Virus record (IMG/VR): IMGVR_UViG_3300045988_131422
Strand: one strand, 5' to 3'
DNA from: a virus
Length of the DNA: 42,839 nt
The notes beneath the pieces were generated by a model. The model had not been told where the DNA came from. It worked only from the letters and a program-made list of their open reading frames with translations, and did no database searches. Below are positions 1-42,839 of the stretch, piece by piece; the first letter of the stretch is position 1; the number at the start of each line of letters is the position of its first letter. The position numbers and the translations under genes were made by a program.

Positions 1-55
1 CAATGTAAACAGTGTTCATACAAATGGATCTGGTGGCAATATTCCACACAATAAC
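1..55. repeat. Terminal overlap: 1..55 is identical to 42785..42839 (circular closure, unit genome 42,784 bp)
   Basis: Base-by-base comparison of first and last 55 nt. An ORF reads continuously from 42612 across the junction to TAG 98..100. Confidence 0.95.
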
Positions 56-100
56 GTGCAACCATATTTAGTTGTTTTCTTTTGGCGAAGGATAAAATAG
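1..100 (+). CDS. Silent tail-fibre C-terminal cassette D, 3' part (5' part is 42612..42839)
   Basis: Frame continues ...NGSGGNIPHNNVQPYLVVFFWRRIK*. Same terminal motif as the expressed fibre end. Stop 98..100 abuts the stop of cassette C. Confidence 0.7.
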   Translation, partial: NVNSVHTNGSGGNIPHNNVQPYLVVFFWRRIK

Positions 101-379
101 CTACTTGATACGTCTCCAAAAGTAAGTTACCACGTAAGGTTGTACATTATCGTGAGGTTTGTTTCCGCCTGTTGGCCATGTTTGACCGTACCAATAATAT
201 TTAGTTTTATTAGCACGTTCAGTGGCTCTCGTAAAAGGCACGTCACTATATGAATTACCATATAACGCAGTGGTTACATCAGTTTGTTGGTCTAAGATCC
301 AATGCGTATGGCTCGGTAGCTCTTCACATGTAAGTTTATGAAAGTAGTTACCGCCAATCCATTCGGCAGCAAAGGACAT
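101..379 (-). CDS. Silent tail-fibre C-terminal cassette C (92 aa)
   Basis: MSFAAEWIGGNYFHKLTCEELPSHTH...DNVQPYVVTYFWRRIK*. Met lies inside the conserved 13-nt core and there is no SD. The ORF-track extension to 439 runs through site B and is not credible. Confidence 0.7.
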   Translation of the reverse strand: MSFAAEWIGGNYFHKLTCEELPSHTHWILDQQTDVTTALYGNSYSDVPFTRATERANKTKYYWYGQTWPTGGNKPHDNVQPYVVTYFWRRIK

Positions 380-381
380 AC
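369..381 (-). repeat. Putative recombination core, site C (GTATGTCCTTTGC on - strand)
   Basis: 13-nt core shared by all four cassette heads. Head-to-head with site B, 18 nt apart. Confidence 0.7.
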
Positions 382-399
382 CTATATGGCTGATTATAT

Positions 400-412
400 G
401 TATGTCCTTTAC
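400..412 (+). repeat. Putative recombination core, site B (GTATGTCCTTTAC)
   Basis: Same 13-nt core. Contains the ATG (402) of cassette B. Confidence 0.7.
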
Positions 413-704
413 ATCTTCTGGAACTGGGGGCGAATACAAGCATCAATTAAATTATTACGAGATGCCAAACCACGTGCATGTCGAATATGCAATGGTTGAA
501 GGTTACCCAGAATGGAACACTTTTACACCATCAGCATATTCAATGTTGTTTGGATGGCAAAGAGGTGATTACCGTGGCGATGTAACAACATATCATGCTG
601 CTAAAACTCCTTTAAACACCGCCACTTCAGACGAAGGAGGAAGTCAAAGTCACAATAACATTCAGCCTTATATCGTAGTTTATTTCTGGAGAAGAACAAA
701 GTAA
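402..704 (+). CDS. Silent tail-fibre C-terminal cassette B (100 aa)
   Basis: MSFTSSGTGGEYKHQLNYYEMPNHVH...HNNIQPYIVVYFWRRTK*. No SD upstream. Its stop (702..704) directly abuts the stop of the expressed fibre gene (705..707). Confidence 0.7.
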   Translation: MSFTSSGTGGEYKHQLNYYEMPNHVHVEYAMVEGYPEWNTFTPSAYSMLFGWQRGDYRGDVTTYHAAKTPLNTATSDEGGSQSHNNIQPYIVVYFWRRTK

Positions 705-2582
705 TCACTTGATTCTTTTCCAGAAGAATACTGTTATATATGGTTGAATGACATTATGCGCTTCGTTATTGCCAACATATGAGCCATATCTATTTTTATC
801 GTAATCATGAATAAATGGAGTAAATGCTCCTGATCGATTATTGTCTCCTAAATAAGTCATGTTATAGAATCCTGTATTACCGCCATATGCAGTAATAATA
901 TCCCAATCATGTGGACGGTGAGCGTGTGATGGCATTTCATTCAAAGATAACAAATGCTTATATTCTCCACCTTGAGATGTAGCAGTAAATGACATACTTG
1001 TACTACCATCGTTTCCAGTACCTTCTCCGACCAAAGTTCGACCTTGACCGAACTGTTCCCAAGTTCCACCCAAGAATGTTCCTGGGTTCTTTTTATCGTA
1101 TGTGATATAGACTGCGCCAACTGGGAATATTTTATTTAAAAACATTGGAGCTACAATATCGCCTAATACGGTTAGTGTATCTTTTTGGTTTCCATCTTGA
1201 CCGAAGAACGTTAATGATCTTCCATCTTTACCAAAGTTAATTAACGAGTAAGCAGGTGCTACAGTAAAGATTTGCCATGAGTAGTCATTCATGAACTTAT
1301 CCTTAACACCGAATGCCACTTCATAAGAATTTGTTGCGGATGTAAATAAATTACCTGCTTTGTAGTCTTGCTCAAGAGTATAGTTGTTATCCCATGAATT
1401 TATTTTCGTCCATGAACTAGCTCCACTCGCTCTATATTGGATATAGAATGATGTCACATTCTTATTTGATAAACTTGTAAAAGCGACTTTAAAATGCAGT
1501 AATGCATACGTTCCGCTAGCTTCATCAACCGCATAATTTGAATTAGCACGCTTTGCAGTTACATCAGTCAAACTTGGCGAGCTATATGCCGACACAGTAA
1601 CTGAACCACTCTTAGATGCGGTACGACCACGTGAATCTGTAACTGTGATTGTGTACGACAACTTGCCACTTCCCTGTACAGTACCTGTAGTAAATGAACT
1701 ATCATTGTATGTTTGTCCTTCAAATTTAGTTGATACAGATGTAACAGTTGAGCCTTGACTACCACTTGTAGCAATTGAGAACTTTATTCTTGATTGACTT
1801 TGAACATGTTGACCTATTCCTACGCAGATTGAATTTATATCAGATATCGAGACCGTTCCAACACTAGGAACGACTCCACTTCTTACTTTAATTGTTGCAT
1901 TTACTGATTTTGAGCCAACCGAAGTTGAACCACTGAATGTTTCTAATGTAAATGTAGCAATTCCGCTTGTCGAATTAGGTAAGTCCTTTTCCCATGCGGT
2001 AGGAATCGTATAAGAAAAAGTGGGTGTTAATGTCCCACTTATCGTTGTTAATTCACTTGTTTTACCATTCCATGTTGCGTAGATTTTATGTGTAAAGTTT
2101 TTTGAAGCACTCGAGCCATTAATATTTATAGTTTTACCACATTCAATGCTAGGGCTATCAATAGATATGCTTGATGCTCTTGGAATAGTTGTCAATTTAA
2201 CAGTACCACTGCAAGAACCAGTAATAGGTGCATAATATCCAGAGTTACTTCCACTGAAAGATGCGCTTGCTGAAATTGTTTTTGAACCATCTGCATCATG
2301 TGAAATAGTTACCGTTCCACTTTTTACACCAACAAGAGTTCCAGCTGGAACATTAGGTGTAAAGCTTTGATCTAACACTTGAGTACCATTCACGGATACT
2401 TTAAATGTTTCTGGAATTCCATTGTGTGTATGGTACTGCGTATTAGATCGAATACCAACCCACCACTCTACATATGATGTGTTGTTTTCAACAGAATAAG
2501 ATATTTCATTGATTCGTAATATTAACGAGTATTTATCCCACTGACCACTACCAATTTGTATTCCACCACTAAATTCTGCCAT
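705..2582 (-). CDS. Tail fibre / receptor-binding protein (625 aa), currently fused to cassette A (705..995)
   Basis: Last gene of the tail module. Ser/Thr-rich repeated beta modules. C-terminus [48 protein letters not shown] resembles tail-collar-type domains (from memory). Confidence 0.8.
985..997 (-). repeat. Putative recombination core, site A inside the expressed fibre gene (GTATGTCATTTAC on - strand)
   Basis: Encodes S-M-S-F at the constant/variable boundary. One mismatch to the other three cores. Confidence 0.65.
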
Positions 2583-5500
2583 TTAATTCCCCTACTTTCT
2601 TGAAGTCTAGCGAGCCATTTGCTCTTGGCACGAATCCAAATGCACCAACTTTCAAAGACTGTGTGAATTGTCCATCTGTGATGTACATTGTTTGATCGTT
2701 TATATAAGTAACTTTCGCGCCATTCTTTTGAATCGACCATTCTTGGTTTGTAATCTTAGTTTTAAATGCACTGTCTGATTTACCTAAAGTCAACGCATCA
2801 TTATCGAAAGACATATAACTGTTTACGTTGTCTGTGGTTTGCTTCAAACCATCCAATCTACCATTTACACTATTTATTTGGCCGTTCATTTCATTTTTAG
2901 CATCAGTCACGCTTTGATTAATTGACCACGTAAAATCGCTCTTAGTTTGGCTAAACTGAGTAGATACTTCTTCTTTATAATGATTCAAAGCCGAATTTGA
3001 TACGTAAGTTTCGCTAACTTTCGCAGTAATTTCATTCGCTTTTGTCTCAATGGCAGATTGTCGTTCTGTACGTTCTTCATTAACTGCCTCCCATGAGCTA
3101 TCACATACAGGAGTTGTATAAACTGTTGAAGCAGGGTTCTTATAAACCACTTTGTATCTAGTCCATAAATACTTACCATTTGACCAGGTAGGCATTGATT
3201 CAACCCATGATCCACCACTTTGAGTAGTCTTCGAATCACTCATGTAATACTGTTGAGTCATACTTGCTACACCTGTTCCAGTCGCACCAGTATCACCTTT
3301 AACTCCTTGAGGTCCAGCAGCACCTGTAGCGCCTTTATCACCTTTTATACCCTGTGGGCCAGTAGCTCCAGTTGCACCTTGTGGACCTGTTGCTCCGGTA
3401 GCTCCTCTATCACCTTTGTCACCCTTTGCGCCGTTAACACCCATACGAGCTACAGAATATCCAACAGTAGGAGCTCCACTTGTATAGTTAGTTGTAGTCT
3501 TAGTCCATAAATATGAACCAGCAGCAACAGCAGGAATATCTTTAACCCATGTTCCAGTAGGTACAGTTGTTCCAGATGTAGAAGCTTGGTATTCAACAGA
3601 TGTACTTGCAACTCCTCGACCGTCAAACTCACCTTTATTAGCTCTATCAGTTAAACTATTAGCTTTACTTAATGCACTTGATGCATTGCTATTCGCACTA
3701 TCTGCAGTTCCTTTAATTTCAGTAACTGAAGTAGCTTGTAACTTAATCGCCTCTGCATTTTGCTTAATTGCAGTTTCAGTTTTAGTAACACGATTTGTTA
3801 ATGCATTTAAATCTTTCTGAGCTTGTTCTGCGTTAGCTTTAGCCGTATCTGCAGTTGTTTGTGCAGTCTTAGCATTATTGATTGCAGTCTGTGCATTAGT
3901 TTGAGCAGTAGTTGCATCTGTCTGTGCTTTCTTGACTGCAGTTTCTGCATTAGTTAATCTAGTTTGAGCTTTTGTAATTTCACTCTCAGTCGCATCAACT
4001 CTACCAGTCACTGATTCTAGATTAGCTTTTGCATTTGCCAATTCTTTATTAGCATTGTCTAAGTTAGTTTGAGCACTGTCTGCTTTTTTCTTTGCTTCAT
4101 CTGCTAGAGTTTGAGCACTTTGAGCATTACTTAATGCAGTACTAGCTTGAGTTTGAGCATCCGTTGCTTTCTTTGTTACATCAATAATATCTTTCTGAGC
4201 TTTAGTTGTATCAGATTGCAACTTTTCAATTGAACTTGCTTGAGTTGTGATTGAATCGGCATTTTGTTTAATCTTGGTATTTAAACTACCTTCAATGCTT
4301 GTTAAATCACTCTTAGAAGCATAAGTTTCTGATACAGTAGTCGATAATTCACCGACTTTCTTTTCAATTTCTGTTGTAACATCTGCATGAATTGTTTTTG
4401 ATTCAGTAGTTAAATCAACCTTTGTAGCATATGTTTCTTTAACAGTAGCAATTTCACTAGCGTTGGCATTTGCCTTATCAACTGCATCTTGAATCTGTTG
4501 CTTTGAATCAGTGATATCACCTTTAATTGCATCAATTTGTTGTTGAGCTTTACCAGTGCTTGTATTTGCATCTTGTGCTAATTTCACTGCATCTTCAGAT
4601 TGTTTGTTAGCAGTACTTGCTAATCCATTTGCACTAGTTGCAAGCTTTTCAGCATCTTCAGCTTTGCCAAGTGCTTCTTTTGATTGCACATTTGCTTGAG
4701 ACACTTGAGTGTGAATCTCACCGATTTGCGCATCAATCTCATTCCAGGTATTATCAAATATAGCTTTCGTATACTTGATTTCACTAGGATTAGCATACGT
4801 ACATTTCCAACGTTTCCAAAGGAATTTATCTGATTGATAAACCACATTACCAACGAACCATTCGCCACCAATTAATTCGGTTTGTGATGTTGAATAATAG
4901 AATTGTTCTTCGGCACTCACAAATGACTGACCATCTTCCCCTTTAATTGCACTCCATCGGTATTTGGTTGGGTCATCACTGCCATATTGCTTTGAGTCAG
5001 AATACTGACCAATAAATTTACGATTTGAGTCTGTCAAACTGAAATCAACACGTCCATCTGAACTATTGGCATAGGCAATATGTACGTATGCGCTTGTTCC
5101 ATTCTGACCGTCCTGTAATCGCATTACGGTGACTTCTGCGCTTGCTTTAAGTATTTCACCACTCATTGCTTTAAATCGGTATACGGCCTTTTCTGTGAAA
5201 TCTGAAGCGTTGACTGTGATTGTTTGGCTAGTTGATAATTGCACACCATCTTTATACCAAATGATTGAATACTTAGATGTAATATCAACACCATCATTTT
5301 TAACTAATGCGGTAAGCTTAGTTGAATCTGAATCGGTCTTAAACAAAACTCCATTTGAAGATACAATTGAGCCTTCATAAACTTTCTTTAACTCAATCAT
5401 CTTGTTCATTTCACTGATCAAAGCCGAACTAATCTGTGATTGCTTTTCTTCAAAGTTGTCAAAAATAGTCTTGCACTTCTCGGAATCCGTGAAACAAATC

Positions 5501-6549
5501 TCTTGTTCCGTTATTCGTGCTTCTAAATATAAAGTAGGACTATACTCCGCATCTTCGATGGTAAATGTATCGCCAATATCAGCATCAATATATGCATCTA
5601 CATCGTATGTAACTTTAGGAACACAATTCTTTTTCAATTGAGCTAGTGCTTGACCATATAAGGTTTCTACACTGTCTGTTTCATAAGACCACACTAGCAC
5701 TGCATACATATCGTTTGAATGATTTGTTAATAACGTACTAGGAAATCTATCTCTAGATTGAGGTGCAAGTATGTTGTTACCTTGAACTTTATACAAAACA
5801 TTTCCATTTGAATCTTTTACAACACGGCCACTAATCGAGTTAAGTTGTAACCCATTATTACCCGTAGGTCTGATACCTGTATACAACTCTGTAATATCAC
5901 TTGTTTTAGTGATTCCGTAAACATCATTAGGATATCTTAAGATCGTACTGCGTTTATCTGTTCCCATACCTTGAACTGAATCTGAATGAGCACGATAAAT
6001 ATTCAACACAACATTCTTCAACGAGTAATCATCATTTAATTGAGTAATAAACTCTAGCTCTGCATCAAATACATTTGCGATTGAATACAATCTTGCAAGC
6101 ACTGTATCACTGCCAGTCCATTCGTGACTAATCTTCTTATTAGATACTTCATTTCGGCCAATTGTGAATGATTGCTCAAATCCATACGTACTAACATATT
6201 CTGCAAATGACATCGCTCTAGGCGCTTTATATGCATCTACATATTCATTCGTTAATTCAAGGCAAAGACCATAGGCGGTAACGTTTGTCGTGTTACCACC
6301 TTTTTCTACGTTCATGATCGTTAAATAATAGCCTTTGTTCTTTCTTGTAAAGCTCAGTTTATTTCCTTCAACTAAAAAGGCTGCATCATCATGTGCAGTC
6401 AATGTTGTAAATTCAAATGTATATGCCGAGCCTTTCAAGTATGTATGCAAGGTTTCATCAAAGTAATGCATTGCGCTAGGTACTGTATTGTCTAAAAAAG
6501 CTAGAACCTTGTCGTATGGAGTCAATACTGCTATTCTGATTTGTTCCAT
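2569..6549 (-). CDS. Tal-like tail tip / minor structural protein (about 1326 aa)
   Basis: ATG 6549 overlaps the Dit stop (TAATG) with GGAGG 10 nt upstream. N-terminal region resembles the prophage-tail (Tal) domain, followed by a long Ala/Thr/Gln coiled coil and a collagen-like run. Position after Dit. Confidence 0.75.
3271..3440 (-). repeat. Collagen-like Gly-X-Y repeat region within Tal
   Basis: [54 protein letters not shown]. Confidence 0.9.
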
Positions 6550-8075
6550 TATAACCATGCCTCCCTTATTCTAGCTTTCACTGTCGGCTTCGATTTTGAC
6601 CAACTAGAGCACGTAGTCTTTATTTCTGTAGTTCCTACTGGTGCTTTAAAATACTTAGTTCCTAGAACCTCATCTTGAGGTCTAGACATTCCGTTTACAT
6701 AAACGTGCGATGACTTACCATCAATTGTAATTTTCGTACCATTAGGATATCTATTAGGAATATCTCTCCATTTTGATACATTATTTTTTGTAAAATTGAT
6801 TACATCAAATCCCATCATTGACATCAGTTGATTACCGCCTCTATCACCCCATTGCTTGAACGCAATCTGAATTTTAGCGCACTTCATATTTGCAATTTCT
6901 GGAATGTAATAATTGTAATATCCTCCCCAGTAGAAGAATCGGATGTTTCCGCCTTCTTTTAACACATCGCAATGTCCCCAACTCCAATACCAAGGATTTT
7001 GTGTGTGTAAATGTGAAGTTGTATATGAGAAGTTTCTAAGCATTTTGCCGTTTGCCCAAAACTCATAATGTCCTGTATTGCCTACTGTATCTGTCTTGTA
7101 CCAGTTACAACCACATATCAATTTATTGTCTGCAGTTAAGAAGTTGATACACATTTCTCCTGTTTGCCCCATAAGACCCGCATAGAACAACAAATGAAAA
7201 TAACAATAGAAGTTCTGAGCACCACTTGTATCTCCATTTGAATCTGCAGGTATTACCAAGGTTCTTAATCCACCACTCGCAGACCCTTTTTTTGCTCCAA
7301 CAGTGCCAAATCCAATAAACTTTTGATTAAACCAAGTGTGTTCGGCTAATGTACCGTTCGAACCGTACTGAGGATGCATTACATCCGTTCCACCAGTGTC
7401 ATCTGCACAATTGTAAAAGTTGTTGATGCCAACTAAATGTTCGCTTTGTTGATATGTTTCTGAATCAAGTTCTTCAATTTTTCCATACTGCATGACACCT
7501 TCAGTTGATACGATACCAATATATCCGGTTTCAGATGTTGTCTGAACCTCATAATCAATACTTACAGGTACAGTTCCTTCATTGACAATGTTTAACACTC
7601 CATTAGTATCAGTAAATTCTTTTTCTGCGGTTGAATATTTGCATGGGTCTGAGCAATAGATTTCGATTTCACCGATTACGTTATTACTTCCGCCATCAAC
7701 TTGTGTGTTAGATGTCTTAGTTCCAATGAAATACTTGTCGCTTTCATCATTAAAAATGACTTTTACTTGCTCGCCACTCAACAATTTATTCATCTTGTTG
7801 TAAGCTTCTCGAAATTCTCTGCTTCCTCTAGCTCTCAACTGGTACTTAACAGTAATCGTTCTTGCAGGAGTTGTTTTATATCTGTAATAAGAACCATCCA
7901 TTCCATCTATTTCAGTATGTTTTACTTCTGATTCCATCAACTCACGTCCTGTTACAGAAAGTGTACGATATCCATCTATTTCATTTTCTAAATATACGCC
8001 ATTATATGACATGGCTTCTGTCGGTAGATTAGTACCGACGATGCCACTATTTACTGTATTTACGAATGCATACAT
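6549..8075 (-). CDS. Distal tail protein (Dit), long form with internal insertion (508 aa)
   Basis: Directly follows the TMP (TAATG overlap). N-terminus resembles the siphovirus tail-component family. Size suggests an extra carbohydrate-binding-type insertion. Confidence 0.65.
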
Positions 8076-10897
8076 TATCTGTTACCTCGCAATCTCTCGT
8101 TAAGCTTTGAGTTTCTGTTAATCTCATTCTGATTTGCTCTATATGTTGCACGTGCAAATTCACGATCATTAATGTAAAGTGGTGTTTCAACCGTTAATTG
8201 AGCGTTGCTAGTGTAATCGTATTCTGCATTCATATCACTCACAACACCTCCAAAAGCCATTTTAGGAGTGCTCATTAGTGGAAGGTATAATAACTTCTCT
8301 GCAGCCTTTTTAACCTGAGGAACCATTCCTAAAATACCATTGCGATATCCTTTACCCCACCACATACCATCTTTATCTGCAATTTTAGATGGTGAGCCAA
8401 TCTTAGCTTTTGCACGAATTGCGGCATCTGCAGCTGCTGCTAAACTAGCGGCCGCAGCTCTAACAGAACCTTCACTAGCTCTTAAACCATTCGCCAATCC
8501 TTGACCAATCATCTGACCACAATATTGTGCTTTTGACTGACACGCATTGAATGCACTGATAATGTTATTGCATGAAGATCGTGCTATTGACACACTTTTT
8601 GATAAGCTTCCTTTAAGTCCTGATGTAAACTTAGTGCCCATTGCAGTTCCTGAAGTTGAAGCCCTAGCTTCTGCTGCAGACATTGCACTGATAATGTTAT
8701 TGCATGAGTTTGTCACTGTAGCTGACGTACTGGCAAATGTAGTACCTACCATACCAATAGCAGTTACAAGGGCCATCATCTGAGTACCAGCGCTTCCTAT
8801 GCCTACAGAAGCTGCAGATATAGCTCCTATTCCGGTTGCTACTGCAGCTAAGCTAGCTCCCATATCAAACAGATTTAAACCAGTAATAATCTGAATACCT
8901 TTAGCTAATTCTTTAAATCCTTTACCAGCATTTAATGCCGATTGGCCAATAGATTCAATCACTCCTGATACTGAGTTTAAGATTCCACTTACTGTTTCAC
9001 CGAATGATGTAATTACACCACTGATACCTTCAAATACTTCTTTGATAACAGGTCCAAACGCAGAAACAACATCTGCAACACCCTGAAGAACCATTTGTAA
9101 ACCTTCACCTTGTGATCCAACCAATGCCATTGCAGCACCAGTTGCTAGAATAGCCGCTGCCAACGCAAGCCATGTAGTAGGTGGTACTAATGCAATTGCG
9201 GTTCCTAAACCTGTAAATGCAGTTGCTAACCCTTGTCCAATACCTTGTGCTACCGTACTGATTGCAGTACCAAGCGATTCAACGACTGTTCCGACTCCTT
9301 CCAAAGCCGATTTAATGCCTTGTCCGATACCTTGAAAAGCAGTACTAATAGCTTCTCCTAGACCTGTTATAATTCCTTTTACACCTTCACATACCGAAGT
9401 AATAACATTTGAAATTCCTTCAAATGCAGAATTAATAATCTGTGCAGCTTTAGATGTTTTCTGAGCAGTTCGCATTGCTGCATCACCAATACCGTCACTT
9501 GGAGTACCATTTTGTGGTAATTGTCCAGGTATTTCTTGAGTTGGTTTTTCTCCTAATCCTCTGATTTTGTCAATAATTGATTTTAACTTTGAATATCCAC
9601 CTTTAGCCGTGCCAACGACACCACTAATCATACTAGATACTTTGCTACCGACTTTGATTGCAACAAATGCTCCTGCCAATAATTTGACTGCACTTGCAAA
9701 TCTCTTAACATCTTCCGTTTTAAGATTTGCTATGAAATCTGCAATTTTGCCAGTTACATCTTCTACTTTTGCAATGATATTTCCAATGTCTTGTCCTAAC
9801 TGCTCAAAGACTTTACTGTCTTGCAACTTATCCATTACATTTCCAATAGCATCTTTGACTTTGTCGAACAATGTAATTGCGTTTTGTACGGCATCTGTCT
9901 TCATAAATCCATCATAGAATTGTTGGACCATAGCTTTAGCATTGTTTGCTCTATCTGCAAGCCAATCCATAGCTTTTGATACATTCTCCAAGACTCCAGG
10001 CTTAAAGTCCCATGTCAAACCATCATCCTTGGATTCCATGATTGAATTTCTAAAGTCATAGATTTTAGATTTGATCTTTTCTAGATTATCAACTAATCCA
10101 TCCATGGCTTTTGACTTCAACATGTTATTCATTGCAGACAAGAACCCTTGTTCTAAGTTTTGTACTGCACTCTTGATGTTAGTCATAGAAGTTTTAATAC
10201 CTTTAGATGCTTCTAATGCAGTTTCTGCAAAGCCACCTGTTTCTGTATCACATTCAATCATTGCATCATTAAACTGATCAAATGTAATCGTTCCATTCTG
10301 TAATGCATCATACAATTCATTTGCATTACCGCTTGTAATACCTAGTTTCTTTGCAACTTTAGTTAATGCTGGTGCCATTGTTTCTTGTAAGGTTCTCCAT
10401 GATTGCATATCAACTGTACCTTTAGCAAGCATCTGTGAATACTGTTGTAACCCACGTGATGCATCTTCTGAACTAGATCCACTTGCTAAAAACGCATGGT
10501 TTAATGCGATTGTAGTATCAGTTGCCTTATCGATATTGCTTGTAACGGCAGTCAACGACTTAGATGTTGTTACAACATCTGCCAAGTTTGTAGGTAAGCC
10601 TTGTACTGACTGATTTAACTTTGCAACACTCTTTTGAGATTGTTCAATTGAAAACCCCAAAGACTTCATAACTTTTGGATAGGATTGCATGGTATCAAAT
10701 CTATTAATAGCACCATCAAAGGATGAGCTAAGAACGTTCATCGTTGCACCAATAGCTTTAGTTATGCCGACACCTGCAACGATAGATTTAACTCTATCAC
10801 CAAACGACTGACACGCTCCTATAGCTTTGTTCATGGTTGAGGTCATATTCTTATCGGTTGCCGTTAGTATGGCTTCAACACTAAAACTTTCTGCCAT
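8075..10897 (-). CDS. Tape measure protein (940 aa)
   Basis: Largest helical Gly/Ala-rich protein immediately after the G/GT chaperone pair. Strong SD AAGGAGGG. Confidence 0.85.
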   Translation of the reverse strand: MAESFSVEAILTATDKNMTSTMNKAIGACQSFGDRVKSIVAGVGITKAIGATMNVLSSSFDGAINRFDTMQSYPKVMKSLGFSIEQSQKSVAKLNQSVQGLPTNLADVVTTSKSLTAVTSNIDKATDTTIALNHAFLASGSSSEDASRGLQQYSQMLAKGTVDMQSWRTLQETMAPALTKVAKKLGITSGNANELYDALQNGTITFDQFNDAMIECDTETGGFAETALEASKGIKTSMTNIKSAVQNLEQGFLSAMNNMLKSKAMDGLVDNLEKIKSKIYDFRNSIMESKDDGLTWDFKPGVLENVSKAMDWLADRANNAKAMVQQFYDGFMKTDAVQNAITLFDKVKDAIGNVMDKLQDSKVFEQLGQDIGNIIAKVEDVTGKIADFIANLKTEDVKRFASAVKLLAGAFVAIKVGSKVSSMISGVVGTAKGGYSKLKSIIDKIRGLGEKPTQEIPGQLPQNGTPSDGIGDAAMRTAQKTSKAAQIINSAFEGISNVITSVCEGVKGIITGLGEAISTAFQGIGQGIKSALEGVGTVVESLGTAISTVAQGIGQGLATAFTGLGTAIALVPPTTWLALAAAILATGAAMALVGSQGEGLQMVLQGVADVVSAFGPVIKEVFEGISGVITSFGETVSGILNSVSGVIESIGQSALNAGKGFKELAKGIQIITGLNLFDMGASLAAVATGIGAISAASVGIGSAGTQMMALVTAIGMVGTTFASTSATVTNSCNNIISAMSAAEARASTSGTAMGTKFTSGLKGSLSKSVSIARSSCNNIISAFNACQSKAQYCGQMIGQGLANGLRASEGSVRAAAASLAAAADAAIRAKAKIGSPSKIADKDGMWWGKGYRNGILGMVPQVKKAAEKLLYLPLMSTPKMAFGGVVSDMNAEYDYTSNAQLTVETPLYINDREFARATYRANQNEINRNSKLNERLRGNR

Positions 10898-10899
10898 TG

Positions 10900-11636
10900 T
10901 TATCCCTCCTTTTTATTTATGAACTCTGCCAACTTATCAAACTTGCTTTGTTTCTTTATCCCCATGACACGATCCAACTCTTTCTGATAGTCAAAGAACT
11001 TGCTAAATTTCGTGTATACCATTCTCTGTTTCTTGCCTACTTGCTTTTTAGCCTGTGCAGTCATATTTAGGTACGCTTGCAAATGCAGATAATACTGATC
11101 ATCCACCATTTGTAGCTCTTTGGCCTTCATTAAAAGACGATATTCGTAAGGGGTAAGATTATTTACCTGATCCAAACTTTTGAAGTCTAGATATCTAAAA
11201 CAAGTCAAAGCGACACGCTCATACATTTCATCAAATGTTTCGTCTATTTCTTCTCTTCTTTCTCTTCTTTCTCTTCTTTCTGCATGCTCGTCATCAGTGA
11301 TTTCACTTCTTTCTTGCACGCATTCGCTTGAGATAAAAAATTGATTACGTCCTCAAAAACTTTGTCGATATCTTCTACATCTTCTAAATATCTTTCAATG
11401 TATGCTTTATTTAAACGTGGTGTTTGCCCAATATTCATACAGAAGATACAATCGACTAATGCATCAATATCTCCATCCATGATGCTTGCGACCATAAACT
11501 TCAAACCTACTTCTTTTTTGTTTTTAGTGTTTGGTACATCTACAGTCACTCTTTTATTGACTTCATGTAAAAATCCAAACCCTGCTACTAGTTGATATGT
11601 TTCACCATTTACTTCAATTTCCATGTTTTTACTCAT
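10900..11636 (-). CDS. Tail assembly chaperone G-T fusion made by a -1 programmed frameshift
   Basis: The -1 frame is open from the slippery site to stop 10900. Standard position between major tail and TMP. Confidence 0.7.
11244..11636 (-). CDS. Tail assembly chaperone G (130 aa)
   Basis: Position between major tail and TMP. Overlaps the downstream -1 frame ORF. Confidence 0.75.
   Translation of the reverse strand: MSKNMEIEVNGETYQLVAGFGFLHEVNKRVTVDVPNTKNKKEVGLKFMVASIMDGDIDALVDCIFCMNIGQTPRLNKAYIERYLEDVEDIDKVFEDVINFLSQANACKKEVKSLMTSMQKEEKEEKEEKK
11334..11340 (-). promoter_or_regulatory. Slippery heptamer T_TTT_TTA for the -1 frameshift
   Basis: Zero-frame codons AAT TTT TTA (N F L). The -1 frame reads TTT TTT ATC TCA AGC GAA TGC GTG... 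without a stop. Confidence 0.7.
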
Positions 11637-11660
11637 TTAAAGTCCTCACTTTCTAAACAC

Positions 11661-11688
11661 AAATATAAAAGGGGCAATCTCAGCCCCT
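11661..11688 (-). terminator. Intrinsic terminator/attenuator after the major tail gene
   Basis: - strand AGGGGC-TGAGATT-GCCCCT followed by TTTATATTT. Confidence 0.6.
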
Positions 11689-11698
11689 CATGCGTTTA

Positions 11699-12235
11699 TT
11701 ACGCTTCCTTAGTTACATCCTTATAAACGTAAGATGCTACTTCCTGTTGCTCTTTTGTGACTGTTGCATATCCATCTGCACCATTTCCATTTGCTCCGAA
11801 TGTTAAATCAACTTCAACAACTCCTTCTGCTTCTGATGAAATTGAGCATTCAGTCAAATATCCTTGGTAGTATTTAGATTTAAACTTACCGACATTTGTT
11901 TCAGTTCCTTCTTCTGCTAGGTTTACTTCCCAACATTCGACTAACTTATCTGCCAACATAGCTTTCTCTAATTTGTCGATAATCGCATCACCTTTTGCTA
12001 AAACAGATGTTGATGTAATTTCAATTTCTGCCACTGATGGTGTACGAATAGTTCCATCTTTTGTAGCAGTTGTATCTGCATCTTTTGTTACGTTTCGTTC
12101 GTTTTCTGTTGGGAATGCAATTGCACTAGCATCTTCTTTTTTTGAATCTTCTGCAACTCTGAAAAGATAGATCAACTGTTTACCTGCAACTGATTCTTTC
12201 ATTGCTTCTGCGAACATTTGTAAATCAAATTTCAT
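11699..12235 (-). CDS. Major tail (tube) protein (178 aa) with L27-like leader
   Basis: Position and size. N-terminus MKFDLQMFAEAMK. SD AGGAGG. Confidence 0.7.
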   Translation of the reverse strand: MKFDLQMFAEAMKESVAGKQLIYLFRVAEDSKKEDASAIAFPTENERNVTKDADTTATKDGTIRTPSVAEIEITSTSVLAKGDAIIDKLEKAMLADKLVECWEVNLAEEGTETNVGKFKSKYYQGYLTECSISSEAEGVVEVDLTFGANGNGADGYATVTKEQQEVASYVYKDVTKEA

Positions 12236-12645
12236 TATTTTATTCCTCCTGTGATTCTAAAATCCAACTCTAGAACACCATGCATCAATGGTGCTCCTGT
12301 ACTTGAATCCGATAATATCCGTTGGTTGATATTTTGGATCATAAAAGCAAAGTTGTTTGTGTGGTTGATTTGTCTAACCACTTTCTTAATGGTTTGCATA
12401 ATTTCAGACAATTCTCCACGCTTCCTAGGATTGTTGTGCCAAACATCCACAACCTGCGTGATAGTGCCTAGAATCATTGTTTTATTTCCGTAATCGTCCA
12501 CTAGTTGACTTGAACCAATGTATACATATGGATATGGTGTCCCTTCACTTGGAAGAAACGTGTCATATACATTAACGCCTTTACTTTTTAACGCTTTTTC
12601 TAATTGCACTTTTAGTGCAATGAATAACTCTTGTTGTGAATCCAT
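12235..12645 (-). CDS. Tail terminator / tail completion protein (136 aa)
   Basis: Synteny (immediately before major tail) and size. Weak motif memory only. Confidence 0.5.
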   Translation of the reverse strand: MDSQQELFIALKVQLEKALKSKGVNVYDTFLPSEGTPYPYVYIGSSQLVDDYGNKTMILGTITQVVDVWHNNPRKRGELSEIMQTIKKVVRQINHTNNFAFMIQNINQRILSDSSTGAPLMHGVLELDFRITGGIK

Positions 12646-12653
12646 TACATCAC

Positions 12654-13001
12654 CTACTTAACTAGTTTTTTCATGTCTGACTTGAATATTGGTACTTGTT
12701 GTTTAAACGCAGGCCTAACAAAAGGTTGTGCATCCATAAAACGTGTTCCAAATTCAACATAAGGTGCATAATGTGTAGATGGTCCTTCTGCATATGTGAA
12801 TCCGCCATCACGTGTTTCACCTCTGATACTTCTTTTCGTAGTGCCTGTTGAATACCCTTTTGTAAATACTGCATTTTTAACAGTTTTATTTTGCATATCC
12901 ATTCCATTCTTCAAAACAACTGTTTTCACATCTTCCAAAGAACAATTCTTTTTGAGCTTCTTCTGCAGTTTATCTAATCCTCTTATTTCAACTTTTGCCA
13001 T
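12654..13001 (-). CDS. HK97 gp10-like head-tail joining protein (115 aa)
   Basis: Motifs YAPYVEFGT and AQPFVRPAF. Synteny. Confidence 0.65.
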   Translation of the reverse strand: MAKVEIRGLDKLQKKLKKNCSLEDVKTVVLKNGMDMQNKTVKNAVFTKGYSTGTTKRSIRGETRDGGFTYAEGPSTHYAPYVEFGTRFMDAQPFVRPAFKQQVPIFKSDMKKLVK

Positions 13002-13003
13002 AT

Positions 13004-13306
13004 CTACTGCACCTCAGACAGAATAAAAGACTCCTTTGTCCGGAGTCTTCGTGAGTAATCTACTTTGTATTTCTTTGTACCGATTCTAATATGATCAAAT
13101 GGCTTTTGATAGATGTTCTGTATATGACAAGTAAGGCTACCTTGTCTGATTTGCCCGTATACCTGCATCATAGTTTCAGTTCTTGTATCCATTACGGAAG
13201 CCATCACCATTTCTTCTACAGGCGAATCATCTTCATAGTTGCCTGTATTCTCGTTATAAGAGCCTTGCACAAATCTTTGAAAGTAAATAGGTTTATCGTA
13301 CCTCAT
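13004..13306 (-). CDS. Head closure / head-tail adaptor (100 aa)
   Basis: Synteny and size. Confidence 0.5.
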   Translation of the reverse strand: MRYDKPIYFQRFVQGSYNENTGNYEDDSPVEEMVMASVMDTRTETMMQVYGQIRQGSLTCHIQNIYQKPFDHIRIGTKKYKVDYSRRLRTKESFILSEVQ

Positions 13307-13638
13307 AAGAATCGTACCTTCCCTTTATTTTGATTGGCTTGCTCATCTCTCCAAGATTGAATCTCAGAAGAGAAAGAAGAGAAGTCATCATCATTAAATG
13401 ACATTGACTCCCCTTCAACTGAATGCGTTTGAACACCTTCAGAACCAATCCTATTAAAGCGTTTGATAGACACTTCTGTAATGATATATTCGAGTTCATC
13501 CGGTATGATTTTTACGCTTAGAAGCGCTTTAAGTCGACCTTCCGTAAGTCTTACAATGGTCTCTAGCTTTTCATCATCAGTTTGCAAACCAAGAAGCAGT
13601 TTTACATCATTTAATACGGTTGTTGTCGACATCTTCAA
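13303..13638 (-). CDS. gp6-like head-tail connector (111 aa)
   Basis: First gene after capsid. N-terminal LNDVKLLLGL..DDEKL pattern typical of this family. Confidence 0.55.
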   Translation of the reverse strand: MKMSTTTVLNDVKLLLGLQTDDEKLETIVRLTEGRLKALLSVKIIPDELEYIITEVSIKRFNRIGSEGVQTHSVEGESMSFNDDDFSSFSSEIQSWRDEQANQNKGKVRFL

Positions 13639-13642
13639 TCAC

Positions 13643-14848
13643 CTATGCCTTTAAATCAACAACTACATCGCCTTTTGATACTGCTTTGTAGTTTCTGTCA
13701 CATTCAACTACTGTGCAATGATTAGATTCTGCTGCTTTGATATCTGCTCCTTCTTCGAAGTTCTTCCAAGATTTTACATCTGTACCATATTTCACTGCTT
13801 CTTCAGAAGCTCCTACCTTGAATTTGAATTTGTTATTCATAGATTGCAACTGTTCGCCAACTGCTACTTTTGTAGTTCCTGTTTCTTCGCCTTTAGAAGC
13901 CGTTAATGTTAAATTACGCAATGTCTGAGTATCAGAACCACCTACTGCAAAGTGTGCAATTGCATCTTGGTATTCACACATTAAACGTAATCCCATGATA
14001 GCGAACATATCAGAAATAGCACGATCATAGTTCCCTTCTACATGGAATCCTAAGAAGCCAGTAGTACTGTCAGTAGTATATGAAAGTCCTGCTTTAACAA
14101 ATTCAGAATCGCTTGGATCTACATAATATGCAATGATGTTGTTCATTGGAGTAGCCACTACTGTTTTTTCTGCAACTCGGTCTGTTAAAAATACAATATC
14201 TGCTCCTAAGAAGTTCTTAATGTATGTTAAACCGAATGCAGTCTGCATAGATACATTAGCTTCTCCTAAATAGCGGTAAGCATCCAAAGTATTTACGAAT
14301 ACAACAATACCAGTGGTATTTCGTTTCATTTGTTGGAATTTGTGTTTAACATTACCGATTGCCATTGCGATAGCCATTTGCCAAGTCGCTTCATGTCCTA
14401 CTAAGCTACCTGAATTTAATTGAGCATATAAGCGATCAGTGATGTTATCTTGCAAATCAATACGGAACTGTTCGTCAGTATCAGATACTGCAGCTTCATA
14501 TCCTTTCTCTGCAATTGCTTCAATAGGAACGGCTTTACGGAATTTCTCGATTTGAATTGTATCGAACACTTCTTCTTCAACTTTGTATTCGCTTAATGGA
14601 ATTGATTCGCCTTCTGCTACATGTCCGTCCCGTAATGTTCCTGTTACTTTCTTTGTTTTCAAAACAGAACCGTTTGCTTTACGAATTGGACGAATAATTC
14701 CTAATACGTCCAATAAAGCTTGGATGTTCTTTCCAAAACTAGTAACAAAATCAATTTCGTGTGCTCTAACTTGGATGTCGCCTGTTCCTGTTAATCCTGT
14801 AGGTGCTGCAAACATTTGCAAGTTCATACCTTTATAAATTTTTTTCAT
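13643..14848 (-). CDS. Major capsid protein (401 aa) with L27-like leader
   Basis: Follows scaffold. N-terminus MKKIYKGMNLQMFAAPTG. C-terminal ~90 aa looks like an Ig-like add-on. Good SD. Confidence 0.8.
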   Translation of the reverse strand: MKKIYKGMNLQMFAAPTGLTGTGDIQVRAHEIDFVTSFGKNIQALLDVLGIIRPIRKANGSVLKTKKVTGTLRDGHVAEGESIPLSEYKVEEEVFDTIQIEKFRKAVPIEAIAEKGYEAAVSDTDEQFRIDLQDNITDRLYAQLNSGSLVGHEATWQMAIAMAIGNVKHKFQQMKRNTTGIVVFVNTLDAYRYLGEANVSMQTAFGLTYIKNFLGADIVFLTDRVAEKTVVATPMNNIIAYYVDPSDSEFVKAGLSYTTDSTTGFLGFHVEGNYDRAISDMFAIMGLRLMCEYQDAIAHFAVGGSDTQTLRNLTLTASKGEETGTTKVAVGEQLQSMNNKFKFKVGASEEAVKYGTDVKSWKNFEEGADIKAAESNHCTVVECDRNYKAVSKGDVVVDLKA

Positions 14849-14870
14849 ATGTTAGTTCTCCTTTTTCTAT

Positions 14871-15491
14871 TTACTGGAATAAATCCATATTTTCCGCAAT
14901 CATACGTTGTCTTTCCATTGGATCAGTGATATTCAAGATTGATTCACGAGTTACCCCTTTGTTTGAACCACCACGTTTGGGACCGTTGCCTTTCAGTTTT
15001 TCTTTAACTGCTTTTTCTACTTCAGATTCAAACATCTTAACAAATGCATCAACCGCTTCCTTTGTTTTATCTGCATCTTTATTAACCAGAACAGATAAAA
15101 GGTCATCACCAACGTTAATATTGTGCTCTGTGCACATTTTGCGTGCTTCATTTGTCATTTCTGCAATCGCATTTTTTGCTTTCAATTCATCCAACTCTTT
15201 TTGTACCTTGTCACGTTCTGCTTCTGCTCGTTCTCGAACATTCATGTCGGCTAAGCGCTTAGCTTCTGCTTTTTCTTTTTCTTGATCTGCTTTCCAACGT
15301 GCAAACCTTTTATCAAGAATCGCATTCAAATCTTCATCTGAATACTTTTTTTCAGATGCTTTGTTTTTTTCTTGGTTGTCTTGTCCTTCAGTTGATTGAG
15401 CATTTTTTGTTTCTGTACCCTCGTTTTCACCTGTAGTTTCATCTGCAAAAAGTTGTAAGCAAAAAGGTAGTCTGTCATTGAATTTTTTCAT
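14871..15491 (-). CDS. Scaffolding protein (206 aa) with L27-like leader
   Basis: Charged coiled coil, KKYSDEDLNAILDKRFARWK (DUF4355-like). N-terminus MKKFNDRLPFCLQLFADETTG. Confidence 0.75.
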   Translation of the reverse strand: MKKFNDRLPFCLQLFADETTGENEGTETKNAQSTEGQDNQEKNKASEKKYSDEDLNAILDKRFARWKADQEKEKAEAKRLADMNVRERAEAERDKVQKELDELKAKNAIAEMTNEARKMCTEHNINVGDDLLSVLVNKDADKTKEAVDAFVKMFESEVEKAVKEKLKGNGPKRGGSNKGVTRESILNITDPMERQRMIAENMDLFQ

Positions 15492-15551
15492 ATATATTTC
15501 CTCCTATTTTTCTGACTTTGCTTGTCATTTCCCATATCTTTTTAAGGCATA

Positions 15552-15637
15552 AATGCTTGGCCTATAACCCATACAGTTTAACGACGTGAATGCTTGGTCT
15601 ATAACCCATACAGTTTAACGACGTGAATGCTTGGTCT
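15552..15637. repeat. Tandem 37-bp direct repeat, 2.3 copies
   Basis: AATGCTTGG(C/T)CTATAACCCATACAGTTTAACGACGTG at 15552..15588 and 15589..15625, partial third copy to 15637. Lies in a 283-bp non-coding gap. Confidence 0.9.
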
Positions 15638-15684
15638 TGTTTGGTAATGTGGATATGTAGACTTTATAAGTCTTGGCTTTTCCA

Positions 15685-15721
15685 CAAAAAATGCACCGTT
15701 GATTACGTACTTCAACGATGC
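15685..15721 (-). terminator. Intrinsic terminator after prp
   Basis: - strand GCAUCGUUGA-AGUACGUAA-UCAACGGUGC then AUUUUUUG. Confidence 0.7.
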
Positions 15722-15774
15722 ATTCTAGCCATTGATCATAATATTGTCTTTCGACACGCTCCAAATATTTGTGA

Positions 15775-16083
15775 TTACACATCTCTCAGTTCCACACATT
15801 CAGAATACGCTTCTTCTGTGCCTTTGCATCCAACTCTGAAGAAATTAATTGCTAATTCTCCAGCAAGATCTAATCCTGAGATATACAACGTCTTGCTATC
15901 TTTATCAGGTTCGTAATATCTGCAAAGTGCATCGGATGTTTCGTCGATTGAATTGGCCAATGTCAAAAACAGTACTGAGATAGCGCTGCAGACGATATCC
16001 TTTCCTATCGGAGCGTAACGAGCATGGCCATGTACTTCAATCAGGCAATCACTTTCTGTCTGTTTAATCTTAATTTTTATCAC
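15775..16083 (-). CDS. prp: Prp-like (DUF464) cysteine protease (102 aa)
   Basis: VHGHARYAPIGKDIVCSAIS His/Cys context. GTG start overlapping the upstream stop (GTGA) with AGGTGA SD. Substrate-like leaders on three structural proteins. Confidence 0.7.
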   Translation of the reverse strand: MIKIKIKQTESDCLIEVHGHARYAPIGKDIVCSAISVLFLTLANSIDETSDALCRYYEPDKDSKTLYISGLDLAGELAINFFRVGCKGTEEAYSECVELRDV

Positions 16084-16331
16084 ATAATATCACCTGTTTC
16101 ATTTGTCTTTTTTAACTTAATAGTTCTTTCAGAGAGAAAACTAGATGTAACTTGCACTTTTGGAAGCCAGTTGTTATCAGGATTTAAATTCATTTCTATC
16201 TTTAAATCTGTCAGAAAATCATATTGATCCACGATATCATCTGCATGGTCAATAATACTTTGAGCTGCTTCTTTTATGTGCTTCTTAATTTGTTCTGATC
16301 TATCTTCACCACGTGTAAACAAGTAATCCAT
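16080..16331 (-). CDS. Hypothetical protein (83 aa)
   Basis: Start refined to ATG 16331 (GGGAG SD 7 nt upstream). The track start 16412 is a TTG overlapping the upstream small ORF. Confidence 0.5.
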   Translation of the reverse strand: MDYLFTRGEDRSEQIKKHIKEAAQSIIDHADDIVDQYDFLTDLKIEMNLNPDNNWLPKVQVTSSFLSERTIKLKKTNETGDIM

Positions 16332-16404
16332 TGTATCACTCCCTTGCATAATAAAAGGCCACTCGTTTTGAGTGACCTGATTTATATTTTCTTTATAGTG
16401 AATG

Positions 16405-16563
16405 CTATTCAAATCGATTTTTTAAAGCTTTTTCTAGACTGATTTTTGTTTTTTCAAAAATTTCCATTTCTTTATCAGTTAACTGCACGCCTTCTTTAAT
16501 TTTGATACTTCCAGTGCAGAAAGTCACTTTTTCTTCGATTTCTTTTGGTAAAAAAAACAACAT
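16405..16563 (-). CDS. Small ORF (52 aa) translationally coupled to MuF; below the track cutoff
   Basis: ATG 16563 overlaps the MuF stop (TAATG). Translation: MLFFLPKEIEEKVTFCTGSIKIKEGVQLTDKEMEIFEKTKISLEKALKNRFE*. Confidence 0.45.
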   Translation of the reverse strand: MLFFLPKEIEEKVTFCTGSIKIKEGVQLTDKEMEIFEKTKISLEKALKNRFE

Positions 16564-18161
16564 TAGTGACCCCTCCATTCTTTGTCTACTAAATACTTTA
16601 TTTTTTTAGCTAACCTTGATGTCCCACCAGAGCAAGCCTCTGCAATTGCCTCAGAAGCTTTCAACCTAGCATAAAGACAAATCTCTTTCTCTATTACACT
16701 ATCATTATATGATAAATCACATTCTTTACAAGCTTTTTTCAGCAATAACCTCGAATAGTAATCCTGTTCAATGTAATCAAATGCTTTTTTCTGTTGTTTT
16801 TCTATAGCATACTTCCACTCTAAAAAATGTATGCATTCGTGTGTTAGATAATCCTCGATAGAACTCTTTTTAGTAAATACAGATGGGCAATTAGATAATA
16901 AATCGTTTAATTTTTTAGAATTACTAAAAAGGTTTTTATTTAATCGTAAGGTTGTTTCTAATTTTCTATTAATAACAGCAGAAGCAAGCTCAGAATCTTC
17001 CATTTTATCCGAAAACTCGATTTTCTTTATAAATTCTCTCATTTCCGGATATTCTTTAAACACATTATGCAATGCCTGGTCTACTTTTTTCTGTGTTTTC
17101 TTATTGATCGTTTCTGAATGATAAGTAGGTATGCCATATATATTTTTATTTCTAATTGCCAAGTTTCTCGTAACTTCTTGTTCTTTCCACTCGTCAAACC
17201 TTAGGTCATGGTCTCCATTCGCTAATCCATTTAGCCATTTTTCATACTCCTTACGGTCTGAATGTGGTGCCGTTGCACAATGACAATTCGGATGTAAAGG
17301 TGGAGCGTTTTCTCCTATTCCCATATCTTTAAGTTTAAAGACCTTGCCATCCATTTCTTTACATAATGGACATACGTCTTTTAATCCGCACGCCACATAT
17401 TCATACTCATCGATTCCGTTAGCTTCGTAAGATTCTGCCTGTGCTTGTGTTTGAATTCGTGCAATTTCTGTTCGCAACAATCTTTCTGCATTGCATCTTG
17501 ATACATCGAACTTTTTACGAATGAGTGGAATAAATTCTCTAGGATTCTTGCCTTGAATCAATGCATTGGATAGAACACTGGATAAACTGTTTTTTAGTTG
17601 GTCTTGATTGACCCAAATTCGTTCTGAAAAGGTTGCGTTCTTAAAAGATGAATCTGCTACTGCTTTGGCCGTCTTCGCATTGTCAATCACTGTATCGCCT
17701 AAGATAGAAGCATTACGTTTGATCTCTTCTAAATAGGCTCCTTCTAGCTTATCACCAGTATACGACTTCAATTCGTCATGGCCTGCCACAAGCTCTAATC
17801 CAATGTTTGCTTTTAAAAGTTCGAATCGGTTGACTTTCATTGCTAAGTTATAAAGTCTCATCTGTTCATTGGCTTCATCCGAAAAGTTCTTTTCCTTTAC
17901 ATACTTCTTAGCTTTTCTTTGATATGCTTTGATATCTATGTTAGAAGCCTTCTTTTTGGCTTCCGACATTGTTATACCTTCTTTTGATGCATAGCGAGTA
18001 AAAAAGGATTCGATTTCCTTTTCAACCGAATCCATCATATTTGCATATATTTCTTGTATCTCATCCGCATATTGCTTTTCATCTTTTAAGCGTTTCTTTT
18101 TCCATTCAAGCTCACGATCTCGCCAATATGTTTTACTGCTCATTGTATTGCGAATCCTCAT
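16563..18161 (-). CDS. MuF / SPP1 gp7-like head morphogenesis protein with ~225-aa C-terminal extension carrying HExxH
   Basis: CPLCKEMDGKVF..APPLHPNCHCATAP (MuF core). Extension contains THECIHFLEW (16827..16841). The start may instead be ATG 18143. Confidence 0.75.
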   Translation of the reverse strand: MRIRNTMSSKTYWRDRELEWKKKRLKDEKQYADEIQEIYANMMDSVEKEIESFFTRYASKEGITMSEAKKKASNIDIKAYQRKAKKYVKEKNFSDEANEQMRLYNLAMKVNRFELLKANIGLELVAGHDELKSYTGDKLEGAYLEEIKRNASILGDTVIDNAKTAKAVADSSFKNATFSERIWVNQDQLKNSLSSVLSNALIQGKNPREFIPLIRKKFDVSRCNAERLLRTEIARIQTQAQAESYEANGIDEYEYVACGLKDVCPLCKEMDGKVFKLKDMGIGENAPPLHPNCHCATAPHSDRKEYEKWLNGLANGDHDLRFDEWKEQEVTRNLAIRNKNIYGIPTYHSETINKKTQKKVDQALHNVFKEYPEMREFIKKIEFSDKMEDSELASAVINRKLETTLRLNKNLFSNSKKLNDLLSNCPSVFTKKSSIEDYLTHECIHFLEWKYAIEKQQKKAFDYIEQDYYSRLLLKKACKECDLSYNDSVIEKEICLYARLKASEAIAEACSGGTSRLAKKIKYLVDKEWRGH

Positions 18162-19491
18162 TATTTTGGAAGATTCGGTTTTCAGTTTCTACCATATCAT
18201 TCTCATCTTCCTTTTTTATACGCTCCATTTCGGCATTCGTATCCTCAACTGCCGAGATAAACGACAACTGAGTTTCATGAGACACGATTCCTGATAATTG
18301 TGCAACAGTCTGTGCTTCTTCTAATAAGTTTGCAGGATAATTTTGTGTAAACTTGTATTCAACCTCAAGCCAGTCATTCTCAGAACGATGCGTGATCGCA
18401 TTACTAAATAAGACTCGATATCTACGATTCATTCCAGACGTGAACTTACGCTCTTTTGCTTTTGCCAGGTTCGACATAGAAAGAAGCTTATATCTCAGCG
18501 CAATACCTGATGACGTTCCAAAGTTCTCATCATTAATATTGGCCACCATTGAGTTTTGGAAGATTAAACGTTCTAATCTGTTGATTAGATTTTCCTGTGT
18601 TGCATCTGCATTTGGTTTTGACATGAAGTCAACTACAATTCCGTCACCACTTCCATCCATTGACTCAAAGTTAATTGTTCGATTATCACGAATGTGTACT
18701 AAATCAGACTCTTCTAATTTTGGACCTAAGATTTTTAAATAGGCATCTGCGAAATAATCAACATCATTTGCTTTTTCTGACATTGCTTTGTTATAGGCGT
18801 TAATCAAACTGTAAGTTGATTCAAAAATAGACATACGCTCTTCATTTTCAATAAATTCAGTGGCCGGAATATCGTTGAACCCATGCTCTACTCCATCAAA
18901 TACATGAAGGCCGCCTTTATCATTGAATTCATACTTATATGTTTTATCATAGATATATCCACGCATTACTTCATCAACAATGTGATATGTTACAAAATAT
19001 CTAGGCTTCTGAACTGTTGATTCATCATAAACCATGAAACCTTCTCTTGGATCTAAATAAGTGATTCCTAGATTTCCATAATCGTCATTGAAATACAATT
19101 CATATCCTTTGCCAAAAACACTACAAATCTTAGATAATTCTGCATTGTTATCGTCTTGATCATTGTATTTATCTAGCATGTTGATGTAATCGTCAATTTC
19201 CTTTTTCTTAGAAGATACCTTGATTGGAACACCAATAAAAAAACCGTTGAATGTATCAACAATGTATTTCGCAAAGTTGACCACCACACGGTTATCAGGT
19301 TTATAGGTTTCTTTGTTGGCTTGATGCAAAATTGGATAATCTCCAATATAGGCATCATATAGTTTTTTATATCTGTCAGTTATTAACGACTTATGACTTG
19401 TTATCAATCTATTCAACACTTCAATGTTAAGGATGTCTTTGTCGTCAGATAGCTTAAATATCATATCCGGTTTAATAATGTATGCGTTCAT
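18133..19491 (-). CDS. Portal protein, SPP1 gp6-like (452 aa)
   Basis: Follows TerL. Size. PDNRVVVNFAKYIVDTFNGFFIG motif region. Confidence 0.85.
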   Translation of the reverse strand: MNAYIIKPDMIFKLSDDKDILNIEVLNRLITSHKSLITDRYKKLYDAYIGDYPILHQANKETYKPDNRVVVNFAKYIVDTFNGFFIGVPIKVSSKKKEIDDYINMLDKYNDQDDNNAELSKICSVFGKGYELYFNDDYGNLGITYLDPREGFMVYDESTVQKPRYFVTYHIVDEVMRGYIYDKTYKYEFNDKGGLHVFDGVEHGFNDIPATEFIENEERMSIFESTYSLINAYNKAMSEKANDVDYFADAYLKILGPKLEESDLVHIRDNRTINFESMDGSGDGIVVDFMSKPNADATQENLINRLERLIFQNSMVANINDENFGTSSGIALRYKLLSMSNLAKAKERKFTSGMNRRYRVLFSNAITHRSENDWLEVEYKFTQNYPANLLEEAQTVAQLSGIVSHETQLSFISAVEDTNAEMERIKKEDENDMVETENRIFQNNEDSQYNEQ

Positions 19492-20747
19492 TAAATACCT
19501 CCTTTAAATGTCCTTACTTTAACTCGGCCAAATGCATATTTTTCAACTGCATATCGCATTGCATCCATCAAGTGGTTGAAATCATCAATTGGACGATTTA
19601 TTTTGTTACCCAATCTATCTTCATCCCATGTGTAGTTTCCTATTTCAGTTATGAAATTAACACATCTAGGATGAATGATAATTTCAAAATCTTGAATATA
19701 TTGAATCCCATGCATAATGGAATCCTTTCCCTTTTGCGATTTCTCAACACGAAGTCCATACCCTCTTAGCTCATCAATCGACTTAGGCTCTGCACAGTCT
19801 GCCGTGTAAGACTTCTTTTGATAATGTGAGCTTTCGATCTCCTCATAAAGCCTTTTGTTGGAAAGGCCTTTTTTATACACTTCATCCCAAACATAAAGTT
19901 TCTTATGTTCTGTATCAATGAAACCTATAAAAACTGCAGCAGGGTCATTCGTATACCCAAAGTCAATACCATCTACAGAATCACAGTTAACGACTTGATC
20001 TAGTGTATATTCTTCCTCTTTCCAATTCTCATAAACCAATCCATCAACAATACCCCAATTTCCTAATCCGGCCACCTGATATCGTCTAGGATTGTTCTTC
20101 TTCATGTTTTCAAACAACCTTAAATCGGCATCATCCAACCATTCATTACACTTATAATTGGTTGTGATAGCTAAAATATCAGGATCATTCTCTGCATCAA
20201 AGAATCTTTTTTTAAGCCAATGGTGTTCGTTCCAAGGGTTGAATGTAATCATCCATTGTTTCCAAAGATGAGGTGGCAGCTCACCACGAATTGACTCATC
20301 TAATGTATCAAAGTCTTTTTCACTTGTTATCTCATAGGCTTCTTCAAGCCATGCCCAACACAAATAACCATATTCAACTGTGATAGATGTTACTTTTAAT
20401 GGATCATCAAGACCTCTAAAAAGAATCTTCTGCCCAGTTGGAAGATAAGTTGCTTCCAAAGGTGAATACTTGAATTCCCATAAGTTCTCAACTCCCAACC
20501 TTTTTGTGGCCCATTTTAAATCCGTGAAGCACGAATCTTTAAGTGTTCGATAAGTCTTACGAACAACAAGAGTATTCGACTGATCGTATTTCATCATGTT
20601 GTATATGATGCGCAATGCGGTTGTTTTCGATTTTTTAGAAGCACGTGAGCCTTTGCATGCAGCGTAACGTCCTCTAAAGTTCCAATAAGACTTATATCCT
20701 CTTCCAACTATTTCAGGTAACCTGATAGTCTTAGTCTTCAAGTTCAT
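19491..20747 (-). CDS. terL: Terminase large subunit (418 aa)
   Basis: Walker-A-like KGSRASKKSKT. PBSX-type TerL layout. Overlaps TerS and portal. Confidence 0.9.
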   Translation of the reverse strand: MNLKTKTIRLPEIVGRGYKSYWNFRGRYAACKGSRASKKSKTTALRIIYNMMKYDQSNTLVVRKTYRTLKDSCFTDLKWATKRLGVENLWEFKYSPLEATYLPTGQKILFRGLDDPLKVTSITVEYGYLCWAWLEEAYEITSEKDFDTLDESIRGELPPHLWKQWMITFNPWNEHHWLKKRFFDAENDPDILAITTNYKCNEWLDDADLRLFENMKKNNPRRYQVAGLGNWGIVDGLVYENWKEEEYTLDQVVNCDSVDGIDFGYTNDPAAVFIGFIDTEHKKLYVWDEVYKKGLSNKRLYEEIESSHYQKKSYTADCAEPKSIDELRGYGLRVEKSQKGKDSIMHGIQYIQDFEIIIHPRCVNFITEIGNYTWDEDRLGNKINRPIDDFNHLMDAMRYAVEKYAFGRVKVRTFKGGI

Positions 20748-21228
20748 CTTCTCCTTCGAACTTAGGAACTACGATTTCTGCTTGAACCTTATCTGTGAAC
20801 AATGCATATCTTTTTCCAAGCAATTCCGCAGCTTTATTTGCATCAGAAAGCTTTGCAGGAATCTCAACGATTTGGGGAACTTCTTCTTTAACCGTTTTCT
20901 TTCTTGGTTTTCCATCTCCTGTATCAACATACTCTGAATGTTCTTTTGTCACTGTAACGACAACAGATTCTTTCATTTCTCGTCGCATTACTTTTGTGAG
21001 GTATTCCATGACTTCTTGAACGTCTGCCACATTGTTACTGTGCGCTTCCTCAAGACACTCATCCACATATTCTCTGATATGCGGTAAAGCTAATAACCTG
21101 GATGCATGCTTTGATGCATTATCTCGGCTCTTGCAATTCTTATAAACTTCCAAATAAGCATCCACTGCGTTCATCGTTATCAAATACTTCTCACAAAAAA
21201 GCTTTTGCTTTTCAGTCAACTTAGCCAT
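20731..21228 (-). CDS. terS: Terminase small subunit (165 aa)
   Basis: MAKLTEKQKLFCEKYLITMNAVDAY.. typical TerS HTH N-terminus. Position. Confidence 0.75.
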   Translation of the reverse strand: MAKLTEKQKLFCEKYLITMNAVDAYLEVYKNCKSRDNASKHASRLLALPHIREYVDECLEEAHSNNVADVQEVMEYLTKVMRREMKESVVVTVTKEHSEYVDTGDGKPRKKTVKEEVPQIVEIPAKLSDANKAAELLGKRYALFTDKVQAEIVVPKFEGEDELED

Positions 21229-21268
21229 AGAATTCCTCCTTTCATTATTTTGAAATTAAATATCTGTC

Positions 21269-21610
21269 TTAATGCCCTTTCCATCCTTTTCTTGGTGAGC
21301 CAGCTCCTCTTACCCACAATCGATCTACTTCTTTTGCTATTTGTCTTTTTCGACGACGTTGTTCTGAATCTTTATTAGCTAAATCTCGGCTTGTAAGCTT
21401 TTGTACTTTATAACCCATAGATTTTGCCCTAGAAGCTATATCGGATAAGGTCCTAGGAATTTCCCTACTTCCACTATCAGCAAATGATGCCCCAGAAAAA
21501 GAAAATACTTTCTTCCCTTTTTGCCTATACTCAAATACAGTTCCATCTCCTGTGGTAACAGTTAAACCAACTGTCCCCCCCCGATTTACATATTGGCCTC
21601 TTCCACCCAT
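21269..21610 (-). CDS. Hypothetical basic protein (113 aa) starting MGGRG, containing a G8 tract
   Basis: Strong SD AAGGAGG. C8 run on the + strand at 21575..21582. Confidence 0.6.
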   Translation of the reverse strand: MGGRGQYVNRGGTVGLTVTTGDGTVFEYRQKGKKVFSFSGASFADSGSREIPRTLSDIASRAKSMGYKVQKLTSRDLANKDSEQRRRKRQIAKEVDRLWVRGAGSPRKGWKGH

Positions 21611-21636
21611 ATAATATTTCCTCCTTATTCATGTAT

Positions 21637-21666
21637 AAAAAAAGCACCTTGAATTAACAAGATGCT
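21637..21666 (-). terminator. Intrinsic terminator ending about 12 nt before the SD of the packaging operon
   Basis: - strand AGCAUCUUG-UUAAUU-CAAGGUGCU then UUUUUUAUAC. The next gene's SD follows directly. Confidence 0.7.
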
Positions 21667-21816
21667 TAGATAGCGTTCCGGATTTCAACCGGACCTTTCC
21701 CGTACAATATAACATTGAAAGATATAGGAATTGAATATCAACCACAAGCTACTTCATTTCTAACGCATATGATCTATCCTATAAATATCAGGATGTACTC
21801 ACTCGTATACGAATCA

Positions 21817-22213
21817 CTATCTATTTCTATTTTTCCATATCTTTTTTACTTTTTCAACTAAATTCCTTTCGGCTTTCGTTAAATCTCTTGTCCCTTTTTC
21901 ATCATGTACATAACCTTTATGAGTATGTGGTAATACACTCTTACCATTAATAATATGTGGCTTCCCAGTAATATCTATTTGTTTTTTTCTCAACCCATTG
22001 TTTGAATAGCGAGTTATTGATTTTGGTTCATTATTTTTTTCCAAGCGTTACATAAATTCTTCCCTTAGTCATTGTTTCCATAGGAGTTTTTGCATTACTT
22101 GCATTTGTTTGCTTTACAAATTTGATATTACCACTTTGATAAACCGTAGTGTATTCACTCCCATAGGGCTTTCCTTTGTCACTAACACCACTACTTGCTC
22201 CTCTACCTCCCAT
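21817..22213 (-). pseudogene. Conserved-looking phage gene split by a +1 shift at an A7 run (60-aa plus 75-aa ORFs)
   Basis: ...GRIYVTLGKK* then frame +1 ..NNEPKSITRYSNNG... T7 on the + strand at 22034..22040. Removing one A joins the two ORFs into about 132 aa. Confidence 0.5.
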
Positions 22214-22841
22214 GTTTTCTTGCCCTCTCTATGACTTTATTTTTATAATAAATAACTTTTGTGCCTTTGAAATCATGTTCAATAGATTGGCCATAAATTA
22301 GAATTGCAGTAGGCTTAAGTTTATCGATCATGTAATCTACACCATCTTTCCAAATTGATCTTGCATATTCATCCTTGATACATCCAATAGTTGAAATTGC
22401 TACAACTCCTCCTGGTTCTATACCATCAAAACAGAATGTGTATGTTTCTCTTTCTGCCCAGGAAACAGTTGGAATAACACATATTCCTTGACTCTGAAGA
22501 TAATGTCCAATTAATCTACTTCTATAGATATTCCATACTTTCATAGCTCTAGGCATATCCATATATAGAGAAAAATCTGGTGTAAGAACACAGTCATACT
22601 GTTTTAAGACATTCACATATCGTTCGGGAGTGTTCCAAATGCGTTCAAACTGATAATCATCAATAAACATATGAATTCCAGATTGATAATTCTTTGAAGA
22701 AATTGCTTCATTGAATCCAATTAACTCATTAGGAATATGAAGTGTCTTTTTAATTACTGGCATTTCAAATGGACCGTCTGTTTCATATGGATCATATAAA
22801 TCTAGATTGTATTTTTTGATTGTTAGTTCTCTTCCTGGCAT
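22203..22841 (-). CDS. DUF4417-like protein (212 aa)
   Basis: Start refined to ATG 22841 (AAGGAGG). Motifs FIDDYQFERIW, TPDFSLYMDMP, VIPTVSW recalled from DUF4417. Confidence 0.5.
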   Translation of the reverse strand: MPGRELTIKKYNLDLYDPYETDGPFEMPVIKKTLHIPNELIGFNEAISSKNYQSGIHMFIDDYQFERIWNTPERYVNVLKQYDCVLTPDFSLYMDMPRAMKVWNIYRSRLIGHYLQSQGICVIPTVSWAERETYTFCFDGIEPGGVVAISTIGCIKDEYARSIWKDGVDYMIDKLKPTAILIYGQSIEHDFKGTKVIYYKNKVIERARKHGR

Positions 22842-22861
22842 GGAACACCTCCTTTCTTGCA

Positions 22862-22889
22862 TAAAAAAAGCCAAGACCTCTGTCTTGAC
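22862..22889 (-). terminator. Intrinsic terminator directly upstream of the DUF4417 SD
   Basis: - strand GUCAAGAC-AGAG-GUCUUGGC then UUUUUUUAUGC. Confidence 0.7.
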
Positions 22890-22948
22890 ATAATTTCTTA
22901 TGATATTAGTTTACCACAGAATTCTTGTCCACTAGGGGACAAAATGCA

Positions 22949-23767
22949 TTATTCGTAACTTTTTACCTCAATAACTGTATAACTGATTGGATCTCCATTC
23001 TTTAATCTTACTCGCATTTTCGCATTCAATTTTGATACTAGTGGAAAGCTAATCTCTTTTTCCTTTACTTTTTTCAAAAAATTCTCATCCTCAATATCTG
23101 CATTGATTGTTTTCCCAAGGAATTTAAACTGCCATTTACTGTTTCCTAATAAATCAGGCTTCCGAACTGTTAGTACTCCTGTAGCTTCTTGTTCGGTGAT
23201 ATCACCATTTAGTGATTCAACATCGATAGGATTCCTAGTTCTCATTAAATCTTCTTTATCCATTTCAACGGTCTTTACTGTTTTATCATCAGTAACTGCA
23301 ATAGAAAATCCTGTCCGCTCACCATCTTCTGAAATAGTTTTTGATAATTCTGATAAGCACTTTTCTATTGAGGAATCTCTTGTGTAAAGATTATATGTTC
23401 TGTTATCAATATAGGTTACATTACCAACACAAGACTTGACTATAGTATTATTCCCTTCATGAATTACTTCTGCAGGCATTTGTCCACCAAGATTTTTCTT
23501 CAGTTCAACAATACTATTAAACGATTCTAGGATAGGTGGCATCAATGGAAATAATACAGTAGCCATATCAACAATCTGCTCTATCGTTATCATAAAGCTA
23601 CCCTTTTCGATATTCTTTACTTTAAATTTGCAAAAATCATTTTCGGTTAATGACGAATCAGCAATTTTGCCTAAAACCGCAACAACACAGTCTAGCGACT
23701 TAGATAATGTTTCTATATCAATGTCATTTTCGCCTTTAAACCTTAATGTAAGTGTTTCTTTTTTCAT
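22949..23767 (-). CDS. Hypothetical protein (272 aa), no recognisable family
   Basis: Start refined to ATG 23767 (AGAGGG SD). Followed by hairpin 22925..22942 and terminator 22862..22889. Confidence 0.6.
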   Translation of the reverse strand: MKKETLTLRFKGENDIDIETLSKSLDCVVAVLGKIADSSLTENDFCKFKVKNIEKGSFMITIEQIVDMATVLFPLMPPILESFNSIVELKKNLGGQMPAEVIHEGNNTIVKSCVGNVTYIDNRTYNLYTRDSSIEKCLSELSKTISEDGERTGFSIAVTDDKTVKTVEMDKEDLMRTRNPIDVESLNGDITEQEATGVLTVRKPDLLGNSKWQFKFLGKTINADIEDENFLKKVKEKEISFPLVSKLNAKMRVRLKNGDPISYTVIEVKSYE

Positions 23768-23848
23768 GACATACCCTCTTTTAATCAACATTATTGTACC
23801 ACCTCTTCTTTTAAACACTAATACCTATATGAACATTATCCACGTCAA

Positions 23849-24277
23849 TTAAACTAATTTACCAATTTCTCTGCGGATATGTTTGTACATTCCGTTCTTT
23901 GTATAACCATATTTTTCCGCTACATCCCATGCAGTCATATTCCAAAAGTATAGATCAAATAATATATTCTGGTCTCGCAAAGATAAAAGTTCTATCGCTT
24001 TACATTCATTCAAACGTCTACGATAATAGTTAATTTCTGCCACCTTTTGAGATTCTTCCTCCATCATTCCTAAAGGACTTGTATAAGAGCCATGAAAGGT
24101 TGGCATAGGAGCACTGGATTTCTCCTGCTCCTTTGTCAACCTAATTGGATTATGACTTAGTCCTAACATCTTATGATTCAGAACTTCAAGTTCTTCGTTC
24201 AATTCAATAATTCGATAGCAGCAATAATTAGCCGACTTCAAGTCATTCAACATTTGATTTACTTTTAATTTGTTCAT
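23849..24277 (-). CDS. Late-gene activator candidate, sigma-70 region-4-like (RinA/ArpU-type) (142 aa)
   Basis: C-terminal LSLRDQNILFDLYFWNMTAWDVAEKYGYTKNGMYKHIRREIGKL HTH. Last gene before the late region. Start refined to 24277. Confidence 0.5.
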   Translation of the reverse strand: MNKLKVNQMLNDLKSANYCCYRIIELNEELEVLNHKMLGLSHNPIRLTKEQEKSSAPMPTFHGSYTSPLGMMEEESQKVAEINYYRRRLNECKAIELLSLRDQNILFDLYFWNMTAWDVAEKYGYTKNGMYKHIRREIGKLV

Positions 24278-24285
24278 TTGTCCAC

Positions 24286-24573
24286 CTACTTCTTCTTTGC
24301 GACAGCTGACCCTCTGTGCCAAGATTCCTCACCACCGCGATATCTTCTCTCGTTCGCTTTTTCTTGGTGTTTCTTATACTCTTTTAGCCCAAAATTCTCA
24401 CGCTCTAATTTGACGATGTATTCAGTAATTTGTTCTAAGCATGATTCCATAGAAATAAATCTGGTACTAAACCCTATCAGATCCCATATCTGTCTATCTA
24501 AACGAGCACATGCTTCTCTTACAAATTCATCATGAATGTCATTTATGTTTTCGACTAAAAAAACTTTCATCAT
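24286..24573 (-). CDS. Hypothetical protein (95 aa)
   Basis: ATGA overlap with the upstream frame. Coding-strand consistency. Confidence 0.5.
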   Translation of the reverse strand: MMKVFLVENINDIHDEFVREACARLDRQIWDLIGFSTRFISMESCLEQITEYIVKLERENFGLKEYKKHQEKANERRYRGGEESWHRGSAVAKKK

Positions 24574-24865
24574 TCCACATCCTTCAAATAATCAAACTCT
24601 TTTAGCAGCTCATCTTTTGTTTGTTCAAGCTTTGACTCGATTTGCTTTTGTACATCAATCTTAGTTTGTTTGAACCATTTCTTTTTGAATTTTCTGACTG
24701 TATCGCGATATCTTTCTTCACTACTATCACACGATTGCCACCACTCTAATCATGCAGCACATCAACTAAATCTTTCATCATGCTATTTAATTGCGAATCA
24801 AACATTCTATCAACGTATTCATCATTTATTCGACAATACATATAGTTATAACTTCCGCCACTCAT
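24570..24865 (-). pseudogene. Frameshifted small gene (39-aa 5' ORF plus 59-codon 3' ORF in the -1 frame)
   Basis: 5' part has SD and ATG 24865 and ends at TAG 24746..24748. The -1 frame (LEWWQSCDSSEERYRDTVRKFKKKWF..) ends with an ATGA overlap onto the next gene. No slippery heptamer. Confidence 0.45.
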
Positions 24866-24880
24866 TAGTTAATCTCCTTT

Positions 24881-25420
24881 TCAATCTATAATCTTACTTC
24901 CGCAATTTGGACAGTATTTTGGTCTGTAACCATAATAGGATTCTACTCTATTATCTTCGTCGATTTTAAGTCCTGTATGGTGTACTGATATGAATCCACA
25001 ATTAGAACATTTAAATACATCCCTTGAATCATATTCGGATTCGTTAGTACAAGTTTCTTCTTCTAACGATCCGAGTTCTATGCATTGTTGAATAATTGCT
25101 TTTATTAATTCATAATCTAAACTTTCGTATCCCAACTCACGTTGACTTGAAATTGCAACGCTTTTGTTATTAAAGTTTATCCACGCATATGGGTCATCCT
25201 TCTTGAAGTACGAAGGATTTGTACAGTCATTACATTTTGTGTATCCTAGTTTTTCAAACATCTGTTCAGGGTTCATTTTACATTCTTTATCTTTATACTG
25301 TTTCAATTCCTCCAGCCACGTCGCAAGTTGCTTATGTTCTTCTCTACAGTCTTTACATATAGATTGGTCTTCAGATAATTCTTTCGCATGAATAATCGCT
25401 TCATCTAATGTCATTTTCAT
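24881..25420 (-). CDS. Hypothetical protein with C-terminal zinc ribbon (179 aa)
   Basis: CSNCG...CPNCG pairs. Confidence 0.55.
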   Translation of the reverse strand: MKMTLDEAIIHAKELSEDQSICKDCREEHKQLATWLEELKQYKDKECKMNPEQMFEKLGYTKCNDCTNPSYFKKDDPYAWINFNNKSVAISSQRELGYESLDYELIKAIIQQCIELGSLEEETCTNESEYDSRDVFKCSNCGFISVHHTGLKIDEDNRVESYYGYRPKYCPNCGSKIID

Positions 25421-25433
25421 TTTCTTTCTCCTT

Positions 25434-25733
25434 TTAACTCATTAATTTATTTTTGTAACGATTATCCAATTCTTCCATAACATGCTTTCCACCATATAGT
25501 TTCGATGCGTAAACAATGTAGTCTAATTCATCTAGCATACTGTTCATCAAGTCTTTATTGGTACAGACAAATTTAATATTCTTTTGCAAAGATAAATAAG
25601 TTTGCTCAATTTGTTTATCGATTTCAGAAGCACTGCTTTTATCTAATCTGATAAAAGTATTTATTTTTATGGCATTTTCTCTTTGTTTTTTTCTTTCCTT
25701 TTCTAAGTTTTTTTTCAATTCTTTATCATTCAT
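25434..25733 (-). CDS. Hypothetical protein (99 aa)
   Basis: Start refined to ATG 25733 (GGAG 7 nt upstream). Confidence 0.5.
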   Translation of the reverse strand: MNDKELKKNLEKERKKQRENAIKINTFIRLDKSSASEIDKQIEQTYLSLQKNIKFVCTNKDLMNSMLDELDYIVYASKLYGGKHVMEELDNRYKNKLMS

Positions 25734-26088
25734 CTTCATTCTCCTTATAAGGCTTAGGCAATGGCATCCAAGCCGTAACTTCGTCCAGCTCATAATTACT
25801 ATCAAGTGCATATCCATCATCATATTCAATCCATGTATCTTGCCAAACATGTTTACCATCAGTGACTAATATTTCTTCATCAACATCTGGAATTTGACAG
25901 TAAAGAAAACCATCTTCCATTTCAAATGGAATCCACTCAAATGATTCTGCTTTATCAACCAATTTTAAAAGCACCATCTGTGCATTATATATTTCATCAT
26001 CACTAGGTAATGGATATAAATCTCTACGTATCATGTAACATATAAGTGTATTTGTAATTGTATTAAATGCTTTTTGATATTTATTCAT
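25726..26088 (-). CDS. DUF551-like protein (120 aa)
   Basis: C-terminal VTAWMPLPKPY motif typical of DUF551. Confidence 0.5.
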   Translation of the reverse strand: MNKYQKAFNTITNTLICYMIRRDLYPLPSDDEIYNAQMVLLKLVDKAESFEWIPFEMEDGFLYCQIPDVDEEILVTDGKHVWQDTWIEYDDGYALDSNYELDEVTAWMPLPKPYKENEDE

Positions 26089-26100
26089 TCTCTTTCTCTC

Positions 26101-26256
26101 CTATTTTTTGAATTCCAGTATGCCAGCAATAATACCAATAATGATAAGTACAATTTCAATGATCCCTGGAAGTAATACCAACAACCAAGACCATGTGATT
26201 GCATTAATTAATTTCAAAACAATAAAAACAATTGTAAGTATTCCTAAAATTCCCAT
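26101..26256 (-). CDS. Small two-TM membrane peptide (51 aa); below the track cutoff
   Basis: MGILGILTIVFIVLKLINAITWSWLLVLLPGIIEIVLIIIGIIAGILEFKK*. SD AAGGAG 8 nt upstream. Confidence 0.55.
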   Translation of the reverse strand: MGILGILTIVFIVLKLINAITWSWLLVLLPGIIEIVLIIIGIIAGILEFKK

Positions 26257-26314
26257 TTTTATTTCTCCTTTTCATCTAAATGCTTTTCTATATGATCTTC
26301 TAAATCTTTTTCTG

Positions 26315-26605
26315 TCATGCCTTAACATCCTCATCTGCAGGCATTTCGTAAAATTGGCCTTTTTCACTTAAATGATAGCAATTTGTGCCGAAAGCTGGTG
26401 TGACTTTACTTGGATAAGGACATTCAATTTTTCCTTGAATTTCATCTAGTACCTTTAAAGCTTTACGTTCAGTCGAATAAACACCCAATTCGTAATCACA
26501 TCCATCAGTTGTTGCACCACATATCAAACAGTAATTGCCATCATTAATGACACGAAGAAAATTAATATTCACTAAAGCATTTTTTCTCTGGCTTCTAATC
26601 CACAT
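26315..26605 (-). CDS. Hypothetical protein (96 aa)
   Basis: ORF in the operon frame pattern. Confidence 0.5.
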   Translation of the reverse strand: MWIRSQRKNALVNINFLRVINDGNYCLICGATTDGCDYELGVYSTERKALKVLDEIQGKIECPYPSKVTPAFGTNCYHLSEKGQFYEMPADEDVKA

Positions 26606-26607
26606 AC

Positions 26608-27126
26608 CTAGTACCCATTCTTTAACCTTTCCGTATTGATTGCATTCTTTCTCATATAAGCTGCATAGACTTCTTCCAGGCAGAATCCTAAGTGTTCGCT
26701 TAGTGCCAATAGATACATCAATCGACTATCTGCAAGATCAATAATGCGTGTCAATGCAGTTGCTATTCCAAGGCCGATATCCATTTGTACAATAGGCATA
26801 TAGTCACGAGGACTTTCTAAATCGTACCCGAGATCATCCAACAAATAGGTTCTTTTCCCATAAAATAATTCATGGATCAACACAAAGTGGAAGACATCTA
26901 CCAACTCTTCCAGGGCTTTATTTCTGTCGACTGGTTTCTGAGATTTCTTCCACCAGCACCAGTCACCTTTGAGCTCATGAGTGAATTCACCAATCTCATC
27001 GAGTGTGGCTAAATCAATTTGTTCCTTTGAAATTGTAGTCAAACCATATTCTTTCATGATTGCCGAATTCAGCTCATCTTGTTTTTTTAGCATTGTCTCA
27101 ATCATGCGTAGTTCTGAGTCTTTCAT
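26608..27126 (-). CDS. dut: Dimeric dUTPase / MazG-like NTP pyrophosphatase (172 aa)
   Basis: LDEIGEFTHELKGDWCWWKK...EELVDVFHFVLIHELF resembles the all-alpha dUTPase_2 family. Start refined to 27126 (AAGGAGG). Confidence 0.6.
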   Translation of the reverse strand: MKDSELRMIETMLKKQDELNSAIMKEYGLTTISKEQIDLATLDEIGEFTHELKGDWCWWKKSQKPVDRNKALEELVDVFHFVLIHELFYGKRTYLLDDLGYDLESPRDYMPIVQMDIGLGIATALTRIIDLADSRLMYLLALSEHLGFCLEEVYAAYMRKNAINTERLKNGY

Positions 27127-27545
27127 CGTTTTTCCTCCTTGTTGTCTTTTGAAGAAATCCATTCAAGTGTTTTGAACGTTTCCTCGTTTTGTTTTTTCTG
27201 CTCTTTCAGTAAGGCTTTATGCTTTTTTAGATCCACTCCGCCAAAATATGCATCCATATTGCTTAGGCCATACATGATCTGTTCTTCTTCAGTGAATGGA
27301 AGGTTATTCTGGTCATGTCCTTCTGGATCTAGAACGAAATCATATTCATCTGGAGTTCCGCAGCCATTCTGCAGGTTGAAGTACTGGATGTGTCCATCAT
27401 CATCCAGGTACAATCTGTCGTGTTCGTTTGTTCCGACCATGTGAATGCATTTCGTGCAGTAATCTCTCACGTAGATGGCCGGCATCTTCATACAGTCAAA
27501 AATCATCATTCTCGATTTCTCCTTTAAAACTTCGCCATTCTTCAT
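27123..27545 (-). CDS. Hypothetical protein (140 aa)
   Basis: ATGA overlaps at both ends. Confidence 0.5.
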   Translation of the reverse strand: MKNGEVLKEKSRMMIFDCMKMPAIYVRDYCTKCIHMVGTNEHDRLYLDDDGHIQYFNLQNGCGTPDEYDFVLDPEGHDQNNLPFTEEEQIMYGLSNMDAYFGGVDLKKHKALLKEQKKQNEETFKTLEWISSKDNKEEKR

Positions 27546-28054
27546 CAGAAAGGCAAATCATCCGATGCAATCTCAAGAGCATCAACTTCAGCTTGTTGAG
27601 TCAAACTTTGCGCATACTGCACATTCGATTGATTGTGATTACTTGCCTGAGCTCCATACGATTGATTCTGAGCGTAACTTTGAGTACCATAGGTATTTGT
27701 AACTCCTAGAGCGTTTTGCTCGTTAAAATCATTTCTTGGTGTCAAAAACTGTACATTCTCTGCAACAACTTCTGTGACATAGACTTTTTGCCCTTGATGG
27801 TTGTCGTATGAGCGTGTATTGATTCGGCCTTCAATGCCTAGCTGATTGCCTTTCTTCTGGTACAGTTGGATATTGTCGGCCAGTTTGTTCCATGCAACGC
27901 AGTTGATGAAATCAGCATCTTGTGTTCCGTCTTGATTCTGTCTTCGATTAACCGCCAAGGTAAACGAACAGACACTCGTTCCGCTCTGTGTCTTTCTGAG
28001 CTCTGGATCACGTGTCAATCGGCCAATCAGAACCACTCTGTTGATATCTTGCAT
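27545..28054 (-). CDS. ssb: Single-stranded DNA-binding protein (169 aa)
   Basis: [18 protein letters not shown]-fold motifs and acidic tail DDLPF. Confidence 0.92.
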
Positions 28055-28058
28055 AGGC

Positions 28059-28544
28059 TCACGCTTTCAATCCGCAATCATTCGCGATTGCCTGCATAGA
28101 TTCGGCCATCATCTGACGCATCTTTTTCGTGTCAGCAGTAACCAAGTCGACCAGGTCGTTGAATTCCGCCATGTTGATCGTGCTATTGAAAGCTTGATAC
28201 TTCTCAACAAGTGTCGGCTCGACATCTGGTTCTTCTTCCTGGATGGATTCAACCGCCTTAGGTTCTTCTGGTTTCTGCTTAGGTTCTGCATTGACTACGA
28301 CCTCCGTTTTTTCTTCGATTTGCTTTTTGGCAGCGGGTCTTCCACGTCGCTTTGTCACTTTCTCAACGATATCCGATTCTCGAATGTTCATTCCATTGAT
28401 TCGGTATGGTGCTACGTTGTCTGAATCGTCAACGTATGCGATAAGTCCTTCTCTGTCCACTCCTGCACAGTGATAAACGACTTTATCACCAGGAGCGTAT
28501 TTGAGTTCTTGTTTTTCGGTTTGTTTTTTAGTTTTCATTTTCAC
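28059..28544 (-). CDS. Hypothetical protein with AT-hook-like RGRP motif (161 aa)
   Basis: [10 protein letters not shown]. Position in the replication module. Confidence 0.5.
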
Positions 28545-29497
28545 AGTTCTCCATTTTTGATTTTTTCCTGCAGCTGCGCTAATTCGCTTTGCAGTTGTTC
28601 TTCTGACATCTGGACTGGTTTAGCATAGAATTTCTCATCTAGCTGGATCGCTTTGATTCCTGGATTGTCTTCTTCGCGTTCCGCTTTGCTCCATTTCTTC
28701 AAAAGTCCTTTCCAGTCCCTGATAGGGTCATTGCCTGTCTTCCATCCGGTGGATTCGTAGTGTTTCCAAAACTTTTTGGCATCTACGTTCAAGTTGTGTT
28801 CCTGGATGTAGTCCACGATTTCTGAAATGGACGGTTTAACAAAACAGTCAGTCCAATCAGTCTGCACATTTTCGTTTGTTGCACTTTTTGACGCAGCCAC
28901 ACTATCTAACTTCTGACTACTGACTGACTTATTTCTAGACTCTAGACTCTTATCTCTAGACTCTAATCTCTTATCGGACAATGTCCTTTTTTTGTCCGGG
29001 ACAATGTCCTCTACTTTGTCCTTCGATTTTTTCTCTGTTTTTGAGCTCGTTTTTCGAGCGCTTTTTGAGCCTTTTTTAGGACTCTTTTCAGACGAATTTT
29101 TCTGTTTATTTTCACGATACAATCGCTTTTTTTGTGCCCATCCGGTTTCTGATCCAATCATCGATTCATAGTTTGCAATCTTCATCACATTGTTCTCAGA
29201 CACTACAATCAGTCTTAAATTCTGGAATAATTCAAGGGCCGCTCTGACTGTGTCTGCGGAAAAAAACTTTGTGTCACGTGCAATTTTATCGACAGTGTAT
29301 GGAACTAATATATTGCCAATTTTTGTAGCTAAAACACCATTTGTATTTGATGTCATGGTGCACAATTTTATGTATAGAGTTACGTATTTACATCCGTCTT
29401 CCTGGGATAAAAGAAAATCGATTGCGTCACTTTCGAAAAAATCAGTCTTCAACTTGATCCAATAATAAACTTTGCTATTATCCTTGATTTCCGACAT
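28541..29497 (-). CDS. Phage replisome organizer / DnaD-like protein (318 aa)
   Basis: N-terminus YYWIKLKTDFFESDAIDFLL..GCKYVTLYIKL (replisome organizer N-domain). Conserved C-terminal W-rich domain. Start refined to ATG 29497. Confidence 0.7.
   Translation of the reverse strand: MSEIKDNSKVYYWIKLKTDFFESDAIDFLLSQEDGCKYVTLYIKLCTMTSNTNGVLATKIGNILVPYTVDKIARDTKFFSADTVRAALELFQNLRLIVVSENNVMKIANYESMIGSETGWAQKKRLYRENKQKNSSEKSPKKGSKSARKTSSKTEKKSKDKVEDIVPDKKRTLSDKRLESRDKSLESRNKSVSSQKLDSVAASKSATNENVQTDWTDCFVKPSISEIVDYIQEHNLNVDAKKFWKHYESTGWKTGNDPIRDWKGLLKKWSKAEREEDNPGIKAIQLDEKFYAKPVQMSEEQLQSELAQLQEKIKNGEL
28934..29021. repeat. Iteron-like repeats inside the organizer gene linker (candidate ori)
   Basis: TCTAGACTC x3, CTCTTATC x2, GGACAATGTCC x2, and TGTCC x4 phased 11-12 bp apart. 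Confidence 0.5.
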
Positions 29498-29509
29498 ATG
29501 CAATCCTTT

Positions 29510-29938
29510 CTATTCTTCTTGTTCTATTTCATTTATAACTACCATTACACATGGTTTCTGTGCATATCTCTTGAAGACATGCAGGTCTGATACTTGCTTA
29601 TCATCTTCGAAAGCCACTTTATTTAAAGAGTCCAGTACAACCTTTGCAATGTTGTCGGAATCTGGCTTCTTTTGTGGCTGGATTTCATTTGCGAGCATCT
29701 TATTTAGTTTCACTTTTGATACATTCTTAGGTGGTGAGAAATACGCGAAAATCTTCACTTCCAGGGACCCTTCCAGCATGCTTGGAGTGCCACACTGTTC
29801 CATGAAGCTTAATCGTACTAGATTCTCATATTCAACTGTTTTAGGTGGTGTATGCACACTTACATACTTACCACGATTAGAGAATCGAGGTCTTCCTTTG
29901 GACCCCGGTTCTCCTGGTACTACAAACTGATAACGCAT
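29510..29938 (-). CDS. rusA: RusA-family Holliday junction resolvase (142 aa)
   Basis: VPGEPGSKGRPRF...PDSDNIAKVVLDSLNKVAFEDDKQV. Confidence 0.8.
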   Translation of the reverse strand: MRYQFVVPGEPGSKGRPRFSNRGKYVSVHTPPKTVEYENLVRLSFMEQCGTPSMLEGSLEVKIFAYFSPPKNVSKVKLNKMLANEIQPQKKPDSDNIAKVVLDSLNKVAFEDDKQVSDLHVFKRYAQKPCVMVVINEIEQEE

Positions 29939-30744
29939 TATTCTTTGATTTCTCCGGTCACTGGATCTTCACCAGGCTGTTCCTGATATTCTGCATCAAA
30001 GAATTCATTTGGAACTTCTGTCATATCTTCTTCAATCGTTGTCTTGATTGATTCATCTGTATTCACCTGCTTAACGAATTCAGTTTTCAAAGGAGCATAT
30101 TTAAGCAATTTCTTTAAAACTGTCTTCTTGGCCATTTCATCAAAGTTTGTTTTCCATGGTCCACTTGAAAATGATTTTGAATATTTTTTCGCATGATCAA
30201 GAACATCTTCATACGACATGACCTGGAATCCTTGGCCACCATTCACTAATTTGAATGTAGCGTAATAATAGATTGGCTTACCTCGATTTGTTCTTGCAGG
30301 CTTATGTTTAAGTACTGGATCCATACCTAATTCGTACTCAAATTCATCATTTTCATAAACGACCTGAGCATCAATCATCTTGACTTCACCTGAACGATAT
30401 GCCAGGTCAATCAATCCTTTGTAGCCAATCTGGAACTGACAAGCTCCACCATACGGAATCAAATAGGCTTGTCCTAGTGGAGTGTTTGGTTCCAAGCCTA
30501 ATTGTGCTGCATTCATCATTGCAGCCAAGAATGACTGCGGAGTACATGATGCTAGCTTGGCATTATTAGATACTGCAGATAATGCGATTCGTGTGAAGCG
30601 TTCTGGAGTCATCACACTAGGCAATGCTTTTGCGATTTCTCCTGACATCACTGAGATATACTCCTTGATGGTCTTTGATTGCTTTTTGGTCACAGTGTTT
30701 GACTGCGTCTTTGCAATCATTCCTTGTTGATTTGTTGTTGTCAT
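29938..30744 (-). CDS. recT: RecT-family single-strand annealing protein (268 aa)
   Basis: TPERFTRIALSAV..QSFLAAMMNAAQLGLEP..QAYLIPYG..QIGYKGLIDLA. Confidence 0.88.
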   Translation of the reverse strand: MTTTNQQGMIAKTQSNTVTKKQSKTIKEYISVMSGEIAKALPSVMTPERFTRIALSAVSNNAKLASCTPQSFLAAMMNAAQLGLEPNTPLGQAYLIPYGGACQFQIGYKGLIDLAYRSGEVKMIDAQVVYENDEFEYELGMDPVLKHKPARTNRGKPIYYYATFKLVNGGQGFQVMSYEDVLDHAKKYSKSFSSGPWKTNFDEMAKKTVLKKLLKYAPLKTEFVKQVNTDESIKTTIEEDMTEVPNEFFDAEYQEQPGEDPVTGEIKE

Positions 30745-30758
30745 ATGTATTTATCCTC

Positions 30759-31697
30759 CTACTGTTCTTTGACTAAAAATCTTCTCATTTTTCTTTGCGT
30801 TAAGTATTGATCATAAAGTTCAGGCTCATCTTTTCTGAATTCTTTAGTATCGAATGTATTTGACACCGATGTTTTCCATGTAACTTTGAATTTGTCAGAT
30901 GTTCCAATACCAGAATCACCTAAGTAGTTCTTAACTTCATTCTCATGTTTTTTCTGAATATCCTGAAGCTCCTTGATTTTATCTTTGACAAGTTTCAATG
31001 CATCCAGTTCCTGCTGCAATGGAGTTAGATCCACAATGTTGTCTTCATCATTTTCTACTGGATGTAATTCACTGATTGCTTGTGCAGTAGAATCCGAACC
31101 ATCGATTGGCGGTTCAACATCTTTCTCAACGCAGTTCCAGAATTCTTTTTCTGCTTCAATCAATGCATTGACTTCTTCATCGCTTCTAATGACCTCGTAG
31201 CAATACAAGTCGACACCTGGAATATAAATAGCTATATACCACTTAGAAAGACCTGTAACCGCCATATAATGCATACACTGTGCATAATACTGAGGTGGAA
31301 TATTTCCTTTCTGATACATATCCTTGTTGTATTCAGACGTGGTCTTGATTTCTAGACCTGCATCCTCGCCAACTACCAATCTATCTACGTTGGCCAACAT
31401 GAATGGATGATCTACAGATTGAAACGAGAACCCGCTCTTTCTGCATTTCTTACCGGTTTCTTCTTCCCAACGTCTGGCCACATAAGCTTCCGCATCTCGA
31501 CCAAATCGCATACGCTCATTGTCGATATTCTTATGAATTCGGCCCGTCTTTTCGCACCACAATGCATAAGCCGATTTGTATTTGTTCATGCCTAGAACAG
31601 AACCGGCATCAGAGCCACCAATTCCCTTTAGACGATTGTCCAGCCACTCTTCATGAGTAGCTGGTAATTTATGTTTGATTACTTTATTCATCTTCAT
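30759..31697 (-). CDS. YqaJ-type (lambda Exo-like) recombination exonuclease (about 312 aa)
   Basis: GIGGSDAGSVLGMNKYKSAYALWCEKTG. Partner of RecT. Start refined to ATG 31697 (GAGGA 8 nt upstream). Confidence 0.8.
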   Translation of the reverse strand: MKMNKVIKHKLPATHEEWLDNRLKGIGGSDAGSVLGMNKYKSAYALWCEKTGRIHKNIDNERMRFGRDAEAYVARRWEEETGKKCRKSGFSFQSVDHPFMLANVDRLVVGEDAGLEIKTTSEYNKDMYQKGNIPPQYYAQCMHYMAVTGLSKWYIAIYIPGVDLYCYEVIRSDEEVNALIEAEKEFWNCVEKDVEPPIDGSDSTAQAISELHPVENDEDNIVDLTPLQQELDALKLVKDKIKELQDIQKKHENEVKNYLGDSGIGTSDKFKVTWKTSVSNTFDTKEFRKDEPELYDQYLTQRKMRRFLVKEQ

Positions 31698-31797
31698 TTG
31701 ATTCATCCTCTTTTTCTTCTTCTGGTTCACCTGCATCATCGATATACCGGTTGTCGTTCCATTCTCTCCAGTCATCGATATCCTTAAAGAATGGCAT
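31684..31797 (-). CDS. Small acidic ORF (37 aa)
   Basis: MPFFKDIDDWREWNDNRYIDDAGEPEEEKEDESNEDE*. AGGAG 8 nt upstream. Confidence 0.4.
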   Translation of the reverse strand: MPFFKDIDDWREWNDNRYIDDAGEPEEEKEDESNEDE

Positions 31798-31799
31798 TG

Positions 31800-32063
31800 C
31801 TAGTTCTCCTTGAATGGTGGATGCTCCGCTAGAAATCTGTCCGTTTCGCCATCGTAGCATTCTGCACATACCGCATATCCAAATCCATATGCAGTATGTA
31901 CTTCTCTCGATGTGTACATCTCACCGAATCTGAATATTCTTCCACATTGTGCACATGGCACCATCTTTTCCATATCATCTTCATACGTTCTACATTCATC
32001 AGGAAGAAGAACATCTTCATACTTATGCAGCTTCGTGTTGTATCTGCCTGCTCTAATGGACAT
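31800..32063 (-). CDS. Small zinc-ribbon protein (87 aa)
   Basis: CAQCG...CAECY. Start refined to ATG 32063 (AGAGGT). Confidence 0.5.
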   Translation of the reverse strand: MSIRAGRYNTKLHKYEDVLLPDECRTYEDDMEKMVPCAQCGRIFRFGEMYTSREVHTAYGFGYAVCAECYDGETDRFLAEHPPFKEN

Positions 32064-32457
32064 AGCACTTACCTCTTTTATTTGCGTTGTTGATATCGCA
32101 ATAACTTCTGATTTTCTGTTGCAACCTATCTTGGAACGCATCTACTGCACTTTCGAAGCAATCAATCGTCTGGTCTGAACTTAGATCGGATAGAGATCCA
32201 ACTGCACATATACTAGGATTTGCATGTGCTTCAATATCCAGCATAGGCGATATAGCAACTTCGTATGCACTGCCTAAAGATTTCAAATATTCTTTAAATT
32301 CAGATTCGATTTTCGCAAGATCATCAGGATTGCTAGATTTTGCGATATCTTTCTTTAATTTGTCGAATCTTTCCTTGATTTCATTGATTTGAGCATTTCT
32401 TTCAAGTATTTCCTCTAAGCTCACTTTTATTGGTTCGCGGTATCCCTTTTTTTCCAT
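32053..32457 (-). CDS. Early protein, paralog 2 (134 aa)
   Basis: Shares architecture and motifs with 32472..32849 (..EFKEYLKSLGSAYEVAISP.. versus ..EEFQNLIKNCGAAFELRVIP..). Confidence 0.6.
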   Translation of the reverse strand: MEKKGYREPIKVSLEEILERNAQINEIKERFDKLKKDIAKSSNPDDLAKIESEFKEYLKSLGSAYEVAISPMLDIEAHANPSICAVGSLSDLSSDQTIDCFESAVDAFQDRLQQKIRSYCDINNANKRGKCYVH

Positions 32458-32471
32458 GTTGATATTTCCTC

Positions 32472-32849
32472 CTAATGAATCTGATGATCGACTTTGTTCA
32501 TGTTGATTTGCCTTTCAAGCTCTTTTGAAAAAGCCTGCGTACACGCTTTGAAGCATTCAGTGATTAGATCAGGCTTCATATTTGTGGTAATTCCAAAAAT
32601 TAAAGCACCGGCTTTGGATTCACCAGTTACAACCGGACTATCAAATCCAGGAATCACTCTCAATTCAAATGCTGCTCCGCAATTCTTAATTAGATTCTGG
32701 AATTCTTCTATAATCGCATCGCCTTCTTCTTCCGATACATCACCTTGTAGCTTTTCATAAAGCTCATTAAGCTTGTCATTCATTCTTTCATATTTTTTCG
32801 ACTCATCATCGAATTCATTCCCACTTTTCTTCAATACAAATTGTTTCAT
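32472..32849 (-). CDS. Early protein, paralog 1 (125 aa)
   Basis: See the paralog. SD AAGGAG. Confidence 0.6.
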   Translation of the reverse strand: MKQFVLKKSGNEFDDESKKYERMNDKLNELYEKLQGDVSEEEGDAIIEEFQNLIKNCGAAFELRVIPGFDSPVVTGESKAGALIFGITTNMKPDLITECFKACTQAFSKELERQINMNKVDHQIH

Positions 32850-32876
32850 TTTTGATTTTCTCCTTTTTACCTTTTA

Positions 32877-32895
32877 CTCAAACCCTGCAACCTGG
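32877..32895 (+). repeat. Left arm of a 19-nt long-range inverted repeat (CTCAAACCCTGCAACCTGG)
   Basis: 17/19 complementary to 33098..33116, about 200 nt away. Confidence 0.8.
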
Positions 32896-33097
32896 ATATC
32901 GCAGTCTGCTAATTATTTATGCCCAAATTCAAACGTGTTTTTTTGCTTTATCTTAGGAAGTTTAACCAGTTACGATCATGGATTTTTTTGACGTGCTTGC
33001 ATTATTTATGACAATTTTTTAAGAAGGTATTGAGATATCGGTCTATTATGAAAAGAATGATCCTTTTTTTAGCGGACCACGTCACTTACGGCAATAC

Positions 33098-33116
33098 CCA
33101 GGTTGCAAGATTTGAG
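33098..33116 (-). repeat. Right arm of the inverted repeat (CTCAAATCTTGCAACCTGG on - strand)
   Basis: Overlaps the -35 element of the + strand promoter at 33103. Confidence 0.8.
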
Positions 33117-33131
33117 ATATATGTATATAAT
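33103..33131 (+). promoter_or_regulatory. Near-consensus sigma-A promoter on the + strand (TTGCAA-17-TATAAT)
   Basis: -35 at 33103..33108, -10 at 33126..33131. Points against the early operon. Confidence 0.5.
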
Positions 33132-33137
33132 TTAGTT

Positions 33138-33180
33138 GTTCATTTTTGATTGGCCACTTTCCTAATAAGTGGTCTTTTTT
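33138..33180 (+). ncRNA. Candidate ~43-nt antisense small RNA (promoter to intrinsic terminator)
   Basis: Terminator GGCCACTT-tcctaat-AAGTGGTC plus T6 works only on the + strand. The 5' end TTCATTTTTGATT (33139..33151) is identical to 32845..32857, i.e. complementary to the start-codon region of gene 32472..32849. Confidence 0.35.
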
Positions 33181-33445
33181 ATGCTCTGCATGACTTACGC
33201 AGCTTGATCAGATTGTCCAAATAAGGCTGCAAACCTAGAACACTGATTACTTTAGTTGTTGGCCATCCAAAACAATTGGATTTAACACCAAGCTTATTCA
33301 ACTCTGTTTTAACAGTGGCGCTGCAACATCCGATAATCTCTGCCAAGTCTCCTTGCGTGATATATGCATATTTTGTAAGCTTCTGGATCTTGTCTTCAAC
33401 TTCCGCATCATATTCCTGACGAGATACAGTTCTTATAGTTTTCAT
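33179..33445 (-). CDS. HTH DNA-binding protein (88 aa)
   Basis: ITQGDLAEIIGCCSATVKTELNKLGV helix-turn-helix. Confidence 0.55.
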   Translation of the reverse strand: MKTIRTVSRQEYDAEVEDKIQKLTKYAYITQGDLAEIIGCCSATVKTELNKLGVKSNCFGWPTTKVISVLGLQPYLDNLIKLRKSCRA

Positions 33446-33460
33446 ATGTGATTCACCTCC

Positions 33461-33706
33461 TTACCAAATTTGTTTTGCTAAAATAATAAAATTCAAGATA
33501 GTCATCATCACAACAAATGAATACATGATGAACTTGTCTTCACGTTCTTCACGATCATAATGTGGTTTTTCGAAAACGACCTGAACATTCACTTCTGGTT
33601 GTTCACTTCTTAAACATGAATTGAACTGTGGAATATCCAATTGACTATCCATTACAGCATCCGCTTGTTTAGTCTTTGCTTTCGTCGATACATTTTCTTT
33701 CGGCAT
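33461..33706 (-). CDS. Tail-anchored small membrane protein (81 aa)
   Basis: C-terminal TM FIMYSFVVMMTILNFIILA. Start refined to ATG 33706 (AAGGA). Confidence 0.5.
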   Translation of the reverse strand: MPKENVSTKAKTKQADAVMDSQLDIPQFNSCLRSEQPEVNVQVVFEKPHYDREEREDKFIMYSFVVMMTILNFIILAKQIW

Positions 33707-33989
33707 GTTTAAATCCTTCACTTTCTATTTTTTCGATTGCTTCATCCAATTTAAATCTGAAATTGAACTCTTCAATATCCTGCATTCCAAGATAATAAAG
33801 AAGGTCAATATCTTCATGATTGAATACGTAACAATGTTCTTTATCCATATAACCTTCCGGCCATGGACATCCTGCATAATCGTAGAGCTTTTTTGTTTTT
33901 GGATTCGCTTGAAGTCTTCCGATAATCATCAACTTCTTGGTTCCTTCTTTAAGAACTACGACGCTTCCAATAGGTAATAATTCTTGCAT
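33669..33989 (-). CDS. DUF4176-like protein (106 aa)
   Basis: LLPIGSVVVLKEGTKKLMIIGR...YDYAGCPWPEG...YVFNHEDI matches remembered DUF4176 motifs. Confidence 0.55.
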   Translation of the reverse strand: MQELLPIGSVVVLKEGTKKLMIIGRLQANPKTKKLYDYAGCPWPEGYMDKEHCYVFNHEDIDLLYYLGMQDIEEFNFRFKLDEAIEKIESEGFKHAERKCIDESKD

Positions 33990-34065
33990 GTTCTACTCCT
34001 TTCTACTGCGTTCTACTACGTTTCTACTACGTTCTACTGTGTCTTACTATGTTCTACTACGTTCT
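33990..34065. repeat. Tandem array of about 7.5 copies of a 10-11-bp unit (GTTCTACTAC on + strand)
   Basis: Units start at 33990, 34000, 34010, 34020, 34031, 34041, 34051, 34061. The array abuts the start codon at 33989, and the unit nearest the gene supplies the SD (AAGGAG). Confidence 0.9.
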
Positions 34066-34083
34066 GGTGCAGCACTTGAGGTG
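34063..34083 (-). repeat. 21-nt motif copy A (CACCTCAAGTGCTGCACCAGA on - strand)
   Basis: 20/21 identical to copy B. 74 nt upstream of ATG 33989. Confidence 0.85.
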
Positions 34084-34512
34084 CCACTTCACTGTATTGA
34101 TACTCATAGACTTTGGAATTTGATTCTTCGAATATTGGAATTTATCGTTTCAGTTATTGGGGATATCTTTAACGATATTTTGTAAGTGTATACTTAAGTA
34201 GTTTTGGAGGCTGTACTCACCTCTTTAATAAAATGCTGTTATTGTTATGCTAGATTATAGTTTTTTCTATATGTACATTTTTATGATCAAACCACTAAGT
34301 CTAATATCTGTTTTTTTGCGAAAAGAGATATTTCTTTTTTTGTATCAACAGTATTCTGCTAGAAAATTTAAGGGGTTTTATTTTGAAACAATCTACTCCT
34401 GAACAACTGCATGTGATAAGGTCTGTAGAGCACTGATCCAGGATTCAATTGGACTTGAACGAACAAACTAGCAGGTTTATGTATAAGAGCTTTTCTTAGG
34501 CTCTCGAAGCAA

Positions 34513-34533
34513 CACCTCAAGTACTGCACCAGA
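34513..34533 (+). repeat. 21-nt motif copy B (CACCTCAAGTACTGCACCAGA)
   Basis: 70 nt upstream of ATG 34603. Confidence 0.85.
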
Positions 34534-34602
34534 GAGTTTCTGTATTTATGTGCACTTATTAAAATTCGATGATACTATGTATCCTGGAAGGAGGTGATTT
34601 GT

Positions 34603-35199
34603 ATGTATAGTGAAGAAGAGTTCGCAAAACTTATTCAGTCCAATACTTTATCCAAGGCTATTGAATCCATTGATCGGATGAATGAAACTCTTAGAAAGGG
34701 TTCTGTGATTTCTTTAAAAGCTCCTGAAACTACTCTAAAAGCTATTGAAAGCATTCAGAAGAGTATTGATTCATTCAAATGTGAAACCATGTTTCCGAAT
34801 CTTATGTCTTTATCAAAATCTCTTGATCATCTTAAGTCTTCATATTCCTCTGTTTCTTCAAGTCCCAATCAAGAAGAAACTGTTTCCGATGAAGCTTGTG
34901 ATGCGGCCAACGAGATTGTCGACAGAATAGAAACACATCCTGTATTTAACAATTGCTCTTTCAATATCAATGTTCCTGAAAGATCTAACAATTGGACTCG
35001 TTCAGAAATTCTAAGTCTTATTCAATTAATCCTTACAATACTAACTCTTGTTACTGGATGCATTCATAGCCCATCAGAGGAATCAAATGTTACTGATAAC
35101 TTCATGCAGGAAGTCAATCAATTGATTGTTGACGCTAATAAGCTCGCTAATCTTAGTGTAGATTCCGTTGATTTTATACATTTGGATGAAACAGCCTAA
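34603..35199 (+). CDS. Membrane protein in opposite orientation to the early genes (198 aa); moron / superinfection-exclusion candidate
   Basis: GGAAGGAGG SD. Internal KAIESI repeat. One TM (ILSLIQLILTILTLVTGCI). Own terminator. Confidence 0.65.
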   Translation: MYSEEEFAKLIQSNTLSKAIESIDRMNETLRKGSVISLKAPETTLKAIESIQKSIDSFKCETMFPNLMSLSKSLDHLKSSYSSVSSSPNQEETVSDEACDAANEIVDRIETHPVFNNCSFNINVPERSNNWTRSEILSLIQLILTILTLVTGCIHSPSEESNVTDNFMQEVNQLIVDANKLANLSVDSVDFIHLDETA

Positions 35200-35295
35200 A
35201 ACAATTAAAATTACTGAGATTGCATTTAGGCAAATTGCTCTATCAAGACTTCGAACCCGATCTTCGAGGTCTTTTATTCTTCTTTCTTGGTCCAT
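35083..35295 (-). CDS. Possible 70-aa TM protein overlapping the 3' end and terminator of the convergent + gene
   Basis: Good SD (AAGGAG) and a TM segment, but 117 nt overlap with 34603..35199. Confidence 0.35.
   Translation of the reverse strand: MDQERRIKDLEDRVRSLDRAICLNAISVILIVLGCFIQMYKINGIYTKISELISVNNQLIDFLHEVISNI
35245..35280 (+). terminator. Intrinsic terminator of the + strand membrane-protein gene
   Basis: AAGACTTCGA-9 nt-TCGAGGTCTT then TTATTCTT. Confidence 0.6.
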
Positions 35296-35331
35296 TTAAC
35301 TTTCTCCTTTGTACGCTGCGAGCATACTTTT

Positions 35332-35628
35332 TTAATCTGTTGGAGTAGACAATTCCTTGCTTACAACAGTTACTCTGTCTACATCTACAACTACAGAACA
35401 CATAGGGTTAAAGTGACTTGTTAAGTACTCTTGCAAAGGCTTAGCAAGTACCTTTAATTCATCTGGATTGATTCTTGCTTTCGGAACCAATCTAACGTTT
35501 AAATGAGAACTAGTTATTTCAACACCGTCACTGTTGATAATGACTAGTTTTTCTTTTGTTTTTTCATCCTCAACAATAAGTTCTTTCCAATCATTGGATA
35601 GAATCTTTAATGATTCATCTTCTCCCAT
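35332..35628 (-). CDS. Hypothetical early protein (98 aa)
   Basis: SD GGAAGGAAG. Operon position. Confidence 0.55.
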   Translation of the reverse strand: MGEDESLKILSNDWKELIVEDEKTKEKLVIINSDGVEITSSHLNVRLVPKARINPDELKVLAKPLQEYLTSHFNPMCSVVVDVDRVTVVSKELSTPTD

Positions 35629-35649
35629 ATAATTTCTTCCTTCCCTCCC

Positions 35650-35669
35650 ATCCTCAAGTACCGCACCAA
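35650..35669 (+). repeat. Motif copy C (ATCCTCAAGTACCGCACCAA)
   Basis: Core CCTCAAGTACNGCACCA shared with copies A and B. Confidence 0.7.
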
Positions 35670-35689
35670 TCTTATGCTATTTAATTTCT

Positions 35690-35739
35690 GTGGTAGTTAT
35701 TGGTAGTACTACGAAGGTTAAATAAGACCTTCTTTTTTT
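35690..35739 (+). ncRNA. Candidate ~50-nt small RNA: extended -10 (TGcTATTTA, 35675..35683) to a + strand intrinsic terminator
   Basis: GTGGTAGTTATTGGTAGTACTAC followed by GAAGGT-7 nt-(g)ACCTTC plus T7. The terminator has a U-tract only on the + strand. Antisense to the 3' end of 35718..35879. Confidence 0.3.
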
Positions 35740-35879
35740 AATGCCAAATAAATTGCCCTGCTTCTACAAACTTCAATCACCTGCTTTAAATACTCGATTT
35801 CATTACAATCATTCAATTTCTCTAGAAATGATTCTCTTTCAATTGGATCAAGTGATTCGCAAAAGCTTTTGTTTTCCAT
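35718..35879 (-). CDS. Small early ORF (53 aa); below the track cutoff
   Basis: MENKSFCESLDPIERESFLEKLNDCNEIEYLKQVIEVCRSRAIYLALKKEGLI*. AAGGAG 8 nt upstream. Confidence 0.5.
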   Translation of the reverse strand: MENKSFCESLDPIERESFLEKLNDCNEIEYLKQVIEVCRSRAIYLALKKEGLI

Positions 35880-35938
35880 GATGTGTTCTCCTTTCTGGGT
35901 AGTCGTTGGTAGTGTTCTTTAAAATAAATTTAATATTC

Positions 35939-36154
35939 TTAAACTTTTTCTGTAAAAAAATAATATCCTATTTGGTCTTTCGGAATATTTAACATATCGC
36001 ATATTTTAACGATATCATCTCGTGAAAATGGCGTTTTACTTTGCATTTTTCGAGACATTGTATTTTCAGATGTTCCAAACGCTTCTGCAAATTGGTTTTG
36101 ACTCCCATATTTCTCGATCATTTTAGCTTTTAAAGCGTTAAAATCAAACTTCAT
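35939..36154 (-). CDS. Cro-like HTH regulator (71 aa)
   Basis: Divergent from the cI-like gene. QNQFAEAFGTSENTMSRKM HTH. Start refined to ATG 36154 (GGAGG). Confidence 0.7.
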   Translation of the reverse strand: MKFDFNALKAKMIEKYGSQNQFAEAFGTSENTMSRKMQSKTPFSRDDIVKICDMLNIPKDQIGYYFFTEKV

Positions 36155-36183
36155 TTTTAACACCTCCTTCATTTGACAACTAA

Positions 36184-36212
36184 AGTATAACTCTATTAAA
36201 CTCTTTTGTCAA
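36184..36212 (-). promoter_or_regulatory. Early leftward promoter (TTGACA-17-TATACT)
   Basis: -35 at 36207..36212, -10 at 36184..36189. Flanked by TTGACAA/TTGTCAA inverted half-sites. Confidence 0.6.
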
Positions 36213-36243
36213 CACGTTTGTTTAATTTTATTGAACTTTATTG

Positions 36244-36272
36244 TTGATTTACTTAATTTTGTTCAATATAAT
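36244..36272 (+). promoter_or_regulatory. Repressor promoter (TTGATT-17-TATAAT)
   Basis: -35 at 36244..36249, -10 at 36267..36272. TTGAAC/GTTCAA inverted half-sites nearby. Confidence 0.6.
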
Positions 36273-36293
36273 TAAATCGTGAGGTATATAAAT

Positions 36294-36644
36294 ATGTCAG
36301 AAATTAAAGATAGAATTATTGAAGCATTAAAATACAATAGAATGAGTGCAAAAGAACTTAGTGATAAAACTGGTATTCCAAAATCGTCTATATCTCAATA
36401 TATGAGCGGATATGCCAAACCAAAACATGACCGAATTTATCTAATTGCTAAAGCATTACACGTTGATGAAGCTTGGTTGATCGGCTATGATGTTCCGATG
36501 GTTAAAGAGACATTCACACAGAATCTCTCTTCTAACGAAAAAAATCTCTTGGATATATATCGTGTTTTGGACGACAAAGGCCAACACACAGTGGATACAG
36601 TCACACAAATGGAATATGAAAGAGTTAAGAAAGATAATAAGTAA
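36294..36644 (+). CDS. cI-like XRE-family repressor (116 aa), no S24 peptidase domain
   Basis: MSAKELSDKTGIPKSSISQYMSGYAKPKHDRIYLIAKALHVDEAWLIGYD. Confidence 0.8.
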   Translation: MSEIKDRIIEALKYNRMSAKELSDKTGIPKSSISQYMSGYAKPKHDRIYLIAKALHVDEAWLIGYDVPMVKETFTQNLSSNEKNLLDIYRVLDDKGQHTVDTVTQMEYERVKKDNK

Positions 36645-36698
36645 TTCAGGTATGTAATTATATCTGGATTTTGATTATAAAAAAATAAAAGGAGGAAT

Positions 36699-37523
36699 AT
36701 GATGTCAACATATAAGCCAGCTAAAACTTTAGATGAACAAATCAAATACTTAAAAGAAAACAAGAGAGTCTGTTTTAATATCATCGACGAAAGGCATGCT
36801 AAAGACATATTGTTTAAATATAACTATATCAATATCATCACTCCGTTTAAGCATCACTTTGCTAAACTCTCGAACAAAAAAGAGGTTATCAAAGAAAATG
36901 GAAATCATGTATATGAAAGAGATGTAGAATTTAGTGAATATTATGAATTATACAAAAATGAACGTAAAAATTATCCTATCATTTCAAAAAATATCATTTT
37001 CTTTGAAACTATATTTAAATCAATATTTTCTTACAGAGTACTAACTACGTACACGTTGGAATCAAAAAGTGACATTTTAAGCTTTTTAGATGCAGTTCGA
37101 ATGAGAATACCTAATAACAATCATTATAACGAAGAGCGTATCAATCACATGAATAGACACATTGACGAAATAAAAGCTAATATCAATAACTATCATGATG
37201 TGTATTGTTTCTTTGATAGAATGTCTTTGGGCCAAACTCTGACAGTTTATTGTGGCTTAGAATATAGAGAGCAAGACAAAATATTTAAGGATTGTAAAAA
37301 CGTTGGAATTGATTTTGGTGTAGATAAAACACCAGATTTCATTTCGAAATTCTTTACTTTAATTGCAGTTCGTAATTGCGTAATGCATTGCAACAGTTTA
37401 GAAATATTAATACGCTTTTACAACCCAAAAACAAAAGCTCTTCGTGATAGCACAAACAAAAAACGATTTACAACTATGATTAAATACTTGAGTAAAGAAA
37501 AAGGCTACACCAATATGATGTAA
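36699..37523 (+). CDS. Abi_2 (AbiD/AbiF-like) abortive-infection protein (about 273 aa)
   Basis: N-terminus KTLDEQIKYLKENK..HAKDILFKYNYINIITPF pattern of the AbiD/F family. Lysogeny-module location. The start may be ATG 36702. Confidence 0.65.
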   Translation: MMSTYKPAKTLDEQIKYLKENKRVCFNIIDERHAKDILFKYNYINIITPFKHHFAKLSNKKEVIKENGNHVYERDVEFSEYYELYKNERKNYPIISKNIIFFETIFKSIFSYRVLTTYTLESKSDILSFLDAVRMRIPNNNHYNEERINHMNRHIDEIKANINNYHDVYCFFDRMSLGQTLTVYCGLEYREQDKIFKDCKNVGIDFGVDKTPDFISKFFTLIAVRNCVMHCNSLEILIRFYNPKTKALRDSTNKKRFTTMIKYLSKEKGYTNMM

Positions 37524-37689
37524 CCTTTCTTCCGACCCTGGGTCAATTTACATTTGTATTTTAAATGACATTTTGTTTATTGTCAACAAAAAAGTGCTTA
37601 TCCATATTATCAAATCTTTGTGCGAACGTCAAATTTATCTTATAAAATCTATAAAATACCGAATCTATCAATTCAGAAAGAAATTTATT

Positions 37690-37938
37690 ATGACTAATCA
37701 TGAAATTGCAGATGTTATCAACAAAGCCTTGAATATGCTCCAAAATATAACTAATTTCTACAACGGAAAAGCCAAAGATTCATTTGCTAAGATTCTATCC
37801 ATAACAACTATTAGTAAATATAGAATTAAGAAATCGATTAATGCATTAGATCCAATTGGAAAAATACAGTTATCTAATGAAACAATGGACAGAATTGACA
37901 CTGAAATCGTAAAAGCTATAACCAACATTGCCTTGTAA
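37690..37938 (+). CDS. Hypothetical protein (82 aa)
   Basis: ATG 37690 downstream of a TTGTCA...TATTAT promoter-like sequence (37580..37610). Weak SD. Confidence 0.4.
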   Translation: MTNHEIADVINKALNMLQNITNFYNGKAKDSFAKILSITTISKYRIKKSINALDPIGKIQLSNETMDRIDTEIVKAITNIAL

Positions 37939-38057
37939 AACGCTTGATTTTAAAGAAATTCATGTTATTATAAAGATGAATTTCAGTGATGATACATTGT
38001 ATCAGGCACTGCAGGTATTTATTTCGGTAACACATTTGTGGGTACCGCGGATAAGGG

Positions 38058-38090
38058 AAAGCTATTCGATTTCGGATAGCTTTTTCTTTT
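38058..38090 (+). terminator. Intrinsic terminator upstream of int
   Basis: AAAGCTATTCG-ATTT-CGGATAGCTTT then TTCTTTTAT. Confidence 0.75.
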
Positions 38091-38101
38091 ATAAAAAAAT
38101 A

Positions 38102-38190
38102 TCCTGGATGCTACCAACATCCAGGACAATCAAGAGTACTACCAATACTCTCACATAAAAAGGTGACTACCACATCAAACTTTTTATGTG
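38102..38190 (+). promoter_or_regulatory. int leader with two perfect hairpins displaying CTACCA motifs
   Basis: TCCTGGATG-ctaccaa-CATCCAGGA (38102..38126). CACATAAAAAG-17 nt loop with ACTACCAC-CTTTTTATGTG (38152..38190). ACTACCAA at 38138..38145. Confidence 0.5.
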
Positions 38191-38221
38191 CTCATTTTAG
38201 CATAGAATGGAGGAAATTTAA

Positions 38222-39301
38222 ATGCCTATTTATGAGCGTAAACACAATGGAAAGAAACAGTGGAGATTCCGCTGCTATTATACTGATTTTAACGGGAACC
38301 GTGTTCAGAAACAATCCAAATGGTTTGATATGAAGAAGGATGCAGTTCAAGCAGAAGCTATATTTGTGCAAACGAAAGCAGAAGGAGATCAACGTGTTAC
38401 ATTTTATGAAGTGACGTTGAAATGGTATGAATTTAAGTCTAGAACGTTGAAACCATCCACACTGGATACGAAAAGAGTGTACCTGAATATGTTGTCTCCA
38501 CTTAATGATAAAAAGATGTCCAAGATTACATATCTTGATATTGATAACTTTTTTGAATTGCCACAAATCAAATCTTATAAGTATTCGACTAAAATGACTT
38601 TATTAACGAATCTTAGAAATATCTTTAGATTTGCGAAGAAGCACTATGGAATTGTCAATGATCCATTTTTTAAGATGGCTCCATTAATTAAGCCTGTAGC
38701 CACTGAGGCTAAGAAGCTTGAAATCGTGTCTAAAAGTGATTTTAAGACACTTTTTGAATACGCAGTAACATCTAGAGATGGAGCGTGGAAAGATACGGCA
38801 TACGCGATTTGGACTATGTATATGACAGGCATGCGTGTGTCTGAATGTTTATCTTTAACCTTTGAGGATTTCGATGGTAAATACATCCATATTCGCAGAC
38901 AGTATATTCGTGGTAAGTGGCAGACACCTAAGACCAAGAATTCAATTCGTAAGATTGCGGTTGATGAAAAGACAAAATCGTTTATTTATGAATTGAAGAA
39001 ATACTATTCTTCTTTTGATGAATTTGAAGAGACGTGGTTTATATTTGGTGGATATAGACATATGGATCCAGAAATATTAAGATGCAGGAAAAACAAATTG
39101 TGTGCAGAAGCTGGAGTTCCTGAATTCAATATTCATGCGTTAAGGCACTCACATGCTTCAAATTTAATCGAGGCGGGTGTAAATATGTACAAGATATCGA
39201 AACGTCTAGGACACTCTTCTATACGTACTACAATGGATATCTATGGACACTTGATTGACACTGAAGAAGATGAGGTTTTGAATGCAATTTCAAATTTTTA
39301 A
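38222..39301 (+). CDS. int: Tyrosine integrase (359 aa)
   Basis: TGMRVSE, HALRHSHAS, LGHSSIRTTMDIYGH catalytic motifs. Arm-binding-type N-terminus. Adjacent attP-like region. Confidence 0.92.
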   Translation: MPIYERKHNGKKQWRFRCYYTDFNGNRVQKQSKWFDMKKDAVQAEAIFVQTKAEGDQRVTFYEVTLKWYEFKSRTLKPSTLDTKRVYLNMLSPLNDKKMSKITYLDIDNFFELPQIKSYKYSTKMTLLTNLRNIFRFAKKHYGIVNDPFFKMAPLIKPVATEAKKLEIVSKSDFKTLFEYAVTSRDGAWKDTAYAIWTMYMTGMRVSECLSLTFEDFDGKYIHIRRQYIRGKWQTPKTKNSIRKIAVDEKTKSFIYELKKYYSSFDEFEETWFIFGGYRHMDPEILRCRKNKLCAEAGVPEFNIHALRHSHASNLIEAGVNMYKISKRLGHSSIRTTMDIYGHLIDTEEDEVLNAISNF

Positions 39302-39498
39302 GTCATAAATAAGTCATAGCTTTATGCAAAAACAGAAATTCCCCTTTATTTAAAGGGGAATTATTTTAGTTTGTAAATTTTTCGTAGATGTATGCCTTGT
39401 TTATGCATATGATTTATACTTTATATAAAGGTATGTGTTTCATATAAAATATTACTTTTTAATACTTTTAAAAAATAATAAGTCAAATTCAAGTCATA
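39300..39498. other. attP-like region with phased AAGTCA(T/A)A repeats on both arms
   Basis: AAGTCATA at 39300 and 39311; AAGTCAAA at 39480 and AAGTCATA at 39491 (11-bp phasing, same orientation). AT-rich centre between two convergent terminators. Confidence 0.45.
39337..39367 (+). terminator. int terminator
   Basis: AATTCCCCTTT-loop-AAAGGGGAATT then ATTTT. Confidence 0.8.
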
Positions 39499-39528
39499 AA
39501 AAAGAACCTACGCATTACACGTAGGCTT
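39498..39528 (-). terminator. Terminator after the endolysin gene
   Basis: - strand AGCCUACG-UGUAAUG-CGUAGGUU then CUUUUUU. Confidence 0.7.
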
Positions 39529-39536
39529 CATTATAT

Positions 39537-40631
39537 TTACGCAATTTCTGTTAACGGTGTTGGGTCAACCCAAACGCCACCAATCTTGACAATATTCTTT
39601 TGAACATTCACTGCATCGACTCTGATTCTAGATACATAGACTACTGCATTTGTGGTATGCAATACATTGTCATTATATCCGTCTGAATTAGGTACTTTGT
39701 CTACCATACGAATTGGAAACCAACCACCCAGTTTTGATAGATAGCAACATAAATCATCGCCAATTTTCTTCAAGCCTTGATTTCCGATTTTCATATGTAC
39801 AGAAGTAACATAGCTACCTTCATGTAAAATTTGATCGATAGCTTCACTACTTGATTGCGTCGTTCCTACTGGTGTATGAGGGTCTGTATCGATACCTGCA
39901 TCATTTGTCCATCCAATAGCTACTCCATTACGATCAACACGATATGGATATTTAGAGCCTTTAATAACTCTACCAATTGAACCGTTCCAATCTCCTTTTA
40001 AGATTTTAGAAGTTCCGTAGCAGTTAACGCTTAATGTATTTGTGCAGATAGGTGTACCGACTGAATACTTTTCACCACTTGGAGTGTTTGGAGTACTTGG
40101 AGCACTTGGTGCTACAGTTTGACCATCCAATCTAGCATTTACTTCTTGTGCTAATTGAGGCATTTTCGAATGTAAATAAGGACCAGGACAAGATGTTGCT
40201 GCGAACATTCTATGTTCTGTCAAACTTCCAGTTGAATCACCAGTGTAGTTTAATCTGAATCCATATCGTTTACATACATCCACGCATAGATTTACTAATG
40301 CATTCCAAGCTTTTGATGAGATAGTCCATGTATCTGTATTATCATTAGCAATTTCAATTGTAATTGATTGGCAATCGTTATAGTAATTTGATGATGTCCA
40401 TGCTCGATTTTCTTCGTCAACATTCGCAACGATTGTACCGTCTGAACCGATACAATAGTTCGCACTAGCCGTTCTTCCACTTACTTGGAATGACTGAGCA
40501 CATCGTTCTGCAGTCCACGTGCATGCCATGTGGTGAGGTGTGATTTTACATACCTTGTAACCACCACGACCACGCATATAGTTATCTGCACTTGCAGGAA
40601 TATATTTATTAGTTAAGCTTGAATATGACAT
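39537..40631 (-). CDS. Endolysin: N-acetylmuramoyl-L-alanine amidase (Amidase_2/PGRP-like) plus C-terminal wall-binding repeats (364 aa)
   Basis: ITPHHMACTWTAERCAQSF..ASANYCIGSDG..ENRAWTSSN..SITIEIAN..SCPG. Follows the holin. Confidence 0.85.
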   Translation of the reverse strand: MSYSSLTNKYIPASADNYMRGRGGYKVCKITPHHMACTWTAERCAQSFQVSGRTASANYCIGSDGTIVANVDEENRAWTSSNYYNDCQSITIEIANDNTDTWTISSKAWNALVNLCVDVCKRYGFRLNYTGDSTGSLTEHRMFAATSCPGPYLHSKMPQLAQEVNARLDGQTVAPSAPSTPNTPSGEKYSVGTPICTNTLSVNCYGTSKILKGDWNGSIGRVIKGSKYPYRVDRNGVAIGWTNDAGIDTDPHTPVGTTQSSSEAIDQILHEGSYVTSVHMKIGNQGLKKIGDDLCCYLSKLGGWFPIRMVDKVPNSDGYNDNVLHTTNAVVYVSRIRVDAVNVQKNIVKIGGVWVDPTPLTEIA

Positions 40632-40729
40632 TCTTCTTCGCCTTCTTCTTTTCCATTTGATAGCTCTGATTGAGCTTCTTCTGATAATTCTTCAAATTTT
40701 ACTTCTTTTTCTTCCGTATTTCTGTCCTC

Positions 40730-41128
40730 CTAATTTTTTTCTACTAAAAAATCTTGAATTTCATTTCTAGTTTCGACTAGCTTTTCTTTATCTGAATCAG
40801 ACAATAAACCATTCAAGATTGCAATGTTGGCTTTAAGTAATAAATTACTTCTTTCTTTATCTTCATCAAGACGATTATCGTGTTCAGATAAAATGCGAGT
40901 ATGTTCATTTAGCTTATTACTTAAGCCTTCTTGCGAAATGACTAACTTTTCGATATTTTTAATTCTATCGTTATCTTGTTTTAACAATTCGTCATGCCTT
41001 AGAACCATCGCTTTTAAATCTTTATTTGGTTTTTGCCAATCTTGAAAAACTTTATAAGCACCACCGATTGTGATAACGCCACCACATATTACTAAGAATA
41101 GTTGGATTGATCTAATTACTTCTTCCAC
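40730..41128 (-). CDS. N-terminally anchored coiled-coil membrane protein of the lysis cassette (132 aa)
   Basis: TM IQLFLVICGGVITIGGAY followed by a heptad-rich helix. Lies between holin and lysin. Confidence 0.5.
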   Translation of the reverse strand: MEEVIRSIQLFLVICGGVITIGGAYKVFQDWQKPNKDLKAMVLRHDELLKQDNDRIKNIEKLVISQEGLSNKLNEHTRILSEHDNRLDEDKERSNLLLKANIAILNGLLSDSDKEKLVETRNEIQDFLVEKN

Positions 41129-41139
41129 AATCCAACACC

Positions 41140-41409
41140 CTATTCATTTTCGCTTTTGCCTTCTACAAATCTAGTAAAAGCTTGGTGCATACCTGTAGAT
41201 GCTAATCCCATTAATGCACCATAAACTGCATTTTCAATTGATAATCCACTGACTGCTAGATTTAGCACTAACCCAGTGAATGCAAGCACTGTTGGAATAT
41301 ACTTATTTGGAAAACTTTCAAATGATGTTTTCAAAATATAGCCAACAATTAAACAAGCCACTACTACTACCAAAACAAAATATTTACTTAATTCTGCAAA
41401 ATCAATCAT
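41140..41409 (-). CDS. Holin (89 aa)
   Basis: Two to three TM segments, charged C-terminus, GALMGLASTGMHQAF motif. Upstream of the endolysin. Confidence 0.7.
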   Translation of the reverse strand: MIDFAELSKYFVLVVVVACLIVGYILKTSFESFPNKYIPTVLAFTGLVLNLAVSGLSIENAVYGALMGLASTGMHQAFTRFVEGKSENE

Positions 41410-41421
41410 CTTATATTCATC

Positions 41422-41670
41422 CTATAATTTAGTTACATTTAACATCACATAGCCTTCTTTGAATCCATCATTAGTTGTGATGCTACGAATTTGTGTCATT
41501 CTGAATAAACCAGTATCTGTCTCTTTTCCTTCATCTAAAGACACTTGTTTGAATAACACGTAATCTTGTTCATTGATTTGTTTATCAGTCAAATCAAGAA
41601 TAATAAAGTCATGTTCCGTAAAGAAATTCCACAACTTTGTATTTAAATTGATTTCATGAACCTTAGTCAT
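41422..41670 (-). CDS. Small protein (82 aa), possibly DUF3850/ASCH-like
   Basis: Start refined to ATG 41670 (AGGAGG 7 nt upstream). VHEINL...TGLFRMTQIRSI..GFKEGYVMLNV resembles DUF3850 from memory. Confidence 0.35.
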   Translation of the reverse strand: MTKVHEINLNTKLWNFFTEHDFIILDLTDKQINEQDYVLFKQVSLDEGKETDTGLFRMTQIRSITTNDGFKEGYVMLNVTKL

Positions 41671-41675
41671 ATAAA
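41648..41675 (+). promoter_or_regulatory. Promoter for the shufflon recombinase (TTGATT-16-TATAAA)
   Basis: -35 at 41648..41653, -10 at 41670..41675. Overlaps the start of the divergent gene. Confidence 0.45.
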
Positions 41676-41713
41676 ATCCTCCTATTAACATAAAAAAAGT
41701 GAGGTAAACAAAA

Positions 41714-42607
41714 ATGCTATATTCTGACAAATTACATTCTTGGCTTCAAGAAAAGAAAATCTATCTAAAATACAGCACTTACACAAATTATTGTAATGTG
41801 ATTCATAATCACGTATTGCCAACACTTGGCACATATAAAATTGAAGAATTGAATAACGATATTCTGCAAGAGTTTATTCTTCAAAAACTTGAGAATGGTC
41901 GTAAAGACGGAAAAGGTGGCATTTCTTTTAAATATGCCAAAGATATTATTCAAATTTTGAAGTTCACACTTCCATTCAAAGTCGATATTCAACTTCCATA
42001 CCATCCTCCTACGGCGGTAGAAATTTTTGAAAAAGAAAATCAAATCTCATTGATTAATCACCTCCAATCTGAGATTAATTACAAAAACTTTGGAATCCTG
42101 TTATGCATCCACACTGGAATACGCATAGGTGAACTATGCGCTTTGAAATGGTCTGATATAAATATACAGACCAAACTTTTAAAAATTGACAAAACCATGA
42201 TACGTACATACACAAAAGAAGACGGTAGTCATCTTTCAATAACACCGCCTAAATCACGTTCTAGCACTCGTATGATTCCCTTGAACACATGGATAATGCA
42301 TTATGCAATACTTCTACAAGGCGATGCAGATAACTATGTATTAACGAATCGAGATAAGCCGATAGAGCCAAACAAATACAGACTTTACTACAATAGAATC
42401 CTTAAAGAACTCGAATTACCACACCTCAAATTCCATGCACTCAGACATACTTTCGCAACAAGATGCATTGAGTGTGGTTGCGACTATAAATCACTTAGTG
42501 AATTGCTTGGCCACTCCAATGTATCAATCACAATGAACATCTACGTGCATCCTCAAATGGAATTAAAGCGTAAATGTGTAGAGCTACTTTGCGATTACTA
42601 CAAGTAA
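41714..42607 (+). CDS. Tyrosine recombinase (297 aa), candidate shufflon invertase
   Basis: TGIRIGE (Arg), HALRHTFAT (His-x-x-Arg), LGHSNVSITMNIYVH (His...Tyr). Stop lies 2 nt before recombination core D. Confidence 0.85.
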   Translation: MLYSDKLHSWLQEKKIYLKYSTYTNYCNVIHNHVLPTLGTYKIEELNNDILQEFILQKLENGRKDGKGGISFKYAKDIIQILKFTLPFKVDIQLPYHPPTAVEIFEKENQISLINHLQSEINYKNFGILLCIHTGIRIGELCALKWSDINIQTKLLKIDKTMIRTYTKEDGSHLSITPPKSRSSTRMIPLNTWIMHYAILLQGDADNYVLTNRDKPIEPNKYRLYYNRILKELELPHLKFHALRHTFATRCIECGCDYKSLSELLGHSNVSITMNIYVHPQMELKRKCVELLCDYYK

Positions 42608-42609
42608 AT

Positions 42610-42622
42610 GTATGTCCTTTGC
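42610..42622 (+). repeat. Putative recombination core, site D (GTATGTCCTTTGC)
   Basis: Same 13-nt core. Contains the ATG (42612) of cassette D. Confidence 0.7.
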
Positions 42623-42839
42623 ACCTAATTCCGTAGGTGGTGAATACTATCATACATTATCATATTCTGAAATGCCTGCTCACGCACACGAAGTTGGTAT
42701 ATGGGATACATCTGGGTCTTTAAAGACTAATCCGTGGGAATTTATGACTATTTACGGTTCGCATCATTCTGATGGTCAAAGTCACAATGTAAACAGTGTT
42801 CATACAAATGGATCTGGTGGCAATATTCCACACAATAAC
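42612..42839 (+). CDS. Silent tail-fibre C-terminal cassette D, 5' part (90 aa in total with 56..100)
   Basis: MSFAPNSVGGEYYHTLSYSEMPAHAHEVGIWDTSGSLKTNPWEF... No SD. Continues across the circular junction. Confidence 0.7.
   Translation, partial: MSFAPNSVGGEYYHTLSYSEMPAHAHEVGIWDTSGSLKTNPWEFMTIYGSHHSDGQSHNVNSVHTNGSGGNIPHNN
42785..42839. repeat. Terminal overlap copy (identical to 1..55)
   Basis: See 1..55. Confidence 0.95.

Follow-up and report, generated by a model that had tools for sequence, protein, structure and literature searches.

A tail-fibre shufflon with an adjacent tyrosine recombinase, very probably active, in a temperate siphovirus of gut Erysipelotrichaceae

Anatomy of the fibre locus

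The window, by which we mean the whole 42,839-nt stretch analyzed here (record IMGVR_UViG_3300045988_131422), is a circular phage genome of 42.8 kb. It carries a 55-nt terminal overlap, with positions 1-55 equal to 42785-42839, and the join of 42612..42839 to 56..100 is therefore legitimate. A fibre gene, which encodes a siphovirus tail protein, is found downstream of the genes for tape measure, Dit, and Tal. The fibre gene, three silent cassettes, and a recombinase gene make up the locus as follows:

41714..42607, + strand: tyrosine recombinase of 297 aa, the shufflon invertase candidate (Pfam Phage_integrase, 3.9e-29, plus Phage_int_SAM_3)
42612..42839 then 56..100 across the circular junction, + strand: silent cassette D, 90 aa (translation), stop codon at 98-100
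101..379, - strand: silent cassette C, 92 aa (translation), tail-to-tail with D, Gp10_C positions 57-139
382..399, no strand: spacer of 18 nt between head-to-head sites 2 and 3, in which the left arms of both sites lie
402..704, + strand: silent cassette B, 100 aa (translation), tail-to-tail with A, Gp10_C positions 55-139
705..2582, - strand: fibre gene, 625 aa, with Met-Ser-Phe from residue 530 and hence a constant part of 529 aa
705..995, - strand: cassette A, 96 aa plus stop (translation), residues 530-625, the fibre end now expressed
996..2582, - strand: constant part of the tail fibre or receptor-binding protein, residues 1-529, with DUF859 (Pfam 2e-43) and the first third of Gp10_C

Each cassette is headed by one copy of a short repeat:

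42610..42622, + strand: site 1, GTATGTCCTTTGC, heading cassette D, 2 nt past the recombinase stop codon
369..381, - strand: site 2, GTATGTCCTTTGC, heading cassette C
400..412, + strand: site 3, GTATGTCCTTTAC, heading cassette B
985..997, - strand: site 4, GTATGTCATTTAC, within the fibre gene, heading cassette A and serving as the expression site

The circular genome contains four copies, and no more, of the core of this repeat, GTATGTCMTTTRC, and the Met-Ser-Phe of every cassette begins inside it. Allowing one mismatch gave no extra match genome-wide, and shuffling gave an expected count of 0.24, with none of 100 shuffles reaching four. Cassettes D, C, and B sit between the recombinase and the constant fibre gene. 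With A included, the cassettes pair up into the invertible segments [D C] and [B A], with the 18-nt spacer in between and stop codons abutting tail-to-tail at 100/101 and 704/705. In translation, B, C, and D all start with MSF and end with QPYxxVxFWRRxK-stop. The sequence-level statements of the original prediction were all reproduced: the cassette coordinates, MSF starts, end motif, abutting stops, and 18-nt head-to-head spacing, as well as a 529-aa constant part.

The domain that is split at the cassette boundary is Pfam Gp10_C (PF21939, the T4 gp10 C-terminal domain; PDB 2FKK, E = 1.2e-5), which spans fibre residues 482-624. The break at residue 530 does fall within a domain, as had been proposed, but that domain had been taken for a tail-collar-like one, and the Pfam tail-collar family gave no hit to the fibre. 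The top Foldseek hits were T4 gp10. An AlphaFold monomer had a mean pLDDT of 61.6, with the constant strands and the final strand confident and the variable middle of the cassette at low confidence (pLDDT 40-60), and the model was kept out of the description of the variable tip. Each cassette covers only about positions 55-139 of the 139-position Gp10_C profile. When joined to the constant part, the predicted fusions scored 85.7 (A), 90.8 (B), 80.3 (C), and 88.2 (D) bits against a cut-off of 27, over positions 2-139, and each of the four predicted fusions rebuilds a complete Gp10_C domain.

These scores bear on whether the fragments are exchangeable ends at all or could be small proteins translated on their own, for instance as fibre-tip adaptors or decoys. 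Every fragment starts with ATG and is annotated by gene callers, and the start codon of cassette D follows the recombinase stop at a distance of 4 nt, which makes translational coupling conceivable. Against this, none of B, C, and D has a Shine-Dalgarno sequence: as predicted, no such purine run was found ahead of them, whereas the fibre gene and the recombinase have GGGGA and GAGG, respectively. The domain is complete only after fusion, and other genomes carry these cassettes as in-frame fusions. We regard the small-protein explanation as scarcely credible.

The protein encoded at 41714..42607 had been identified as a tyrosine recombinase adjacent to the array, and both its Pfam domains and its full catalytic residue set (R137, K180, H241, R244, H267, and Y277) bear this out. 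It is armless, with SAM-like and catalytic domains only (Pfam), and its C-terminus lies 20 aa past the catalytic Tyr, Y277. Tn1549 Int 6EMY is its best match in the PDB, and the catalytic motifs of the two align. By NCBIfam the enzyme is nearest to Xer-type recombinases, yet it falls under every family cut-off. It shares 25% identity with the phage's own arm-type integrase, a separate gene at 38222..39301 with an Arm-DNA-bind_4 domain. Among related loci with readable arrays, the recombinase is found directly upstream of the cassette array. Bacteroidales homologues (33-40% identity, L116-L119) have no cassette array downstream and were set aside.

Two other drivers of variation were considered and rejected. 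A serine invertase was dismissed as none of the 29 larger ORFs that were scanned with Pfam showed a resolvase domain and the adjacent enzyme is a tyrosine recombinase; a diversity-generating retroelement was dismissed as the scanned ORFs had no reverse transcriptase domain. Promoter and terminator scans returned fewer hits than in shuffles, below chance expectation, and these uninformative scans were kept out of the evidence.

Prophage copies occur in genomes of Holdemanella, Floccifex, and Erysipelotrichaceae. A DNA search of positions 1-3000 of the window against 50,697 GenBank phage records gave no match, and a protein search of the recombinase against cultured phages gave nothing above 40% identity, which left no annotated relative for comparison. 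As part of the whole reading as an active shufflon, we are confident that the phage is a temperate siphovirus with Holdemanella, from the human gut, or a related member of the Erysipelotrichaceae as host.

Rearranged arrays and their breakpoints

The original prediction held that other arrangements of the same phage should exist, and two contigs from a single gut metagenome (ERZ27262637), L122 and L178, carry the predicted inversion products in public assemblies. L122 encodes a recombinase protein 100% identical to that of the window, at 99-100% nucleotide identity, and has the order recombinase, D+, C-, spacer, A+. Here, the spacer flank is joined to A, which lies silent in B's place, and this order is therefore the predicted product of B/A inversion. 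L178 has the order recombinase, B+, A-, with a 71-nt recombinase flank 100% identical to the window and a cassette B identical to the window's at 305/305 positions. This same 71-nt flank is joined at the core to D in L122 and the window and to B in L178, and cassette A is silent in both contigs. Different isoforms of one phage coexist in this sample, as assembled contigs and not as reads; two close co-resident strains with fixed different arrangements would look alike, and that case would also need past inversions at the cores. Two further candidates did not contribute. L145 and L147 (assembly OBJP01) carry different fused cassettes but are two strains and not isoforms, their constant regions being 87% identical, and L120 was uninformative as it has a scaffold gap within the array.

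Relatives of the phage differ in the same manner. The flanks of L126 and L125 are 99.97% identical, and one segment, itself 99.8% identical, is inverted between them; L126 and L127 differ in segment order. Among relatives at ~90% identity, L005/L010, L021/L050, L015/L034, and the window/L001 differ by inversions that end on cores, the [D C] segment being the one inverted in L001, with cores as its breakpoints. Alternative ends had been predicted to fuse to the constant fibre part, and every cassette type from A to D is seen fused to it in some relative: D-type in L003, L006, and L172, C-type in L124, and B-type in L094, L141, and L155. The exact protein of cassette B was found in 22 contigs at several positions and in both orientations, and dozens of different cassettes follow directly on the 26-nt 3' end of the constant part (57 IMG/VR and 42 gut-metagenome stretches). 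Contig ends point to the same positions: in 11 contigs, the distance between the contig end and the first base of a core is exactly 55, 77, 99, or 119 nt (119 nt, one assembler k-mer, in the k119 contig L122), and three contigs end on the last base of a core.

Could these be the traces of a fossil array, in which duplicated fragments were rearranged long ago, the locus is now static, and the recombinase is a second integrase or an Xer-like dimer resolvase? The placement of the enzyme nearest to Xer-type recombinases, though below all family cut-offs, would fit this, and identity in most compared pairs is only ~90%, which makes many of the inversions old. However, a single assembly holds two arrangements of a 99-100% identical phage, an inversion separates the two members of a pair whose flanks are 99.97% identical, and contig ends cluster exactly k nt from cores in many independent assemblies. 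In the silent cassettes, moreover, reading frames remain intact and the non-coding GT is invariant, and the phage already has a separate arm-type integrase. A static locus is thus highly improbable, and the reading as a shufflon, in which alternative ends are joined to the 529-aa part by a tyrosine recombinase as in R64, is supported by L122 and L178, by the fusions in relatives, and by the Gp10_C scores.

Cassette repertoires themselves are variable, with lengths of 66-108 aa, at least 56 types counted among relatives in human-gut metagenomes, and between two and nine cassettes per genome. Judged by these comparisons, loss and gain of cassettes do occur over time. We weighed whether related phages in the same cell might instead exchange cassettes through their conserved ends by homologous or RecT-mediated recombination, without site-specific inversion. 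The phage carries a RecT/YqaJ-exonuclease module, repertoires differ between relatives, and one variant, L121, combines parts of D and B that meet in 9 shared nt close to the conserved 3' end, away from the core. Yet the same cassettes are inverted and permuted rather than replaced, and breakpoints fall within 7-13 nt of identity with unrelated flanks on both sides. Such identity would be a very small substrate for homology-driven exchange. Each scored locus also uses a single heptamer, as is expected of strand exchange by a tyrosine recombinase (see below). As the sole cause of the rearrangements this process is very unlikely, though homologous or RecT exchange probably contributes to cassette gain and loss over longer times.

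Architecture of the recombination site

The 13-nt core had been proposed as the recombination site. The four sites and the inversion breakpoints agree with this placement, but the unit is better described as a 7-bp heptamer and a right arm, with a weak left arm upstream. Across 195 unique sites, information content was complete at positions 1-7, which are invariant, and 1.55-2.0 bits at positions 9-13 and 16. The left arm was mostly below 0.5 bit in the same 195 sites, with exceptions at -2, -5, and -7. A relaxed site search gave the same picture. On this alignment, the site is read as an invariant 7-bp crossover heptamer, GTATGTC, followed by a conserved right arm (N-TTT-A/G-C-N-N-C) and preceded by a weakly conserved left arm. 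Conservation of the right arm may be partly at the protein level, since this arm is also coding.

The rearranged contigs place the crossover within this unit. In relocated cassettes, core positions 8-13 move with the cassette and the left flank remains in place, and exchange therefore occurs within GTATGTC; the A at core position 8 accompanies cassette A when it is moved (L122 and L178). Relatives use either GTATGTC or GTATGAC as heptamer, and none of the scored loci mixes both. The GTATGAC loci, whose sites were read by eye, likewise show a single heptamer per locus. None of 160 unique sites spells the Ser-Phe of the core with the synonymous codons TTC or AGY, an absence with P ~1e-33 given the codon usage of the genome (a figure obtained with 195 sites), and the non-coding GT ahead of the ATG is invariant across sites. 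The unused synonymous codons, the invariant GT, the uniformity of the heptamer, and the travel of positions 8-13 together indicate a constraint at the DNA level. The head-to-head sites also keep the same 31-nt start-to-start spacing in L001, L003, L028, and L048. Given its constant adjacency to the array and the one heptamer per locus, the protein at 41714..42607 would be the enzyme that catalyzes inversion.

Proposed mechanism and relation to known systems

Taken together, the locus is very probably an active multiple-inversion shufflon of a temperate siphovirus infecting Holdemanella or related Erysipelotrichaceae. Sites on opposite strands form inverted repeats, and recombination between them would flip the intervening DNA. 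The ribosome-binding site and first 529 codons of the fibre gene lie outside the array, as its promoter would, so that whichever cassette sits beside the fixed in-gene site would be read in frame (..G-S-T-S followed by M-S-F..). The inversion logic set out originally (B-A, D-A, or D-C and then a second step) is correct, and any of the four cassettes could reach the expression site by one or two inversions. Direct-repeat site pairs also exist, D with B and C with A. The incoming cassette provides the last two thirds of the T4 gp10-like domain, comprising an HxH motif, a hypervariable middle, and a final conserved beta-strand (QPYxxVxFWRR) that probably packs onto the constant first third. Cassette exchange would be expected to alter receptor specificity and host range. 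A phage population, most plausibly as prophage, could then carry up to four receptor specificities, which would amount to bet-hedging on host range; switching would accordingly be placed at the prophage stage.

No characterized tyrosine-recombinase fibre shufflon in a Gram-positive-type siphovirus was known to the original prediction, and the novelty so implied does not hold. The Rin shufflon of Bifidobacterium breve/longum prophages (Mavrich et al. 2018, PMC6109161) is a tyrosine-invertase shufflon of a phage receptor-binding protein in Gram-positive siphoviruses, and it was also found in Eggerthella lenta clade-1 prophages (2022, PMC8778435). Both systems reside in a temperate siphovirus of a Gram-positive gut bacterium, and both have an armless recombinase (XerD-like tyrosine recombinase in Rin) that is distinct from the integrase and flanks an array of small promoterless C-terminal cassettes, with the constant N-terminal gene at the array's other side. 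In both, a short asymmetric repeat heads each cassette and sits inside the full-length gene (here with none elsewhere in the genome), and inversion variants occur at the repeats, in Rin among prophages and virions. They differ in host (Bacillota, Erysipelotrichaceae, here and Actinomycetota for Rin), in site (GTATGTC-NTTTAC here and the 11-bp rix TTCCCTAACCC in Rin; PMC6109161), and in protein, with DUF859 and a split Gp10_C here in place of a TP901-1/1358-like protein or H-type lectin cassettes. Tail-to-tail cassette pairs with 18-nt spacers are a further difference of the present array. The window thus has neither the rix site nor the TP901-1/1358-like receptor-binding protein that define Rin orthologs, a judgment made by site and protein type. 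The locus belongs to an undescribed shufflon family in Erysipelotrichaceae phages.

The R64 shufflon is likewise driven through multiple inversions by a tyrosine recombinase with the catalytic Arg-His-Arg-Tyr set, and each of its invertible segments holds a pair of oppositely oriented C-terminal coding ends. As in the fibre, alternative C-termini are joined to a constant N-terminal part, in R64 that of pilV, a surface adhesin that selects the partner cell. The R64 sfx site combines a conserved 7-bp core with a right arm that is conserved and a left arm that varies (PMC11852207), and the architecture of the phage cores matches this description, although the site sequence is unrelated and the left arm here keeps some conservation (A at -2, T at -5, G at -6). 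Here, the protein is a phage tail fibre rather than the adhesin of a conjugative type IV pilus, and the bearer is a phage of a Gram-positive host rather than an enterobacterial IncI plasmid. The enzymes differ as well: Rci has an additional C-terminal domain, proposed to enforce its inversion-only activity (PMC11852207), whereas the 297-aa enzyme ends 20 aa after the Tyr without such a domain.

The serine-invertase switches (Mu Gin, P1 Cin, p15B Min, and e14 Pin) also swap the C-terminal part of a fibre (Sc/Sv) by inversion and thereby change host range, and p15B Min is a multi-segment version. They are driven by serine recombinases of the resolvase/invertase family in place of a tyrosine recombinase. 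Their sites are dyads of ~26 bp, used together with a Fis-bound enhancer. The segments there carry a fibre-assembly chaperone (U/U'), while the cassettes here are of 66-108 aa with no chaperone.

A bolder reading, which we offer tentatively and hold to be somewhat less probable than even, is that the locus represents a shufflon family of independent origin, widespread among Erysipelotrichaceae phages, in which a compact 297-aa invertase acting on an sfx-like site inverts without an Rci-type C-terminal domain. If so, site asymmetry alone, or another factor, would set directionality, and the enzyme with its ~20-bp site would give synthetic biology one more shufflon tool, small and orthogonal to the others. 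An sfx-like site paired with an enzyme much smaller than Rci makes the question of inversion-only selectivity directly testable.

The system extends tyrosine-invertase receptor-binding-protein shufflons from prophages of Actinomycetota to phages whose hosts are gut commensals of the Bacillota (Holdemanella, Floccifex, and other Erysipelotrichaceae), and it is common and very probably active at present in human gut metagenomes. Assemblies of such phages break at the shufflon, and silent cassettes are annotated as small "genes." A host-range prediction based on a single assembled fibre sequence covers only one of several states. Finally, the relatives hold a large natural library of interchangeable gp10-like tips with one common splice point, a resource for the engineering of fibre specificity.

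Cassette array at the fibre gene

The window assembles as a circle, with identical sequence in its first and last 55 bases (1-55 = 42785-42839), and carries the genome of a temperate siphovirus with a G+C content of 36%. Prophage copies were found in Erysipelotrichaceae, among them one Holdemanella genome (recombinase 93% identical) and Floccifex (74%), and all metagenome matches originated from the human gut. The genes and cassettes considered here are as follows.

705..2582, minus strand: fibre gene, 625 aa
705..995: cassette A, the expressed fibre end, which starts with Met-Ser-Phe at residue 530
402..704, plus strand: cassette B
101..379, minus strand: cassette C
42612..42839 joined to 56..100, plus strand: cassette D
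41714..42607, plus strand: tyrosine recombinase gene
38222..39301: arm-type integrase
29938-31775: RecT and YqaJ-exonuclease recombination module
Structural and packaging genes: small and large terminase, SPP1-type portal, scaffold protein, tail tube protein
Tail genes: tape measure protein, Dit (Sipho_tail) protein, 1329-aa Tal-like protein with collagen repeats
On the far side of the array: holin and amidase

The stretch from the fibre stop codon to the recombinase gene holds three extra pieces (B, C, and D), each starting with Met-Ser-Phe and ending with QPYxxVxFWRRxK. The starts of all four cassettes fall within the 13-nt core GTATGTCMTTTRC, which occurs four times genome-wide and still four times with one mismatch permitted; 0.24 copies were expected from shuffled sequences, and 0 of 100 shuffles reached four. 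Cassettes D and C abut directly, tail to tail, as do B and A, and the sites of C and B stand head to head with 18 nt between them. A Shine-Dalgarno sequence is present for the fibre and recombinase genes and absent before B, C, and D. The cassettes, cores, layout, and missing Shine-Dalgarno sequences described in the original prediction were thus confirmed in full.

Some minor features of this region were also observed. The head-to-head sites are 31 nt apart, start to start (18-nt spacer), both in the window (382-399) and in the related stretches L001, L003, L028, and L048, with a spacer sequence that varies by locus; this constant spacing may correspond to the combined footprint of two left arms. 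Silent cassette D has its ATG 4 nt past the recombinase TAA on the same strand (42605-42614), and re-initiation could allow low-level translation of whichever cassette occupies this first position, yielding a free fibre-tip fragment. Over longer times, the RecT/YqaJ module could add to cassette gain, loss, and hybrid formation.

Arrangements within one sample and among relatives

The interpretation of the array as a shufflon is supported by isoforms of the same phage in the same sample. L122 (ENA ERZ27262637, contig k119_100033), found via the exact recombinase protein, shares 99-100% DNA identity with the window and has the order recombinase, D+, C-, spacer, A+, with a silent A in the window's B place. 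This arrangement is the predicted product of a B/A inversion. L178 (ERZ27262637, contig k119_79495), found with cassette A as a free gene, has the order recombinase, B+, A-; its recombinase flank of 71 nt shows 100% identity with window 42539-42609, and its cassette B matches that of the window at 305 of 305 bases. One metagenome thus contains two contigs in which the same recombinase flank continues, at the core, into different cassettes: D in L122 and B in L178. A further inversion in L122, between its outermost sites, would be expected to give L178 and would put D at the expression site.

Using the recombinase as query, we obtained 53 IMG/VR loci (66-98% identity), while a query that combined the core with the constant region's 3ʹ end yielded 57 IMG/VR stretches and 42 human-gut metagenome stretches. 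In loci with readable arrays, the first core lies within a few bases of the recombinase stop codon, the relatives' arrays comprise two to nine cassettes, and the last site is inside the fibre gene. Clustering at 70% identity gave at least 56 cassette types. The same types recur among relatives in differing order, orientation, and expression state, and each of A-D is fused to the constant part in at least one place.

Table. Cassette order in the window and in stretches from other assemblies; + and - give orientation, and "fused" marks the cassette joined to the constant part.
Window: D+ C- B+ A- (fused)
L001: C+ D- x+ y- (fused)
L003: .. B+ A- C+ D- (fused)
L008: C+ A- (fused)
L124: .. C- (fused)

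Certain pairs, for example L005/L010, L021/L050, and L015/L034, are exact mutual inversion isoforms; by blastn, the inverted block ends on cores. L126 and L125 share a 2.9-kb flank at 99.97% identity with one two-cassette segment inverted, and L126 and L127, which are 99.8% identical, differ in segment order. The exact B protein was found on 22 contigs, in both orientations and next to the recombinase, mid-array, or next to the fibre; on these contigs, A was always its tail-to-tail partner. We also note that L023 (IMG/VR) carries the recombinase 3ʹ flank twice, inverted, at a contig end (4496, plus strand, and 5194, minus strand), which resembles a fold-back artefact that the invertible region produced during assembly.

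Contigs frequently stop within the array. Eleven contig ends downstream of a core lie exactly 55, 77, 99, or 119 nt from its first base, including the end of the k119 contig L122 at 119 nt, and three further contigs stop at the last base of the core. metaSPAdes and MEGAHIT typically finish with k set to 55, 77, 99, or 119. The pattern is the behaviour of a de Bruijn graph when, within one sample, a cassette has several left contexts or a flank several cassettes, and it sets the two ends of the core as the limits of what is shared.

A separate set of ends was observed within cassette D. The window's own ends fall at the end of CACAATAAC, and the exact same base is also the end point of contig L123 and of scaffold L120's first block. 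In L121 (JGI 3300029251), the sequence continues past that base with the 3ʹ end of cassette B, followed directly by A; the result is a D/B hybrid from which the D tail, C, the spacer, and the B head are missing. This suggests that a deletion between 9-nt direct repeats, located in the conserved 3ʹ ends of the cassettes and apart from the core sites, recurs or co-circulates; alternatively, an assembly shortcut could be responsible.

Recombination site and recombinase

The position of the crossover can be read from core position 8. The A at this position travels with cassette A in L122 and L178, and at the recombinase-proximal site B retains TTTAC and D retains TTTGC; position 8 also tracks the cassette across L124-L133. 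As position 8 moves with the cassette and the flank by definition stays put, exchange takes place within positions 1-7, GTATGTC. Across 195 unique sites, positions 1-7 never vary and position 8 is unconstrained, holding A, C, or T; conservation is strong at positions 9-13 and 16 and weak in the upstream arm (A at -2, T at -5, G at -6, and A at -7). A search anchored on ATG-NNN-TTY alone gave the same picture. The GT preceding ATG is invariant, though non-coding in silent cassettes, and the synonymous codons TTC (Phe) and AGY (Ser) are not used at the core, although TTC accounts for 37% of Phe codons and AGY for 32% of Ser codons genome-wide (P ~1e-33, a significance overestimated because the sites are related by descent). 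Constraint at the core is on DNA, not on protein alone.

A second heptamer, GTATGAC (Met-Thr-Phe), was found at sites examined downstream of the recombinase gene in L027, L030, L040-L044, and L115 (61-93% recombinase identity). No scored locus mixes GTATGTC and GTATGAC, and sites read by eye in the GTATGAC loci agree. In strand exchange by tyrosine recombinases, the overlap region must match between partners, and one heptamer per locus is expected if the heptamer is that region.

The recombinase (297 aa) has a SAM-like N-terminal domain and a catalytic domain with residues R137, K180, H241, R244, H267, and Y277; 20 residues remain after the tyrosine, and there is no arm-binding domain. Its closest solved structure is the Tn1549 integrase, and it is 25% identical to the phage's own integrase. 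It reached none of the curated NCBIfam families (the best, Xer-like, scored 73 bits, well under the cut-off), and no relative above 40% identity was found in cultured phages. A scan of 29 ORFs revealed neither a serine recombinase nor a reverse transcriptase. The invariable position of the 297-aa recombinase and the properties of the sites lead us to infer that it catalyses the inversions. Distant homologues (36-38% identity) occur in uncultured human-faecal phage records L134 and L135, with no cassette array after them. There, the recombinase gene is bracketed by inverted repeats (L134, 1576-1604 / 2968-2996, 29 nt, 97% complementary; L135, 1063-1086 / 2479-2502, 24 nt, 100%) and may lie inside its own invertible segment.

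The original prediction had implied that a tyrosine-recombinase fibre shufflon in a Gram-positive-type siphovirus would be new; this does not hold, as a phage receptor-binding-protein shufflon with a tyrosine invertase is already known from Rin of Bifidobacterium prophages (PMC6109161), and Rin-type shufflons were also found in Eggerthella lenta prophages (PMC8778435). The window locus shares all architectural features of Rin; the differences lie in the host phylum, the sequence of the site, the fold of the fibre, and the layout of the cassettes. The R64 Rci/sfx/pilV shufflon is alike in site architecture and two-ended segments, its sfx sites having the same pattern of a 7-bp core, conserved right arm, and variable left arm, but the extra C-terminal domain of Rci is missing from the window recombinase (PMC11852207). 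Gin, Cin, and Min share the biology, but these enzymes are serine recombinases. Full-text literature searches found no description of the Erysipelotrichaceae-phage shufflon family, and a systematic survey of programmed inversions states that viruses were not scanned (PMC9881135).

Consequences for the fibre

The fibre consists of DUF859 and a C-terminal Gp10_C domain (residues 482-624) homologous to the C-terminal domain of T4 gp10 (2FKK, E = 1.2e-5), which also gave the top Foldseek matches. Taken singly, B, C, and D each cover just Gp10_C profile positions ~55-139; joined to the constant part, A, B, C, or D gives a full match every time (positions 2-139, 80-91 bits). In an AlphaFold model built with 52 homologues, confidence is high for the constant strands and for the last strand, QPYITVFFW (pLDDT 84-92), and low for the cassette middle (pLDDT 40-60). 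The model fits a conserved scaffold bearing a hypervariable tip, which is probably trimer-dependent. An HxH motif is kept in most cassettes. By likeness to other fibre switches, a cassette swap would be expected to change receptor specificity.

Finally, the 1329-aa protein upstream of the fibre (window 2569-6558) has collagen-like repeats and an alanine-zipper match. Its length differs among relatives (1274-1448 aa), so a second tail component is also strain-variable.
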